Assembly: GCA_042573625.1 (NCBI GenBank)
Contig: JBHPCZ010000001.1
Span: forward strand, 12,859-76,858
Origin: Thermodesulfobacteriota bacterium
Lineage (GTDB): Bacteria; Desulfobacterota; Desulfobacteria; Desulfobacterales; UBA11574
Length of the DNA: 64,000 nucleotides
Direction of reading: 5' to 3'
Within the stretch, counting starts at the first letter, position 1. Every line of letters begins with the position of its first letter. Positions 1 to 64,000 of this stretch are shown in pieces. The position numbers and the translations under genes are program-made. Under the pieces are notes generated by a model. The model saw only the letters and a list, made by a program, of their open reading frames with translations, searched no databases and had not been told where the DNA came from.

Positions 1-357
1 AAGCGGTTCGGATGGGACACGACGTTTCCGCTTTTTTCCGGCCCTTAGATTTGGCGCTTTGGCAGCCAAAGGGTGACATGAAGTTCTGCTCACGTTTTTC
101 AAATTCTTCTCGAATGTTCATTGGATTTTAAAATTGTAGAGTGCCCATCAATAACTGGTCTTTTTCCCCAATCTCACTGAACAATAATAATTATACTTGA
201 TTTAACAATTGTAAAGCCTAACCAATGGAAAATCGGTAAAAAGACTAAAAAAACTTTACCTGAGCGCAATCAATAAATATATATAGTTTAATAGATGCCA
301 GGCAGATGTATTCACAGGGCGACTGAATTGTAAAGAAGTATTTAACCCGCATTTCTC

Positions 358-936
358 ATGAAGAATTTCAATAAAATGAAAGAAAAACAGGGACACCACC
401 TCATACTCGGCGAACTTATCGATTTTATTACCGGTGAAACCCTTGAGGACACCCATGATGAACGGTACAGGCAAAAAATTGCCCGCCTTCTCGTGAAACA
501 CAAAGGTTATGATAAGACCGATATCAAACCCCGTTGTGATCTCATTGCAAGCGCGGGCGAGAAACAGGCCATCGTAAAAATCGATTTTAGTGTAAACCTG
601 TCCGGCAAGATCTGTATGATTATTAAGTACGGACCCGGATCACTCGTAACTCGACACCGTCCCGCACTGGCTGCATCGCGGCTTTTAGCCCCTTACCAGA
701 TCCCGGTTGTTGTGGTAACCAATGGAGAGGACGCGGACATCATCGAGGGGTCATCGGGCAAATTACTCTCCAAGGGGCTTGATTCCATTCCCTCTAAGCC
801 CCAACTTATTAATAGAATCGCAAACGAGCAATTTGGCCCAATAACAGGTAAACAGGCTGAGTGGGAATCGAGAATCTTTTATGCCTTTGAAGTCGACGGA
901 AGTTGCCCGTGTGATGATACCGTATGCAGATTATAA
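358..936 (+). CDS. conserved hypothetical protein, HsdR_N-like (type I restriction enzyme R N-terminal-like) fold suspected
   Basis: 192-aa ORF with an alternative in-frame ATG at 376. The strand-rich core (KIDFSVNL..ICMIIKYGPG..PVVVVTNGED) resembles small HSDR_N-type proteins. Recognised by eye only. Confidence 0.45.
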   Translation: MKNFNKMKEKQGHHLILGELIDFITGETLEDTHDERYRQKIARLLVKHKGYDKTDIKPRCDLIASAGEKQAIVKIDFSVNLSGKICMIIKYGPGSLVTRHRPALAASRLLAPYQIPVVVVTNGEDADIIEGSSGKLLSKGLDSIPSKPQLINRIANEQFGPITGKQAEWESRIFYAFEVDGSCPCDDTVCRL

Positions 937-951
937 CAGGAAAAAAACAAC

Positions 952-1452
952 ATGCATTATGAACATTTCATGAAAAAGGCTCTGGACAAGGCAAATGAGG
1001 CACTTTCCGAAGGCGAATTTCCGGTGGGGTGTGTCATCGTATATCAAGATCGGATTCTGGTATCCGGATCCAGAACCGGCACCACCGGTACCGCTGCAAA
1101 TGAAATCGACCATGCTGAAATGATTGCATTAAGACGCCTCGTTGAACTTAACGAAACAATGGATAAAAGTAAAATAACCCTTTTCACCACGATGGAACCC
1201 TGCCTGATGTGTCTCGGCGCCCTGGCCTTAAGCGGTATTGGGGAAGTCGTTTATGCATATGAAGATGTCATGGGTGGCGGCACCCGATGTGATTTGGCAA
1301 AACTGACGCCGCTGTATAAAAATTGCAAGTTTTCCATCGTGCCGAACGTCCTTCGGGATGAAAGCCTTAAGCTTTTCAAGGCGTTTTTTCAAAATCCGGA
1401 AAATGCGTACTGGCGGGGAAGCCTTTTGGCCAGTTATACACTCAGTCAGTAG
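952..1452 (+). CDS. CDA-fold nucleoside/tRNA deaminase family protein
   Basis: 166-aa ORF with the zinc-binding signatures HAEMIAL and PCLMCLGAL (HAE...PCxxC) typical of cytidine/tRNA-adenosine/guanine deaminases. Confidence 0.8.
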   Translation: MHYEHFMKKALDKANEALSEGEFPVGCVIVYQDRILVSGSRTGTTGTAANEIDHAEMIALRRLVELNETMDKSKITLFTTMEPCLMCLGALALSGIGEVVYAYEDVMGGGTRCDLAKLTPLYKNCKFSIVPNVLRDESLKLFKAFFQNPENAYWRGSLLASYTLSQ

Positions 1453-1754
1453 CCTTCACCTTACCCTATATCTGGATTAACGAGGGTTGTTTTTTTGCAT
1501 ATATAGTGGTATGAAGTCGATCACTCGCCAGAATCGTTATTTTCTGCTCGAATTCATTCTGTAGCACAATCCGCTACTTATTTTTTTCTTGCATTTCTTT
1601 ATGTTGATATATATATATTTACGGTTACGTAAGCGAAAGCTTGCCAGCTTTATATTATGGGTTATGAGAAATGACGGATTATCATCTTTTGACGATTCCG
1701 GTTCATCCCATTCATGAAACCAGGACCTTAACCACAAAACGAGGAGGTGAAAGC

Positions 1755-2285
1755 ATAGCTAAACCGAGACACCCAAACAGAACCGACAAAACAAATATCA
1801 ACAGGAATATTAGGGCAAGAGAAGTACGAGTTATAGACCCTGACGGCAATCAGGTCGGTGTTGTCCCTACCCACAAGGCACTTGCTGTTGCCAATGATTT
1901 TGGTCTTGACCTGGTGGAGATTTCTCCGACTGCAAATCCCCCTGTGTGCAAGATAATGGACTATGGTCGTTACAAATATGAAATGACCAAAAAGAAACAG
2001 GAAGCGAAGAAGAAACAGAGCACCTTCCAACTCAAGGAAATAAAAGTCCGTCCAAAAACCGGCGAACACGACCTGAACACCAAACTCAATCATATCAAAA
2101 AGTTTATCGAGAAAAAGGACAAGGTTAAGGTCACCGTCATTTTCAGAGGGCGTGAGATTACGCTCTCCAAACTCGGAGCTGATTTGCTTGCAAAAATTGT
2201 TGAAGAAACGGAAGATATTGCAGTAGTCGAGCAATACCCCAAATTTGAAGGTCGAACCATGGTTATGGTGCTGTCACCCAAATAG
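1755..2285 (+). CDS. infC: translation initiation factor IF-3
   Basis: Conserved IF-3 sequence (INRNIRAREVRVIDPDGNQVGVV...VCKIMDYGRYKYE...). Start placed at the in-frame ATA 1755, 7 nt after GGAGG (1743-1747). The ORF-track ATG at 1671 has no SD and adds 28 non-conserved residues. Confidence 0.9.
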   Translation: MAKPRHPNRTDKTNINRNIRAREVRVIDPDGNQVGVVPTHKALAVANDFGLDLVEISPTANPPVCKIMDYGRYKYEMTKKKQEAKKKQSTFQLKEIKVRPKTGEHDLNTKLNHIKKFIEKKDKVKVTVIFRGREITLSKLGADLLAKIVEETEDIAVVEQYPKFEGRTMVMVLSPK

Positions 2286-2379
2286 CATGTTCGCCTTTAC
2301 AACACTTTCATGATAGCGAAAAAGCCCTTTTAAGCTAGGGGTATGCCCTGTTTACTATGGGTTGAATTTTTTCCTGAAT

Positions 2380-2424
2380 ATGGCGTGGGCTGGCATTTGT
2401 AGTATGCCCACGCCATCTATTTTT
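2380..2424 (+). terminator. strong hairpin plus T-tract between infC and rpmI (terminator or L20-type attenuator)
   Basis: ATGGCGTGGGC (2380-2390) pairs perfectly with GCCCACGCCAT (2406-2416). It is followed by CTATTTTT. Confidence 0.55.
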
Positions 2425-2496
2425 AATATATGAACAAATAAACTTTATCAGCATAACGAAGTTGGCTGAGAAAGCTTTATAAAAGGAGAAAAAAAG

Positions 2497-2694
2497 ATGC
2501 CAAAAATAAAAACAAATCGAGCTGCGGCAAAGCGTTTCAGAAAAACAGGCACAGGCAAATACGTCTATTCAAAATCGAATGCCGGCCATATTATGACCAA
2601 AAAAACCACCAAGCGTAAGCGAAACCTAAGAAAAAGCACAACTATTGACAAAACCGACATAAAAAAGGTAAGGCTGCTCCTCCCCAATGGGTAG
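2497..2694 (+). CDS. rpmI: 50S ribosomal protein L35
   Basis: 65-aa basic ORF starting MPKIKTNRAAAKRF, with SD AAGGAG upstream. Canonical infC-rpmI-rplT order. Confidence 0.95.
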   Translation: MPKIKTNRAAAKRFRKTGTGKYVYSKSNAGHIMTKKTTKRKRNLRKSTTIDKTDIKKVRLLLPNG

Positions 2695-2718
2695 AGGATC
2701 TAAATATGGAGAAAACTA

Positions 2719-3069
2719 ATGCGAATCAAAAGAGGTTTTAAAGCAAGAAAACGACGAAAAAAAGTTTTGAAATTGGCCAAAGGGTATCGCGGAGGCCGAA
2801 GCAAACTATTCCGTACAGCGACTGACGCTGTAGACAAGGCGCTCATGTATGCTTATCGGGATCGCAGAACGCGAAAACGGGATTTCCGGAGGCTTTGGAT
2901 TTCACGGATTAACGCGGCAGCGCGAATGAACGATTTGTCTTACAGTAAATTCATACACGGCTTAAAACTATCCGGCATTGAGCTTGACAGAAAAGTTCTG
3001 GCAGATCTGGCGATATCTGACCCCCCGGGGTTTGCTCAAATAGCCGCCCTGGCCTCAAAGCAGCTTTGA
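2719..3069 (+). CDS. rplT: 50S ribosomal protein L20
   Basis: 116-aa [28 protein letters not shown]..., a typical L20 N-terminus. Confidence 0.95.
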
Positions 3070-3085
3070 TAATAGAGCATACAGA

Positions 3086-4093
3086 GTGGATACGAATATA
3101 GAACAGGTTAAGGAAGATGCATTAAAGGAACTTGAAACCGCATCTGACAAAAAACAAATCGATGATCTTTCTGTTCGATATTTGGGAAGAAAGGGCAAAG
3201 TTACTCAGCTGTTGAGGAGTGTTTCGAAACTTCCCGAAGAAAAACGACCCGAAGCGGGGAGAAAGGCAAATGAGATAAAGCGAACACTGGAAGGCGTATT
3301 CAAAGATGCCCGAAGAAAAATCGAAACTCGCCCCACAGAAAAAGATGACGGAATTGATGTTTCACTGCCCGGCAGAGCGCTTCGGCAGGGCTCCTTGCAT
3401 CCGATCACACAAATTACAAACCAGATATGCGACATATTATCAAAACTCGGGTTTGATATCTATGAGGGACCTGAAGTTGAAACAGACTACTACAATTTTG
3501 AAGCCCTGAATATTCCGAAAAATCATCCGGCCAGAGATATGCAGGATACGTTCTATATTTCAGAAGATGTCGTCCTGAGAACCCATACATCTCCGATTCA
3601 GGTCAGGATAATGGAAAAGCTTTCTCCGCCGGTTCGAGTGATAGCACCCGGCAAGGTCTATCGCTGCGATTCCGACCTGACGCACACCCCCATGTTTCAC
3701 CAGGTTGAAGGGCTCCTGGTGGATGAAAATATATCTTTTGGAGATTTGAAGGGAACGCTGACCACTTTTGTCCACCAGATGTTTGACGACCGGACCAGCC
3801 TCAGATTTCGCCCCAGTTTTTTCCCTTTTACCGAACCAAGTGCCGAGGTCGATATTCTTTGTGTCATTTGTCGGGGCAAAGGGTGCCGGGTTTGTTCACA
3901 GACAGGGTGGCTCGAAGTCCTTGGCTCCGGTATGGTTCATCCTGCGGTGTTTGAAAACGTCGGATACGACACAACCCGCTATACCGGTTTCGCTTTCGGG
4001 ATGGGCGTTGAGCGGATTGCCATGCTGAAATATGGAATTGATGATATTCGGAAATTCTTTGAAAATGATTTAAGATTTTTAAGGCAATTTTAA
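3086..4093 (+). CDS. pheS: phenylalanine--tRNA ligase alpha subunit
   Basis: 335-aa ORF (GTG start) with class II aaRS motifs (HPARDMQDTFY, RTHTSPIQ, FRPSFFPFTEPSAEVD, GFAFGMGVERIAM). Confidence 0.95.
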   Translation: MDTNIEQVKEDALKELETASDKKQIDDLSVRYLGRKGKVTQLLRSVSKLPEEKRPEAGRKANEIKRTLEGVFKDARRKIETRPTEKDDGIDVSLPGRALRQGSLHPITQITNQICDILSKLGFDIYEGPEVETDYYNFEALNIPKNHPARDMQDTFYISEDVVLRTHTSPIQVRIMEKLSPPVRVIAPGKVYRCDSDLTHTPMFHQVEGLLVDENISFGDLKGTLTTFVHQMFDDRTSLRFRPSFFPFTEPSAEVDILCVICRGKGCRVCSQTGWLEVLGSGMVHPAVFENVGYDTTRYTGFAFGMGVERIAMLKYGIDDIRKFFENDLRFLRQF

Positions 4094-4094
4094 A

Positions 4095-6515
4095 ATGAAG
4101 GTCAGTTTAAGCTGGTTAAGCGAATATGTTGATATTGAAATAAAAGCAAACGACCTGGCAGACGCCCTTACTATGGCCGGTCTTGAAGTTGAAACTGTTT
4201 CAGACCGCTATGATTACCTTAATCGTGTTGTTGTCGGTCGAGTTGCCGAAATTCGCCCGCATCCCAAAAATGACGCGCTGAAGCTATGCCGGGTAGAAAC
4301 CGGTGGCAGCACGATCTCAGTCGTCTGCGGTGCGCCCAATACAAAAGAAGACATGCTTGCACCATGTGCCTTTCCCGGCACGGTGTTGCCAAACGGAACC
4401 GTCCTCGAAAAAAGTCTGATTCGAGAAGAAGTGTCGGAAGGGATGCTTTGCAGCGAAATCGAATTGGGGTTGGGTACCGGAAGTGACGGTATCATGGAAC
4501 TCGGTCGGAATCTTTCAATCGGTGATCCGCTGAATCAAGCCCTTAATTTATCTGACACAGTATTCGAAATCGATTTGACGCCGAACAGACCGGATTGCCT
4601 CAGTGTTATTGGAATTGCTCGCGAAATAGCGGCAATTCAACAAACAAAGATTAAATACCCTGAGATTCACCTGCCGGAATCATCTGATGACATATCCGAA
4701 TATACCTCTGTTACAATAAACGACCCTGAATTATGCCCAAGATATGCCGCCAGTCTTATTTTTGACATCACTGTCGGGCCGTCTCCTTATTGGCTTCAGG
4801 ACCGTTTAATTTCAGTAGGTTTAAAACCGATCAACAATATTGTTGATATTACCAACTTTGTAATGATGGAAACCGGTCAGCCGCTCCACGCCTTTGACCT
4901 TGACCACCTTGCCGAGAACCGGATCATCGTACGCACAGCCGGTAAGGGAGAAGCTTTTATTACACTGGACGGGAAAGAACGCCGCCTTGACCCGGAAATG
5001 CTGATGATCTGCGATGGTAAAAAACCTGTCGCTATCGGGGGCGTTATGGGCGGGCTCAACTCGGAAGTTGAAAATTCTACGACAAAAATTCTTCTCGAGA
5101 GCGCATATTTCAACCCGGTCAGCATTAGAAAGACTTCAAAAAAATTAGGGTTAAATACAGACGCTTCGCACCGTTTTGAGCGCGGCGTCGATCCCGGCGG
5201 TACCCTTCGGGCATTACACCGGGCAACACAGCTCATTGCTGAAATCGGCAACGGCAAAATGGTTAAGGGCGTGATCGACGAATATCCGAACCCTGCCTCG
5301 GGAAAGACGATCATTCTTAGCGCCAAAGCCTTAAATCACCACCTGGGTACTCGCCTAAATTTGGCTGAAATCAATAACCATTTAAAATCGATTGAATTTG
5401 AAGTTAAAAAAATCGATGATGACAAACTCCAGGTTGTTCCTCCGTCATGCAGGGTCGATATCAGCAGGTTTGAAGACCTTTCAGAGGAAATTGCGCGTCT
5501 GTATGGCTATAACAATATCGAAACCACCTTTCCATCGATACCGGCTGAATCCAGACAGGCTTCAGAGAAGATTGTCTCAAGAGACCTTGCCAAACGATTG
5601 ATGATCGGATTGGGGTTTAACGAAGCAATCAATTACAGTTTTATCAGCAAATTGTCTGGTGATCGGCTTGAACTGGAACCGGATGATCCCAAAAGAAACA
5701 CTGTGGACATTTTAAATCCGTTGTCTGAAGACCAGTCTGTGTTGAGAACATCTTTGATACCCGGGCTGCTCGAAACAATGCATTACAATCTTTCGATGCA
5801 GAATAACAATGTCAAGCTGTTTGAGATCGGCAATGTCTTTTTTAACACCGGCCAGAAAGATGCTCAGCCTGATGAGGTTGAAATGTTTGCAGGACTCTGG
5901 ACAGGGCATAGGGTCGACGCTGCCTGGTTTTCCAAGGAGATCCATTGTGATTTTTATGACTTAAAAGGCGTTGTTGAAGAGCTTTTAAGAAATTTGGGCG
6001 GCATTACCGCCACATTTGCCCGAATACCGCCGGAATCCTGTTTTATCACAAGACCCGGATCCACGGCCCAGATTATTGTTGAAAACGAATGGGCGGGACT
6101 CATCGGAGAAGTACATCCAGCATTAATTCGGAATTACAATCTGAAACAGAAGACGTTTATTTTTGAACTCAATTTCGATCAGTTGATCGCCCATATTCAA
6201 GACCCTAAATCCACACAACCTCTCCCGAAATTTCCACCGACATCAAGGGATGTCACACTGATTGTCGATACGGACATTGAAGCGTATAATATTCTGAAAA
6301 GCGTTGAAAATCTCAATGAAGAACTGATTGAAGATATTCATCTCTTTGCTGTTTTTCAGGGTGACCCGGTTCCTGTGGGGAAAAAAAGTATTTCATTCAG
6401 AATAACCTACAGGTCTTCGACTGAAACTCTGGAAGATAACACAGTCAATCACCTTCACATGCAAATCGCTGACAAGGTTGTGAAAAAATTTAATGCAACA
6501 CTACCGAGTCTATAA
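4095..6515 (+). CDS. pheT: phenylalanine--tRNA ligase beta subunit
   Basis: 806-aa ORF starting 1 nt after the pheS stop. Carries the MKVSLSWL N-terminus, a tRNA-binding domain and B3/4, B5 and FDX-ACB-like regions. Confidence 0.95.
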   Translation: MKVSLSWLSEYVDIEIKANDLADALTMAGLEVETVSDRYDYLNRVVVGRVAEIRPHPKNDALKLCRVETGGSTISVVCGAPNTKEDMLAPCAFPGTVLPNGTVLEKSLIREEVSEGMLCSEIELGLGTGSDGIMELGRNLSIGDPLNQALNLSDTVFEIDLTPNRPDCLSVIGIAREIAAIQQTKIKYPEIHLPESSDDISEYTSVTINDPELCPRYAASLIFDITVGPSPYWLQDRLISVGLKPINNIVDITNFVMMETGQPLHAFDLDHLAENRIIVRTAGKGEAFITLDGKERRLDPEMLMICDGKKPVAIGGVMGGLNSEVENSTTKILLESAYFNPVSIRKTSKKLGLNTDASHRFERGVDPGGTLRALHRATQLIAEIGNGKMVKGVIDEYPNPASGKTIILSAKALNHHLGTRLNLAEINNHLKSIEFEVKKIDDDKLQVVPPSCRVDISRFEDLSEEIARLYGYNNIETTFPSIPAESRQASEKIVSRDLAKRLMIGLGFNEAINYSFISKLSGDRLELEPDDPKRNTVDILNPLSEDQSVLRTSLIPGLLETMHYNLSMQNNNVKLFEIGNVFFNTGQKDAQPDEVEMFAGLWTGHRVDAAWFSKEIHCDFYDLKGVVEELLRNLGGITATFARIPPESCFITRPGSTAQIIVENEWAGLIGEVHPALIRNYNLKQKTFIFELNFDQLIAHIQDPKSTQPLPKFPPTSRDVTLIVDTDIEAYNILKSVENLNEELIEDIHLFAVFQGDPVPVGKKSISFRITYRSSTETLEDNTVNHLHMQIADKVVKKFNATLPSL

Positions 6516-6540
6516 CCTCTGTTAAGCTATCCTTGCTAAA

Positions 6541-6891
6541 ATGCATAGCAACACGTTTTATCAAAAAGATTTACCGGACAAACTGTACTTCAAAATTGGA
6601 GAGGTCAGTTCAATTGCAGAGCTTCCCTCATACGTCCTCAGGTTTTGGGAAACAGAGTTTAAACGGATCAAACCCAAGCGGACCTCCTCGGGCCAGAGAC
6701 TTTACAGAAAAAGAGACGTTGAACTGATCCTGAAGATTAAACATCTCCTTTATGAAAAAAAATATACGATCCAAGGTGCAAAACAACATTTAAAATCCAA
6801 AACCACTGAAATTAAAAAAGAATATCCAACCCGAACACTTGAAGAAATCCGTCTGGAATTGGAAAAGATTCGAGACCTTCTGGATCCGTAG
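6541..6891 (+). CDS. MerR family transcriptional regulator
   Basis: 116-aa ORF with an N-terminal MerR-type HTH (YFKIGEVSSIAELPSYVLRFWETEF...SSGQRLYRKRDVELIL). Confidence 0.8.
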   Translation: MHSNTFYQKDLPDKLYFKIGEVSSIAELPSYVLRFWETEFKRIKPKRTSSGQRLYRKRDVELILKIKHLLYEKKYTIQGAKQHLKSKTTEIKKEYPTRTLEEIRLELEKIRDLLDP

Positions 6892-6969
6892 ACACCCTTT
6901 TGAATGATAATTTTAATTGTCGAAAATGATTGACAAGTTCGATTTAGTGTCATAATTATTATCAGGAGA

Positions 6970-7045
6970 GCGGGCATAGCTCAGTTGGTAGAGTACAAGC
7001 TTCCCAAGCTTGGTGTCGCGAGTTCGAATCTCGTTGCCCGCTCCA
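6970..7045 (+). tRNA. tRNA-Gly (anticodon CCC)
   Basis: A 76-nt cloverleaf folded by hand: acceptor GCGGGCA/TGCCCGC, D arm GCTC-AGTTGGTA-GAGT, anticodon stem CAAGC/GCTTG with loop TTCCCAA, T arm GCGAG-TTCGAAT-CTCGT, and an encoded CCA end. Confidence 0.9.
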
Positions 7046-7195
7046 CGATAAATTCGCCTTTTTCGTCTAAAGGTTACTTTCGAGTGGGGATTTTATCTAT
7101 GTGTGTGTGGTTTGGAGTTAATTTTTTCTTAAGGGTTGTGAACATGATCAGATAAAGTTTCTCACTACACATAAAGAGATTTCTATTTGGAGAAA

Positions 7196-7216
7196 ACGGG
7201 CGAACGCCCGTTTTTT
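7196..7216 (+). terminator. rho-independent terminator about 150 nt downstream of tRNA-Gly
   Basis: ACGGGCG-AA-CGCCCGT hairpin followed by TTTTTATTTTT. Confidence 0.55.
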
Positions 7217-7246
7217 ATTTTTAAAAGTTAGCATAAACGCAGACGT

Positions 7247-7798
7247 TTGAAATCGAAAAGGAAAAAAATAAAAGCAAAAGGGCCGGAGAGCAGAACGAAG
7301 AAATACGCTTCGGAAAGTAAGGAAGTAATTATCGCCCGGGTAATGGAATTCATTGAACCGTTATGTGAAGCCGAAGGAATGGAACTGGTTCATGTAGAGT
7401 ACCAACGAGAGCGTGGTGGCAAGATACTTCGCCTGTATATCGACAAACCCGGAGGAATTACACTGGATGATTGTGTAGATATCAACCGCCAAGCTGGAGA
7501 TGTTCTTGACGTAAATCTTGAAAATACCGGCCCATACAGCCTTGAAGTTTCATCCCCCGGGTCTGATCGACCTCTGGGCAAACAAGTTGACTTCGAAAGA
7601 TTCAAAGGGAAAATTGCCAAGGTCAAGACCACTCAAGCGATTGAGGGGAAAAAAAACTTCACGGGTGTTCTCCAGGGGATCTCGGGAGGAATGGTCAAAC
7701 TCCTGGTCGATGACAAGACAGTGGACATCCCTTTACGGGAAATCAGCAAGGCCCATCTTGTCAACTATCGGCCTGAACCCGACCCCGTTAAAATATAA
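7247..7798 (+). CDS. rimP: ribosome maturation factor RimP
   Basis: Sits upstream of nusA-infB as usual. Conserved core FIEPLCEAEGMELVHVEY...LEVSSPGSDRPL. TTG start at 7247 is uncertain. The ATG at 7343 would truncate the conserved N-terminal helix. Confidence 0.85.
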   Translation: MKSKRKKIKAKGPESRTKKYASESKEVIIARVMEFIEPLCEAEGMELVHVEYQRERGGKILRLYIDKPGGITLDDCVDINRQAGDVLDVNLENTGPYSLEVSSPGSDRPLGKQVDFERFKGKIAKVKTTQAIEGKKNFTGVLQGISGGMVKLLVDDKTVDIPLREISKAHLVNYRPEPDPVKI

Positions 7799-7865
7799 CG
7801 GCGGGCATAAAACGTTATATATATAAAGGATCTTATAAGAACCATCATTTGAATGGAGAGTACGG

Positions 7866-9302
7866 ATGTTTATAACAGATATAAAGCGTGTCGTTGAGCA
7901 AGTGAGCCGTGATAAGGGTATTGACGCCGAAACATTAATCAAAGCACTTGAAGAGGCTCTCAAATCGGCCGCAAGGAAAAAGTTTGGCTCCAAAATCGAT
8001 ATCGAAGTTAAGTATAATGAAAAAACTGGAGAAATCGAGGTCTTTCAGTTCAAGGAAGTTGTCGAAAAAATTACCGAACCTGATGTACAAATAGATCTCG
8101 AACAAGGATATAAGCTGGATCCGGAATGCGAGATCGGTGACAGCCTCGGCACAAAAATGGACACGGCAACTTTTGGCAGGATCGCTGCGCAATCGGCCAA
8201 GCAGGTCATTATCCAGAAGATGAAGGACGCAGAAAGAGATGCGGTTTATTCCAGTTTTATTAACCGAAAAGGTGAAATAATCAACGGGATTGTCCAGCGT
8301 GTAGACCGCGGCGATATTATTGTTAATCTGGGACAAACGGAAGGCCTCGTTCCCAATCGAGAGCAGGTTCCAAGAGAAACCTATCGGCGTGGAGATCGTA
8401 TAAGGGCTTATATTATGGATGTACTGTATGACACGCGTGGCCCTCAGATTATACTATCAAGAACGCACCCGAACTTCCTGATCAACCTTTTTAAAACAGA
8501 AGTTCCCGAAATCAGTGAAGGCATCGTTAATATCATGGGCGCGGTTCGTGAACCAGGACTCCGGGCGAAAATCGCCGTTGCCTCAAATGACCCTGATATA
8601 GACCCTGTTGGCGCCTGTGTCGGAATGAAGGGAAGCCGTGTACAGACTGTTGTTCAGGAACTCAAAGGTGAAAAGATAGATATCATCTCCTGGCACATTG
8701 ATGCTGCAAAATTTGTATGCAACGCGTTGGCGCCTGCAGAAATATCCAGAGTTATCATTGATGAGGAAGACAATTCGATGGAAGTTATTGTACCCGACGA
8801 ATTCCTTTCAATAGCCATCGGGAAACGGGGACAGAATGTACGGCTTGCCTCGAAACTGACCAACTGGCATCTTGATGTCACCAGCGAAGCCCGCTACAGC
8901 GAAGCAATGAAAGACGGCTACAACTCATTGGTAACATTGCCCGGAGTCGGGATTAGCATGGCGGATGCATTGTTTGAGAAAGGCTTCTTCTCCGCCGATG
9001 AGATTAACAAAGCCTCCATAGAGGATCTGATTCAGATCAGGGGAATTGGCGAAGGAAAAGCCACGAGGCTGATTGAAGCTGCCAGCAAAAGCCTTGAAGA
9101 GGCCGATGAAATCGATGAAACGACAAAAGAAGGTGCATCTGACGACTCAGATGCCGGTGATGACCATTCTGTTTCTGATGAATTATCCACTCCTGATATT
9201 CAAGAAGCGGAGGAAAAAGATACGGAGCATGATGAAGATAAAACCGAAGAGGCCTCATCACCGGATCCTTTACCACTGGATGACGGAGAAATATTAGAAT
9301 AG
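7866..9302 (+). CDS. nusA: transcription termination/antitermination factor NusA
   Basis: 478-aa ORF with S1 and KH regions (GIVQRVDRGDIIVNLG, DPVGACVGMKGSRVQ) and an acidic C-terminal tail. Confidence 0.95.
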   Translation: MFITDIKRVVEQVSRDKGIDAETLIKALEEALKSAARKKFGSKIDIEVKYNEKTGEIEVFQFKEVVEKITEPDVQIDLEQGYKLDPECEIGDSLGTKMDTATFGRIAAQSAKQVIIQKMKDAERDAVYSSFINRKGEIINGIVQRVDRGDIIVNLGQTEGLVPNREQVPRETYRRGDRIRAYIMDVLYDTRGPQIILSRTHPNFLINLFKTEVPEISEGIVNIMGAVREPGLRAKIAVASNDPDIDPVGACVGMKGSRVQTVVQELKGEKIDIISWHIDAAKFVCNALAPAEISRVIIDEEDNSMEVIVPDEFLSIAIGKRGQNVRLASKLTNWHLDVTSEARYSEAMKDGYNSLVTLPGVGISMADALFEKGFFSADEINKASIEDLIQIRGIGEGKATRLIEAASKSLEEADEIDETTKEGASDDSDAGDDHSVSDELSTPDIQEAEEKDTEHDEDKTEEASSPDPLPLDDGEILE

Positions 9303-9373
9303 ATAGCGTTATCTTGCACATAGGGTTTCGGAAAACCGATAGTCCGATCAAAACAAGAAATTAAGGGGGATGG

Positions 9374-11893
9374 ATGGCAAAGATCAGGATATATGAACTT
9401 GCCAGGGATCTTAACATGACAAACAAGACACTGCTTGAAAAGCTAAGGGATTTGGACATTTCTGCCAAAACCCATATGAGTTCTCTGGATGAAGCAGCAG
9501 CAGCCCGGGTTAAAGAGAATCTCTTCGGCACGCCGGAAAAAGAGATTGAGGTAACGCGGATAAAACCGACGATTATTCGAAAACGCAGAAAAAAAATAAA
9601 AGAAGCGCCGGCCCGCAGCCTGCCGACCCCCCCTGAAAAAGTGGAGCAAAAACCCCCACAACCCGACATGGCAGAACCCGAGCCGTCTGCTGTTACAAAG
9701 CCATTAAAACTCAAACCGGCTAAACCGAAAAAAGAAATAAAGAAAGTTAAAAAACAGGCACCGGCAAAAATTATACAACTTCCGAAGACGCCCCCTCCTG
9801 AGGAGAAGAAACCCGAGCCCCAAAAAGCCCGGGTTAAAAAACCGAAAAAAATTATTGCCAAAACACTGCCGAAGGATCCAACTCAACCGAAAGTCGGAGA
9901 TCCGCGCGAAGATTTGACCGCAAAAGATAAAAAGAAGCGGAAATGGGCAAAGCAGCCGGATGACATAGCGAAGGATAGAAAATTTTTCAAAAAGAAAATT
10001 TCTTTTCGGAGAAAAGAGGTTGTTGAAGGAGCCGCACTCTACTCCAAAAAACACCGGGGTCGAAAGGGGCTAAAGGCCGCTAAAGCCAAAACAACAGCCC
10101 TCAGCCAAAAAACTCAGATTACAACAGCCAAAGCCATTAAGCGTAGAATCAAAATCGATGATACCATCGTCCTTTCTGATCTGGCAAAACGTATGGGGAT
10201 AAAAGCCAGTGAAATGATCAAGAAACTAATGGATCTGGGTGTAATGGCAACCGTGAATCAGACCATCGATTTTGATACTGCGGTTCTTGTTGCCGCTGAA
10301 TTTGATTATGACCTTGAAAAAGCTTCTTTTGAAGAAGAAACTGTCTTAAAACCGGAAAAGGATGATCCAAAAAAGTTGACCCTAAGGCCTCCGGTCATCA
10401 CGATTATGGGGCATGTGGATCATGGAAAAACAACACTTCTCGACGTTATACGTAAAACCAAGATAACAGAAAATGAAGCAGGGGGAATTACGCAACATAT
10501 CGGCGCTTATCATGTTAACACAGATAAAGGCCCCATCGTCTTTCTCGACACCCCCGGGCATGAGGCGTTTACTGCAATGCGTTCCCGCGGTGCCAAGGTT
10601 ACAGATCTGGTGGTCCTGGTTGTTGCCGCAGACGACGGCGTCATGCCGCAGACCATAGAAGCCATCAATCACTCCAAGGCTGCAGAAGTGCCGATCATTG
10701 TTGCGGTAAACAAGATTGACAAACCCAATGCAGAACCTGAACGTGTTAAAAGAGAACTTGCCGAAGTCGGACTGACACCTGAGGATTGGGGGGGGGATAC
10801 CGTTTTTCTTGAAATTTCGGCTAAAATGAACCAGGGAATTGACGACCTGCTTGAAATGATACTCCTCCAGGCTGAAATAATGGACCTCAAGGCCAACGCG
10901 GACAAACTCGCTATGGGTCGAGTCGTTGAAGCAAAATTAGACTCCGGCAGAGGTCCGATCGCCACCGTACTGGTGGAGGAGGGAACCATTCATACAGGAG
11001 ACCCGGTCGTGTGTGGTATCCACTACGGTAAAGTGCGCGCTTTGTTAAATGACAGAAGGGTTAAGGTAGAATCAGCAGGGCCATCCATGCCGGTGGAAGT
11101 TATCGGTCTTTCGGGTGTGCCCGACGCCGGAGATGAGCTGATTGCACTTTCCGATGAAAAGAATGCCAAACAGGTCAGTATGCATCGGATTCAGAAACAG
11201 CGATCTAAAGAACTGGCCAAAACCAGCAAATTAAGCCTTGAAAAACTTTATGAACAGATGCAGAAAGGCGAGGTTAAAGATCTTAACCTTATATTAAAGG
11301 CAGATGTTCACGGATCTATCGGAGCGATTAGAGATTCTCTGGTAAAGCTTTCCAACGATGAAGTCAAAATCAATGTAATCCATTCAGCTACCGGAACCAT
11401 AACCGAATCCGATGTATCTCTGGCCGCAGTTTCCGATGCGATAATTATCGGTTTTAACGTCCGCCCCGGTTCAAAGGTTCAAAGCATTGCAAATGAAGAA
11501 AATGTGGATATTCGTTTTTACAATATTATTTATAAAGTTATCACGGATGTCAAAAATGCCATTGCTGGCATGATGTCATCGACTTTTGAGGAACGAACGC
11601 TGGGAATGGCCGAGGTTCGCGAAGTGTTTCACGTTCCCAAAATCGGCGCCATTGCCGGCTGCTATGTGACCGATGGAAAGATAGAGAGAGGGCAGTTGGT
11701 CCGCCTCATCAGGGATGGGGTTGTTTTATATGATGGAAAGATTTCTTCCCTCAGGCGATTCAAAGACGACGCTAAAGAAGTACAAAGCGGTTATGAATGC
11801 GGAATCGGTATCGAGAATTATAACGACATAAAGGTTGGCGATTCATTAGAGTGCTACTACCTGGAGGAAATCAGACCTGAACTCGAAGCGTAA
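9374..11893 (+). CDS. infB: translation initiation factor IF-2
   Basis: 839-aa ORF with GTPase motifs [13 protein letters not shown] and NKID. Lys/Pro-rich N-terminal region. Confidence 0.95.
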
Positions 11894-12013
11894 TAGTGAT
11901 ATTCATCTTTCGATTCGTTAGAATATACCCCTTCAGAGGACCAACAGTGTGGGGCCGTTGACCCGCCGCTTTCTTTCACATTCGATATTTACACATAAGG
12001 CGTGGAAACAATC

Positions 12014-12301
12014 ATGGTTGTTGGTTTAGGGGTTATCACATTCAGGCTGCATGACAGCCGATCATTAAAAGGAAAAAGAAAGGTCGTAAAATCGATCATC
12101 ATGCAGTTGCGCAATAATTTTAATATATCGGTTTCAGAGGTCGGATCAAATGACGTGTATCAGCGTGCGGAGATCGGCTTTGCACTGGTCGGTAACAACA
12201 AAAGGGTCATTAACGCCAAGATAGATAAAGTTTTCAACCTCACCGACGAGTTGGGATTGGCCGAGATCGTTGATAGTGAAATGGAGATTATTAATATATA
12301 A
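12014..12301 (+). CDS. DUF503 (YlxP-like) protein
   Basis: Small ORF between infB and rbfA, MVVGLGVITFRLHDSRSLKGKRKV..., typical of DUF503. ATG at 12014 preferred over the GTG at 12002. Confidence 0.75.
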   Translation: MVVGLGVITFRLHDSRSLKGKRKVVKSIIMQLRNNFNISVSEVGSNDVYQRAEIGFALVGNNKRVINAKIDKVFNLTDELGLAEIVDSEMEIINI

Positions 12302-12303
12302 CT

Positions 12304-12642
12304 ATGAAACCCTATCCGCGATCAGAAAGAGTCAGTGGTCACATCCAGAAAGTTTTGTCAGAGGTTTTACAAAAAAATGTTAAAGACCCTCGTCTGGAAA
12401 TGATCGTCATCACAGGCGTAAAGATGTCCCGGGACCTAAGAGTGGCGCGGATTTACTATACAACATCCACGGGTGGAAAAAACACAGCGGAAGTAACTGA
12501 AGGATTCAAGAGTGCGCTGGGGTATGTAAAACGACAGCTTTCCCGTGAACTCGGTTTACGGTATATGCCTGACCTTAAATTTCTGTATGACGAATCTTTT
12601 GACTACGGGTCACACATAGAAGAAATTCTAAAGACCATATAA
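12304..12642 (+). CDS. rbfA: ribosome-binding factor A
   Basis: 112-aa ORF in the infB-rbfA-truB context. Contains RVSGHIQKVLSEVLQKNVKDPRL. Confidence 0.9.
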   Translation: MKPYPRSERVSGHIQKVLSEVLQKNVKDPRLEMIVITGVKMSRDLRVARIYYTTSTGGKNTAEVTEGFKSALGYVKRQLSRELGLRYMPDLKFLYDESFDYGSHIEEILKTI

Positions 12643-12649
12643 ACGTATA

Positions 12650-13618
12650 ATGAATCAAATAATACAACACTTGAAAAGCAGAAATCATTTTCTACTTGTT
12701 ACCCACACCGGTCCAGACGGCGATGCAATTGGATCTTTGATCGCTATGGGACTTGCTCTCGATACATTGAATAAACAGACAACCTTATACAATGAGAGTC
12801 CCATTCCGGCTGTGTATCGGTTTCTGCCCTCGGTCAATCGTGTAGTGTCTCACATCGATAAAGAAGATTATGAGGCTGCCATTATTCTTGATTGCGGCGA
12901 GTTGGAACGAGTAGGAGAGGCTGCTGCGGACATCAGCCGGATACCGATCATTATCAACATTGACCACCATATCACCAATACCCGTTTTGGCGATTACCAG
13001 CTCATCGATACATCTGCATGCGCCACCGCGGAAATCGTTTACCACGTGATAAAAGAAATGAATGTGCCGATTGACAAAGCCATTGCCACCTCTATTTATA
13101 CGGGTATTTTAACGGATACAGGCTCGTTTCGTTTTTCTAACACGAACAGGGCCGCTTTTGCCATTTGTGAAGAAATGGTGAACCTGGGTATTGATCCCTA
13201 CACCATCGCTCAACATGTTTACGGCGCCTACTCCCTGGGCCGCATAAAGCTTCTTAATCTGGCCCTTGACTCCATTGAAATATCCGATAACGGCAAGCTG
13301 TCGATAATGACCGTCACTCAGAACATGCTTAAAAAAACAAATACCCGGCCCGAAGACGTTGACGGACTTATTCATTACGCAAGGGCTATAAAGGATGTCA
13401 AAGTCGCCGCACTTGTACAAGAACACAGCAACGACAAAGGGCAATCAAATGGTTGTTGCAACTTTAATGTGAGCCTTCGTTCTGACGGAACGGTGGATGT
13501 GGCAGAAATCGCCGCCGCTTATGGCGGAGGCGGCCATTTCAGTGCTGCGGGCTTTAAAACAAATTCGGCATTACCTGAAATAAAATCTAAAATTGTCAAT
13601 TTAGCTGAAAAAATCTAA
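12650..13618 (+). CDS. DHH/DHHA1 family phosphoesterase (NrnA-like oligoribonuclease/pAp phosphatase)
   Basis: Motifs THTGPDGDAIGS, DCGE, NIDHH and GGGGHFSAAG. Confidence 0.8.
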   Translation: MNQIIQHLKSRNHFLLVTHTGPDGDAIGSLIAMGLALDTLNKQTTLYNESPIPAVYRFLPSVNRVVSHIDKEDYEAAIILDCGELERVGEAAADISRIPIIINIDHHITNTRFGDYQLIDTSACATAEIVYHVIKEMNVPIDKAIATSIYTGILTDTGSFRFSNTNRAAFAICEEMVNLGIDPYTIAQHVYGAYSLGRIKLLNLALDSIEISDNGKLSIMTVTQNMLKKTNTRPEDVDGLIHYARAIKDVKVAALVQEHSNDKGQSNGCCNFNVSLRSDGTVDVAEIAAAYGGGGHFSAAGFKTNSALPEIKSKIVNLAEKI

Positions 13619-13627
13619 CAACAAAAT

Positions 13628-14536
13628 ATGCAGTATGAAATAAGCGGTGTTGTCGTTGTAGATAAACCCGCAAATATAACATCCGCCAAGGTAGTGGCCA
13701 TTGTAAAGAAGTTGTTTAGGGCAAAGAAAGCAGGACACACCGGAACCCTGGATCCATTTGCCACCGGAGTTATGGTATGCTGTATCAACAGGGCGACTCG
13801 ACTATCCAATTTTTTTTTGCATGGCAACAAAAAATACCAAGCAGTTCTTCACTTGGGCGTTTCGACAGACACCCAGGATTCAACCGGAACGATTACTTCG
13901 ACGTGTAATAAAACAGATTGTTCTGAAGAAGCGATACGGGCGGCATTTAAGCAGTTCAATGGGACCATTGAGCAGCTTCCACCGGTGTATTCAGCATTAA
14001 AGCATAAGGGGGTTCCCCTTTACAAGCTTGCGCGAAGTGGCAAGCCTGTTCAGAAACCGGCACGGAATGTTCATATCTCATACATTAAAATACTTGAAAT
14101 AAACTTGCCGTTAATACGTTTTGAAGTGGCCTGCTCTGCTGGAACATACATCAGGACACTCTGTGCGGACATCGGTACATTGCTTGAATGCGGAGGGCAT
14201 CTCAAAGAACTCAGAAGGATCGAAAACAGTGGTTTTACTATTGAAGAAGCCGCAACGTTATCAGAACTGGAAGAACTCGCTCGTTCCGACAAATTGCCAC
14301 GTCGGATGATAAGCATGGCAAACGCTTTACGGGATATGCCCGAGCATCTTGCCGATAAAGTATTGGCTGAAAAAATTGTGCATGGCAGTATCCTCACAAC
14401 AAAAGATGTCACTGCCGAACAGCTGGACGACCCTGAAAGTTTTATCAAAGTTCTCGATCCGGACCATGATCTTATCGCCGTGTTAAACTATTCAAAAGAT
14501 AGTGGCAAATATAAATATTACTGTGTGTTTAATTAA
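13628..14536 (+). CDS. truB: tRNA pseudouridine(55) synthase
   Basis: Contains GVVVVDKP..TS...V..............KAGHTGTLDPFATGV with the catalytic Asp motif. Confidence 0.9.
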   Translation: MQYEISGVVVVDKPANITSAKVVAIVKKLFRAKKAGHTGTLDPFATGVMVCCINRATRLSNFFLHGNKKYQAVLHLGVSTDTQDSTGTITSTCNKTDCSEEAIRAAFKQFNGTIEQLPPVYSALKHKGVPLYKLARSGKPVQKPARNVHISYIKILEINLPLIRFEVACSAGTYIRTLCADIGTLLECGGHLKELRRIENSGFTIEEAATLSELEELARSDKLPRRMISMANALRDMPEHLADKVLAEKIVHGSILTTKDVTAEQLDDPESFIKVLDPDHDLIAVLNYSKDSGKYKYYCVFN

Positions 14537-14582
14537 TTAAAAAGCATTAACCTTTACTTTCACCAAGAGGAGGCAACAAAAA

Positions 14583-14852
14583 TTGGTTTTTACATCACAA
14601 GAAAAAAAAGATTTGATTGATCAATTCAAACTTCATGAAGCTGATACAGGTTCGCCTGAGGTTCAGGTGGGGCTATTGACCCATCGCATTTCTTATCTTA
14701 CGGAGCACATGAAAATCCACAAAAAGGATCATCACTCCAGACGGGGTTTGCTGATGCTGGTCGGCAGGCGCCGCAGGCTCTTAAATTACGTGAAAAATAA
14801 AGATGTCAAACGATACAGGACCATCATTGAAGTCCTGGGGCTGAGACGGTAA
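14583..14852 (+). CDS. rpsO: 30S ribosomal protein S15
   Basis: 89-aa ORF (TTG start after AGGAGG). Contains [37 protein letters not shown]. Confidence 0.9.
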
Positions 14853-15060
14853 CAAACCAACAGGCGGACACACAGGACGGGCCTTCAGAACCGATGGCGG
14901 GTAAATGGATCCGGCGTCGGGCGGATTAGGGAATCCTGAATCCTGAAGGTTTGCGTTATGCACTTTTCGCGCCGAGTATGATCAGAACGCGGAGAGGCAG
15001 ACGATCCGCTCATTGATGAACGTTTTGAAAACGTTTTGAAAAAACAGGTTAGGAAAACAA

Positions 15061-17160
15061 ATGGAAACTATACTTAAAGCAGACGTTAGAGGAAAACCGC
15101 TGACCATTCAGACCGGAAAGGTTGCAAAACAGGCATCCGGTTCAGTCGTAGTACAATATGGTGAAACCATCGTACTGGTTACCGCCGTCTCCTCCGAAGA
15201 GGAACGAAAGATAGATTTTTTACCGCTTACCGTTGAATACCAGGAAAAGATATACGCGGCAGGCAGAATACCGGGAAATTATTTCAGGCGCGAGATCGGA
15301 AGGCCGAGCGAAAAGGAGACCTTGACCGCTAGATTGATCGACCGTCCGATTCGACCGCTCTTTCCGAAAGGGTACCGCAATGAAACGCAAATTATTGCAA
15401 CCGTGCTCTCCATGGATCAGGAAAACGATCCGGATACCCTGGCAATGTTGGGGGCATCTGCCGCGCTTGAATTGTCAGACATTCCGTTTTCAGGGCCCAT
15501 CGCATCTGTTCGTGTCGGTCGAATAGATGGCCAATTCGTGGCCAACCCCACCATCAAAGAGTGTGAAGTCTCCGATATCAACATTATTGTTGCCGGTTCA
15601 AAAACCGGTGTTGTGATGGTGGAAGGCGGCAGTAAAATGGTGAGTGAAGAGGACATCCTTGAAGCCATCTTCTTTGGTCATGAGGCGATGCAGCCGCTCA
15701 TAGATCTCCAGATAAAGCTAAAGGAAACCTCTGGAGCGCCCAAGCGCCCGTTCGCCCTCCCGGAAAAGGATGAAGAACTGGTTAACAAGATCGAATCCGA
15801 GGCGCACCTGGCCATTAAAGAGGCCCTCTTTAAACCCAATACAATAGTCCGAAAAGCAACGCTTCGGGCGGTCAAATCGGGCATACTTGACACCCTCGGG
15901 GAAGCGTACGTGGATCGTAAGGGTGAAGTAGACGATATATTCAAAGATATGCTGAAAAGGATCAGCCGGGATGTTATTCTCAAGGAAGGGCGACGGATAG
16001 ACAACAGGAAATTTGACGAGATACGTCCGATTAGCTGTGAGGTGGGAATTCTGCCCAGGCCGCATGGTTCCGCTCTTTTTACTCGGGGTGAAACCCAGGT
16101 GCTCGGTGTACTGACACTGGGTTCAGGACCGGATGAACAGCGGGTCGAAACACTCATTGGTGAGGAATTCAGACCTTTTATGCTGCATTACAATTTTCCG
16201 CCATACTCTGTGGGAGAAGTGAGACGATTGGGCGGCCCCAGTCGAAGAGATATCGGGCACGGCGGATTGTCCACGAGAGCCATAGAAAAAGTTCTGCCGG
16301 ACAAGGAAGATTTTGATTATACCATCCGTCTTGTCTCCGAAGTTTTTGAGTCAAACGGATCTTCATCCATGGGTACCGTCTGTTCAGGCATCCTCGCCCT
16401 GATGGATGGCGGCGTTCCCATAAAATCCCCTGTTTCCGGCATTGCCATGGGCCTCGTAAAAGAGGGGGATGATGTGGTTATCCTGTCGGATATTCTCGGA
16501 GATGAAGACCACTCCGGCGATATGGACTTTAAGGTGGCCGGAACAAAAGACGGCATAACCTCTCTTCAGATGGACATCAAAATCCATGAACTGACCCGGG
16601 ATATCATGGAAAAAGCGCTTGAACAGGCCCGCACCGGTCGGCTCCATATCCTTGACAAGATGATGGAAGCGCTGCAGGAGCCCCGAAAGGAAATCTCTCC
16701 CCATGCCCCGACCATCATTACGATTGAAGTCAATCCTGATAAAATTCGCGACATCATCGGTCCTGGCGGGAAAATCATCAGATCAATTCAGACTGAAACA
16801 AACACCCGCATTGAAATAGAAGATTCAGGACTGGTCAAGATCGCCGCCGTCTCCCAGGAAGACGGAAATGCTGCCTTAAAAATGATAAAAGAAATAACCG
16901 TTGAACCCGAGGTGGGTGCTGTCTATGAAGGGACTGTCGTGAAGATTATGGATTTTGGCGCTTTTGTCCAGATAATGCCCAACACGGACGGCCTTGTACA
17001 TATCTCTCAACTTTCCACCCAGCGTGTCACAAAGGTTTCAGATATTGTAAAAGAAGGAGACCGCATCAAAGTCAAGGTTCTCGAAATCAACAAGGACGGT
17101 AAGATTCGCCTCAGTCATAAGGCTATTCTGGAAGAGAAAAATGGACATAGAAGTAAATAA
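15061..17160 (+). CDS. pnp: polyribonucleotide nucleotidyltransferase (PNPase)
   Basis: 699-aa ORF with two RNase PH-like domains plus KH and S1 ([15 protein letters not shown]). Canonical rpsO-pnp order. Confidence 0.95.
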
Positions 17161-18406
17161 AACCATCCTTGAAAACAATATCAGAATTCTAACCAAAGAG
17201 ATGCCGCATTTCCACAGTGTCTCAATGGGAGTATGGGTAAATGTTGGCGCCCGGGATGAATCATCCGCCGAAAACGGACTCTCCCACTTTATTGAGCATA
17301 TGATCTTTAAAGGGACAAAGAAACGAACAGCATTCCATATTGCCAAGGAGTTCGACGCCATCGGCGGCCAGACAAACGCTTTTACAGCCATGGAGGGCAC
17401 CTGTTACCACGCCAAAGTAATGGACACCCATCTGGAGACCATGGTTGATATCCTCACGGATATATTTCTGAATTCTGTTTTTGATGCCAGCGAGGTTGAA
17501 AAGGAACGTCTGGTTATACTTCAGGAAATCGGGATGGTCGAAGACAGTCCGGACGAATACGTTCATCATCTTTCTGGAAGTACATACTGGGGAGACAACC
17601 CTTTGGGTCGACCCGTCATAGGGAACCGAAAAAATATTGCACGTTTTGACGCAAAAGTCATTGAAGACTTTTTTCGCCGTTTCTATCAACCTGAACATAT
17701 TGTTATTTCGGCTGCGGGCAACTTGAAACATGACCATTTTGTCGACCTTGTCGGACCGGCCTTCGAGTCCGTTCGTTCGGGCAACGGCTTGCCCCAACGG
17801 TCCACACCCAGCGGGCGCTCCAGGGTTGAATTGCATCACAGAGAACTTGAACAGGCTCACCTCTGTTTGGGCGCAAAAGGGCTGCCCATAACCGACCCCC
17901 GGCGGTATGCCTATTCGCTCATGAACATCATTTTCGGTGGTAACATGAGTTCAAGACTCTTTCAGAACATACGAGAACGCAGGGGGCTTGCTTACGCGGT
18001 CTTCTCCTTCATAACTTCTTATATCGACACCGGCATGTTCGGCGTCTATGCCGGCGTCGATCCCAAAAACGCGCAAGAAGCGGCCGCGTTGATCCTGAAG
18101 GAAATCCGAAAACTTCAAAAAGAACGTGTTGACTCAAACGAACTTCACGATGCCAAGGAATATCTAAAAGGCAACATCATGCTCGCATCTGAAAACAATG
18201 ACAACCAGATGGTCCGGCTGGCCCAAAGTGAAACCCACTTTGGGCGTAGCATACATCTGCAGGAGATTCTGGATAGCGTGGAAGCGGTTACCGAAGACGA
18301 AATTCTTGAGTTGGCTGAAAATCTTTTTGATTCGAATCAGTTTGCACTGACCCTCCTTGGCCCGGTTGCCGACAAGAAAGCATTTGATGACATTTTGAAC
18401 CCTTGA
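17141..18406 (+). CDS. M16 family (pitrilysin/insulinase-like) zinc peptidase
   Basis: [11 protein letters not shown] matches the inverted zinc motif HxxEH. 421 aa. Overlaps the pnp end by 20 nt. Confidence 0.85.
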
Positions 18407-18418
18407 TTATAAATTGGA

Positions 18419-18889
18419 ATGAATTCCCAAGTGGACACTTCGCCGACCATAGAATTTCTTCGCTTAAGGCCGGATTTGGACGCAGATATACCGCTGCCCC
18501 GATATATGACGCCGAATTCCGCTGGGATGGATATTTCCGCCGCCATAGAAAAAGACCTTGTCCTTGATTCCGGATCCATTTCATTGATCCCCACCGGATT
18601 TGCTGTGGCCATCCCGGAGGGATTTGAAGCCCAGATTCGTCCCCGAAGCGGGTTGGCTGTAAAACATGGCATAGGGCTTATTAATTCCCCCGGCACCATA
18701 GATTCCGATTATAGAGGAGAGGTAATGATTGCTTTGATAAACCTCGGCAAAGCGAGCTATACCTTTCACCGGGGCGACCGGATCGCGCAGATGATTATCA
18801 AAAGAGTTTACCAGGCAAGATTAAAGGTGGTGGAGCAGCTCACCGAAACCGAACGGAATACCGGCGGTTTCGGACATACCGGCCTATGA
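18419..18889 (+). CDS. dut: dUTP diphosphatase
   Basis: Motifs SAGMDI, RPRSGLAVKHGI, GTIDSDYRGEV and GGFGHTG. Confidence 0.9.
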   Translation: MNSQVDTSPTIEFLRLRPDLDADIPLPRYMTPNSAGMDISAAIEKDLVLDSGSISLIPTGFAVAIPEGFEAQIRPRSGLAVKHGIGLINSPGTIDSDYRGEVMIALINLGKASYTFHRGDRIAQMIIKRVYQARLKVVEQLTETERNTGGFGHTGL

Positions 18890-19094
18890 ATATGTAATAT
18901 TTTAGACAAGATTTGCTGGATTAACCAGGTTTATCAATATACTGCCTGCCGGCGGATTGCCTTTTCCCATTTTCATCAGGAAAATGGGGGGAAAAGTATC
19001 CTGAATATCCTGTTGATCCTGTCAGAAAAGCCAATTCAAAGAGAACCGGGCTCAGCAATATATTTATTGACAATTCAATTAACTTCCAAAGTTG

Positions 19095-19916
19095 ATGACA
19101 GTTAAACATCTCCAGAAAAAAGAAAAACAGCAGAATCCGACTTGCAACCTTTCCGTATGTGTGCTGGGTAGCGGCAGCAAGGGTAACGCCATATTTATTT
19201 CAGACGGTTCCACCTCAATTCTGGTTGATGCGGGCCTTTCCGGGATCGAAATCGAACGCAGACTGAAATCAAAAGGGCTTTCTCCTGAAAACCTGGATGC
19301 CATCCTTGTCTCTCATGAGCATGTTGATCATATAAAGAGCGCCGGGGTGCTTTCTCGTCGTTTTGACCTGCCGGTATATATCAGTTGCAACACAGGAAAA
19401 GTCGCCTCAACACAGCTGGGAACAGTAAAGAAACTCAGGAATTTCGAGTGCGGCTCGGCTTTCAAAATAAAGAATTTAACCGTACACCCCTTCTCTCTGC
19501 CCCATGACGCTAAGGATCCGTCCGGGTTTACGGTGAGACTTGACAGCAAAAAGATCGGGATTGCCACCGATCTCGGCACTGCAACCGCCATGGTTAAATC
19601 GCATCTTAAGGATTGCGCGTTGCTGATTCTTGAAGCCAATCATGATCCGGCCATGCTTGAAAACGGGCCTTATCCGTGGCCCCTGAAACAGCGCATCAAG
19701 AGCAGGACCGGTCATCTTTCAAATGAAGCCTCCAAAATTCTCCTCAAGGAATTACTCCACGACCGACTCCAGCATGTGATCCTGGCTCACCTGAGTGAAA
19801 TCAACAACACGCCCCAAAAAGCCGTCAGCGTTATCGAACCGTCGCTGACATCTTCCGACACAAAGCTGCATGTCGCATTCCAGGACAGGTGCGGGGATCT
19901 GCTGCATCTCAAATAA
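19095..19916 (+). CDS. MBL-fold metallo-hydrolase
   Basis: Contains SHEHVDHI (HxHxDH) and downstream His/Asp ligands. ATG at 19095 is 3 nt inside the TTG-started ORF. Confidence 0.8.
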   Translation: MTVKHLQKKEKQQNPTCNLSVCVLGSGSKGNAIFISDGSTSILVDAGLSGIEIERRLKSKGLSPENLDAILVSHEHVDHIKSAGVLSRRFDLPVYISCNTGKVASTQLGTVKKLRNFECGSAFKIKNLTVHPFSLPHDAKDPSGFTVRLDSKKIGIATDLGTATAMVKSHLKDCALLILEANHDPAMLENGPYPWPLKQRIKSRTGHLSNEASKILLKELLHDRLQHVILAHLSEINNTPQKAVSVIEPSLTSSDTKLHVAFQDRCGDLLHLK

Positions 19917-20108
19917 TTTCCAGCCGGCGAGAAAGGCAGTTTTTGACGCCAAGACAATCGGAATCTTTTTTCCATATATTGATCTTTACCATTGACATAC
20001 ATCAATATATTGTATTAAGGGAGAAAAAATTCGCTGTTCAATCCTTTCTATAAAAACAGTCTTCATAAATTACAATGACCAGCCTTGCTTAGAAAGGTTT
20101 AAAACGAC

Positions 20109-21374
20109 ATGGCCCTAAACGTCGGATTTGTGTCTACCCGCTTAGCGGGTACAGATGGTGTGTCATTAGAAGCGAGTAAATGGGCGGACGTTTTTAATCA
20201 AAATGGCCACAGCTGTTTCTGGTTCGCGGGAAAGCTGGATCGGGACGCGGAAAAGAGTTTCATTGTCCCCGAGGCCCATTTTAAGCATAAAAAGAATCAG
20301 CGGATCAATGAACAGGTCCTGGGTAAAAAAGGTCGAACCCCCCGGGTAACCCGGGCGATTCACGACTTGAGGTCGCTGCTTAAACGTCAACTCCATACAT
20401 TCATTGATCGCTTTGGCATCGACCTTCTGATTGCCGAAAATGCTCTTTCCATACCGATGCATATTCCCCTGGGGTTGGCCTTAACCGAAACCATTGCCGA
20501 GACCCAGATCCCCACTATTTCGCACCATCATGACTTCTACTGGGAAAGAACCCGCTTTTCAGTGACCGCCATCAGCGACTATCTTCGAATGGCATTCCCC
20601 CCCAACCTGCCCAATATCCAGCACGTGGTTATCAATTCCGAATCTCAGGAGCAACTGGCACTTCGCACGGGGATATCGTCGGTCATCATTCCCAATGTTC
20701 TCGATTTTGACAATCCACCGCCGCTGGATGCTAACGGGACTCGTGTCTTCCGTAAAACCTTCAATTTGAAGCCTGATGACAGGATGATTTTGCAGCCCAC
20801 CCGTATCATACAACGAAAAGGAATTGAGCACGCCATCGAGCTGGTCAAGGAATTGAAGGATCCCCGAAACAAACTGATCGTATCCCATGATGCAGGTGAT
20901 GAAGGATTTGAATATGCCGAGTGGCTGAAAGAATATGCGGACGAACATGATGTAGACCTGCGGCTGGTGGCAACCCGCGTCGCAGATCCCTGGGGCAACA
21001 ATGGGGGCAACGGAGCGGAATACTCTCTCTGGGATGTCTATTCCTACGCTGACTTCATTACGTATCCGAGTATTTACGAAGGATTCGGCAATGCCTTCCT
21101 CGAGGCCATTTACTTTAAAAAACCGCTGTTGGTCAATCGCTATGCAACGTTTGTCAGAGATATTGAGCCCCAGGGGTTTGATCTGGCCGTCATGGACGGG
21201 TACCTCTCAAAGAAAACGGTTAAAACAGTTATAGGAATTCTGGAATCACCGGAGCGTAGAGAAAAAATGGTAAATTTGAACTATGAAATTGCCGCCCGGC
21301 ATTATTCATATTCCATACTACGGAAACAGCTCAATATCATTTTAAACAGTCTGGCGAGACAGTCTATTAATTAA
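20109..21374 (+). CDS. glycosyltransferase (GT-B fold, GT4-like)
   Basis: 421-aa ORF. The C-terminal half has the GT-B pattern (ADFITYPSIYEGFGNAFLEAIYFKKPLLVNRY), the E-x7-E-like region. Confidence 0.7.
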   Translation: MALNVGFVSTRLAGTDGVSLEASKWADVFNQNGHSCFWFAGKLDRDAEKSFIVPEAHFKHKKNQRINEQVLGKKGRTPRVTRAIHDLRSLLKRQLHTFIDRFGIDLLIAENALSIPMHIPLGLALTETIAETQIPTISHHHDFYWERTRFSVTAISDYLRMAFPPNLPNIQHVVINSESQEQLALRTGISSVIIPNVLDFDNPPPLDANGTRVFRKTFNLKPDDRMILQPTRIIQRKGIEHAIELVKELKDPRNKLIVSHDAGDEGFEYAEWLKEYADEHDVDLRLVATRVADPWGNNGGNGAEYSLWDVYSYADFITYPSIYEGFGNAFLEAIYFKKPLLVNRYATFVRDIEPQGFDLAVMDGYLSKKTVKTVIGILESPERREKMVNLNYEIAARHYSYSILRKQLNIILNSLARQSIN

Positions 21375-21510
21375 CTGCAAAAACTGAAATTCAACCTTAC
21401 ATCTCAAAATTTTAGTTCAAACTAAATCTGACACTATTCAGGTATCCATTACGTATCAAAGAATCCGTTACCATTTGATACTTGCAGATATCTGTACTTG
21501 TGGCCTGCCA

Positions 21511-21652
21511 AAAAACACTAATATATTGCATACGCATTCTTTATAGCCTGAAAACAAACCCCAGGTTAAAACTTCAATCCAAACATCCCACAATGTGGCA
21601 TTAACCGTTTGAAATAACATTCATTTTTGTTGACTCTCCGGTAACGTTGTGA
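21511..21652 (+). repeat. 5' promoter-region module, copy A (homologous to 30524-30669)
   Basis: Aligns by eye with copy B. Shares an exact 17-mer AAACATCCCACAATGTG (21581-21597 vs 30593-30609), the block TTCTTnATAGCCTrAAAAC, TAACCnnTTTGAA, and a TTGAC -35 box (21630-21635). Confidence 0.7.
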
Positions 21653-21711
21653 TTTAGAAACTTCTTTCTGAAACTATCACTGCGGTACATTTAGATTTGG
21701 AACCTACTGCT

Positions 21712-23907
21712 ATGAAACCGCTCCGGAGATTGCCACAGCCTGCCGACGCCATAATCCAGATTCTTATAGATAAGTCGTTTCTTTTTTTACTCTATAGAAC
21801 TGTTCTGCTTATTGTTTTTACCTTCTCTTTCGCACAGGCCGCCGAAGACCAGCCGGAGATACATCAGATGGAAGAGGTTACGGTAACCGCAACCCGGATG
21901 GAAAGAAAGGCCGTTGAAGTTCCGGCAAGCATTGCCGTTGTCGGGGAAAATGACATAAAAGACACCCGGATGTTTAACCTCAAAGAAGCACTGTTGGGCA
22001 TCCCCGGCGTTCTTATTGACACCCGCAACCAGGGCTACGATTCCCGACTCCTGATTCGGGGGGCCGGATTGAAAGCCAGGTACGGGGTGAGAGACATTAT
22101 GGTTTTGCTCAACGGCGTTCCGATTACTGATCCGGACAGCCTCTCCCGTCTGGATTTTATAGACACCCAGCTGATTCAAAGAATTGAGGTGGCCAAGGGC
22201 CCCAACTCCACCCTGTGGGGCGCTAATGCAGCCGGGGGCGTTATCAACATCATAACCAAAAATCCTCTGGACAGGCAGGGCGGCGTCTTTAAAATCGGTG
22301 CAGGGGACTATAACGCCCAAAATTATCATCTTTCCTATTCCGACGATCTGTCTGAGAACTTTTATTATACGGTAAGCGGAAGCCGCAGGCAGTCGGACAA
22401 TGACTGGCGTCGATGGAATGAGTTTTATACCAACCAGGGGGCTGTCCAGGCCGCTTATGTGTTTGAAGACGAATCTATCCTTGAAAACCACATCAGTTAT
22501 ACCAAAGCTTCACTGCAACTGCCCGGAAAATTGAACCAAACCCAGTTCGATCAGTACCAGCAAACGGGCGAAGCCCATGCGACCGATGGCCCCTGGCAGC
22601 ATTCGGGTAGATATTCTGAAACTTTCTTTTTCAGTTCGAAACTATCCAAAACCGTCGGCACTTTTGATTTCGAGCCCCTTTTATTTATCAACAGGTGGAC
22701 GCACCACCACCCTGTAACCGGAAGAATCAACGATTCCGATACACTCTCCTGCGGCACGGATATCCAGACAAACCTTCGGCATGCTTTCGGAAAAATGAAA
22801 GGGACGCTGACCGCCGGCGTTACCGCCCGGTTTGACAAGCAGGACACGGATTATTTTGAATATGCCGATGTGCTTAAGACCCCCGGCGGGAGAATTACTG
22901 CCACCCTTAGTGATACGCCCGGAAATTTGATCGAGATACAGAATCGCGGTGTCCAGCTTTACGGGGTGTATTTTCAGGAATCGATCCGGCCTTCAGATCG
23001 GTGGATTATCGACCTGGGTGTTCGGTTTGACATCATTGATTTCGATATCGATGGGACAAAAAGGGCCGAATACGACTATAGTACCGGAACGTACGTAGAA
23101 TGTCCGGACGCCGGTCTGACGAATTGCGGAAATTATCAGATCAATAAAACTTTTAACGACTTCAGCCCACGGGTCGGAGCGGTGGTCAAGCTGTCGGAAA
23201 GCACAAATTTGTATGGCAATATTTCCAAGGGCATTCAGACGCCCACCGAAGGAGAGATCAGCGAAAATCCCGATCTGGAACTTGTGGAAGTTGAAAACTA
23301 TGAAGTCGGTGTCAAACTGAGATATCCCGGATGCTCCCTGGAAACGGCCCTGTATTACTCTCCGGTAAAAAATGAAATCGTTAAGGTCGTTCAAGAAGAC
23401 GGCGATACCGAATACAGCAACGCCGGCAGGACCAGAAAAACAGGCTTTGAGCTGACAGGGTCCCTGGAGTTGATACCCCGGTTGACCCTGGGCGCCGCGT
23501 ATTCATTTACGCATTACACGTTCGAAGAATTCACAGAAACCATCAGGGTGGGTGCCTCGACGCAAAATATCGACCGAAGCGGCAACCGGCTGCCGTATAT
23601 CCCCGAGCATCAGTACTCGTTTTTTGCCGCTTACCGACATCCGTCGGGGTTGAAGTTCAAGCTTCAATCCCATACCTGGGGGTCCTATTACACCGACAAC
23701 GCCAATACCGAGAAATACAACGGATATGCTTTTATCACCGGCGTCATGATCGGGTATGAATGGAAAGCATTCAATATTGGACTAAACATTGACAACCTGT
23801 TTGACGAACACTATGCCGTGGAAGTCGAAAAGGACAGCAGCGGAATAAAACGCTATACGCCGGCCGCACCGAGAAGTTTTATACTCCGGGTTTCATACAA
23901 TTTCTGA
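21712..23907 (+). CDS. TonB-dependent outer-membrane receptor
   Basis: Signal peptide ending SFAQA. Plug region (EVTVTATR...VPASIAVV...LLGIPGV...RGAG) and a beta-barrel ending in a C-terminal aromatic residue (RVSYNF). Confidence 0.85.
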   Translation: MKPLRRLPQPADAIIQILIDKSFLFLLYRTVLLIVFTFSFAQAAEDQPEIHQMEEVTVTATRMERKAVEVPASIAVVGENDIKDTRMFNLKEALLGIPGVLIDTRNQGYDSRLLIRGAGLKARYGVRDIMVLLNGVPITDPDSLSRLDFIDTQLIQRIEVAKGPNSTLWGANAAGGVINIITKNPLDRQGGVFKIGAGDYNAQNYHLSYSDDLSENFYYTVSGSRRQSDNDWRRWNEFYTNQGAVQAAYVFEDESILENHISYTKASLQLPGKLNQTQFDQYQQTGEAHATDGPWQHSGRYSETFFFSSKLSKTVGTFDFEPLLFINRWTHHHPVTGRINDSDTLSCGTDIQTNLRHAFGKMKGTLTAGVTARFDKQDTDYFEYADVLKTPGGRITATLSDTPGNLIEIQNRGVQLYGVYFQESIRPSDRWIIDLGVRFDIIDFDIDGTKRAEYDYSTGTYVECPDAGLTNCGNYQINKTFNDFSPRVGAVVKLSESTNLYGNISKGIQTPTEGEISENPDLELVEVENYEVGVKLRYPGCSLETALYYSPVKNEIVKVVQEDGDTEYSNAGRTRKTGFELTGSLELIPRLTLGAAYSFTHYTFEEFTETIRVGASTQNIDRSGNRLPYIPEHQYSFFAAYRHPSGLKFKLQSHTWGSYYTDNANTEKYNGYAFITGVMIGYEWKAFNIGLNIDNLFDEHYAVEVEKDSSGIKRYTPAAPRSFILRVSYNF

Positions 23908-23918
23908 GGCAGACGAAA

Positions 23919-24551
23919 ATGCGCTACCGAAAAATCATCACTCTTGTTGCGGCAGTGGCCATCTCCCTGGCCGCCGCCACATACCGCTTTGGGGATTCAG
24001 CACACAGCATCGGTCTTGTTTCGCTCAAAGGCGGTAAGGTTAGACATCCCTTTGTTCTGAAAGGCGGGCAAAAACATTACAGCCTGATTGGCACCGCAAC
24101 CGTTCTCCCGCCCTATCGGGGCGATGTTCGAATTTCGCTCGAAGGCTGGCCTGAAATTGATCATGATATTTTTTTATCCGGACCGGTGATCGATTTCGAC
24201 CTGCATAAACTTCCGGAGTTACGGGACCGCACTCTTTACGGCCTCAAACCCCAAGACAGGATTGCTCTCTGGGTTCGGATACATCCTCCCGTATTCGACC
24301 CGGTGTGCCGTATGAAGGTCGAAGACGGATTCTTGAAATATCATTACGGATCCCGGCAATATCATTTCTGCTCGAAAGCATGCAGAAATGCTTTTCTAAA
24401 ACAACCTGAAAAATATACCGGCAAAGAAGGTGCCTGCGGGAAATACAACCTTGTTTTTCACGATACCAGATCTGGCGCACCGGTCTTGAATATGCCCGTG
24501 AGGTTCAAGGGAAAGGATAAAATGGATGGAAAAAGCCGGCACTCTCACTGA
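23919..24551 (+). CDS. secreted YHS/TRASH-domain metal-binding protein
   Basis: N-terminal signal/anchor. C-terminal DPVCRMKVEDGFLKYHYGSRQYHFCSKACRNAF matches the YHS (TRASH-like) Cys pattern. Confidence 0.7.
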   Translation: MRYRKIITLVAAVAISLAAATYRFGDSAHSIGLVSLKGGKVRHPFVLKGGQKHYSLIGTATVLPPYRGDVRISLEGWPEIDHDIFLSGPVIDFDLHKLPELRDRTLYGLKPQDRIALWVRIHPPVFDPVCRMKVEDGFLKYHYGSRQYHFCSKACRNAFLKQPEKYTGKEGACGKYNLVFHDTRSGAPVLNMPVRFKGKDKMDGKSRHSH

Positions 24552-25353
24552 AAAAAGTTTTTTTATCCGACATCGATACTGGATCATCGCCTTTTCAGCG
24601 TTGCTGTTTCTTCCACCGCTGTCATTTGTTTTCCAGTTTACCGGGGACAGCAACTTCTGCGGCACCTGGTGCCCAAGGATGTTTTTCGTATGGCGTCGGG
24701 GAATGCCAATTGGCGCTTTTTTAGCCTCTTTTTTAAGGAGCTACATGGGCGTTGCCCTTCTGTTCGGGATTCTGATCAGTACCTTTTTTTACAGCAGATA
24801 CTGGTGCAGCCATCTGTGTCCCATCGGGGGAATTATGGAGCTTGGCAGCACGTTGGTTCCGCGGTTTATAAAAATTAATTTTTCAAAAATTCCAGCCCCC
24901 TATTTCCGATACGGCTACCTGTCAGTCTACTTGATTGCCGCAGCAGCCGGCATCGGCAGCTTGTGCTGCGCTTACTGTAATTTTGCTGCCGTACCGCGGA
25001 TGTTCGGCGCCTTGGTTTCACCGGCGGACGTGACCTACTTTTTGAGAAAGGCCGGGCTGATCAACCTGGGCCTGGTCGTTTTCCTGGGCTTTATGTCCAG
25101 AGGAGGCCGAGCATACTGCAACCTGATCTGTCCAGTGGGTGCTCTGGATGCACTGTCAAACCGGCTGGGCAATCGTTGGGGAAAAAGGGTCAGGATTTCC
25201 GCTGAGATCTGTGACAATTGCGGCCAGTGCGTGGACAACTGTCCGGTATGGGCCATTGAAACCGGTGAAAAGACAAAAATCGATCCACATTCCTGCATCC
25301 CCTGCAGAATTTGTGAAATCTCCTGTCATAAAAATGCTATTGTTTATGAATAG
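24526..25353 (+). CDS. membrane-bound 4Fe-4S protein (NapH/MauN-like polyferredoxin)
   Basis: Several TM segments. Cys motifs CSHLCP and CNLICP, plus a C-terminal 2x[4Fe-4S] ferredoxin (CDNCGQCVDNCP, CIPCRICEISCH). Confidence 0.75.
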   Translation: MEKAGTLTEKSFFIRHRYWIIAFSALLFLPPLSFVFQFTGDSNFCGTWCPRMFFVWRRGMPIGAFLASFLRSYMGVALLFGILISTFFYSRYWCSHLCPIGGIMELGSTLVPRFIKINFSKIPAPYFRYGYLSVYLIAAAAGIGSLCCAYCNFAAVPRMFGALVSPADVTYFLRKAGLINLGLVVFLGFMSRGGRAYCNLICPVGALDALSNRLGNRWGKRVRISAEICDNCGQCVDNCPVWAIETGEKTKIDPHSCIPCRICEISCHKNAIVYE

Positions 25354-25497
25354 TTTTTCAGGAAGATGGAGGTTATGTGCACGTGTTGTTCCAATATCAG
25401 TTCAAGGAAAGTTTTGATAACTGCAATTACGACCAAGTATCAAGTATCAGATTTTTTGGTGATACCAGAATATCATATCACCAAGATGACAGGGATC

Positions 25498-25640
25498 TCT
25501 GAAAGTTAAAATATTTGTGATATTGTTTTCCGATAGGGCGAATCCATTTTGCGGGGTTTGCCTTTTTGATTTTTTGTGGATTACTCGATATGTATAATCG
25601 TGATAGCCCGGCTTCAGGTTGTGTTTATTGTAAGATATGC
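25498..25640 (+). repeat. 3' module, copy A (homologous to 31195-31340)
   Basis: Aligns with copy B across the terminator and about 60 nt beyond it. Shared blocks: TTGTGrTATyGTTTT, GGGCrAATCCATTT, GGGGTTTG, ATATGTA, GGCTTCAG and TTGTAAG. Confidence 0.7.
25537..25575 (+). terminator. rho-independent terminator inside 3' module A
   Basis: GGCGAATCC pairs with GGGTTTGCC (2 G-U pairs) around an 8-nt loop. Followed by TTTTTGATTTTTT. Lies between convergent genes. Confidence 0.6.
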
Positions 25641-25722
25641 CAAATTTGATTTCGGATAGAAACCTTCACTTTTCGGCAATTTAAAGTGTCACCATAGTCT
25701 ATGATCACTATACAAGCCAATT

Positions 25723-26628
25723 TTATTTTTTATATTGTCTACCACCGGAACCACCACCGGGACCGCCACCGAAACCACCACCGGGACCACCACCAAGACT
25801 ATCAATGGGGCTAGCATCGAAGTCGCCTGCCCCTCTTTGATCGTCAGTTTTCCAGGGTTGGGTATGTATATCGGAGCTAAGATTTTCTGCTCTTACCCCA
25901 TGACTGATAGCATGAGAATACTGGTTGGCAAGTTTGACTGGATCAGTGCTCCTGGAATGACTCATAAACGAATGGCGCAGCTGTTTCATTTCCTGGGTGC
26001 TGTATTGCTGATTATGTGCATGACACACTACGTCTTTTGCAATTCTAGATGAAACACCGAGACGGGCCATATCTCTGAGCGATAGAAAACTTTCCTGGGC
26101 AAGCGCTTCTGTGTTGGTTTTCGTTCTCTGTTGTGTTCTGTTCTGCAATCTATTCATGACCTGAACAGCATCCTTGTTGTGTATACCGGCTGTAAATCCC
26201 TCTGCAATAGCCTTCGTAATATCGTGTATACGATCTGTATTTTGCGTAATTTGTCTGGCATGATTATTTGCGATTGAGTAGCGATATCGTGTCCTCTCCA
26301 TTGCTCGAAGCACTAAATCTTGAGGAGCATTTTTGGCAAGACCCTCAAAAGCTTTATTCATAACAGGCTTAACCGGCAAACTTTCTTTTACAGTAGCCAT
26401 CAAGATCTGTTGTGCTCGTATGGTGTTTTGGTTCTGGTAATTGTTTTGTATCATCATTTTAGTCACTTTTACGGCTTCATCTCTATGAATACCAGCATTA
26501 ACCATGGCACGAGTATGGGTTCTGATCTGCTCGTTGGCTATTGTAGATAGTTCACGATCAACTTCATCCCCAAAAGCCAAGGATGCAACAAGGGAAATGC
26601 CGAATATGACAATTAAAAATTTTTTCAT
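25723..26628 (-). CDS. secreted helical protein with a Gly-rich C-terminal tail
   Basis: 301-aa ORF with signal peptide MKKFLIVIFGISLVASLAFG and tail GGGPGGGFGGGPGGGSGGRQYKK. Last gene of the ECF sigma operon. No family recognised. Confidence 0.6.
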   Translation of the reverse strand: MKKFLIVIFGISLVASLAFGDEVDRELSTIANEQIRTHTRAMVNAGIHRDEAVKVTKMMIQNNYQNQNTIRAQQILMATVKESLPVKPVMNKAFEGLAKNAPQDLVLRAMERTRYRYSIANNHARQITQNTDRIHDITKAIAEGFTAGIHNKDAVQVMNRLQNRTQQRTKTNTEALAQESFLSLRDMARLGVSSRIAKDVVCHAHNQQYSTQEMKQLRHSFMSHSRSTDPVKLANQYSHAISHGVRAENLSSDIHTQPWKTDDQRGAGDFDASPIDSLGGGPGGGFGGGPGGGSGGRQYKK

Positions 26629-26682
26629 GATTTCGTCCTATATTAAGGCTTTATTCTTTATAACGTATTTAGGGGTAAAAGG

Positions 26683-27009
26683 TTACATGTCCGGGACAAA
26701 AATACAATTTTCGGAACCAAAATCGTCCTTCTCTTTAAACCGACAGGGCGGTACATACACGATACCGTCTATAATATAAAAGTAAGTAAATTCTAATCCT
26801 GCTGGCATCGTCACCAACCAGGTCTTTGAATCAATTTTTTCTACCTGATGAAGTTGATATCCATCCTCTGAGGATGCAAATGAGACAGTATGTGCTTCCG
26901 GTTTTTCTAGATATATGTGTGTCAAATTTCCTTTAACTTGACAAAAATGGCCTGTACACCCCATTAAGCTCATTGCCAGAAATAAAGTTGCTGTAATAGA
27001 ACGTTTCAT
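26683..27009 (-). CDS. lipoprotein with a CBM48/AMPK-beta GBD-like (E-set) domain
   Basis: Lipobox LMGC. The C-terminus KDDFGSENCIFVP parallels PDDFGGENSIFYV of the adjacent anti-sigma factor. Confidence 0.6.
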   Translation of the reverse strand: MKRSITATLFLAMSLMGCTGHFCQVKGNLTHIYLEKPEAHTVSFASSEDGYQLHQVEKIDSKTWLVTMPAGLEFTYFYIIDGIVYVPPCRFKEKDDFGSENCIFVPDM

Positions 27010-27569
27010 ATTTTGTTCTTTACATAAAATATGGAGTTCTCACCACCAAAATCATCTGGCTCCCGGGTTAGTATCGTTGGATCAGCGAATGGTTGCTGGC
27101 CCTCTATCAAATAGGTAAAGCGATGCTCTCCTTCTTTCAATTCATAGGTGACCTCCCAGTACCCGCTGTTGCCGATTTTTTGCATTGGAACTCGTTCCCA
27201 TTCTGTAAAGCTCCCCGTGATCTCTACCTGGCTGACATTCGGTTTGTAAACTACAAATCGTTTCACTACCGGGCTAGGTATTGGCGACGGTACGGTAAGA
27301 AACAGATAAATAACTGTGGCGGCCAATGCCGATGTAACCAGACCCATCGGCTGAAAAAAGGGACTGAAAAATCTTTTCCAGCTAAAAGGTGTCATCACTT
27401 TAGCGGATGGAATATGTTCGACAACATCACTCTGGATGAGTTTTTCCTGATGCAATAATTCTAATACCTCATCGGTAAAAGATTTATCTTTTTGCATGGT
27501 TTCAATAAAATCAATTTTGTCATCAACGTTCATCTCATTATCAATAAACATGCTGATATTATAATTCAT
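27006..27569 (-). CDS. anti-sigma factor, single TM, extracytoplasmic CBM48-like domain
   Basis: 4-nt overlap with the downstream gene and directly abuts the sigma gene. One TM segment (GLVTSALAATVIYLFLTV). The C-terminal ITGSFTEWERVPM...GYWEV...LKEGEHRFTYLIEG...ADP resembles the AMPK-beta glycogen-binding module. Confidence 0.65.
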   Translation of the reverse strand: MNYNISMFIDNEMNVDDKIDFIETMQKDKSFTDEVLELLHQEKLIQSDVVEHIPSAKVMTPFSWKRFFSPFFQPMGLVTSALAATVIYLFLTVPSPIPSPVVKRFVVYKPNVSQVEITGSFTEWERVPMQKIGNSGYWEVTYELKEGEHRFTYLIEGQQPFADPTILTREPDDFGGENSIFYVKNKI

Positions 27570-28046
27570 TTAATCCTCTCCTGCCTGAAGAATCTCTTTT
27601 AGCCTGATACGGGCTCGGTGAACTTTGACTTTTACATTAGCCTCACTTATTCCGATTATGCTTGCAATTTCCCTATATGATAGATCACTGCTAACCGTTA
27701 GAGCAAGGATGTCTCTTTGGTCTTTATTGAGTTTGTGCATGGCGGACAGCACATTACGATACGACTCCCGCACTAAAGTCAGCTGTTCGGGGTCAATCGT
27801 TGTATCTTCGATGTCGTTTTCTATTTCTTTGTTGTACTTTTTTTTGCGAGCATTGTCCCAGACGGCGTTCCTTGCAATGGTGAACAGCAACGAAACATTT
27901 TGTGTCTGTGGACCATATTTTTCCAGATAACGAGTGAAACTCTCCTGCATTATATCGCTGGATAGCTGATAGTTGCTGGTCAAACGCATCAGATAGCCGA
28001 ACAACTTATCTTTTTGAGTCCAGTAAAATGGACTAAATTTATCCAC
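27570..28046 (-). CDS. ECF-type RNA polymerase sigma factor
   Basis: 158 aa. Region 2 (SSDIMQESFTRYL) and region 4 HTH (LSYREIASIIGISEANVKVKVHRARIRLK). Confidence 0.85.
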   Translation of the reverse strand: MDKFSPFYWTQKDKLFGYLMRLTSNYQLSSDIMQESFTRYLEKYGPQTQNVSLLFTIARNAVWDNARKKKYNKEIENDIEDTTIDPEQLTLVRESYRNVLSAMHKLNKDQRDILALTVSSDLSYREIASIIGISEANVKVKVHRARIRLKEILQAGED

Positions 28047-28055
28047 GATACTTTT

Positions 28056-28083
28056 ATAACGTACGAAACATCAAAAGGTTACA
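28056..28083 (-). promoter_or_regulatory. ECF-type promoter (autoregulatory candidate) TGTAACCTTTT-N11-CGTTAT
   Basis: The minus strand reads TGTAACCTTTTGATGTTTCGTACGTTAT and ends 9 nt before the sigma ATG (28046). It has the same motif and spacing as the plus-strand copy at 28228. Confidence 0.55.
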
Positions 28084-28227
28084 GAATTATTTAATTTCCA
28101 GATAATCTACAGTAAAGCTTATACTCTATAGTATATGTTCTTATCAATTCAATTCTACAGCTGCTTCAACGGTTGTGGCTGCTTTCACCTGCCAACCGAC
28201 CATTTATGTAATTTTTTTTTGATATGT

Positions 28228-28255
28228 TGTAACCTTTTCACACCCCATACGTTAT
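28228..28255 (+). promoter_or_regulatory. ECF-type promoter, divergent twin of 28056-28083
   Basis: TGTAACCTTTTCACACCCCATACGTTAT. The -35-like (GTAACC) and -10-like (CGTTAT) boxes are identical and the offset is the same 22 nt. Confidence 0.55.
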
Positions 28256-28659
28256 CAATTGTTAAAGGGTGAGATGGATTGAGAAAGGTCACATCACCTA
28301 CTTGTTGAAACTGATGCTGAATTTGTTTTAACTTGCTAATTCCCTGCAGCTTGCTGCAGGGAGATTCATTGATGAACTAAAAACATCGAAAGAGAAGTGA
28401 ATAGAACTATTTTTTATGTAAGGAGGTATGAATTAAAAAAGTATAATAAACGCTTAAATTATTCAACACTTAGTCTAATTATTAACAAATATAATGATGT
28501 TATATCAAGGAATCTGGATGCGACTTCGTCAGATAGCCGTTCTTTTTATTTGCTCAATTTATTAGCGAAAGGAGGTGAAAATTAAGGCCGAGGGTGTGGA
28601 AAGATGAAAGATGTCAGAAAATCCAAAATGATTACAACGAATTATATGGAGGTAAAATT

Positions 28660-29073
28660 ATGACGTTTCAATATTCCCAAAAGGTCATTTTTAGTGCTGT
28701 TTGTCTTTTCATGTTGTCTCTAACTGCTTTTTCTTTGGCGCCAAAAGATTGCCACGCTTTTGAGATTACGATTGATGTGGCTCCAAACGTTCTTTCTCTT
28801 CAGAATAATGGCCAGGTGGTGACTGTACATACAGATATTCCTTATGATGATGTTGAGCTTACTAGTGTGCATATAAATGGTGTGCTTATTGATAGCTGGG
28901 AGTCGGATGTTCGTGGCTACTTTGTGGCCAGGTTTGTAATGAACGCGATTAAAAACTTGCCTTTAGTTATCGGCGATTACAATACATTCACGTTAGTTGG
29001 AAAAACTTTTTCGGACGGAGAATTTTCGGGGTCTCAAGATATTCTTGTTGTGGAGAATGATCCGAAGAATTAG
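28660..29073 (+). CDS. secreted hypothetical protein (beta-rich)
   Basis: ATG at 28660 lies 6 nt after GGAGGT. Hydrophobic signal segment VIFSAVCLFMLSLTAFSLA. The ORF-track GTG start at 28594 adds a non-signal extension. Confidence 0.6.
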   Translation: MTFQYSQKVIFSAVCLFMLSLTAFSLAPKDCHAFEITIDVAPNVLSLQNNGQVVTVHTDIPYDDVELTSVHINGVLIDSWESDVRGYFVARFVMNAIKNLPLVIGDYNTFTLVGKTFSDGEFSGSQDILVVENDPKN

Positions 29074-29517
29074 TAACGGTGCCGGTCAAGGATGAAGTGT
29101 GTTCCGAAATAACCTGCTGGGATTAATTGAAATACATCGAAAATTAGATATAACAAAACATTCGAGAGGGACCGGGAACTTACCCAAAGAAAGCGGACAC
29201 CAAAAGCTAACTAACGGAGGGTGTCCAAATGGCAAGAATCAAAGGGCTTCAAAGCCCGTATAAACCGCGTTTATACCAGGAACCCAAAGGTTCATCGATT
29301 TTTCAAACGAACTGGAAATTTACGGATAGATCAACCCGCACCCCATGCGATCAACCAGGTTAATGGGATGCTACTTGAAGGGAAGATCACCGGGAAATGC
29401 CGCGGCTTTTTATCGGCGCCTTTTATCCATTTTTTTGGCTTTAGAATCGACCTTCGGTGATCGTTTCCCGGCCCCTCATTTCCACCGTTCAAAAAACAGC
29501 AATTCAATCAGGAAAGG

Positions 29518-29664
29518 ATGAAAAAACTTTTTTTGATCTTGGTAATCTTTGTATCGTTTACAGCGTTTGCTTTTGCCGGTGGTGACCAAAATCATGGCAG
29601 CAAGGGACAAGGCAGTACAGGTAGTGACGGACAAGGCCAAACAACCCAACAGCGAGGCGATTAA
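29518..29664 (+). CDS. small secreted Gly/Gln-rich peptide (48 aa), below the ORF-track length cutoff
   Basis: Hand translation: MKKLFLILVIFVSFTAFAFAGGDQNHGSKGQGSTGSDGQGQTTQQRGD. SD AGGAAAGG directly upstream. Classic signal peptide. Confidence 0.5.
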   Translation: MKKLFLILVIFVSFTAFAFAGGDQNHGSKGQGSTGSDGQGQTTQQRGD

Positions 29665-29791
29665 ATAATTCACTCAACAAAAAGGGGGATAAATGGAACT
29701 TGTGACGACGCCACTTCTTGAAAAATGGAAGGTGGAAAGTGCTGAGTTTCTGTGTGTACTGCCGTAAAAACAGGATTAGGGTTTCTTTTTT

Positions 29792-30010
29792 ATGATTAAT
29801 ATTGTCAGAAATAGAAGAGGTAGACGACCCAGAACAGCCAGACGGGCATCCTTAAGAGACAGGCGGGCATTCTTAAGAGACAGACGGGCATCCTTAATAG
29901 ATAGAAGGGCATTCTTATCTGTAGTCCGTATTCCTAATAGAAGAAGTGGAAGAGACAGAAGGAGTTGGTCTGACCGCAGAGGTGGCGTTGAACGCAGAAG
30001 TATTCACTAA
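29792..30010 (+). CDS. Arg-rich DRR-repeat small protein (coding status uncertain)
   Basis: 72-aa ORF containing RRASLRD RRAFLRD RRASLID RRAFLSV, then RRSGRD RRSWSD RRGGVE RRS. The RR periodicity continues past the DNA repeat. SD is weak. Confidence 0.4.
   Translation: MINIVRNRRGRRPRTARRASLRDRRAFLRDRRASLIDRRAFLSVVRIPNRRSGRDRRSWSDRRGGVERRSIH
29839..29943. repeat. tandem 21-bp repeats (4 good copies plus 1 degenerate)
   Basis: CAGACGGGCATCCTTAAGAGA / CAGGCGGGCATTCTTAAGAGA / CAGACGGGCATCCTTAATAGA / TAGAAGGGCATTCTTATCTGT / AGTCCGTATTCCTAATAGA. Confidence 0.85.
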
Positions 30011-30069
30011 TTGAAGTGAAACTAAATATCACTCCCAAGTGTCTTAGATAAAGGGTTTTGGAATTTACC

Positions 30070-30444
30070 ATGGATAGTAAGGAATTTAAAAGCTTCCGCC
30101 TAAAAATGAACAAGACGCAACACCAGGTGAGCCGTCTACTCGGAACGTCTATAAAGACTATACAAAGTTATGAACAGGGTTGTCGAAACATACCAAATCA
30201 CGCAGAGCGGCAGATGCTTTATCTAATTTCCAGGATGAAAGAAAGCCACAATACTCAAAAACCATGCTGGGTTATCAAACAATGTCCTCGATGGGTAAAA
30301 AATAAATGCCCGGCCTGGGAATTTGATTCGGGGGATTTATGCTGGTTTATTAATGGTACATATTGTGGTGGTAATGTTGTTGAGAGCTGGGAACAAAAAA
30401 TGAAACTTTGCCGGTCCTGTGAAGCTTTCTCATTCTTGAGCTAA
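30070..30444 (+). CDS. XRE-family HTH regulator with a C-terminal Cys/Trp-rich (two-CW-like) domain
   Basis: HTH is FRLKMNKTQHQVSRLLGTSIKTIQSYEQG. C-terminus is PCWVIKQCPRWVKNKCPAWEF..DLCWFINGTYCGG...CRSCEAF. ATG at 30070 preferred over the TTG at 30058. Confidence 0.75.
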   Translation: MDSKEFKSFRLKMNKTQHQVSRLLGTSIKTIQSYEQGCRNIPNHAERQMLYLISRMKESHNTQKPCWVIKQCPRWVKNKCPAWEFDSGDLCWFINGTYCGGNVVESWEQKMKLCRSCEAFSFLS

Positions 30445-30523
30445 CTCAAAAACACTTCTAATCATACAACGATACTTTCGATAATGGTTTGAAATCCTCT
30501 GTCCGAAACCTGTGTGTTCTGCA

Positions 30524-30669
30524 ATAAAACACACCAAATATTGTATTCGTCTTTCTTCATAGCCTAAAAACCTTGTACCACAACTCCTATAAAAACATCC
30601 CACAATGTGTGATAACCTATTTGAATTACTACATAAATTGTCATAATTTTCTTGACAACGTCACAATCC
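30524..30669 (+). repeat. 5' promoter-region module, copy B (homologous to 21511-21652)
   Basis: See copy A. Carries the exact 17-mer at 30593-30609. Confidence 0.7.
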
Positions 30670-30680
30670 TTGTTCATAAT
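30652..30680 (+). promoter_or_regulatory. sigma-70-type promoter
   Basis: TTGACA (30652-30657), a 17-nt spacer, then CATAAT (30675-30680). Lies about 120 nt upstream of the 30802 gene. Confidence 0.55.
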
Positions 30681-30721
30681 TTACTGTGGCCAATCTTTCT
30701 AATTCAAAAAAGGGATATAAC

Positions 30722-30808
30722 ATGAATTGTATCCCCTTTGATATCCCCTGCTTGCCATGGGGAGCGTCATTTAATTTAATCAGTAACAGAAAGGGGGCAG
30801 AATGTTAA
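30722..30808 (+). CDS. candidate upstream ORF / leader peptide (28 aa) overlapping the start of the next gene
   Basis: Hand translation: MNCIPFDIPCLPWGASFNLISNRKGAEC. AAGGGA lies 6 nt upstream. The stop TAA (30806-30808) overlaps the ATG at 30802. The region also folds into two hairpins. Confidence 0.3.
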   Translation: MNCIPFDIPCLPWGASFNLISNRKGAEC

Positions 30809-31152
30809 AAAAAATGTTCAAGATTATTTTTTTCGTTTTTCTGGTGGGGCTTTTGATTTCGCCGGCGTGGAGCTCAGACAACATCGTCATCGACACGGAT
30901 CGTAATTTAATTCTCGCTGGAAGCGGAGGAGGAGACCAAGACAGAGACCAAGACAGAAAGCGTGACGAATCTTGTAACGACCTCGCCCCTTACAACCCTG
31001 TTCATCCTTTAATTCTCGCTAGAGGAGGAAACGGTGGCAACGGCGGCGGCGGTGGCCACGGCGGCGGTGGCGGCGGCGATCAAAGCAGGGACAGGGACTG
31101 TGACGATGGTGACGGCCCTCAACCTGAAGGCCCTAACGGCCCCGGCACCTGA
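30802..31152 (+). CDS. secreted Gly/Asp/His-rich repeat protein
   Basis: Signal peptide ending PAWS. Internal duplication: LILAGSGGGDQDRDQDRKRDESCND versus LILARGGNGGNGGGGGHGGGGGGDQSRDRDCDDGD. SD GGGGG upstream. Confidence 0.65.
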   Translation: MLKKMFKIIFFVFLVGLLISPAWSSDNIVIDTDRNLILAGSGGGDQDRDQDRKRDESCNDLAPYNPVHPLILARGGNGGNGGGGGHGGGGGGDQSRDRDCDDGDGPQPEGPNGPGT

Positions 31153-31194
31153 GATTGTAACCCGTGACGGAACTTGCGACGACGCCACTTCTTA

Positions 31195-31340
31195 AAAACC
31201 TGAAAATGTTGTGGTATCGTTTTTCAATAAGGGCAAATCCATTTGATGGGGTTTGTCCTTTTATTTTTATGATATATGTAATCAGTAAGAGCAGGCTTCA
31301 GCCTGTGATATTTGTAAGTATCTGCAATAACCTGCAAATA
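31195..31340 (+). repeat. 3' module, copy B (homologous to 25498-25640)
   Basis: See copy A. Confidence 0.7.
31230..31267 (+). terminator. rho-independent terminator inside 3' module B
   Basis: GGGCAAATCC pairs with GGGTTTGTCC (2 G-U pairs) around an 8-nt loop. Followed by TTTTATTTTT. Confidence 0.6.
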
Positions 31341-31536
31341 TCAAAAAGCTGAGTTTTTCCAGATATCCATTCCATATTACAAAATGTAAATGTCAGATAT
31401 GGTTGTGTCTGCAATTGGATAAATGCACAATTAAATCTTGGTCAATGCAATTAAATCCACCTGAAAACATCTAATCCGGGTTTTAAATCCTAACTGAGCA
31501 AAAGCGAGTGCCCCTTTATTTTTAGAACCATTCGAA

Positions 31537-32643
31537 TTAAATTTTCACCAGCTCATAATTTCGACTTCCAAGCCCCAGCTGCTCGGCATATTCCAACTGA
31601 TACGCCCAGTCCACCTTGGGATAAACCCCCCGAAACTTGTCTTCACCCGGTTTCATGTGGGTCTGGAGACAGGACCCGGGAAGCGCGTGCTCCTGGTTGA
31701 CAAGATCAACGGACGCCTGGTCGATAGCTACCGGATCTTTTGATGCAACAACGCCGATATCCCTGACGATGGGGGCATCGTTCATGGGATAACAGTCGCA
31801 TGCCGGAGAGACATCGGTGATGAAATTAATCGACAACGTCTTTTGGGATTTTCCCTTTAATACGCCCATGGTGTATTCAATCATGTTTTCCAAAAAAACA
31901 GGGATCGCCTGGTTCCATTCTATTTCTATGGCGGCGCTGGGGCAGACAAGGATACATTCGCCGCAACCGATACACTTTTTGGCATCCAGCACTGCTTTCT
32001 CCTCGACCAGGGAAAGGGCGTTCTGGGAACAGTGACCGACACAGTCTCCGCAGCCGATACACTTTTTCGTAATGACCTTTGGCGCCACGGTTGAATGCTG
32101 CGCCAGTTTGCCCCGCCGGGATGCGCACCCCATGCCCAGATTTTTTATCGCCCCGCCAAATCCGGAAAGCTCATGCCCTTTGAAATGCGCCACCGATATC
32201 AGCGCGTCGGCCTCGACGATATCCGTTCCAATGTAAACTCTCTTAAAATTCTTCTGATTGACAATGATGGATGTTTCGCTCCTGCCCCTTAGCCCATCGG
32301 CAATGATAATGGGCGCATCCACCACAGCGTAGGCAAAACCGTTTTGAATCGCTGTTGTCAGGTGATGGGGAGAGTCGCTCCGTGTCCCTGAATAGAGTGT
32401 GTTGGCATCTGTAAGAAATGGGACGCCATTAACACCTTTGATCGTTTCGACAATTTTCCGTAAAAATACAGGCCGTATAAATGCGGTGTTTCCCATTTCT
32501 CCAAAATGAAGCTTCACCGCAACAAGATCTCTTTCTTTGACAGCTTCGGAAAGACCCGCGGTTTCAATGAGCCTTCCCAGTTTTGCGACAAGGCTTTCTT
32601 TCATCGTTGCCCTAAGATCGATAAAATAGACTTTGCTTTTCAT
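31537..32643 (-). CDS. DUF362 family protein with an inserted 2x[4Fe-4S] ferredoxin domain
   Basis: N-terminus (VYFIDLR...VAVKLHFGE.GN..FIRP.F) is typical of DUF362. Also CIGCGDCVGHC and CIGCGECILVCP. Confidence 0.8.
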   Translation of the reverse strand: MKSKVYFIDLRATMKESLVAKLGRLIETAGLSEAVKERDLVAVKLHFGEMGNTAFIRPVFLRKIVETIKGVNGVPFLTDANTLYSGTRSDSPHHLTTAIQNGFAYAVVDAPIIIADGLRGRSETSIIVNQKNFKRVYIGTDIVEADALISVAHFKGHELSGFGGAIKNLGMGCASRRGKLAQHSTVAPKVITKKCIGCGDCVGHCSQNALSLVEEKAVLDAKKCIGCGECILVCPSAAIEIEWNQAIPVFLENMIEYTMGVLKGKSQKTLSINFITDVSPACDCYPMNDAPIVRDIGVVASKDPVAIDQASVDLVNQEHALPGSCLQTHMKPGEDKFRGVYPKVDWAYQLEYAEQLGLGSRNYELVKI

Positions 32644-32833
32644 TTTATCCCCCGGTCATTTTATAAAATTATTGATATCATTTGCCAGACAATTGGAAAG
32701 AATTAATTCTTTGTGCTCAAAATGGCTTCATGCTTTTCTGTTCTTCTCCCTTTCTTTCAGCGTCTGTTTTAAAACCGCCAGCATTAAACGGTCCTTTTCC
32801 CGAAAGGCTTCCTGTTTGATTTCGATAAGGTAT

Positions 32834-33241
32834 TCAAGACTTAGAATGCGTAGAATTTCGATGATCTGCGGTACGGTTTCTTGCATGTTTCAGCCTGGTA
32901 ATGGATAACATATTCTGCTGTAATACGTTCAAGCACTCTGCCGGTGTTAGAGAGAACATCCAACGAATCAAGGTCAGATCAACCCCGTCTTTGCTGTATG
33001 CCGGATTATCTTCCTGTGAATATACGATCAAATGAGATGGCTTATCCATACCGCCTTCTTTTCCTGCCAAAATGATACAGATGTTTACATCAATTAGCAC
33101 ATACCACGGACAAACCGCAAATTGTTTATGTGAAGATCTGGTCGATGGGTCCAATGAATCTGCGCTGACAGGCAAAAAAAATGCAGATTGAAAATCGGTG
33201 CGCCGGATGCATACATCTTGCAATTTCATGAGGATATCCAT
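32834..33241 (-). CDS. hypothetical protein
   Basis: 135-aa ORF with no recognised motif. Its 3' end overlaps a 52-aa minus-strand ORF (32728-32886, MQETVPQIIEILRILSLEYLIEIKQEAFREKDRL...) by 53 nt, so one of the two may be spurious. Confidence 0.35.
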   Translation of the reverse strand: MDILMKLQDVCIRRTDFQSAFFLPVSADSLDPSTRSSHKQFAVCPWYVLIDVNICIILAGKEGGMDKPSHLIVYSQEDNPAYSKDGVDLTLIRWMFSLTPAECLNVLQQNMLSITRLKHARNRTADHRNSTHSKS

Positions 33242-33276
33242 ATAGTCAGCAGGTAAAAACTCAGCGAAGGATAAAA

Positions 33277-33978
33277 ATGAATATTAAAACTAAACTGGCA
33301 GTTTTGACCATCCTTTACAGCATCTATGAAGATTTTGTAAGCAGCTTTACATGGGCATGTGAAAAGCACTGTGCCCTGTGCTGTACACGCGGCGTGACCT
33401 TGACGACCATTGAAGGGTATATGATTTTGGAACATTTGGTTTCAAAGGGGAAATCGGATTTGCTCGAAAAGATCAGCGCCGCAGCGTCTGAAAAAAGATT
33501 TCAGCCCAAAATTACAACGAACAGGCTGGCAGATCTCTGTGTTCAGGGAAAGGATATTCCTGACGAAGAAACCGGTGACAGATGGGGAAGCTGCCCCCTT
33601 TTAGTGAACGATGAATGCCCCATTTACAAAGTCAGACCGTTTGCGTGCAGGTGTATGGTTTCAAGCAAGAACTGCCATGAAACAGGTTATGCCGACGTGG
33701 ATTCGTTTGTTATTTCCGTAAATAATCTGTTTTTTCAAACCATCGAGAATATTGACTCACCGGGCTTGTCCGGCAATCTTACCGATGTTCTTCTTTTTTT
33801 GGAAACTGAAGACAACCGGAAATATTATAGAGACCATAATTTGGAAAAAAAAGGCATCGAACTTATTCCCAATCAGCCTGTGAAATCACTGATGATTCCT
33901 CCTGAACATCGGGTTAGAATCAAGTCAATAATTGATAAAATAAGGCGTATCAATGTGCCGGGATCGTCGAAGTCGTGA
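33277..33978 (+). CDS. YkgJ/UPF0153-like cysteine-cluster (Fe-S or Zn) protein
   Basis: CEKHCALCC (CxxxCxxCC) and CPLLVNDECPIYKVRPFACRC. Confidence 0.65.
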   Translation: MNIKTKLAVLTILYSIYEDFVSSFTWACEKHCALCCTRGVTLTTIEGYMILEHLVSKGKSDLLEKISAAASEKRFQPKITTNRLADLCVQGKDIPDEETGDRWGSCPLLVNDECPIYKVRPFACRCMVSSKNCHETGYADVDSFVISVNNLFFQTIENIDSPGLSGNLTDVLLFLETEDNRKYYRDHNLEKKGIELIPNQPVKSLMIPPEHRVRIKSIIDKIRRINVPGSSKS

Positions 33979-33995
33979 CCGGCGGAGGACGGGGG

Positions 33996-34850
33996 TTATC
34001 CCGAATACTGCGCAAGTTTAAGCAGCCGTGCCGCGTTTAGACCGCAAATGCGGGCCATATCTTCTCTGGGTATGCCGATGGCATCCAGTTCCTTGAAATA
34101 TCTCTCCGGTTTCAATAGCGGAAAATCACTGCCAAAAAGAATTTTTTCTGTACCGACAATTTTTTTCGCCACAAGATAGATTTCAGGATCATAAAGAAAC
34201 GGGGAAGCCGCCGTGTCAAAATAGACATTCTTAAATGTTTCTTTGACTTCCTTTTTCAGTAAGTTGAAAAAAAATATCCCCCCGCCCCAATGGGCCAGAA
34301 CGATCTTGTTTTCGGGAAATCGCTCGATCAGGTTGTAAATCTCTCTTAAGGTATTCGGTGACTTTCCGGGGTAGACATGACCGACCGGTTCATTGGTGTG
34401 GATCAAAACCGGCAGGTCTCTATCAAGACAAATATCCATAACGGGAATCAGTTTCTCAATGCACGCTTCATCAATCCCGGATTGATAAAATGCAAGTTCA
34501 CCGATACCCGAAAGCCCCCCATCGATACAGCGTAAAGCTTCCGCGCCGGCATCCGCGCAAAAGGGATCAAAACAACCCAAACCGACAAGCCGTCCGGCGT
34601 ACTTTTCTACGGACGCCATGATATAATCGTTTTGCATTTTAAATGTTTCCGCATTTTGCCACGGAAACCCGAACACCACGGAGACGTCCACCCCCTGTTC
34701 GTCCATGGCGTCGACGATTTCCCTTGCCCCAACCAATCTTGATTTGTCAGAACTGTACAGAAGCTTGAAAGCGGATTCAGACGGAAAATATTTATCCTTG
34801 TTTTCACGGATATCTTTGGGAAAAATATGCGTGTGAAAATCGACGACCAT
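33996..34850 (-). CDS. amidohydrolase-family (TIM-barrel metal-dependent hydrolase) protein
   Basis: N-terminal VVDFHTHIFP (HxH), later HTNEP, AHWGGG and FGSDFP. Confidence 0.8.
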   Translation of the reverse strand: MVVDFHTHIFPKDIRENKDKYFPSESAFKLLYSSDKSRLVGAREIVDAMDEQGVDVSVVFGFPWQNAETFKMQNDYIMASVEKYAGRLVGLGCFDPFCADAGAEALRCIDGGLSGIGELAFYQSGIDEACIEKLIPVMDICLDRDLPVLIHTNEPVGHVYPGKSPNTLREIYNLIERFPENKIVLAHWGGGIFFFNLLKKEVKETFKNVYFDTAASPFLYDPEIYLVAKKIVGTEKILFGSDFPLLKPERYFKELDAIGIPREDMARICGLNAARLLKLAQYSG

Positions 34851-34997
34851 CCATACACCTCCATCTGGGCAATTTTTTGAAGTGATCTATTGTTGATAGA
34901 AAACCAATAATGTATGATATAGGAAAAAGAGTCAATAGGTTGATGCCATGCTCCTAATTATGAATAGAAGGGGTTTCAAAACCTTAGAGTGAAGCCT

Positions 34998-35120
34998 TTT
35001 GACAATTTTGCGAAAAAGTTCTTAGCGAAGCGAAGTGTAAAATTCGTAACTGTCTGAGGGATTTATCCCGAGTTTTACGAATTTAGCGAAGCGAGCTTAG
35101 AACTTGTCAAAATTGTCAAA
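34998..35120. repeat. roughly 120-bp imperfect palindromic element
   Basis: Arms TTTGACAATTTTG...AAGTTCTTAGC...AAATTCGTAAC and GTTTTACGAATTT...GCTTAGAACTT...CAAAATTGTCAAA surround a small central hairpin (GAGGGATTTATCCCGAG). Confidence 0.75.
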
Positions 35121-35170
35121 CCAGCGAACGGAAGATTTTGAAACAGCTTCTATCAAACAAGAACGGGTCA

Positions 35171-35656
35171 ATGAAAAAACACTCTCTGAATATCACAGGG
35201 AAAAAGATCGAACGCCATGTCGTTTTGGTCGAACCCGAAGTACACTGGAACACCGGCAATATCGGCCGAACCTGTCTGGGTACCGGCGCCTTTCTTCACC
35301 TGATTAAACCGCTGGGGTTTTCCCTTGAAAGTAGGGAACTGAAAAGGGCCGGTCTGGATTACTGGCAGAGGGTCAAACTTTCTGTTTGGGATGATTTTGA
35401 AAGTTTCAAAAAAGAAATGGCGGCAAATAAAACGGAGGTCGCACTGTTTACAAAAAACGGTGAAAAGCCGTTCTGGTCCATGCCCTGCCCGGAAAGATTT
35501 TTTCTTGTATTTGGCTCGGAAACCCGGGGACTTCCCGAAGCGATTCTCTCTAATTACAAAGACAACACTTACCATATACCCATTACCCGTGACATCCGGA
35601 GTCTCAACCTGTCCACCACCGTGGGGATTGTGCTGTATGAAAGCCTCCGGTGTTGA
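35171..35656 (+). CDS. trmL: tRNA (cytidine/uridine-2'-O-)-methyltransferase TrmL (SpoU/TrmH family)
   Basis: VVLVEPEVHWNTGNIGRTC, LVFGSETRGLP and SLNLSTTVGIVLYE. ATG at 35171 preferred over the TTG at 35138. Confidence 0.8.
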   Translation: MKKHSLNITGKKIERHVVLVEPEVHWNTGNIGRTCLGTGAFLHLIKPLGFSLESRELKRAGLDYWQRVKLSVWDDFESFKKEMAANKTEVALFTKNGEKPFWSMPCPERFFLVFGSETRGLPEAILSNYKDNTYHIPITRDIRSLNLSTTVGIVLYESLRC

Positions 35657-35866
35657 ACCGGATGGCGTATGATTCTTTTAATACCCCGCCCGCTTGTGGC
35701 GGAGAGTTTCATTGGAAGTGAATCTTGTATAGAAACAGAATATTTTTTGACACTATTTCCTAAAAATAAGTTGTATCTGAGACTCGACTGCTGATATTAA
35801 ACCAAACCAGATTAAGCTCTCATTAAACCCATAAAAATGGCAAAGGTCTTCTAAAAGGAATTTCCA

Positions 35867-36295
35867 ATGAATGCAAATCGGTTTGAGTTCTTGAAAAAAG
35901 ATTTTGTTCAGGGGTTTCCGGCCTACTGCGGATTTGAAGTAGAACGGGCGGAACAAGGGATTTTTGAAACACGCCTCCAAGTTCGTTCGGATCACTGCCA
36001 GCAAGACGGGTTTGTCCACGCGGGTGTCATGGCGACCATGGCGGATCACACTGCAGGGTACGCCGCCTACACCACCGTTTCCGAACAGTTTCGGATTCTG
36101 TCCATTGAATTCAAAATAAACTACTTCAAACCTGCCGTTGGTGACACGCTCATCTGTCGCGCCAAAGTCATCAATGCCGGCAAAACAATCATTGTATCAG
36201 AATCCGAAGTGTTTTCCATATCCAAAGACAAAGAAAAGCTTGTTTCCAAGGCCACGGTCACCTTAATGGCCGTGCCGGTTGAGAATCTGGGATAA
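35867..36295 (+). CDS. PaaI-family hotdog-fold thioesterase
   Basis: 142 aa. GFVHAGVMATMADHTAGYAA and the overall PaaI/YbgC-like pattern. Confidence 0.8.
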   Translation: MNANRFEFLKKDFVQGFPAYCGFEVERAEQGIFETRLQVRSDHCQQDGFVHAGVMATMADHTAGYAAYTTVSEQFRILSIEFKINYFKPAVGDTLICRAKVINAGKTIIVSESEVFSISKDKEKLVSKATVTLMAVPVENLG

Positions 36296-36298
36296 AAA

Positions 36299-36823
36299 AT
36301 GGTAGAACATGAATTGGGCAACCTCAAGCTGACAGGATACTATCCGGGTGTGATCGGCAAGGTAACCGAACTCCACGCAATCTATTATTTCGAAAACTGG
36401 GGGTTTGACGTATCTTTTGAAACTCAGGTTGCGCGGGAGCTGTCAGCGTTCATCACTCAATTTGATCCACACAGAGATGGATTCTGGGCAGCACTGATGA
36501 ATAACGTTTTTGCAGGAAGCATTGCCATCGATGGCAGCCTTTCGGATACAGAAGGGGCGCGCCTTCGATGGTTCATTGTAGCTCCGGAATTTCAAGGCAC
36601 GGGAATCGGCGGCGTTCTGCTTCGCCGGGCTGTTCAATTCTGTAGAGACGCCGGCTACAGAAATGTTTTTCTGTGGACGTTCCGGGGTCTTGACGCGGCC
36701 CGAAGCCTTTATGAGCGGGAAGGTTTCAGGCTGTCTGTTGAAAAGCCCGTGCACCAATGGGGAAGGGAGATTATCGAGGAACAGTTTATACTAGACCTCT
36801 CGGAGCATCAATCCCGGATCTGA
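36299..36823 (+). CDS. GNAT family N-acetyltransferase
   Basis: The acetyl-CoA binding motif A pattern is seen in RWFIVAPEFQGTGIGGVLLRRAVQFCRDAGY. Confidence 0.8.
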   Translation: MVEHELGNLKLTGYYPGVIGKVTELHAIYYFENWGFDVSFETQVARELSAFITQFDPHRDGFWAALMNNVFAGSIAIDGSLSDTEGARLRWFIVAPEFQGTGIGGVLLRRAVQFCRDAGYRNVFLWTFRGLDAARSLYEREGFRLSVEKPVHQWGREIIEEQFILDLSEHQSRI

Positions 36824-36881
36824 TCTAACAAAATTGCGCCCTTGAACGCGTTTTTTCATGTTGACAGATGGGGCTTTATGG

Positions 36882-45671: not shown

Positions 45672-45977
45672 ATGATGACTTTAGTCTATCCCGAGTTTGC
45701 TGATGAAATCGAACATTTTGGAGAAGGAGCGGCATTGGAATGTTTTAACTGCGGCACATGCGCTGCGATATGTCCCCTTATTTATGAGCACTTCCCTCGG
45801 AGAATGATTCGTTACATTCAGTTGGGTGCCAAAGATCGAATCCTGGAAAACGCCGCCGAACTGTGGCGTTGTCTTCACTGCGGACTCTGCACGCAAACCT
45901 GCCCGAGAGAAGCTGATCCCGGCGAAGTCATTCTTGAATTAAAACGATTTGTTATTGATCACTGGAGGAGGTCCTGA
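45672..45977 (+). CDS. hdrC: HdrC-like 4Fe-4S dicluster protein
   Basis: CFNCGTCAAICP and CLHCGLCTQTCPR. Confidence 0.75.
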   Translation: MMTLVYPEFADEIEHFGEGAALECFNCGTCAAICPLIYEHFPRRMIRYIQLGAKDRILENAAELWRCLHCGLCTQTCPREADPGEVILELKRFVIDHWRRS

Positions 45978-45978
45978 A

Positions 45979-46905
45979 ATGTACAACCCGAGAGATATCA
46001 TCGACCTCATCGCCGACAATGTCGGAAAAACACGAAACCCGTTTGGCATACCGAAATCCCTGGTTAATAATTGGTGGAAAAAGGCAACGGTCAATCGGGA
46101 AGGCGGCGCGCTGCTCTTCACAGGGTTGATGTACCAGTTTGTTCCTTATATTGAAAAATCAACGCGCTATCTGGAACAGTTTGAAGACACATTTTGGGCA
46201 CGTTATATTCGCTTTGCCCAATATGCGCCAAAGCTACTGACAGGATTGGGACTGGCCCTCATTACGCCTGGAGAAGAAAAGTACAAGTCTAATACTATTC
46301 TAAAAAACATTGCCGGAATCCTCACCAAGTCCGGGGTTGATTATTACTACAACCCGGAGTTGGATGACTACAGTGGGATACTTCTTTATGATCTGGGGGA
46401 CCAGGAAAGTTTTGTCCGCCACGCCGAATTTGTTTCAGCCAAACTGAAGCGAGCCGGCGTAAAGAAACTCATCACAGTGGATCCGCATACGACCTACGCA
46501 TTGAAAGTTCTTTTCCCAAAATACATTGGCACAAGTTTTGATGTGAAGGCCTATTTTGAACTGATCGATCTCAGTTCAAAAAATGGTAACGGGCGCGTCA
46601 CCTTACATGATCCCTGCTTTTATGGAAGGTATCTGGAGCTGTCGGACGTGCCGGAAAAAGTTCTTTCAAAACTGGGCATTGAATGTGTGCCCATCAGGAA
46701 CTCCGGACAGTTTACCAACTGCTGCGGTGGACCGGCTGAGTCGATTTCGCCCAAGCTATCCCGGGAGGTTCTCGATCGAAGGGCAGAAGAGCTGCAAGGG
46801 ACCGGCGCACCGATCGTGGCCATGTGCCCCATCTGCCTTGGGCATTTGAAGAAATCCGGCGCAGAAGTCGAAGATTTATCAACGCTGATCGCGAGATGCG
46901 CTTAG
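45979..46905 (+). CDS. hdrB: HdrB-like (CCG-domain) Fe-S protein
   Basis: ATG at 45979 sits 1 nt after the hdrC stop, with GGAGGAGG upstream. CCG-domain motifs (HDPCFYGR..., NCCGGPAE, MCPICLGH). Confidence 0.8.
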   Translation: MYNPRDIIDLIADNVGKTRNPFGIPKSLVNNWWKKATVNREGGALLFTGLMYQFVPYIEKSTRYLEQFEDTFWARYIRFAQYAPKLLTGLGLALITPGEEKYKSNTILKNIAGILTKSGVDYYYNPELDDYSGILLYDLGDQESFVRHAEFVSAKLKRAGVKKLITVDPHTTYALKVLFPKYIGTSFDVKAYFELIDLSSKNGNGRVTLHDPCFYGRYLELSDVPEKVLSKLGIECVPIRNSGQFTNCCGGPAESISPKLSREVLDRRAEELQGTGAPIVAMCPICLGHLKKSGAEVEDLSTLIARCA

Positions 46906-46980
46906 ATGCAGTCTTGAAATCCGTTATGGCCTGTCCGTTATAAATGGTGAATATCGCCAAAGGCGTTGATGATTTTGAAA

Positions 46981-47216
46981 GGGTTCAAGGATTCAAGGGG
47001 CCGAGGATTCGAGTGAAATGCTTTAGAATTACAAAGATCTAAAAGTTTGGCAAAAGTCATACAGGCTCTATTTGGATCTTTATATTATTACAAAAACATT
47101 CCCAAAAGAAGAAAGATGCGGTCTGACATGACAGATCAGAAGGGCCGCTGTATCGATTCCTTCAAATTTGGAGAATAAACGCTTGAGCCCTTGACCCTTT
47201 GAATCCTCGAACCCTC
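46981..47216. mobile_element. decayed four-helix-bundle (23S rRNA IVS-type) element bounded by inverted repeats
   Basis: Left IR GGGTTCAAGGATTCAAGGGGCCGAGGATTCGAG (46981-47013). Right IR GCTTGAGCCCTTGACCCTTTGAATCCTCGAACCCTC (47181-47216). Confidence 0.6.
47026..47190 (+). pseudogene. four-helix-bundle (S23-ribosomal/IVS protein family) pseudogene
   Basis: Reads NYKDLKVWQKSYRLYLDLYIITKTFPKEERCGLT*QIRRAAVSIPSNLENKR. Shows the family signature (DLKVWQK..., LTSQIRRAAVSIP.N), but has no start codon, an in-frame TGA and a truncated C-terminal half. Confidence 0.65.
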
Positions 47217-47307
47217 TTCTCCAACTAAATTGGAGAAGAACCAAAAAGGTTAACCATAGTGCAGTTCTGTAATTATCGCTAATTCAAACAAGGAAAGGAG
47301 ACGAAGC

Positions 47308-47682
47308 ATGAGCGAAAAACAAGAAAAAACTCTCTACATCGGTACGTGTGCAGGTGAAGACCCTGAAAGAGCATCCATGCCCTTTGTCATGGCCAATGCC
47401 GCGCTGGCCATGGATATTCAGGCCACCATCGTGTTGCAGGGCCACGGTGTTTATCTTGCCCAAAAAGGTTACGTTGACAATGTACTCCCCGGAGGGGGAT
47501 TCCCACCGATAAGCAAATTGGTTGCCGAATTCCTGGAACTCGGCGGACAGTTGAGGGTCTGCGTACCCTGTATCAAAGAGCGGAATATTCCTGAATCCGA
47601 TCTGGTTGAAGGTGCGGAAACCACGGCTGCCGGCGCTGTCAATGCCGCAGCACTCGAAGCCGACGCGGTTTTTGTGTATTAA
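47308..47682 (+). CDS. DsrE/DsrF-like family sulfur-relay protein
   Basis: 124 aa. The pattern KTLYIGTCAGEDPERASMPFVMANAALAMD...LRVCVPCIKERNI is typical of the DsrE-like fold. Confidence 0.75.
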   Translation: MSEKQEKTLYIGTCAGEDPERASMPFVMANAALAMDIQATIVLQGHGVYLAQKGYVDNVLPGGGFPPISKLVAEFLELGGQLRVCVPCIKERNIPESDLVEGAETTAAGAVNAAALEADAVFVY

Positions 47683-47824
47683 ATCCGATTGGCGATCGGT
47701 TTTTGGAATGGAAACAAAAGGTCACACTGTTTTATACTATACTCAAGTTTCGGAGGTTTTGCAGAGAGATAATAAGATATCTCTCTGTGATCCTCTGAGG
47801 ATCAAACGTTAGCGAAAGATTCGT

Positions 47825-48067
47825 ATGCAAATCGCAGCCTCTATCAAAGAGTTGAATCTTATCGGTGTTGTCTCGCCGGTATGTATGCTCAAATGTAAAA
47901 GCGAGCTGGCGAGAATGAACGCCGGGGATGTGCTGGAGGTTTTGCTCCAGGATCCCGAGGCCGTTGAAGAACTTGTCAAAATTATCGAACGCTCCAAAGA
48001 TCGGGTAATCTCAAAAGAACACGAAGAAGATCATTATCGGATTCGTGTAAGAAAAGGAAAATCATAA
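47825..48067 (+). CDS. TusA-like (SirA family) protein with a non-canonical active-site motif
   Basis: 80 aa with a TusA-like pattern, but SPVCML stands in place of CPxP. GDVLEVLLQDPEAVEEL. Confidence 0.6.
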   Translation: MQIAASIKELNLIGVVSPVCMLKCKSELARMNAGDVLEVLLQDPEAVEELVKIIERSKDRVISKEHEEDHYRIRVRKGKS

Positions 48068-48077
48068 ATAGAAAGAA

Positions 48078-48485
48078 ATGGAATCCTCTTATACTTGTAT
48101 GAAACATAATATTACCGTTTCCGATGAGCATAACCAATGCCGTGATCCTGAGATTTACTGCAAGTTCCGATCTTCGTGTCCGATATGGTTTATCGACAAG
48201 AGGGGCGGCGAATCGATTGACAAGGATGACGCTGAACAAGAATTAAAACCAAATACGACGGACCACTGTTATCAGGAAAAGGAAAACGACATGCCGAACA
48301 ATGTATATGAATGTGAGAAATGTAACCATTCTTTCGAGAAACTTGTTTTTCAAGTAGACGATGAGCCTGTTGATTGCCCCAAGTGCGGAAACAGCCAATT
48401 GAAAAGGTTAAAATGCGCTGAAAGTTTTATGAGCAGCTCAAGTATCGGCGCCTGCAGTATCAATGCGCCCAAAGGTTTTTCCTGA
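48078..48485 (+). CDS. FmdB-family CxxC-CxxC zinc-ribbon protein with a Cys-rich N-terminal extension (may be two genes; internal ATG at 48291)
   Basis: The C-terminal half MPNNVYECEKCNHSFE...VDCPKCGNSQLKRL is the FmdB regulatory zinc ribbon. The N-terminal 70 aa carry CMKH...CRDPEIYCKFRSSCPIWF. Confidence 0.6.
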   Translation: MESSYTCMKHNITVSDEHNQCRDPEIYCKFRSSCPIWFIDKRGGESIDKDDAEQELKPNTTDHCYQEKENDMPNNVYECEKCNHSFEKLVFQVDDEPVDCPKCGNSQLKRLKCAESFMSSSSIGACSINAPKGFS

Positions 48486-48637
48486 GCCGGATAACGATCT
48501 TGCGGCGGTTCGCCGCGGACACTTTTTTTAAAATATCAGTAAGAGAATTCCTCTCGCAGAGCGGAAGGAACTAGGAAGCTCGCTTGGTGGGAGCATCGAC
48601 CCTGGCCTTGAAAACAGTCGCTATTATACAGTTACCG

Positions 48638-48798
48638 AATATCCAATATCCAACAAGGAATGTCCAATGATGAAGTGCACTCTTCTCTGCCTTTGCCATA
48701 TGACAGCGCCAAATTCCACGGAAAAATCCAACCCAAAGGTAAAAAAGCTGTTTCCCTTCGATATCCGATATTGGATATTGGAAATTCGATATTGAACA
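48638..48798. repeat. inverted ATATTGGA-type repeat element
   Basis: TCCAATATCCAA (48642-48653) is the exact reverse complement of TTGGATATTGGA (48771-48782). Both arms are embedded in further GATAT/ATATC iterations. Confidence 0.7.
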
Positions 48799-48929
48799 CA
48801 TTTGTTGAATGATGCCTCATGTGTCGGGGCACACCCGGATATCATCATTGACTTGCTTTTCGATTTCTGCCATTGATTTTTACGGAATCCGCTTTATCTT
48901 TTTTTATATCAATTTAGAAAGGAACAACC

Positions 48930-50483
48930 ATGCGACCAGTATGTCTGATCATCCGTGACGGATGGGGATACAGCGAGATAGAAGAGGGAAACGCCGTATT
49001 CGCGGCCAATCCGCCGAATATCAACTTTTACAAGGAAAACTATCCCTGGACGCTTCTGGATTGTGCCGGTGAACCGGTCGGTCTTCCCGATGGCTATCAG
49101 GGCTCATCCGAAGTAGGCCACCTCAATATGGGGGCCGGGCGAATCGTCGTCCAGGAACTGACACGCATCGACGACGGCATGCGCACCGGCGAGCTTTTCA
49201 AAGTAGAGAAGTGGAAGAATCTTATCGCCGACTGGAAGGAAAACCAGAGCCGTCTTCACCTCTTTGGACTGTTGCAGGACGAGGGGGTCCATGCCCACCA
49301 GGAACATCTTTTCAAAATCATGCGCCGTGCGCGCCGGGAATATCCCGAAGGCCCCATCATCATACACCCCTTCCTCGACGGCCGAGATACCTCGCCGCGA
49401 AGTTGCCTGGAATACCTGGCAAAGCTCCGGCAGGTGATGGCGGAAGTCGGCGGGTGCACCATCGGTACGATGATGGGGCGTTACTACGGGATGGACCGCT
49501 CCAGAAACTGGGAGCTGACCGATATTGCCTATCACTGCATTGTCAATGGCGAGGGCCGGAAATCTCCGGATGACGAAACCGCGGTTCGGGAATCATATGC
49601 CAAAGACAAGACACCGGACAATGTCGAGATGTTCGATGAATATGTTCCCCCGCATGTAATCGGCAACTATGACGGCGTTAGAGACGGCGATTGCATTCTG
49701 CACACCAACTACCGGCAGGACCGGGCGATCCAGCTCACCATGGCATTTGTCGATCCGAATTACCCCGGAAAACTCAACACCCGGCCAAGCGTGACCTATG
49801 TCGGGCTGACCCGGTATTGGGATGAGTTTACGGAATACATGCTGGGTGCAATGGATGCGGGCGGCGGCATGGAGAACCTGCTCGGCGAGGTCATCTCCAA
49901 TGCGGGCCTAAAACAACTGCGCATTGCTGAAACTCAGAAATTCAGACACGTCACCAGCTTTTTCAACGGCAAATCCACAACGCCTTATAAAAATGAGGAT
50001 CAGGTCGACGTCCCGAGCCGCTTCGACCCGGCAACCTTTGCCAGCCACCCGGAGATGGAGGCGGACCACGTGACCGAAGAATTGCTCCGGCGTCTTGATA
50101 ACAACCCCTATCAGTTCATCGCCGTGAACTACGCCAACGGCGATATGGTCGGCCACACCGGAGACATGGAAGCGGCAACAACGGCGATTGGAATTGTGGA
50201 TGAATGCGTGGGGAAAATTGTCGATCGCCTGCTCGAACTGAACGCGCACATCCTCATCACCGCGGATCACGGCAACTCCGAACAGATGATCGATTACGAT
50301 ACCGGTATGACCAAGACCAGCCACACCCTCAACCCTGTTGAATTGATCTACATTGCCGGCGACGCAAAGGGGAAAAAGCTTCTCAAACACGGCAAGCTAT
50401 CTGACATTGCACCCACAGTGCTGTTTCTATTGGGTTTGGACATACCCGAAGAGATGACCGCTAATAATCTGATCATACCCTAA
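48930..50483 (+). CDS. gpmI: 2,3-bisphosphoglycerate-independent phosphoglycerate mutase
   Basis: 517 aa with SSEVGHLNMGAGRIV, the catalytic Ser motif region. Also GDMVGHTG and TADHGN. Confidence 0.9.
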   Translation: MRPVCLIIRDGWGYSEIEEGNAVFAANPPNINFYKENYPWTLLDCAGEPVGLPDGYQGSSEVGHLNMGAGRIVVQELTRIDDGMRTGELFKVEKWKNLIADWKENQSRLHLFGLLQDEGVHAHQEHLFKIMRRARREYPEGPIIIHPFLDGRDTSPRSCLEYLAKLRQVMAEVGGCTIGTMMGRYYGMDRSRNWELTDIAYHCIVNGEGRKSPDDETAVRESYAKDKTPDNVEMFDEYVPPHVIGNYDGVRDGDCILHTNYRQDRAIQLTMAFVDPNYPGKLNTRPSVTYVGLTRYWDEFTEYMLGAMDAGGGMENLLGEVISNAGLKQLRIAETQKFRHVTSFFNGKSTTPYKNEDQVDVPSRFDPATFASHPEMEADHVTEELLRRLDNNPYQFIAVNYANGDMVGHTGDMEAATTAIGIVDECVGKIVDRLLELNAHILITADHGNSEQMIDYDTGMTKTSHTLNPVELIYIAGDAKGKKLLKHGKLSDIAPTVLFLLGLDIPEEMTANNLIIP

Positions 50484-50487
50484 ATGC

Positions 50488-51852
50488 ATGTCAAATAAAG
50501 CACTGAAAACAAAAGTATTGGTTATCGCGACATGCGCTTCCTTTATGACACCCTTTATGGCTTCTGCCATTTATGTTGCGCTTCCCACTATTGGAAAAGA
50601 TTTGGGAGCTGATGCAGTTCAGATAAGTTGGATATCACTTGCATATCTGCTTGCAGCTGCCATGTTCCTCGTTCCTTTTGGAAGAATCAGTGATATTTAT
50701 GGCAGAAAGAAAATATTTACTTTTGGTATGTCCCTATTTTTAGTAACGGCATTTCTTTCATCAATTGCACCATCCATTTATTTCCTCATTACAGTTAGAG
50801 CGCTTGAAGGCATCGGCGGCGCAATGATATTCGGCACCGGCGTTGCGATGCTTTCTTCAGTTTTTATCGAAGATAGGGGCAAGGCGTTAGGCATAAACGT
50901 CGCGTCTGTCTATACGGGACTGACACTTGGGCCATTTGTAGGCGGAATAATAACACAGCAGTTTGGCTGGAGAGTTTTATTCTTATCCATAATCCCTCTT
51001 GGATTATGGGTGGTTATTCTTTCAACACGGCTTAAACAAGAATGGGCTGACGCCGAAGGAGAAACATTTGATTTCGCGGGTTCCGTTTTCTACTGCATTT
51101 CACTGCTGCTCATCATGGTTGCATTGTCGTTATTGCCCAGTTTGAAAGGATTTGCGATTTTAGGTTTTGGAACCACCGGAATAATACATTTTGTCAGATA
51201 CGAATTTAAAATTGAAAACCCTGTTCTGGATATGGGGCTTTTCAAAAACAAAGGTTTCGCACTTTCCAGCTTATCGGCATTAATTATTTACTGTGCAACA
51301 TTTGCCGTCGGTTTTTTGCTGAGTCTGTATCTGCAGTATATCAAAGGCTTATCCCCTCAAAAAGCCGGAACAGTTCTTATTGCGCAACCCATCATGATGG
51401 CATCCTTTTCACCTCTGTTTGGCAGGCTTTCAGACAAGATAGAACCCAGAATTTTAGCAACAGCAGGACTGATTCTATCAAATGTCGGCTTGATCTTATT
51501 TATTTTTCTCGATCACGATACAACTCTTCTGTATTTAATATCGGGATTGCTGTTTATTGGATTTGGTTTTGCAGTGTTTTCAAGCCCGAATATGAATGCA
51601 ATAATGAGCTCGGTCGAAAATAAATTTTTAGGTGTTGCCGGAAGCACCTTAGCGACAGTGAGATTGTTAGGCCAGATGTTATCAATGGGAACCGCAATGC
51701 TGGTGTTCACCCTGATCATCGGAAGGGTTGAAATTATTCCCCAATACTATCCTTTCTTTTTAAGAAGCGTTAGATTGGCATTCATTATTTTTTCAATCCT
51801 TTGTTTTTCGGGTATTTTTGTGTCAATATCCAGAGGAAAAATAAGAAAATAA
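50488..51852 (+). CDS. MFS transporter (14-TM DHA2/EmrB-like)
   Basis: 454 aa, highly hydrophobic. Contains the MFS motif GRISDIYGRKK. Confidence 0.85.
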   Translation: MSNKALKTKVLVIATCASFMTPFMASAIYVALPTIGKDLGADAVQISWISLAYLLAAAMFLVPFGRISDIYGRKKIFTFGMSLFLVTAFLSSIAPSIYFLITVRALEGIGGAMIFGTGVAMLSSVFIEDRGKALGINVASVYTGLTLGPFVGGIITQQFGWRVLFLSIIPLGLWVVILSTRLKQEWADAEGETFDFAGSVFYCISLLLIMVALSLLPSLKGFAILGFGTTGIIHFVRYEFKIENPVLDMGLFKNKGFALSSLSALIIYCATFAVGFLLSLYLQYIKGLSPQKAGTVLIAQPIMMASFSPLFGRLSDKIEPRILATAGLILSNVGLILFIFLDHDTTLLYLISGLLFIGFGFAVFSSPNMNAIMSSVENKFLGVAGSTLATVRLLGQMLSMGTAMLVFTLIIGRVEIIPQYYPFFLRSVRLAFIIFSILCFSGIFVSISRGKIRK

Positions 51853-51949
51853 ATTGTTTGTCCGATACAACCGAAGAGGCATTTAGAATTTCGGGATACG
51901 ATAGAAAATAAAATTCAGATATTTATTTAAATAACAGGTATTTGGGCAT

Positions 51950-52372
51950 ATGGCGTTAGAATCGAGCAATCATCAGGAGACGAGAAAGCCTTCTCGGAAG
52001 AGAGGTTGTATCATTTTGGTGCTTATCGGAGTGGCACTGGTTTTCTTTGCCTTCTGGCAGATTGGCGAGCCTGCCAGACGGGCGAGGAAAATACACAAAA
52101 ATATCCATCCCGGTATGAATTTTAAAGATGTTGAGAGTTTTATGTCAGGCAGGTACTACTGCGATTATCAGGTCATGGCAGATGGCGAATGGAAGTCGAT
52201 ACAAAGAGTAGAATTCATCAAGCTGCTGGAGCTTGGTACAAAAAATTCGTTTCCCTCTAAACGCCTCTGGCTAACGTTTCTGGGAATGGCACCAGGTCGC
52301 GTGTCCTTTTTTGTAGAATTCGATAGTAGCGGTCGTGTTTCCGAAGTTACAGATCCCCATGGATGGGATTAA
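51950..52372 (+). CDS. hypothetical membrane-anchored protein
   Basis: 140-aa ORF with one N-terminal TM segment (CIILVLIGVALVFFAFW). Confidence 0.5.
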   Translation: MALESSNHQETRKPSRKRGCIILVLIGVALVFFAFWQIGEPARRARKIHKNIHPGMNFKDVESFMSGRYYCDYQVMADGEWKSIQRVEFIKLLELGTKNSFPSKRLWLTFLGMAPGRVSFFVEFDSSGRVSEVTDPHGWD

Positions 52373-52478
52373 CCAAAACAGACTTAACGCCGCAACGGAA
52401 CACTGCTCAACGACCCCTGTCCGTTGAGTTCGCTGGTTAAAAATAACCCTTTTACAAAGCAATCTCTTATAATTTGTT

Positions 52479-52865
52479 ATGGCTATCAAGCTTGAATTTT
52501 GTAATGTGATTGTTCCGGTCGACACAATCCGGGAGAAACTCGGAAATGGAACTTTCGAAAGTCGGTTTGCAAGAATTACGTCCGTCAACTGGCATGACGG
52601 TCATCTCTTCAGGGATGGATGCATGAACCCATGGGATCTTGAAGAAACGCTCGATGAATGGGAAAGTTTGGGGTTTGAACTTCTGACGATAATCGCTGGA
52701 AAAAAGCACTGGAAGGATCTTTGCGTAGTTAACTCGGGGCATGGTCCTTCATATCCATGTGAGTGGATTGAATACGATCCTATAAAGAACATCGTTTGGG
52801 TGAAGGGACGTGAACCTGGAGTTGCTGTAGGGCCGGCTGACCGCAAGGTTGCCGGAGAAGTTTAG
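52479..52865 (+). CDS. hypothetical protein
   Basis: 128-aa ORF with no recognised motif. Confidence 0.45.
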   Translation: MAIKLEFCNVIVPVDTIREKLGNGTFESRFARITSVNWHDGHLFRDGCMNPWDLEETLDEWESLGFELLTIIAGKKHWKDLCVVNSGHGPSYPCEWIEYDPIKNIVWVKGREPGVAVGPADRKVAGEV

Positions 52866-52880
52866 AACGCAGGGAGTTAA

Positions 52881-53252
52881 TTGGCAGATTTATATGGGAA
52901 GATGAAAATGGGGAAAATAGAAAAACAAATAAAATCGGAAATAAAGCAGTTGCCATTTATGCTTGGCAAGTTGATAGGTGGTATTATGGCCGTTATCGGT
53001 TTCCCAGGGGTGATCATTGTTACTAGAAAATCAAACGCGACGTTTTCCGATATGTTACCATATTTTCTTTTGGGGATAATTGGTGTTGGTATTTTTTTAA
53101 TAACTTCCAAGCTGTTTGCAAAACGACTGAATGAAAGTACTCATTCCGCACCAACCTCAAAAGAAAAAAGACAAACCAGTATTATATCTTGGATGATACT
53201 TTTGATCTTTGCAGCAATTTTCATATTAATTACATTCATTATAACCATGTAA
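52881..53252 (+). CDS. hypothetical membrane protein
   Basis: 123-aa ORF (TTG start; ATG alternatives a few codons in) with three hydrophobic segments. Confidence 0.45.
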   Translation: MADLYGKMKMGKIEKQIKSEIKQLPFMLGKLIGGIMAVIGFPGVIIVTRKSNATFSDMLPYFLLGIIGVGIFLITSKLFAKRLNESTHSAPTSKEKRQTSIISWMILLIFAAIFILITFIITM

Positions 53253-53262
53253 GAATGCGCTT

Positions 53263-55209
53263 TCACTCAGTCTCATCAACCCGTCGAAGACGATAGAGCA
53301 CGTTGGAGCCGAATTTTTTGGCCAACTCAACGGTTCCCAGGTAATCGCAGGCGAAGTCAGGATTGCCCGAAGCCATAAGTAAACATGCAAATTGCTCACT
53401 CACGAAAACGGCACCAGCCGCTGTTATGGGTTCGATACGGGCGGCTTGATTGACGTGGGTGCCGTAATAATTGTTTCGTTGAAGGATCGGATCTTCCGCT
53501 TCGAACACGGGGCCGGCATGCATTCCGATGCGGACATTGGTATCTTCGGGCAATCCCAATGCCTTCCAGTCCGTATTTAAAACCATGTCGCGCAAACTCA
53601 AGCTAAAATCAGCTGCAGCCGAAATTTCATCAAAAACAAGAAACAGACCATCTCCCCAGGTGTTGCAAAAATTAGGTTTTGTTTTATTGATGGCAATGAT
53701 GTTGGCCACCCGTCCCAAAAAATCGACAAAAAATGAAGGTGCATTTTCTTCGCCCAGCTTACTGAAACCGACCACATCCCCAAATAACATGGCTTTGATC
53801 TGACGAGCGATTTGAATTTTACGACCGCCTCGTTCATGCTTCGATTGCGAAAGCGTATTCACCGAAACTGCTGGTTTTTCTACGGCTACGGGCTTTCCAT
53901 GGAATTTCCGCCGGATCGCCTCAAGGTCCACTATTGCTGTGCCGCGACCTTGCCGCTGCCATGCCTGGACATTGTCGACCGTACCTCCGACTTTGCCCGG
54001 GGCAGCAGAATCCATTAAAGCGATCATTACTGGTTCGACTTCAAGCTGGCCCGCCCGGAACAGCGCCATCCCTTGAATTAAATCCCCTGTATATTGGAAC
54101 AGGATATCGTCATGAAGATACCCCTCTTCTGTTGCATAATGAACATTCGTCGCTCGAGACATTACATATTCAAACCGTTTTACCCAGTGTTCTCCGGCAA
54201 AAGCCACACTGGTCTGGATGAAGTCCTCTTTTCTAAAGGGAATTAATATATGGATTTCCGCCTCTCGTTCCAGCATAGCTTCAACAAACAAGATATCCGC
54301 GCCGCATGCTGCCGAGGAGTATCCAAAACCGGCATTGATCCTTCTGAGAGTGTTCGCAATTTCGTCTTTGACGACGCCTTCTATTATCGAAGGAAATCGG
54401 GGGGGATGTCTTTCTGGTGTGTCGATCATATGGCCTGTAAACGTCACAACGTTGGGGATATCAAGTGCCTTAAAGATGGATTCGTGTACTTCTATGTGCA
54501 TTGACAACATCTTGATCTGACGTCGCATCGTCGCAATGTCCCCATAACGATCATGAGCGAGCAACACGGCCTCTCTGTACCACCCAGCCGCCTCTCTTGG
54601 GCGGTCAAGAAGAAGACAGGCCTCGCCGACGGTGGCCCGAAACCAATAATCATTGGTGGGGATTGCATGCTTTTGATCCATACAGATATTGTAGACACGA
54701 CGGGCAATTTCCTTTGCTTTGTTTTTTTTTCCGGCGAGCATGGTCATGCTGGCAGCGTTGATTCCAGGAAAGTAATCATAAGAGGTTTCAAAAGCACGTT
54801 GGTAGTAAGTCGTGCTTTTTTCAACCGCTGCCCGGCGCGCCTTGCCTTCAGAGAGCTTGGTATAACGATCTTTGGCAATCCGTCCTGCCAGGCTTAAGGT
54901 GTCTGCGTAAACCGGGTTTTTCTGGTCGATCCGTTCTAAAAGCCTGCCCACCAAATTAGCGGCAGAACGGGTTGAACCGCCTCTTGCGAGCGCAAGCGCT
55001 GCCCAGTACATCAAATCGATATGTTCTGGAAAAAGAGCGAGACCTTCCTTTAAAATGTCGAAAGACAATAAAGGATGGCCGCATTTAATGGCCTTTTTTC
55101 CGAATTGAAGGAAGCGATCGGCGTTATTTCCCCAACTATTGGGCTCGCGCGCTTTCCAAGCGTAGATAATCTCTTCAAGTGTATTGGGCGTCTCTTTCTT
55201 TTCCATCAT
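53263..55209 (-). CDS. TPR/DUF4071-like + SLOG-like Rossmannoid + class III adenylate/guanylate cyclase fusion protein
   Basis: C-terminus has the cyclase homology domain: MLFGDVVGFSKL, NTWGDGLFLVF, RIGMHAGPV and GTHVNQAARIE. The middle region (FTGHMIDTPERHPPRFP...GYSSAACGADILFVEAMLEREAEIHILIPF) is LOG/SLOG-like. The N-terminus is made of TPR-like helical repeats. Confidence 0.8.
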   Translation of the reverse strand: MMEKKETPNTLEEIIYAWKAREPNSWGNNADRFLQFGKKAIKCGHPLLSFDILKEGLALFPEHIDLMYWAALALARGGSTRSAANLVGRLLERIDQKNPVYADTLSLAGRIAKDRYTKLSEGKARRAAVEKSTTYYQRAFETSYDYFPGINAASMTMLAGKKNKAKEIARRVYNICMDQKHAIPTNDYWFRATVGEACLLLDRPREAAGWYREAVLLAHDRYGDIATMRRQIKMLSMHIEVHESIFKALDIPNVVTFTGHMIDTPERHPPRFPSIIEGVVKDEIANTLRRINAGFGYSSAACGADILFVEAMLEREAEIHILIPFRKEDFIQTSVAFAGEHWVKRFEYVMSRATNVHYATEEGYLHDDILFQYTGDLIQGMALFRAGQLEVEPVMIALMDSAAPGKVGGTVDNVQAWQRQGRGTAIVDLEAIRRKFHGKPVAVEKPAVSVNTLSQSKHERGGRKIQIARQIKAMLFGDVVGFSKLGEENAPSFFVDFLGRVANIIAINKTKPNFCNTWGDGLFLVFDEISAAADFSLSLRDMVLNTDWKALGLPEDTNVRIGMHAGPVFEAEDPILQRNNYYGTHVNQAARIEPITAAGAVFVSEQFACLLMASGNPDFACDYLGTVELAKKFGSNVLYRLRRVDETE

Positions 55210-55286
55210 TACACATGCTTTCTCCGTACTCAGAAAATTAGTGGATATGTGTGATGTTATCCGGTTGACATGGTGAAATCATCGAA

Positions 55287-56306
55287 TCATTCCCGTATCA
55301 AGTTGAGAACATGCTGTACAATTTTTTGGGCACCGTCGGGACGGATGAGCGCCATAAGTCGCGAACTTATACTGCTTACATTACACTTAAGCGTCGCAAG
55401 AAACATATCGGAATTGACTTCTGACTGCCGTGCGACAAATCCCAGCCCCTGATCGGCAAAATGCTTTGCATTGTAGTATTGGTGATCCCGAGCTGCATAG
55501 GGATAAGGGATAAAAAACGCCGGCAAGCCATTGGCTGCCATTTCCCAGAGCGTTCCGGCCCCGGCGCGTGTCACGGCAAAGTCGGCTTCCACCATCCGCG
55601 ACGCGAGATCATGGTCGAATGCAAAACAATCGGCGTCTACATTCATCGCTTCGTAGGCGGTTTTAACGCGCTTGAATTCGGGTGCGCCGGTTTGATGCGT
55701 AATGGTAATTCCCCTGCGATCAAGAGCAGGTGCTACGGCAAGCGCAAAATTGTTAATGAAACTGGCGCCCTGGCTTCCGCCAAGAAAAAGCACACGCTGC
55801 ACGTTGCTGCGTTGCCGACGCCCATCGAAGAATGTCATATCGACTGGATAGTCAAGTACCGGGGAGCGCCTGTCATAGGAACTGAAAAATTCCTCGGCAT
55901 AAGGCATCATAATTCGATGGAGATAACTTATCGATACATTGTGCTCATGGATAAAAAGTGAAATGCGCCGCACTGCGGCGGCAAAACTGGCAGCCGCCGC
56001 CGGGTATCCTCCAACGCTCAGTACGGCTTTTACCTTGTGCTGCTTTAAAATACTGACGACCGTGATCGTTTCTCTGGCAATCATTGCAAGGGAAACAATC
56101 CTGCCGAAAAGCCTGCGATTCACCACTCCCCTCGTATTCAGAAAATAACAAGCGGCAAAGCCTGCCTCTTCGGCGAACCATTTTCGCTCCAAACCGTTAA
56201 TAGAGCCAATAAAAATCGGATCAACGCCCTCTTCGATAAACGCATATTTAAGTGCGCGTATGCCACTCAAATGTCCACCCGTGCCACCGCCGGTCAGAAC
56301 AATCAT
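55287..56306 (-). CDS. MurG-like GT28 glycosyltransferase paralog
   Basis: MIVLTGGGTGGHLSG (G-loop), HEHN, and a C-terminal AVTRAGAGTLWEMAANGLPAFFIPYPYAARDHQYYNA like MurG, but outside a dcw cluster. Confidence 0.75.
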   Translation of the reverse strand: MIVLTGGGTGGHLSGIRALKYAFIEEGVDPIFIGSINGLERKWFAEEAGFAACYFLNTRGVVNRRLFGRIVSLAMIARETITVVSILKQHKVKAVLSVGGYPAAAASFAAAVRRISLFIHEHNVSISYLHRIMMPYAEEFFSSYDRRSPVLDYPVDMTFFDGRRQRSNVQRVLFLGGSQGASFINNFALAVAPALDRRGITITHQTGAPEFKRVKTAYEAMNVDADCFAFDHDLASRMVEADFAVTRAGAGTLWEMAANGLPAFFIPYPYAARDHQYYNAKHFADQGLGFVARQSEVNSDMFLATLKCNVSSISSRLMALIRPDGAQKIVQHVLNLIRE

Positions 56307-57145
56307 CGATCGGAGTCTCCTTTGACTGAGCCATTATCCTTAATGTGAGCGTGGGTTGCGGCAGTGTCTGAAGCAGGAAACCACTCATCACACCAATTTC
56401 GAAGACGGTAATAGGCGAGAGCGGTCCACTCCTGAACGCCCAGTTCTAGTCGTTCAAGCTCCCCGACCAAATTGAAACCAAGTTGAATTTTATAGGCACC
56501 CGGTGTCCGAAAGTCGACCGGGTAGGGAATGACTGGCCAACCCGCTTTGCGAAAAACGCCGACGGCGCGTGGAATATGCCAGGCTGAAGTTACAAGAACC
56601 CATTGCTGTCCCCTGACAGGATTGATCAACCGGCGCGCAAAAACCGCATTTTCGTATGTATTGCGGGCCTTTGACTCGAGTACTACGCGCCTGAAGTCGA
56701 CACCCATGGCGCTAAAAAAACTTTTTGCAGGGACCGCGTCACCAAGCCCCTTTGATCCAAGGCTGTTCTTTCCGCCGGCATAGACGATCCGTGCCTTAGG
56801 AAACCTCCGTGCGAGGTGAAGGAGGGTGAAAATGCGTTCTCCGGAATCACCCAAAATCAATTGGCGGCGGGCCAAAATCAGTTTCTGATCAAAAGCACCG
56901 CCGAGCACAATGATACCGTCAATATGCTCGGGAAGCGTTTCTGGAACCGGAAAGCGATTTTCAAGTGGCACAAGGCTCCAGGTTCCGAGAGGAAAAACAG
57001 CAAGGCATACAAGGATCGCTACGACCAATATGATGAGCTTTTGCCCCAAGTGTCGCCATCGTCCAAACAGCATGATCGTGCCCGCAACCAGCAGTATCAA
57101 TAACGCATTGCCGGGTTTAATGAGAAACCATACTTTTTTAACCAT
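56303..57145 (-). CDS. YdcF/ElyC (DUF218) family protein
   Basis: N-terminal TM segments, IIVLGG, VYAGG and NTYENA motifs. 4-nt overlap with the MurG-like gene. Confidence 0.75.
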   Translation of the reverse strand: MVKKVWFLIKPGNALLILLVAGTIMLFGRWRHLGQKLIILVVAILVCLAVFPLGTWSLVPLENRFPVPETLPEHIDGIIVLGGAFDQKLILARRQLILGDSGERIFTLLHLARRFPKARIVYAGGKNSLGSKGLGDAVPAKSFFSAMGVDFRRVVLESKARNTYENAVFARRLINPVRGQQWVLVTSAWHIPRAVGVFRKAGWPVIPYPVDFRTPGAYKIQLGFNLVGELERLELGVQEWTALAYYRLRNWCDEWFPASDTAATHAHIKDNGSVKGDSDR

Positions 57146-57232
57146 TTCTCGTCATTTATACATTCTGCGTTCAGGTTAGTTTTATCGGCCAGGCTAAGCC
57201 TTTACTGCATTATACATAAGCCTGAGAACAGG

Positions 57233-58123
57233 TTACTTCGTGGGTTCACGCATTCGAATAACCGCCGCGCCTGTCTCGGTTTCAATAAATTCTCCGGTTA
57301 GAACACTAAACTCTTGCAACCAGGAATGCACGATTTTACGTTCATCTTGACGATCGGCGTCATCCAAAAAGACCACCGCGCCCTCATTCAATCGATCCAG
57401 AAGGAGCGGAATTGCCGGGTAGCGGGCCATGGGTTGTAGGCCTCCGGGCGGACCGTCGATGATTAACATATCAATGCCACCTATTTTTTCCAGCTTGGAA
57501 ATATCGTACCAACGCCAATTTCGGCCGTTTATTTCGTAATCCTGCAAGGGTGCATATAGGACTTCAACGAACTTTTGCAACCCGTGATCGACCAAGTATC
57601 TTTGTGAGCGTTCCACATGGTTTTTTGCATGTTCCAAAGTGATGAGTTTTCCTTGGCCCATTTTTTTGATGAAATACCCAACAACGATAGTCGTAACGCC
57701 ACTGCCCAATTCGACAATGACATTGGGCTTGTTTTTTAAAATCGTTGAGACGATGAGTCTGCTAAAGTCCGGTGAAGCTGCGAAAAGCCTCATCGGAGGA
57801 AGCGGCGCCTCTAACTTAATTAGCGCCAGTAAAGACAATAACGATTCAATTTGTCTGTAATCTTTTATCGCAATTCGGGGTGTTAACGTATGGAGCCTGT
57901 GGATGATTTGAAGGAGAAGAAAACCTAAAACAGACGTAGCGATCCATATTGTCAGCAGTAATGTGACCGGCCGGCCGGCGTTCAATTCCCAGGCAATCAT
58001 AATAATAAAGGGGACGCACACCACTGACTCAATGAGCAGATCCATTTTAACATGCTTCAAAGCAGGTATCCATTTTATATTTTTACCCAATCTATATTTC
58101 CCTTCACCATTGTCACCAGGCAT
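57233..58123 (-). CDS. membrane-anchored class I SAM-dependent methyltransferase
   Basis: Two N-terminal TM segments. VVELGSGVTTIVVG (motif I) and MLIIDGPPG...VVFLDDADR. Its start lies 12 nt after the TIR-WD40 stop. Confidence 0.7.
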   Translation of the reverse strand: MPGDNGEGKYRLGKNIKWIPALKHVKMDLLIESVVCVPFIIMIAWELNAGRPVTLLLTIWIATSVLGFLLLQIIHRLHTLTPRIAIKDYRQIESLLSLLALIKLEAPLPPMRLFAASPDFSRLIVSTILKNKPNVIVELGSGVTTIVVGYFIKKMGQGKLITLEHAKNHVERSQRYLVDHGLQKFVEVLYAPLQDYEINGRNWRWYDISKLEKIGGIDMLIIDGPPGGLQPMARYPAIPLLLDRLNEGAVVFLDDADRQDERKIVHSWLQEFSVLTGEFIETETGAAVIRMREPTK

Positions 58124-58135
58124 CGTTGCACAAAG

Positions 58136-60946
58136 CTAACGAGGGGAAAATGGCACGGCAACGGTCCCGACAAGATGGAACCCCGTCAGTTGTTCAATTT
58201 CCTTGATAATTTGATCGACCCGATCGCGTCGATAAGGTGGATTATCAAGATAGTGTCGCAGCAAAGCGCCAGGATCTTTCACATCGATTTGGTTTCTATG
58301 CGGCCAAAAATCGCTGATGCGCCAGAGTCTGATCGCAGCATCCGTTCCGCCCGAAGCCAGTACCGTTCCGTCTGGATGAAAGTCCAGGTGGATTGCGTAG
58401 CGGTCGTGACCGCTGAGCCGTGCAATCAACCGATGTGTCTGCATATCAAAAAGACGAATCGTATGCCGGTCATTGCTGGGTGTTCCCGAGGCCAGCAAAA
58501 GACCGTCAGGACTGAAAGTGATATGCCAAACCTCATAGGCATGATGCGCAAGCAGCGTCCCTGTCTGTTTGTATGTTCCCATATCCCAAAGTCTGATCAG
58601 GCGATCCCACCCGCCGGTGGCCAATACCTTTCCATCGGGGCTGAATGCCAGCGTCCGAACGTGCTTTTTGTGACCTGTCAGATTTGCCAGCAGATTGCCC
58701 GTCGCAACTTCCCAGACATACACGGTGGAGTCATAACTCACCGATGCGAGACGACGGCCATCAGGGCTGAAGCCTACCGCGCTGACTTCGCCGTTGTGTC
58801 CTTCAAAGGTTCTGACTTTATCCAGTGTCGGTATCTTCCACAGTTTAACTTTATGATCCCAGCCGGCAGATGCCAGTAATCGTCCGTCCGGATGAAAACT
58901 GAGCCCCATTACGTAGTCGTCATGTCCTTTTACCCACGCGATTTGTTCGTGCGTTGCAACGTCCCACAATCGAATGGTATTGTCCCGGCTGCTCGAAGCA
59001 ACAATTTTACCATCCGGACTGAAAATCACGGCTCTAACAGAATCTTGGTGCCCATTTAACGTGTCGAGTGTTTCCCCGGTTGCCGTGTCCCATAATTTTA
59101 TGGCAGCGTCATCCGCACAGGAAACCATGAGTTTACCATCCGGACTGAAATCCACGCCGCGAATAACATCTTCATGGCCTGTCAGGGTGGCAAAGTTCTG
59201 GCGTGCTCCGATGCGCCATAACTTGAGTGTTTTGTCGGTACTTCCCGACACGATGTGTCTTCCATCAGGATGGAAAGCAACCGACTGAATTTCATCAGCG
59301 TGACCTGTGAGCGTGGCAAGTTCTTGTCGAGTGCTGACTTCCCAGATCTTGATCGTGCGGTCCCGGCTGGCAGCAGCAAGCACTTGACCGTCAGGACTAA
59401 AAGCTATATCGAAAACGGCAAGTTGGTGACCACCGAGCGAGGCGACTTCTTTACGGGTTTTTAAATCCCAAATTTTGGTACTGCTCGCTCTGTTGGCGGC
59501 CGCAAGAAATTTTCCATCCGGGCTGAAGGCGACGGCCATGATCGGATGACGATAGGTTGCAAGCACGTCGATGGGCTCCCGATCTTTCACGCTCCATAGT
59601 CTCAACGTATTGTCCTTGCCGCCGGAAGCGATTTGCTTGCCGTCGGGACTGAGCGCAACACTGTGCACGCCGTTTGCGTGTCCCGTCAGCGTTGCGATTT
59701 CATTGCCTGAAACGAGATTCCACAGCTTGATGCTGTAATCCCAACTGCCGGTTATCAATAGTTGAGAATCAGGACCAAATGAGATGGACGAAACTTCTCC
59801 TTTATGTCCCTTGAGAAGTTTCAGCAACCGTAAGGAGTGTGCGTCCCAGATCCGGACGACCCTGTCGGCACCTCCGGATGCCATAAGCCGGCCGTCCGGG
59901 CTGAAGGCAACTGCAAGTACGGGGCCTCTGTGTCCCTCAAGAGATTTAAGCGGTCTTCCTTGTGGCATTTCCCAGCGACGAACGATCCCGTCCTCACTCC
60001 CGGAAGCGATCACCGCGCCATCGGTACTGAATGCAACACCCCTTGAAAAATTGGCGCCGGTTATCGTTTGGGCAAGTAGCGCCGGTGGAGAAAGGGAAGA
60101 AATAAGATCGATTTCAAGGGGATCCTGTTCCGCCAACAGGCTGTATCGCAATGAGTGCGCAGCATATAAAGTTGCGGCCGCTTCTTGACGGGCTCCGATT
60201 GCATCTTTAGTTTGCTGGATCATAAGTTCAGCGAGTTGCCGGTAGCGTGCCCGTGCACTCTTCGCAGTTTCCAAATGCCCCTTATACCAAACACTGCCAA
60301 TAATGGAAAGAATCGTAATTGTTGCCAATGTCACTTGAACGCGTCGCCAGAACTGTCGACGCTTTTCGCGTTGTTTGAGTTCATCATAGTTAACGCCCAT
60401 CAATCCTGCCAGCATTTTCAGCTTGGCATTCAGCTTGCCATCGCCTTGGGGGCGTATATCCGCTGCAATCGGTTCTGTTCTTTTTTCAGTGATTTCGCCA
60501 GATGAGTTTACGTGAAAGCGGATGCCTTGAGGAAAGCACTCTAAAAGTCCGCTCTCGGGCGTATCCGTGGCATTGGGTTCGCCATCGATGATCAGACACA
60601 AAACGCGATCCTCACGCCCCAATGATTTGAACTTTATGATTTCCTGATTTACCCAGTGTGAGGCAGCGGAATTTGCCGAACAGATCACCACAAGATAGCG
60701 TGACTTTTCCAAGGCATCATCGATGTTTCGGCCAAGATCAGCTGAGCCGGGCAGTTCTTCACGGTCGCGGAAAACCGGAAATAGACGTGAGGGCAAAGGA
60801 CCATTTCGGGACATTCGGCCGACAAGGCGTTTGGGAACACGGTAAGTCTCAATCGCCTTGTGTAGCCAATCACCCCATTTGCTGTCTTTATGGCTGTAGG
60901 AGATAAAGGCCCAATACTTGTATTCGGGCGTAAGTTTACTCTCCAA
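58136..60946 (-). CDS. TIR domain - transmembrane helix - 14x WD40 repeat protein
   Basis: N-terminal TIR (WAFISYSHKD...VVICSANSAASHWVNQEI with the SxWxxxE catalytic-Glu context). One TM segment (VQVTLATITILSIIGSVWY). Fourteen GH...(V/I)xFSPDG...AS.S.D.T(I/V)(K/R)LW units. TTG start after a G-rich SD. Confidence 0.9.
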   Translation of the reverse strand: MESKLTPEYKYWAFISYSHKDSKWGDWLHKAIETYRVPKRLVGRMSRNGPLPSRLFPVFRDREELPGSADLGRNIDDALEKSRYLVVICSANSAASHWVNQEIIKFKSLGREDRVLCLIIDGEPNATDTPESGLLECFPQGIRFHVNSSGEITEKRTEPIAADIRPQGDGKLNAKLKMLAGLMGVNYDELKQREKRRQFWRRVQVTLATITILSIIGSVWYKGHLETAKSARARYRQLAELMIQQTKDAIGARQEAAATLYAAHSLRYSLLAEQDPLEIDLISSLSPPALLAQTITGANFSRGVAFSTDGAVIASGSEDGIVRRWEMPQGRPLKSLEGHRGPVLAVAFSPDGRLMASGGADRVVRIWDAHSLRLLKLLKGHKGEVSSISFGPDSQLLITGSWDYSIKLWNLVSGNEIATLTGHANGVHSVALSPDGKQIASGGKDNTLRLWSVKDREPIDVLATYRHPIMAVAFSPDGKFLAAANRASSTKIWDLKTRKEVASLGGHQLAVFDIAFSPDGQVLAAASRDRTIKIWEVSTRQELATLTGHADEIQSVAFHPDGRHIVSGSTDKTLKLWRIGARQNFATLTGHEDVIRGVDFSPDGKLMVSCADDAAIKLWDTATGETLDTLNGHQDSVRAVIFSPDGKIVASSSRDNTIRLWDVATHEQIAWVKGHDDYVMGLSFHPDGRLLASAGWDHKVKLWKIPTLDKVRTFEGHNGEVSAVGFSPDGRRLASVSYDSTVYVWEVATGNLLANLTGHKKHVRTLAFSPDGKVLATGGWDRLIRLWDMGTYKQTGTLLAHHAYEVWHITFSPDGLLLASGTPSNDRHTIRLFDMQTHRLIARLSGHDRYAIHLDFHPDGTVLASGGTDAAIRLWRISDFWPHRNQIDVKDPGALLRHYLDNPPYRRDRVDQIIKEIEQLTGFHLVGTVAVPFSPR

Positions 60947-61299
60947 GCGAGGCCCCCCGTGTGGTAGATGCGTAATTACAAGGATAACTGTATGAAATTA
61001 CAGTGTGAATGCAAGTATTGAGATTTTTTGGGCAACTTTAATGGTATCTCACTCACCGATCTTATTGCTGATCAAAATGATTACAAAACCTGGAATCTAA
61101 ATAATGAATCAGATATTTGAAAAAATTATGGTGTCAGACCTGCAAACAAACAGTAGTGAAAAGCGTTTTATGCACATCTCATAATTGTTTAAAAAAAAGG
61201 AGCTTTCCCTTTGAAAAGGTCTTCGAGCAAAAAATCAAAAAGATACGGAGAAGAGCCGTGATAGTGGAATTAGGGTACCTGAAGTTGTCAGTATTTTCA

Positions 61300-61464
61300 A
61301 GTAAATTCAAGGCCAACCTGAGGAATTTTTTAATGATCCAGACAGAAATCAGAGATAGCGGTGATCAATACCTTTCTGAACTGATGAATACAGAGTTGAG
61401 CCATTTGCTCGGCCGTGAGCGTTATGAGTGCTGTATGCTTCCGACAAGATTCCCGCAAATCTGA
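61300..61464 (+). pseudogene. IS256/Mutator-family transposase N-terminal remnant
   Basis: YLSELMNTELSHLLGRERYE resembles the conserved ...E.E...LG..RYER region. The reading frame ends shortly after and no catalytic domain follows. Confidence 0.45.
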
Positions 61465-61994
61465 ATCCAGCGGTTGTTTCAAAGTCAACTATCACCCACA
61501 AAGCGGGTGGTTTGAATTTTCGGCCATAGGCCGGAAAGGCAAAAGCAAGTCGGTGCCTTAAAGTTGAACTTGCGTCCGGGTGCGGAGCACCCGGTTCTTT
61601 TGCAAGAATAAATTCGATCAGAACAATTGAGCTTTGGATTCGTATAAATATTTGATTTTTTTTTTGACAGCGTCGCAACAATACGATTAAATACATACCT
61701 GACAGATTCAAAAAAACGAAATGTTCTTTTCCAGCGGCCCCAACCGCGTTTTCAATGCGTGTGACGGCAAGACCTTCATGGACGCCTGAAATTATCCCGT
61801 CAAGGCACCGATGCCAAACCGGCAAGGCATTCCAAGAAACGATATTGCTTCAGCCCTTGTTTCCCCGCATAAAGGAGATTGATATGATTTTCAAAGGATT
61901 CGAGATAAGCGTTGGTTTCCTTATTCGATTTCCCGGAATTTTCCTTAAAATTCCGGTGCCTTTGTGCTCCGGCGGTTTAAGGGGTGCCGATGGA

Positions 61995-63383
61995 TTGAAG
62001 AGCGGTCTTTACAGGAAATCAATTAAAATCGTTGCCATGTGGATCCTTTGCTGGCTTTTTCTGTGGCCGCCTGCGCCGGGAATGGCCGAACCGCCGACCG
62101 AAGTCTCCGAACTGAGCCTTTCACAGGCGATTACGACGGCAATCGATAAAAATCCCAACCTGGAAGCCGTGCGCTTTCAGGTTAAGGCATCAGACGAACG
62201 GATCACCCAGGCCAAATCTACGTTTTTCCCCAATGTACAGTTTGTCGAAAACTACAGCCACACCACCAATCCCATGTGGGCATTTGGAACCAAGCTGAAC
62301 CAGGGGGCTATCTCTTCGCCGGATTTCGACCCGAACCAATTGAACGACCCGGACCCCATCGACAACTTTGCTTCCACCCTGTCGGTCTCCTGGCCTTTGT
62401 ACGACAGCGGCCAGACCTGGTACGGCTGGCAACAGGCCAAATTGAATCGCGAAGTGACCGACCTTGTATATTCCCGAACCCGCCAGCAGATCATTGCACG
62501 CACCATAACAGCCTACCTGGAGGTGCTTCTCTCCGATGAAAACCTGAAGGTGCTGGAACAAACTCTTGAGACTGCGCGAATCCATCTAAAGATGGTCAAC
62601 TCACGTTTTGAAAGCGGTTTTGTCGTCAAAAGCGATCTGCTCAGGGCCCGTGTTCACATCGCGGATCTGGAGCAGCAGCGACTTCAGGCCACAAGCCAGA
62701 CGCAGGTCGCCCGGTGCATGTTGAATGTTGCCATGGGAGAACCGGGAGACCGGCGCTATCAATTCACGACACCTCTGGAAAAGGGAGCCGAGGTGCCGGA
62801 CGACCTGGACGTCTGGATTGAAACCGCCCTTTCAAATCGACCGGAGCTGAAACAGCTGGAACAAAAACTGGTCATTGCCCAACAGGAGATCGACAAGTCG
62901 CAGGCCGCCCATCTTCCATCCTTCAGCCTGTTAGGAAACTACGAGGTAAACACGGAGGATTTTCAGGACGGCCACGACAATTACACCGTCGGCGCACTGG
63001 TATCTTTAAATCTTTTTTCCGGCGGCGGCCTTTCCGCCAAAACCGCTGAGGCACGACACGCGCTGGAACAGGTTAAATCCATGAATCAGGCGCTGGCTCA
63101 ACAAATCTGCGGGGAAACGCGCCAGGCTTTTTATAATGTGCGCAGTTCCTGGCAGCGCATCGAGGTGTCCGAAGCTGCGGTCGATCAGGCTGCCGAGTCT
63201 CTGCGCATCGTCCGAAACCGCTACGAAAGCGGCCTCTTTACCATTATTGACCTTCTCGACGCGGAGGTCGTCCTCCAACAGGCGAAAACCAATTATCTAA
63301 AGGCTGTTCACGACCACGAGGCTGCAGCTGTTCAGCTTCTACTGGCAGCAGGCGTTATTAGTGAAAACGGCAGGAGCCGCTGA
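61995..63383 (+). CDS. TolC-family outer-membrane efflux protein
   Basis: Two TolC-type helical repeat halves (LSLSQAITTAIDKNPNLEA..., ALSNRPELKQLE...). The start is uncertain (TTG 61995 or ATG 62037). The ORF-track start at 61755 adds a non-signal extension. Confidence 0.8.
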   Translation: MKSGLYRKSIKIVAMWILCWLFLWPPAPGMAEPPTEVSELSLSQAITTAIDKNPNLEAVRFQVKASDERITQAKSTFFPNVQFVENYSHTTNPMWAFGTKLNQGAISSPDFDPNQLNDPDPIDNFASTLSVSWPLYDSGQTWYGWQQAKLNREVTDLVYSRTRQQIIARTITAYLEVLLSDENLKVLEQTLETARIHLKMVNSRFESGFVVKSDLLRARVHIADLEQQRLQATSQTQVARCMLNVAMGEPGDRRYQFTTPLEKGAEVPDDLDVWIETALSNRPELKQLEQKLVIAQQEIDKSQAAHLPSFSLLGNYEVNTEDFQDGHDNYTVGALVSLNLFSGGGLSAKTAEARHALEQVKSMNQALAQQICGETRQAFYNVRSSWQRIEVSEAAVDQAAESLRIVRNRYESGLFTIIDLLDAEVVLQQAKTNYLKAVHDHEAAAVQLLLAAGVISENGRSR

Positions 63384-63424
63384 AAAACGATATACGATGA
63401 AACAATCAAATTATTGGAGCAACG

Positions 63425-64000
63425 ATGTGCCGAAAAGTGATGTTACGTATCAGTCTGGTGTTATGGATAGGGCTTTTTATTGGATGCGGTGAAAAAATCG
63501 AGCCCGGTACGAACGAACCGGCTTCCGGTCCGGCGGTCAGAGTCACGCTGGCGACGGCCGAGGCATCCAGTCAACCCTTTGTCTACGAAGCTTTGGGAAC
63601 CGTCATCGCCCAGACGACAAGCACCCTTTCCGGTAAAATCATGGGCACCATAAAGGCGGTTAATGTCCAGGTCGGCGACAGCGTTAAGCAGGGAGAGGTG
63701 CTGGTGGTGATCGATAAGCGTCAGGTTACCGCTCAGCTCAGACAGGCGGAAGCGGTTCTGGCGGAAGCCCGAAAGGCGGAGGTCGCCGCCGAATCCGCTC
63801 GCAATGTCGCGAAAGCCGGTGCGCAGCTGGCGGAAGCCACCTACAACCGATATCAGCGCCTCATACGGGAAGAATCGGCCACACGTCAGGAGTTCGAAGA
63901 AGTGGAGGCCCGGTATCAGCAGGCCCAGGCATCCATGGCCCAGGCAGATGCCATGGTCGCGGCGGCCCGATCTCGAGTGGAGCAAGTTAAGGCGGCGGTG
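63425..64000 (+). CDS. efflux RND/ABC periplasmic adaptor (HlyD/MFP family) lipoprotein, 3'-truncated by the window end
   Basis: Hand translation: MCRKVMLRISLVLWIGLFIGCGEK... (lipobox FIGC), then ...GKIMGTIKAVNVQVGDSVKQGEVLVVID and a coiled coil. Absent from the ORF track because there is no stop codon in the window. Confidence 0.8.
   Translation, partial: MCRKVMLRISLVLWIGLFIGCGEKIEPGTNEPASGPAVRVTLATAEASSQPFVYEALGTVIAQTTSTLSGKIMGTIKAVNVQVGDSVKQGEVLVVIDKRQVTAQLRQAEAVLAEARKAEVAAESARNVAKAGAQLAEATYNRYQRLIREESATRQEFEEVEARYQQAQASMAQADAMVAAARSRVEQVKAAV

Follow-up and report, generated by a model that had tools for sequence, protein, structure and literature searches.

A repeated 30-nt box that opens with a sigmaE-like heptamer is probably the severed 3' end of a Gly-rich secreted-protein gene

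Promoters of the E. coli sigma factor RpoE (sigmaE) follow the consensus GGAACTT-N16-TCAAA. Programmed recoding is known from the +1 frameshift of prfB, the bypass in gene 60 of phage T4 and the SECIS elements of bacteria, and the 3'-UTR-derived and sibling small RNAs of the enterobacteria include CpxQ, SroC and OmrA/OmrB. The pair of 30-nt boxes analyzed here shares features with each of these systems. Both boxes carry a heptamer identical to the sigmaE -35 element, with an A-rich pentamer 16 nt downstream. As at recoding sites, conserved sequence with the look of coding DNA comes after a stop codon, a G-rich Shine-Dalgarno-like run precedes copy 1 and matching codons flank the gap at copy 2. 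As in the enterobacterial RNAs, the box is a conserved block past a stop codon, a variable middle comes next, a terminator or U-run closes the unit, and there are two copies per genome. It also resembles the gene-end remnants and pseudogene fragments of bacteria, in that a short stretch keeps the codon phase, motif and stop codon of a parent family, disabling mutations lie just upstream of copy 2, the gene body is missing for copy 1 and related loci lack the box. The analysis serves chiefly as a correction: although the repeat starts with a textbook sigmaE -35 element, the severed end of a gene explains it better than a regulatory site does.

The boxes are direct repeats with a start-to-start distance of 1474 nt on the same strand of the window, by which we mean the whole 64-kb stretch of DNA analyzed (Table 1). 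They are identical at 28 of 30 positions and diverge only at position 9 (T/C) and position 26 (G/A). No third copy with three or fewer mismatches is present on either strand of the window, and none of 100 dinucleotide shuffles of the window matched the box. The upstream genes, coding respectively for a 48-aa and a 116-aa secreted product, have stop codons that end at 29664 and 31152, and the boxes start 31 and 17 nt further on. Both copies can be read as GTCDDATS followed by a stop, copy 1 continuing the frame of the 48-aa gene past its TAA and copy 2 lying in +1 relative to the 116-aa gene. A preliminary description of this sequence had given the same coordinates, differences, distances and frames, all of which proved exact.

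Table 1. Coordinates of the boxes and of neighboring features in the window
Feature	Position	Strand	Remarks
48-aa secreted peptide gene	29518-29664	+	Conserved family; TAA stop ancestral
Conserved 3' flank of 48-aa gene	29665-29686	+	ATAATTCACTCAACAAAAAGG; A-tract and first bases of ancestral terminator stem
Junction filler	29687-29694	+	Between truncated terminator arm and box 1
Box copy 1	29695-29724	+	GGA ACT TGT GAC GAC GCC ACT TCT TGA AAA; GTCDDATS, stop
Second similarity island	29782-29817	+	72% to 31259-31294; resembles 3' part of element T
Arg-rich ORF, 72 aa, unannotated	29792-30010	+	Between box 1 and two-CW regulator gene
HTH and two-CW domain regulator gene	30070-30444	+	Between the two boxes
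116-aa Gly/Asp-rich secreted protein gene	30802-31152	+	NCBI hypothetical protein ACFL03_00215; 'GPGDC' family
Internal box paralogue	30967-30996	+	Identity of 19/30 to either box; in coding phase, reads E S C N D L A P Y N
Second internal Cys-motif segment	31093-31119	+	R D C D D G D G P
In-frame TGA	31150-31152	+	Family members have Gly there (GPGTGDC)
CCC run	31161-31163	+	One C fewer gives ...DCNRDGTCDDATS and stop in a single frame
Box copy 2	31169-31198	+	Same eight codons as copy 1, but TGC and TAA
Element T, interspersed repeat of ~140 nt	31201-31334	+	Includes terminator hairpin (31229-31260) and U-run

In our estimation, with a probability of about 0.6, the box consists of the last eight codons and the stop codon of a Gly-rich secreted-protein gene of the 'GPGDC' family and persists in two copies as a cut-off coding relic. 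The inter-copy differences, TGT/TGC and TGA/TAA, are both silent in the GTCDDATS frame and in no other, the remaining five frames showing non-silent or stop-creating differences. Silent changes make up 19 of the 81 single-base changes possible in the box frame, and the pattern, which comprises two copies and two differences and would arise by chance at about 0.05-0.1, is weak alone. The similarity between the copies breaks off 3 nt past the stop codon. DNA homologous to the box, and in the same codon phase, is found in motif segments of the 116-aa gene itself: the Cys codon of the internal paralogue is in register with that of the box, and the codons TGT GAC GAT (31099-31107) of the second segment match TGY GAC GAC in the box, the common pattern being TGY GAC GAY. 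Moreover, the terminal motif of the family, composed of G-[TDE]-C, zero to seven residues and a stop (GTCINS, GTCTAAS, GECLVIVSG), also describes GTCDDATS. A profile search returned 47 family representatives; the two homologues from which the profile had been built bring the set to 49 proteins, the window's own included. A Cys lies within the last eight residues of 35 of these (GTCINS again, GTGDCING or GDCPSA, for example), and the annotated 116-aa protein has no Cys in its last eight residues.

The 116-aa gene is thus best read as a 3'-truncated member of this Cys-motif family. The Gly that the family has at the position of the in-frame TGA points to a GGA-to-TGA nonsense change at 31150, and a 1-nt insertion in the CCC run is suggested by the single frame that results when one C is removed. 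Applying both edits (T31150 to G and one C less in 31161-31163) yields a 130-aa ORF that ends in ...GTGDCNRDGTCDDATS and a stop, an end also read as GPGTGDCNRDGTCDDATS and a stop, and box 2 therefore becomes the 3' end of the 116-aa gene itself. The restored ORF aligns end to end with P0169 in BLASTP, RDGTCDDA lying opposite RDGSCVDA. The start of element T 2 nt past box 2 is expected, because a stop codon is followed by its own terminator; in two distant family genes (L005 and L006) a terminator likewise stands directly after the stop, and the box is absent there. The possibility that the box is the 5' part of element T was rejected, since the copy of this element at 25507-25647 lacks the box. 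As the sequence stands, no unbroken ORF runs from a start codon through either copy, and it is for this reason that the box is classed as a relic and not among live coding sequences. The nonsense codon and the frameshift may, for their part, be artefacts of assembly or of strain mixture, and copy 2 would then still be coding and no relic.

The junction between the 48-aa gene and copy 1 can be followed in related loci. The mature peptides of the 28 homologues of the 48-aa peptide, whose records are mostly 48-52 aa long with a few upstream extensions, all finish ...TTQxRGx, and in six distinct related loci (L007, L008, L011, L012, L013 and L014; L009 and L010 are the same sequence as L008, which was counted once) an intrinsic terminator comes after the stop and the box is absent from all six. 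The flank ATAATYCAYTCAACAAAAAGG of L012 and L013 agrees with the window through 29686 and then continues into a terminator stem that the window lacks, so that the terminator of the 48-aa gene is cut off 9 nt before box 1. The Shine-Dalgarno-like run AAAGGGGG near box 1 is accounted for as a relic of the left arm of this terminator. Judging from these flanks, the box is not native to the 48-aa gene. The preliminary description had suggested that the box may be what remains of a coding sequence akin to the CDD/CND motifs, possibly reached by readthrough of the 48-aa gene. As an account of the origin of the box this is borne out by the family Cys-motif match, the codon-phase alignment and the silent differences, whereas readthrough finds no support in the 28 homologues, all of which stop at the same residue, or in the six box-free loci.

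In mechanistic terms, copy 2 would once have terminated the 116-aa gene, from which a nonsense codon 19 nt upstream and a 1-nt insertion in the C-run 6-8 nt upstream have detached it, while copy 1 would derive from the equivalent end of a paralogue that lost its gene body and became joined, 9 nt past the breakpoint, to what is left of the terminator of the 48-aa gene, which is unrelated. The sequences themselves show how the copies are related, that related loci lack the box and that the terminator is cut short; the order and recency of the disabling events, as well as the former gene body upstream of copy 1, we infer. The copies may have stayed alike because protein-level selection held both for most of their separate history, and such past selection would also explain why the similarity begins at the Cys motif and ends 3 nt past the stop and why the differences are silent; a present function would be unnecessary to account for the box. 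Since the reading context has been lost in both copies without any non-silent change, the losses should be recent or the box otherwise kept, and in contrast to known gene-end remnants, two separated boxes with only silent changes are unusually clean for decaying DNA. Identity after the boxes is also uneven. The box is 93% identical, the 62-65 nt that directly follow are alike at the level of shuffled sequence, and a second collinear island, which contains TTTTTATGAT (found in the window at 29787 and 31264 only), reaches 72%. The distance from box start to island start is 92 and 95 nt in the two copies, the first island now takes in the start of the Arg-rich ORF, and nhmmer did not detect the region past box 1 as element T. 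The severed gene tail therefore needs an extra event, such as the replacement or destruction of the terminator hairpin of copy 1. No intact paralogue ending in GTCDDATS and a stop was seen in the sequences examined, the rest of the source assembly lying outside them.

Likewise, no genuine copy of the box was found in the genome, metagenome or viral collections scanned. In the genome collections, GGAACTTNNGACGACGCCACTT gave two matches, in one Acidobacteriota and one Opitutia genome, both of them in high-GC coding DNA with the remainder of the box missing, and both are due to chance. The metagenome scan, queried with a wobble-tolerant back-translation of GTCDDATS and its stop, returned one chance match that overlaps the start of a Tat-signal gene in a different frame, and the viral collection returned none. 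Searches of the literature for the two-CW domain, the peptide strings and the box strings produced nothing relevant. The related loci examined lack the box, and the collections yielded chance matches only.

Other explanations have to be weighed against the severed gene tail. It is unlikely, though not negligibly so, that a box of coding origin now serves a different role, as a 3'-UTR RNA motif or a regulator binding site, for which its nucleotide sequence is maintained. In the first case, the two mRNAs could, for example, be processed into sibling RNAs that have the box as 5' seed and end ~65 nt downstream, at the terminator or U-run; in the second, a regulator such as the neighboring two-CW protein or the Arg-rich protein could bind the box. 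The drop from box to random-level flank to second island is compatible with such a role, as is the placement of both boxes between stop codon and U-run at near-equal spacing from the island. Seven of the eight third codon positions are identical between the copies, which favors upkeep of the nucleotide sequence, and in a small predicted hairpin (GYG-ACGA-CGC) the T/C difference would replace a U-G pair by a C-G pair. However, none of the related loci examined (six distinct 48-aa and two family loci) has the box in its 3' flank, copy 1 lacks a convincing terminator hairpin, and the box with its immediate surroundings folds no better than shuffled sequence (z from +0.6 to -1.35; one score of -2.35 is due to the terminator hairpin), the pairing partners differing between copies without a common structure. 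In 27000-33000 Rfam yielded no more than chance matches (E of 6-10), in the whole window a tRNA alone reached gathering score, and the complementarity of the box to the rest of the window amounts to chance 9-11-mers. Unlike the enterobacterial RNAs, therefore, the box has no related 3'-UTR conservation, supported structure or target complementarity, and the RNA or protein-binding site envisaged in the preliminary description receives no positive support. As a binding site, the box is not palindromic, contrary to what is expected of an HTH operator, and CACAATGTG, a palindrome distinct from the box, makes a better candidate for an operator. A presumed likeness to lambda nutL boxA (CTCTTAAAAA vs TTCTTAAAAA), with the Arg-rich ORF downstream, is not accompanied by a boxB-like hairpin and stays speculation. 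An improbable alternative is that the boxes are att-like cores or duplication junctions around a 1.47-kb three-gene module that was inserted beside a terminator element. As direct repeats they do enclose a discrete module (the Arg-rich ORF, the two-CW regulator gene and the 116-aa gene), the terminator of the 48-aa gene is broken directly before box 1, and on an unrelated contig (L015) a two-CW gene lies between direct repeats of 46-56 nt, 96-98% identical and 1563 nt apart, which run into copies of element T. Nonetheless, the L015 repeat and the box are unlike in sequence, no recombinase domain was found in the module or the neighboring genes scanned (25723-32643), the related 48-aa loci do not carry the single box of an empty target site, and recombination leaves the family Cys-motif match and the silent differences unexplained.

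The preliminary description had also raised a promoter, but we find it very unlikely that the boxes are ECF (sigmaE-like) promoters with GGAACTT as -35 and TTGAA or TTAAA as -10 element; just as doubtful is the corollary that transcription of an operon of the Arg-rich ORF and two-CW gene starts from box 1, and that of a short RNA or small ORF from box 2. GGAACTT does open both boxes, an ATG lies inside the conserved TTTTTATGAT 68-71 nt downstream of each, the two ORF starts after the boxes are 18/27 identical in frame, and a sigma-70-like promoter was not detected for the Arg-rich or the two-CW gene. Yet the -10 at 16-nt spacing is without the TC of TCAAA or TCTGA, a TCT being found at 14 nt only, and CGT is absent at 16-17 nt after the AAC of the box. 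With 11 occurrences in the window, where 9.6 are expected, the heptamer is at chance level, and the 16-nt spacer is identical at 15 of 16 positions and so as conserved as the hexamers, which a promoter would not require. Copy 2 points into a 12-bp terminator hairpin 31 nt past the box, beyond which the next gene is convergent. In addition, the ECF sigma factor encoded 1.6 kb away likely has TGTAACC-N16-CGTT as its own promoter motif. This motif occurs three times in the window, at the operon of the sigma factor and at two nearby units, and is also found before family genes in L007 and L014, while the box recurs neither at that operon nor at the regulon genes. The misfit of the -10, the terminator facing copy 2 and the different motif of the nearby sigma factor all speak against the promoter. 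A sigma-54 promoter was rejected by eye, the GG and GC of the box not being 12 nt apart. We give next to no credence to live recoding, in which the box would still be translated as a C-terminal Cys tail, whether through UAA readthrough or ribosome hopping in the 48-aa gene, which is scarcely plausible, or, in the 116-aa gene, through the equally implausible combination of UGA readthrough with a shift into +1, or through a hop in which the ribosome leaves ACC-UGA (31147) and lands on the matching ACU (31172). Strictly silent differences without an intact frame would be accounted for if the box were still decoded: the box still ends in a stop (TGA/TAA), copy 1 continues the upstream frame past a single TAA, and in copy 2 GGC ACC TGA is followed 25 nt on by GGA ACT TGC, the Gly-Thr codons matching and the stop coming right after the first pair. 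The two copies would, however, need unlike mechanisms (UAA in frame 0, UGA in frame +1). There is no slippery site and no Rfam match to a SECIS, and the UAA stop of copy 1 excludes selenocysteine; the Shine-Dalgarno-like run is the terminator-arm relic described above, and none of the related 48-aa genes has an extension, their stop being followed by the terminator. It is accordingly most improbable that ribosomes occasionally resume on the box after either peptide stop, adding a ...CDDATS tail and producing two isoforms of each peptide. A small ORF in frame 2 (MELVTTPLLEK..., preceded by AAAGGGGG-N4-ATG) was discarded as well, both differences being non-silent in it and copy 2 having neither the ATG nor the Shine-Dalgarno sequence.

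If the box were decoded or made into RNA, it would constitute a compact new recoding or regulatory signal, which the evidence does not favor; as the relic of a gene tail, the finding is most likely a largely ordinary one. The analysis also outlines a small envelope-related gene set in the Thermodesulfobacteriota, comprising the ECF sigma factor with a CBM48-type anti-sigma factor, its likely promoter motif TGTAACC-N16-CGTT, the conserved 48-aa peptide and the 'GPGDC' family. The two-CW neighborhoods of L003 and L015 are mutually different, and neither contains the box. The two-CW regulator family itself is large (1180 matches), and the source assembly, a Thermodesulfobacteriota MAG with locus tags ACFL03_, has an 84%-identical two-CW paralogue on a 15-kb contig.

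The 30-nt box is real and non-random. Its two copies lie where the preliminary description placed them, 31 nt past the stop codon of the gene for a 48-aa peptide (29518-29664, forward strand) and 17 nt past that of the 116-aa Gly-rich protein gene (30802-31152, forward strand), and they are identical at 28 of 30 positions, the sole differences being T/C at position 9 and G/A at position 26. Local alignment confines the likeness to those 30 nt, neither strand of the 64-kb window holds a third copy at up to three mismatches, and 100 dinucleotide shuffles gave no match. Among 185,579 species-representative genomes two sites matched; they lie in high-GC coding DNA of unrelated phyla, and at neither is the 3' third of the box present. 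A metagenome scan, its pattern allowing every synonymous change of the frame-1 peptide GTCDDATS and its stop, returned one, straddling a gene start in another frame, and a viral scan returned none.

Coordinates of the box, of element T and of the other repeats and motifs in the window and in comparison loci (L numbers)
Feature	Position	Strand	Remark
Box, copy 1	29695-29724	+	30-mer
Box, copy 2	31169-31198	+	30-mer
Element T	31201-31334	+	after box 2; carries strong terminator hairpin 31229-31260
Element T	25507-25647		another window copy
Element T, L015	5087-5232; 3525-3564 and 3728-3831		beside another two-CW gene
Element T, L016	531-676		beside another two-CW gene
TGTAACC-N16-CGTT	28082-28053	-	before ECF sigma operon
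TGTAACC-N16-CGTT	26686-26657	-	before 301-aa gene
TGTAACC-N16-CGTT	28229-28258	+	
TGTAACC-N16-CGTT	L007 4232; L014 4336		before Gly-rich family gene and 48-aa gene
47-nt repeat centred on CACAATGTG	21570-21616 and 30582-30628		77% identical
L015 direct repeat	3503-3548 and 5066-5111		leads into element T

Several features suggest that the box descends from coding sequence. Frame 1 gives GGA ACT TGY GAC GAC GCC ACT TCT TRA in both copies, and the two differences exchange one Cys codon for another and one stop codon for another; in frame 2 both would alter an amino acid, and in frame 3 copy 1 contains a stop, the frames reported earlier for both copies being correct. Only 19 of 81 possible single-base changes in the box are silent, and two silent differences out of two would arise with a chance of about 0.05-0.1, a pattern that is weak alone and points in the same direction as all other evidence. 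A repeat search also brought up a fainter third copy within the 116-aa gene (30967-30996, 19/30 identical), which follows that gene's codon phase (E S C N D L A P Y N) and aligns its Cys codon with that of the box. A further Cys motif of the gene, R D C D D G (31093-31110), has the codons TGT GAC GAT, matching TGY GAC GAC of the box. The edges also fit coding descent: the motif's first codon opens the likeness, which ends three bases past the stop codon.

Two weak matches to the 116-aa protein, P0123 and P0124, have in common with it a signal peptide and a LILAxGG motif, and a profile built from these three sequences retrieved 47 representatives of a Gly-rich family, for which no Pfam or NCBIfam model was matched. 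The signal peptide follows MLKKxxKIGCxVxVLGLLSxPAWSS, and the units, such as the repeated GYGPGDGTGNDGDGPxDGTGxGPGDC, each have a Cys at the end; proteins P0123-P0170 form a secreted family with conserved signal peptide, LILAxGG and repeat units. Among 49 family proteins (the 47 representatives plus P0123 and P0124), 35 carry a Cys in the last eight residues, with ends such as GPGDCA, GTCINS, GTGDCING and GECLVIVSG, and the 14 that do not include the 116-aa protein as annotated. Read past the stop of its gene, the gene's own frame gives GPNGPGT-TGA-DCNP-TGA: the family motif GPGTGDC is present, with TGA (31150-31152) in the Gly position, followed by in-frame DC and by a frame-shifting C-run at 31161-31163, beyond which the +1 frame reads TRDGTCDDATS and stop. 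With G in place of T31150 and one C fewer in CCC 31161-31163, a single 130-aa ORF ending in GPGTGDCNRDGTCDDATS results, whose product aligns over its full length with P0169 (BLASTP, E = 2e-12), RDGTCDDA standing opposite RDGSCVDA. In the two distant family genes with readable DNA (L005, L006) a terminator lies directly 3' of the stop. The end of the 116-aa gene looks like a recent 3' truncation, or like an assembly or strain artefact.

The 48-aa peptide, which the source assembly leaves unannotated and which has no match among described families, is not an orphan: 28 homologues show 47-96% identity, mostly 48-52 aa long with upstream extensions in a few records, and they form a strongly conserved small-protein family (L007-L014) often linked to an ECF sigma cluster. 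The mature peptide reads GGDQNHGSKGQGSTG...TTQxRGx, and the last residue is the same in every homologue, which indicates that the TAA is ancestral. In each of the six loci whose DNA 3' of this stop was read (L007, L008, L011-L014; L009 and L010 have the same sequence as L008) an intrinsic terminator follows, and the box, sought there downstream of orthologous genes, is absent from all of them. The flank ATAATYCAYTCAACAAAAAGG of L012 and L013 matches the window nearly base for base to 29686 and then runs on as the stem CAGAG...CTCTGCC and a T-run; the window has nine unrelated bases in place of that stem, then box 1, and no forward-strand terminator is predicted between the 48-aa gene and the two-CW regulator gene (30070-30444). 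Box 1 therefore belongs to DNA that has taken the place of the 48-aa gene's terminator, and by the same comparison the Shine-Dalgarno-like AAAGGGGG before it is the left arm of the lost terminator.

Two nucleotides past box 2 begins element T, a repeat of about 140 nt, and box 2 plus element T amounts to nothing more than a stop codon with its terminator behind it. Inverted GTGATATCG / CGATATATG ends of the element flank the intrinsic terminator hairpin; it matches no Rfam family and was seen only in loci holding a two-CW regulator gene. The first 62 nt past box 1 resemble their counterpart no more than shuffled sequence does. The decamer TTTTTATGAT, present in the window only at 29787 and 31264, then opens a 36-nt island of 72% identity between copies, which provides in copy 1 the start of an unannotated Arg-rich ORF and in copy 2 that of a 27-codon ORF, the two starts being 18/27 identical in frame. 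The Arg-rich ORF (72 aa, 29792-30010, RNRRGRRPRTARRA... with DRR repeats) contains four tandem 21-nt units (29833-29916), several synonymous differences among which suggest that it is truly coding; in L003 a 176-aa protein adjoining the two-CW gene finishes in a similar DRR-rich tail.

We therefore favor, with a probability of about 0.6, the interpretation of the box as a severed gene end, comprising the last eight codons and the stop codon of a Gly-rich Cys-motif gene and surviving in two places. Features of this kind are already known, the present instance being undescribed. The earlier proposal of a coding remnant related to CDD/CND motifs is thereby supported as regards the origin of the box: the frame-1 peptide matches the C-terminal Cys motif of the family and the differences between the copies are silent. 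Copy 2 would stand behind two disabling changes in its own gene and copy 1 would be an orphan joined to what is left of the 48-aa gene's terminator, both units descending from one arrangement of family gene end and element T, with gene body and hairpin lost from the copy 1 unit. If the island, at about 0.3 substitutions per site, is taken as neutral divergence, we estimate the probability of zero changes at some 21 non-silent box positions as near 0.7^21 (about 6e-4), which would place the box under protein-level selection for most of that time. Against this interpretation, the box has only two copies, the sequence around them has diverged unevenly, the sequences examined include no intact paralogue ending in GTCDDATS, and artefacts of assembly or of the population may account for both disabling changes in copy 2, although long intact ORFs elsewhere in the window speak against a high error rate.

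GGAACTT is the -35 element of E. coli sigmaE, and a sigmaE-like promoter had accordingly been proposed. The heptamer is no commoner in the window than expected by chance, the bases 16 nt downstream are TTGAA/TTAAA and not TCAAA, the 16-nt spacer is conserved as strongly as the hexamers, and box 2 leads into a terminator on which the next gene converges. The local ECF motif is also different: a 31-nt promoter-like sequence, TGTAACC-N16-CGTT(A/T), occurs three times around the operon of an ECF sigma factor (27570-28046) and its CBM48-type anti-sigma factor, and is probably the regulon motif of that factor. An RNA element or protein-binding site would account for the lack, so far, of non-silent changes in either orphaned copy, but this suggestion gained no positive support. 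Rfam returned no match, the box and its surroundings fold no better than shuffles, with downstream partners that differ between copies, no complementary target exceeds chance, and the box is not a palindrome. A better operator candidate is the palindrome CACAATGTG, one copy of whose repeat closely precedes the strong sigma-70-like promoter (30652-30680) from which the 116-aa gene would be transcribed; as it also precedes the two-CW genes of L003 (~5900) and L015 (~4520), it is a likely operator of the two-CW regulator.

The boxes also bracket a 1.47-kb module, as recombination repeats around an insertion would, and in L015, an unrelated metagenome contig, the copies of a 46-56-nt direct repeat (96-98% identity) stand 1563 nt apart on either side of a two-CW gene. 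The layouts are parallel, but the sequences of box and L015 repeat are unrelated, no recombinase was found among the genes of 25723-32643 and the relatives lack a single-copy target. Continued decoding of the box by recoding would demand a different mechanism at each copy and draws no support from related genes; the readthrough of the 48-aa gene envisaged earlier is not supported, all homologues of the peptide ending at the same residue.

The ECF sigma cluster also contains a conserved protein of about 300 aa (25723-26628, reverse strand; L007 3276-4175; L014 3330-4280) that has a long poly-Gly/Ser/Ala tail and adjoins a small lipoprotein; this lipoprotein and the anti-sigma factor share a CBM48-like fold signature. 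Elsewhere in the window, a 31-nt direct repeat (GTAKYTRACCCGCATTTCTCATGAAGAATTT; 338-368 and 41336-41366, 90% identity) extends across the ATG start codons of two genes separated by 41 kb.

Follow-up and report, generated by a model that had tools for sequence, protein, structure and literature searches.

The analyzed window, a 64,000-nucleotide stretch of the genome of a Thermodesulfobacteriota bacterium, is rich in housekeeping genes (pheT, infB and pnp) and is not an obvious defense island. One of its genes, whose start codon is preceded at a distance of 7 nt by a GGGGGG run, encodes a large protein composed of (i) an N-terminal TIR domain, (ii) a single transmembrane (TM) helix, (iii) a helical linker and (iv) a series of WD40 repeats (Table 1). 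This layout, as well as the absence of a STAND NTPase between the TIR and WD40 modules, had been proposed in a sequence-only reading, and both were confirmed by Pfam searches, hydropathy and AF2 modeling: no NTPase family was found among the Pfam matches of the protein, and the 80 residues separating the TM helix from the WD40 region form a helical linker in the AF2 model. The number of blades given in that reading also holds, since 14 repeats were counted in a 42-residue register (mean pairwise identity of the repeats, 35%) in addition to the 14 Pfam stretches; they may reasonably be expected to form two 7-bladed propellers. In comparison with the 93%-identical ortholog of locus L084, the dN/dS ratio is 0.25 for the whole gene and 0.14 for the TIR domain and, judging from these low values, the ORF is a real, functional gene. 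An exact-sequence lookup of the 936-aa protein returned no entry, probably owing to a different start call.

The TIR gene is followed by three genes of the same orientation and, 2.9 kb downstream, by a gene encoding a protein with TPR-S, SLOG and class III cyclase domains (gaps of 12, 87, -4, and 77 nt along the string).

Table 1. Features of the TIR gene and of the genes downstream of it in the window
Feature	Position	Strand	Size or residues	Basis
TIR-TM-WD40 gene	58136..60946	-	936 aa, TTG start	ORF list; Pfam TIR_2 + ThsB_TIR + WD40 x14
TIR domain	60572..60922	-	about aa 9-125	Pfam; AF2 (pLDDT 91.2); Foldseek TIR matches
Glu102 codon, catalytic-Glu position of NAD-cleaving TIR domains	60641..60643	-	aa 102	Alignment with L6 and AtTIR
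Family-specific conserved extension, then polybasic stretch	60377..60571	-	aa 126-190	Invariant columns; AF2
Single TM helix, predicted N-in/C-out	60284..60340	-	aa 203-221	Hydropathy; same-position segment in relatives
Helical linker between TM helix and repeats	60047..60283	-	aa 222-300	AF2 helices to 251, then 255-271 and 278-285
14 WD40 repeats, predicted extracytoplasmic	58307..60046	-	aa about 301-880	Pfam WD40 (E=2.4e-155, 14 stretches)
C-terminal tail after the WD40 repeats	58136-58306	-	56 aa	
Three intervening same-strand genes, probably a lineage-specific insertion	55287..58123	-		Pfam; found only in L084
Membrane Methyltransf_24 gene, N-terminal hydrophobic helices	57233-58123	-	296 aa	Pfam
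DUF218 gene	56303-57145	-		Pfam
GT28/MurG-like glycosyltransferase gene	55287-56306	-		Pfam
TPR-S/SLOG/class III cyclase gene, predicted partner (signal receiver)	53263..55209	-	648 aa	Pfam; neighbor clustering
TPR-S/ASK1-like TPR region of the partner	54607..55038	-	aa 58-201	PF20308, PF13281
SLOG-fold domain of the partner	53860..54462	-	aa about 250-450	AF2 (pLDDT 85.7); Foldseek
Class III nucleotide cyclase domain of the partner	53290..53814	-	aa about 466-640	Pfam Guanylate_cyc; PDB profile matches

TIR domain, membrane helix and family

Pfam analysis of the N-terminal 300 residues yielded matches to TIR_2 (E=3.7e-13; 50.5 bits versus a cutoff of 28), ThsB_TIR (PF08937; E=1.5e-8, above the cutoff) and TIR (E=1.5e-5). 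The domain contains the motifs FISYSH (residues 14-19), the BB-loop-like FRDREEL (59-65) and SHWVNQE (96-102), and is predicted to adopt the TIR fold: Foldseek matched its AF2 model to the TIR domains of TLR1/TLR15, SPARTA TIR-APAZ, L6, RUN1 and AbTir, with the TLR domains as the best structural matches.

Eleven columns of the TIR domain (S16, Y17, S18, H19, F59, R60, D61, E64, L65, S96 and E102) are invariant in an alignment of 66 sequences. Residue E102 aligns with the glutamate of the plant TIR NADases L6 (SKWCLMEL) and AtTIR (SSWCLDEL), in line with the earlier placement of this residue, within an SxWxxxE context, at the catalytic position. It is conserved in all 66 aligned sequences and likewise throughout a set of 92 relatives taken from the loci, each of which also carries an aromatic residue four positions before it. 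The same glutamate aligns in the non-catalytic TLR2, and its presence alone is therefore no proof of NADase competence. Of the earlier assignment of a NADase-competent domain, the fold and the glutamate stand; the conserved residues suggest that the domain is probably catalytically competent (NADase-type).

The TIR domain is followed by an extension with the motif DGEP..ECFP..EPIAADxR..LKLLAGLLGV, modeled with high confidence (pLDDT above 95) as strands (residues 144-163) and a helix (170-183). Residues G122, E123, E136, F138, A161, D163, R165 and G181, located in or around this extension, are invariant in the family alignment.

The TM segment, which lies within one long helix (187-251) of the AF2 model, is the sole hydrophobic segment of the protein, and its mean Kyte-Doolittle value (1.59) is borderline. 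The corresponding segment of the relatives has a clear hydrophobic character (at least 1.6 in 82 of 88; median, 2.2), which upholds the single TM helix of the sequence-only reading. The flanking charges of the 936-aa protein itself are symmetric (+4/+4); within the family the N-terminal flank is more positive than the C-terminal one in 82 of 88 proteins (medians of +4 and +1), and relatives carry PEGA, FG-GAP or PQQ_2/BamB-like PQQ domains after the TM helix instead of WD40 repeats. Based on this positive-inside signal and on these partner domains, we infer a cytoplasmic TIR domain and repeats located outside the membrane, in agreement with the opposite placement of sensor and TIR domain assumed earlier. 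In bacteria, WD40 and TPR domains are for the most part found in the cytoplasm, which counts against extracytoplasmic repeats.

The protein belongs to a very widespread, uncharacterized family of membrane-anchored bacterial TIR proteins with variable repeats. The TIR-TM module (about 200 aa) is present in at least 584 species genomes, is 50-68% identical across phyla, and is joined to C-terminal WD40, TPR, PEGA/FG-GAP/PQQ or unknown regions. A search of the representative library with profile A1 returned 16,020 proteins at E<=1e-30, a total inflated by WD40-only proteins because the profile includes WD40 columns; the 150 matches listed (E<=1e-126) all begin at the N-terminus of the protein and cover the TIR-TM-first-repeat profile wholly or for the most part. 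Members of the family occur in the cultured strains Rhizomicrobium electricum DSM 21034, Dyella halodurans DHOG02, Rhodanobacter thiooxydans LCS2 and Mesorhizobium escarrei, and experiments are therefore feasible.

Linkage to SLOG-domain proteins and other neighbors

Unsupervised clustering of the neighbors of the TIR-TM gene in 84 loci distinguished only two recurrent families: (i) (RyR)-TPR-S-SLOG-cyclase proteins (18 loci, including the window) and (ii) SLOG-SLATT proteins (10 loci). In 28 of the 84 loci, a gene within 8 kb thus encodes a protein in which SLOG is combined with a class III cyclase (and TPR-S) or with SLATT pore domains; most of these neighbors adjoin the TIR-TM gene on the same strand. 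HMM cross-matches (1e-5 to 7e-9) showed that the cyclase-type and SLATT-type neighbors share one domain, which is N-terminal in the latter; a joint SLOG HMM matched 27 of the 28 partner neighbors and no other neighboring ORF. Of the 51 loci flanked on either side by 3 kb or more of sequence, 23 had a partner and 28 were without a SLOG partner within 8 kb.

The partner encoded in the window matched TPR-S (PF20308; E=9.2e-17, 61.9 bits versus a cutoff of 27.6), MAP3K_TRAF_bd (PF13281; E=5.5e-13) and Guanylate_cyc, and its profile also matched the ASK1 (MAP3K5) chain 5ulm (E=4.3e-6). PF20308 was found in all five other cyclase-type neighbors scanned, and the neighbor in locus L029 combines DUF4071 with TPR-S. 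The central region, with the conserved motifs FTGHMID and AACGADILF, is predicted to adopt the nucleotide-sensor fold SLOG, the top Foldseek matches of its model being YpsA (2nx2; E=7.5e-8), DprA, ShosA, the Moco carrier protein and LOG. The profile of the cyclase domain matched guanylyl and adenylyl cyclases in the PDB, and inspection of the invariant columns and motif positions revealed the metal-binding residues D478 and D520, the transition-state residues N587 and R591, and the specificity pair N516/N580. The protein also gave a weak PADLOC match to PycC (E=1.7e-6).

In the reciprocal analysis, 80 metagenome loci encoding cyclase homologs were inspected: 10 of them carry the TIR-TM family, or 8 of 24 when loci with adequate flanks are counted. 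In locus L086 the two genes are 13 nt apart. Other cyclase loci carry genes for a soluble TIR_2-DUF4062 protein and an nSTAND1-TPR protein, or for nSTAND1-TPR alone, which places the cyclase family in TIR/STAND conflict-type contexts. The TIR-to-cyclase gene order of the window recurs in L084 (93-94% identical). On the 13.5-kb contig of L032, the next-closest relative after the near-identical L084 (65% identity over the N-terminal 300 residues), a SLOG partner was not found. Since over half of the well-flanked TIR-TM loci are without a SLOG partner within 8 kb and two thirds of the cyclase loci without this TIR family, the TIR-SLOG pairing is facultative. The idea of a lone TIR effector, which left the cyclase gene of the window unconnected, has to be modified in view of this linkage: the TIR domain is probably more than a lone NAD-depleting effector. 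A search for cyclic nucleotide (cNMP) receptors detected a cNMP-binding protein in L028 only, where the pair is separated by a Crp-like gene, and none in the window or the remaining loci.

The methyltransferase gene, whose position 12 nt behind the TIR gene had been pointed out earlier, does lie there, but its linkage is not conserved: Methyltransf_24, DUF218 and GT28 were rejected as conserved partners, as they occur in none of the 83 other loci, L084 (93% identical) being the one place where they were seen again. The string is probably a lineage-specific insertion, and its membership in the TIR system is doubtful. A different O-methyltransferase family is represented between the pair in L015, which we treat as a coincidence.

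An IS256 remnant reported just upstream of the TIR gene could not be confirmed. The ORF at 61117-61464 is without a Pfam match, and a tblastn search with PF00872 (Transposase_mut), a weak test given that the query fragment lacked the N-terminal region, found nothing in 60947-61800; the resemblance is reduced to roughly 19 residues (LSELMNTELSHLLGRERYE). A scan for promoters and terminators (52800-61800) gave counts at the level of shuffled sequences and thus says nothing about an operon. The PADLOC analysis suggested in the sequence-only reading identified no system genes among the four scanned genes of the TIR-to-cyclase string, for which the ThsB-like (E about 1e-3) and PycC matches were weak and no match was strong; PADLOC together with NCBIfam recognized no system and gave weak TIR-like, PycC and mad2 matches.

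Possible modes of action

We propose with moderate confidence that the two proteins form an outside-sensing variant of Thoeris-type and TPR-S TIR signaling, in which a cue would cluster the TIR domains, these would produce an NAD-derived signal, and the SLOG/TPR-S protein would answer with a cyclic nucleotide. The TIR protein would be a single-pass receptor whose TIR domain lies in the cytoplasm and whose 14-blade WD40 region, joined to it via the TM helix and a helical stalk, is extracytoplasmic. Signaling may then proceed as follows: (i) a periplasmic or envelope ligand bound to the WD40 region would cause the cytoplasmic TIR domains to gather; (ii) the assembled domains would cleave NAD+ and set free a nucleotide derived from ADP-ribose, of the type of the cADPR isomers; (iii) the 648-aa partner would bind this nucleotide through its SLOG domain, its TPR-S domain or both; and (iv) the class III cyclase domain would be switched on, so that a cyclic mononucleotide would be formed as the second-tier output. 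With other family members, the same SLOG sensor is joined to SLATT membrane-pore domains rather than to a cyclase, and this exchange of outputs on a shared sensor provides a directly testable hypothesis on the identity of the NAD-derived nucleotide. Against this proposal speak the three unrelated-looking genes separating the pair in the window, the facultative pairing at both TIR-TM and cyclase loci, the unusual choice of a cyclase as "effector," with a cNMP-binding protein nearby in L028 only, the borderline TM helix with its symmetric flanks, the housekeeping-rich surroundings and lack of a strong PADLOC match, and the partnerless contig of L032. The system is a candidate for anti-phage or envelope-threat defense and may instead serve general signaling.

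More tentatively, the whole chain can be pictured as a bacterial "inside-out Toll-like receptor," in which a beta-propeller on the outside would cluster the TIR domains with no NTPase involved, and the NAD-derived product would be converted, via a SLOG-gated cyclase, into a second, cyclic-nucleotide messenger. If true, such a relay with two messengers, for which no TIR system offers a described precedent, would respond to a periplasmic or surface cue (e.g., phage adsorption, envelope damage or a neighboring cell) in hundreds of species of Verrucomicrobiota, Acidobacteriota, Pseudomonadota, Planctomycetota and Thermodesulfobacteriota.

It is rather unlikely that the protein is a stand-alone abortive-infection receptor, whose TIR domains oligomerize upon outside sensing and deplete NAD+ so that growth stops, with the cyclase unrelated or only loosely co-located. 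The catalytic-type TIR domain fits this explanation, NAD-depleting TIR effectors (TIR-STING, SPARTA, PycTIR) are well established, and both the 28 well-flanked loci without SLOG and the distance of the partner in the window agree with it. It does not readily account for the SLOG sensor domain that the only recurrent neighbor families of the 84 loci, which represent many phyla, have in common, if the TIR domain makes no signal; moreover, the unusually high cross-phylum identity of the TIR domain is unlike that of fast-evolving suicide effectors.

The flow of information might also be reversed, as in Pycsar/Pucsar, with the TPR-S-SLOG-cyclase sensing the cue and its cNMP activating the membrane TIR NADase. 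We consider this improbable, even though cyclase and TIR pairs are known as defense systems (Pycsar; Pucsar, preprint 10.64898/2026.08.12.744502), the cyclase has a weak PycC match, and the conserved TIR extension (126-190) is without an assigned function. No cNMP_binding match (Pfam, E<=1) was found in residues 1-300 of the TIR protein, the remainder of which is WD40; the protein possesses a large sensor-type repeat region of its own; and in 10 loci the partner is a SLOG-SLATT protein, which cannot be the signal maker because it is without a cyclase. Least probable of all is a non-enzymatic scaffold or envelope protein, whose TIR domain would serve as an interaction module, as in animal TLRs, in concert with the methyltransferase, DUF218 and GT28 proteins: the glutamate-retaining TLR domains among the top structural matches and the tightly spaced string conserved in L084 are outweighed by the absence of these genes from all other loci, the lack of a second TIR protein nearby as adaptor, and the invariance of the glutamate and the aromatic residue, which, like the nucleotide-sensor linkage, points to catalysis.

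Relation to known TIR systems

A literature search retrieved no characterized system of TIR-TM-WD40 design, as the sequence-only reading had stated, and the architecture may have been described earlier (Burroughs and Aravind, 2020; Burroughs et al., 2015, NAR). The outside-sensing proposal resembles Thoeris (ThsB with the SIR2-SLOG protein ThsA in type I, the SLATT protein ThsH in type VII and ThsI in type VIII) in that a TIR protein with the catalytic glutamate is linked to a protein combining a sensor (SLOG, TPR-S) with an output; judged from the genes alone, such a TIR gene linked to a sensor-output gene is found at the family level in the 28 loci described above. As reported, the SLOG domain of ThsA senses 3'cADPR, and TIR with SLATT (type VII) or with TPR-CMP-hydrolase (type VIII) both use cADPR (bioRxiv 10.64898/2025.12.03.692087). 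Some relatives of the window protein likewise pair with SLOG-SLATT, and ThsB_TIR is among its own Pfam matches. However, the TIR protein described here is a single-pass membrane protein with probably extracytoplasmic WD40 repeats, while ThsB is small and cytoplasmic; its gene and that of the partner are not adjacent in the window; and the class III cyclase output is absent from the effector labels of the portion of the Thoeris survey's Table S1 that was searched, a portion in which the TIR-TM family motifs were not found either.

The TPR-S-centered TIR systems, for which a TPR-S/TIR association was predicted by Burroughs and Aravind (2020; J Bacteriol 202:e00365-20), as later papers cite, share with the window a protein with TPR-S and an ASK1-like MAP3K_TRAF_bd region; these systems are defined by the association of such proteins with TIR genes. 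In the BcTir/BcTpr pair, BcTpr was reported to be a NAD-consuming enzyme itself (bioRxiv 10.1101/2023.05.26.542521), whereas here the TIR protein is the proposed NAD cleaver. Pycsar and Pucsar (cNMP cyclase with a CNBD-TIR or TM effector), to which the cyclase bears a weak PycC similarity, likewise join a TIR protein with a cyclase of class III. The TIR protein of the window is nevertheless without a cNMP-binding domain, its cyclase is fused to TPR-S and SLOG sensors, and the direction of signaling is probably opposite; the exchange of cyclase and SLATT outputs raises the question of whether TIR signals can be relayed into cNMP signaling.

With TIR-STAND and NLR-like proteins (Avs/TIR-NLR, APAF-1-type NTPase-WD40) the protein shares the combination of TIR with a WD40/TPR repeat sensor, and relatives of the partner cyclase adjoin nSTAND1-TPR and soluble TIR proteins. 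Here, the STAND NTPase switch is replaced by a TM helix, so that sensing would be extracytoplasmic and NTP-independent. In its topology (a repeat sensor outside, one TM helix, a cytoplasmic TIR domain and no NTPase) it recalls the animal Toll-like receptors, but the order is inverted (TIR N-terminal, type II orientation), the sensor is WD40 instead of LRR, the TIR domain probably works as an enzyme and not as an adaptor platform, and homology is confined to that domain. The family would be the closest functional analog of the Toll-like receptor topology seen in bacteria. To our knowledge, the TIR immune sensors known so far in bacteria perceive infection from within the cell; an outside sensor joined to an inside TIR enzyme would extend TIR signaling to surveillance of the envelope or the surroundings. 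Judged by its genes, the TIR-TM protein with its SLOG-cyclase partner looks like a variant of Thoeris-like and TPR-S TIR signaling.

The TIR-TM-WD40 protein

The gene under study is a genuine open reading frame, and its domain content is as the sequence-only reading described it. The N-terminal 300 residues alone match the Pfam families TIR_2 (E=3.7e-13), ThsB_TIR (E=1.5e-8) and TIR (E=1.5e-5), all above the curated cutoffs, residues 96-102 read SHWVNQE, residues 203-221 form the sole strongly hydrophobic stretch, and 14 WD40 stretches were distinguished by Pfam in the whole protein. The membrane methyltransferase gene said to follow it was also recovered. The IS256 remnant proposed upstream was not: no Pfam match was obtained there, and a tblastn search with a PF00872 transposase truncated at its N-terminus came back empty. 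That side of the gene holds an AT-rich stretch, which separates it from a divergent gene encoding a TolC-like OEP protein. Comparison with the 93% identical ortholog of locus L084 (a metagenome contig) gave dN/dS values of 0.25 for the whole gene and 0.14 for the TIR domain; the gene is therefore under purifying selection.

Features of the TIR-TM-WD40 locus and of related loci (L-numbers) mentioned in the text
Feature	Position	Strand	Remarks
TIR-TM-WD40 ORF	58136-60946	-	936 aa; TTG start; G-rich ribosome-binding site upstream
Methyltransf_24 gene (Pfam)	starts 12 nt past the TIR gene stop		296 aa; hydrophobic N-terminal helices
Methyltransf_24, DUF218 and MurG-like GT28 genes	55287-58123	-	between the TIR gene and its partner
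Gene of the 648-aa cyclase protein	53263-55209	-	candidate partner
Class III cyclase domain of the 648-aa protein	53290-53814	-	
Three small ORFs	51950-53252	+	140, 128 and 123 aa; converging on the end of the cyclase gene
AT-rich stretch	60947-61755		800 bp; GC about 0.41-0.44; short broken ORFs only
TolC-like OEP gene	61755-63383		divergent from the TIR gene
CinA gene (PF02464)	L003:1379-1807		4-nt overlap with the start of a TIR-TM-WD40 homolog
O-methyltransferase gene (PF00891)	L015:6902-7939		unrelated to Methyltransf_24
Crp/Fnr-type cNMP-binding transcription factor gene	L028:6666-7361	-	Salinisphaerales MAG; between SLOG-cyclase and TIR-TM-WD40 genes
TrkA_N+RyR gene	L066:3414-5276		neighbour of a TIR-TM gene
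TrkA_N+RyR gene	L025:13927-15600		neighbour of a TIR-TM gene

An AlphaFold model of the TIR-TM region, a check that the sequence-only reading had proposed, was built on 65 homologs and reached a confident pLDDT of 91.2. Its TIR fold leads into a conserved extension (a beta-hairpin plus a helix), after which comes a single long helix (residues 187-251) containing the TM segment. Foldseek matched the TIR model to the TIR domains of TLR1/TLR15, SPARTA TIR-APAZ, L6, RUN1, RPP1 and AbTir. Invariant alignment columns include S16, Y17, S18, H19, F59, R60, D61, E64, L65, S96 and E102 in the TIR domain, and G122, E123, E136, F138, A161, D163 and R165 in the extension. In a PDB sequence search E102, the Glu of the SHWVNQE motif, was aligned with the Glu of flax L6 (SKWCLMEL) and Arabidopsis AtTIR (SSWCLDEL), a position at which the literature places the catalytic residue of plant TIR NADases (L6 E135, RUN1 E100, SARM1 E642). 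This Glu is kept in all 92 locus-derived proteins, always with an aromatic residue four positions before it. Since the same search also aligned a Glu of the non-catalytic TLR2 at this position, the residue is necessary for NADase activity and insufficient for it.

The TM segment of the window protein has a mean hydropathy of 1.59 and net flank charges of +4/+4, which alone are weak topology evidence. The family-wide picture is clear: in 82 of the 88 proteins compared, a hydrophobic segment (KD >= 1.6) is placed at the same distance from the TIR domain, the N-flank is more positive than the C-flank in 82 of the 88 (median net charges +4 and +1, respectively), and the TIR domain lacks a signal peptide. 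NAD+, the TIR substrate, is cytoplasmic, while the PEGA, FG-GAP and BamB-like propeller domains found in some relatives are typical of exported proteins. From these lines we infer that the TIR domain is cytoplasmic and the repeats are extracytoplasmic.

The N-terminal 200-220 residues share 50-68% identity with hundreds of proteins from very different phyla, and a scan of one genome per species placed the TIR-TM module at no fewer than 584 loci; a check of taxonomic distribution had been proposed in the sequence-only reading. The matches listed include Verrucomicrobiota, Acidobacteriota, Alpha-, Beta- and Gammaproteobacteria, Magnetococcales, Methylomirabilia, Planctomycetota, Lentisphaerae and others, with Rhodanobacter, Dyella, Mesorhizobium and Rhizomicrobium among the cultured genera; Rhizomicrobium electricum DSM 21034, Dyella halodurans DHOG02 and Rhodanobacter thiooxydans LCS2 are cultured strains that have the module. 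When 1.8 billion cluster representatives were searched with a profile, the total counts were inflated by the WD40 columns inside it; the 150 matches listed all reach E<=1e-126, each aligns starting at its N-terminus, and their lengths are mostly 900-1400 aa. The C-terminal part is variable and comprises (i) 12-16 WD40 repeats, a common arrangement in proteins often of about 940-1080 aa, the window protein included; (ii) TPR repeats, typical of gammaproteobacterial forms of ~740 aa; (iii) PEGA, FG-GAP and PQQ_2/BamB-like propellers; or (iv) in Acidobacteriota, a 400-aa region with no assigned domain. Nine loci (L025, L030, L037, L054, L063, L067, L072, L075 and L076) carry two or three module matches, mostly tandem full-length paralogs (in L025 and L037 along with a third match that is truncated or fragmentary). 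The TIR domains of these paralogs have diverged, some secondary copies being just 35-45% identical to the window protein, which suggests a small receptor repertoire. The overlapping CinA gene of L003, a member of the NMN-deamidase family, could be a link to NAD salvage and is a single occurrence.

Candidate SLOG-domain partners and the cyclase protein

Neighbourhood conservation, also put forward as a check, was assessed by calling ORFs in the window and 83 related loci and clustering all neighbours by BLAST. TIR proteins aside, only two families recur widely over these 84 loci. The first (18 loci, including the 648-aa protein of the window) has the architecture (RyR)-TPR-S-[middle domain]-class III cyclase; TPR-S was reportedly defined by Burroughs and Aravind in 2020. 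The second, present in 10 gammaproteobacterial loci with TPR-type TIR proteins, consists of proteins of about 600 aa in which DUF4231/SLATT_1/SLATT_3 membrane domains come after an N-terminal domain. Partners mostly adjoin the TIR gene on the same strand and lie within 8 kb of it in 28 of the 84 loci, or in 23 of the 51 whose flanks measure 3 kb or more on each side. The sequence-only reading is partly right in its interpretation and missed this candidate partner.

HMMs of the cyclase and SLATT families each hit the other family, the matches covering the middle domain of the cyclase proteins and the N-terminal domain of the SLATT proteins (E 1e-5 to 7e-9), and a joint HMM recovered 27 of the 28 partners while matching nothing else among the neighbouring ORFs. 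The confidently modelled middle domain of the window protein (pLDDT 85.7) has a SLOG-superfamily fold, with YpsA (E=7.5e-8), DprA, ShosA, the Moco carrier protein and LOG as best matches. The TIR-TM family is thus tied to one sensor-type domain with interchangeable outputs, the hallmark of nucleotide-signalling conflict systems.

In the cyclase domain the metal-binding D478 and D520 and the transition-state N587 and R591 are kept, and the domain is probably active. The base-specifying pair is Asn/Asn (N516 and N580; across 56 homologs the former is invariant and the latter nearly so); these positions were assigned from general features of class III cyclases. Adenylyl cyclases (ATP) carry Lys/Asp and guanylyl cyclases (GTP) Glu/Cys at this pair, so the nucleotide product is not predictable from Asn/Asn. 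Among the pairs, a candidate cNMP receptor was found only in L028 and none in the window; the Crp-type regulator of L028 hints that a cNMP output can feed transcription.

RyR domains recur around the TIR-TM family, both in the longer cyclase partners and in the TrkA_N+RyR neighbours. RyR (PF02026) is N-terminal in all three of the longer partners scanned (L006, L008 and L017; about 740-780 aa), and the 648-aa window protein has none. A DUF4071+TPR-S protein is encoded beside the TIR-TM gene of L029, and both it and the TrkA_N+RyR neighbours of L066 and L025 agree with a link to nucleotide-signalling conflict systems. Outside the window, the three-gene wedge that parts the pair recurs solely in the 93% identical L084; the equivalent position in L015 is taken by an O-methyltransferase gene. 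Two of the three small ORFs near the cyclase gene encode hydrophobic segments and none belongs to a Pfam family; L084 has two small genes (114 and 128 aa) in the corresponding position and orientation.

Gene sets around the cyclase protein

Three homologs of the cyclase protein were located by exact sequence. L084 repeats the five-gene string of the window, L086 has just 13 nt between the cyclase gene and a TIR-TM-TPR gene downstream of it, and L085 has no TIR gene within 8 kb of the cyclase gene. The two genes of the pair are adjacent in L006 as well. Members of the TIR-TM family were found at 10 of 80 metagenome cyclase-homolog loci (8 of 24 with adequate flanks); the TIR-TM/SLOG pairing is facultative in both directions. 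Among loci lacking TIR-TM, 15 have an nSTAND1-TPR gene directly upstream of the cyclase gene. A soluble TIR_2-DUF4062 gene occurs in seven of these loci; the four arrangements inspected all place it immediately downstream of the cyclase gene, with an nSTAND1-TPR gene next in line in at least three. Among L110, L113, L162 and other cyclase loci (L087-L166), the cyclase family is thus found in three-gene sets with TIR_2+DUF4062 and an nSTAND1-TPR NTPase, or with nSTAND1-TPR alone. PADLOC v2 recognised neither these sets nor the cyclase/nSTAND1-TPR sets. Judged by the contents of these loci, the cyclase protein is an element that TIR- and STAND-containing gene sets have in common. In the window version, a TM helix and outside repeats on the TIR protein appear to replace the cytoplasmic STAND-TPR sensor.

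A predicted relay and related systems

The best-supported model, by analogy, is a Thoeris-like relay from the TIR-TM receptor to the SLOG/TPR-S-cyclase. An extracytoplasmic cue would cluster the receptor, its cytoplasmic TIR domains would come together as an active site that produces an NAD-derived nucleotide, and this nucleotide, once bound by the 648-aa protein through SLOG and/or TPR-S, would switch the cyclase on. A stand-alone role, in which the TIR protein depletes NAD by itself, is possible, given that about half of the well-flanked loci have no partner nearby. The reverse direction is unlikely: in Pycsar/Pucsar a cyclase activates the TIR protein, whereas a cNMP-binding domain is absent from the window TIR protein and a cyclase from the SLATT partners. 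PADLOC recognised no system here, nor is the window evidently a defence island.

The relay model draws on published precedent. The SLOG domain of ThsA senses 3'cADPR, and TIR+SLATT (type VII) and TIR+TPR-CMP-hydrolase (type VIII) Thoeris signal with cADPR (bioRxiv 10.64898/2025.12.03.692087). An association of TPR-S with TIR was predicted, according to citing papers, by Burroughs & Aravind (2020), where parts of the TIR-TM/TPR-S-SLOG-cyclase picture may already be drawn. The fuller picture is that of a family of putative membrane-anchored TIR receptors linked to predicted SLOG-gated outputs, in the manner of Thoeris-like and TPR-S TIR signalling.
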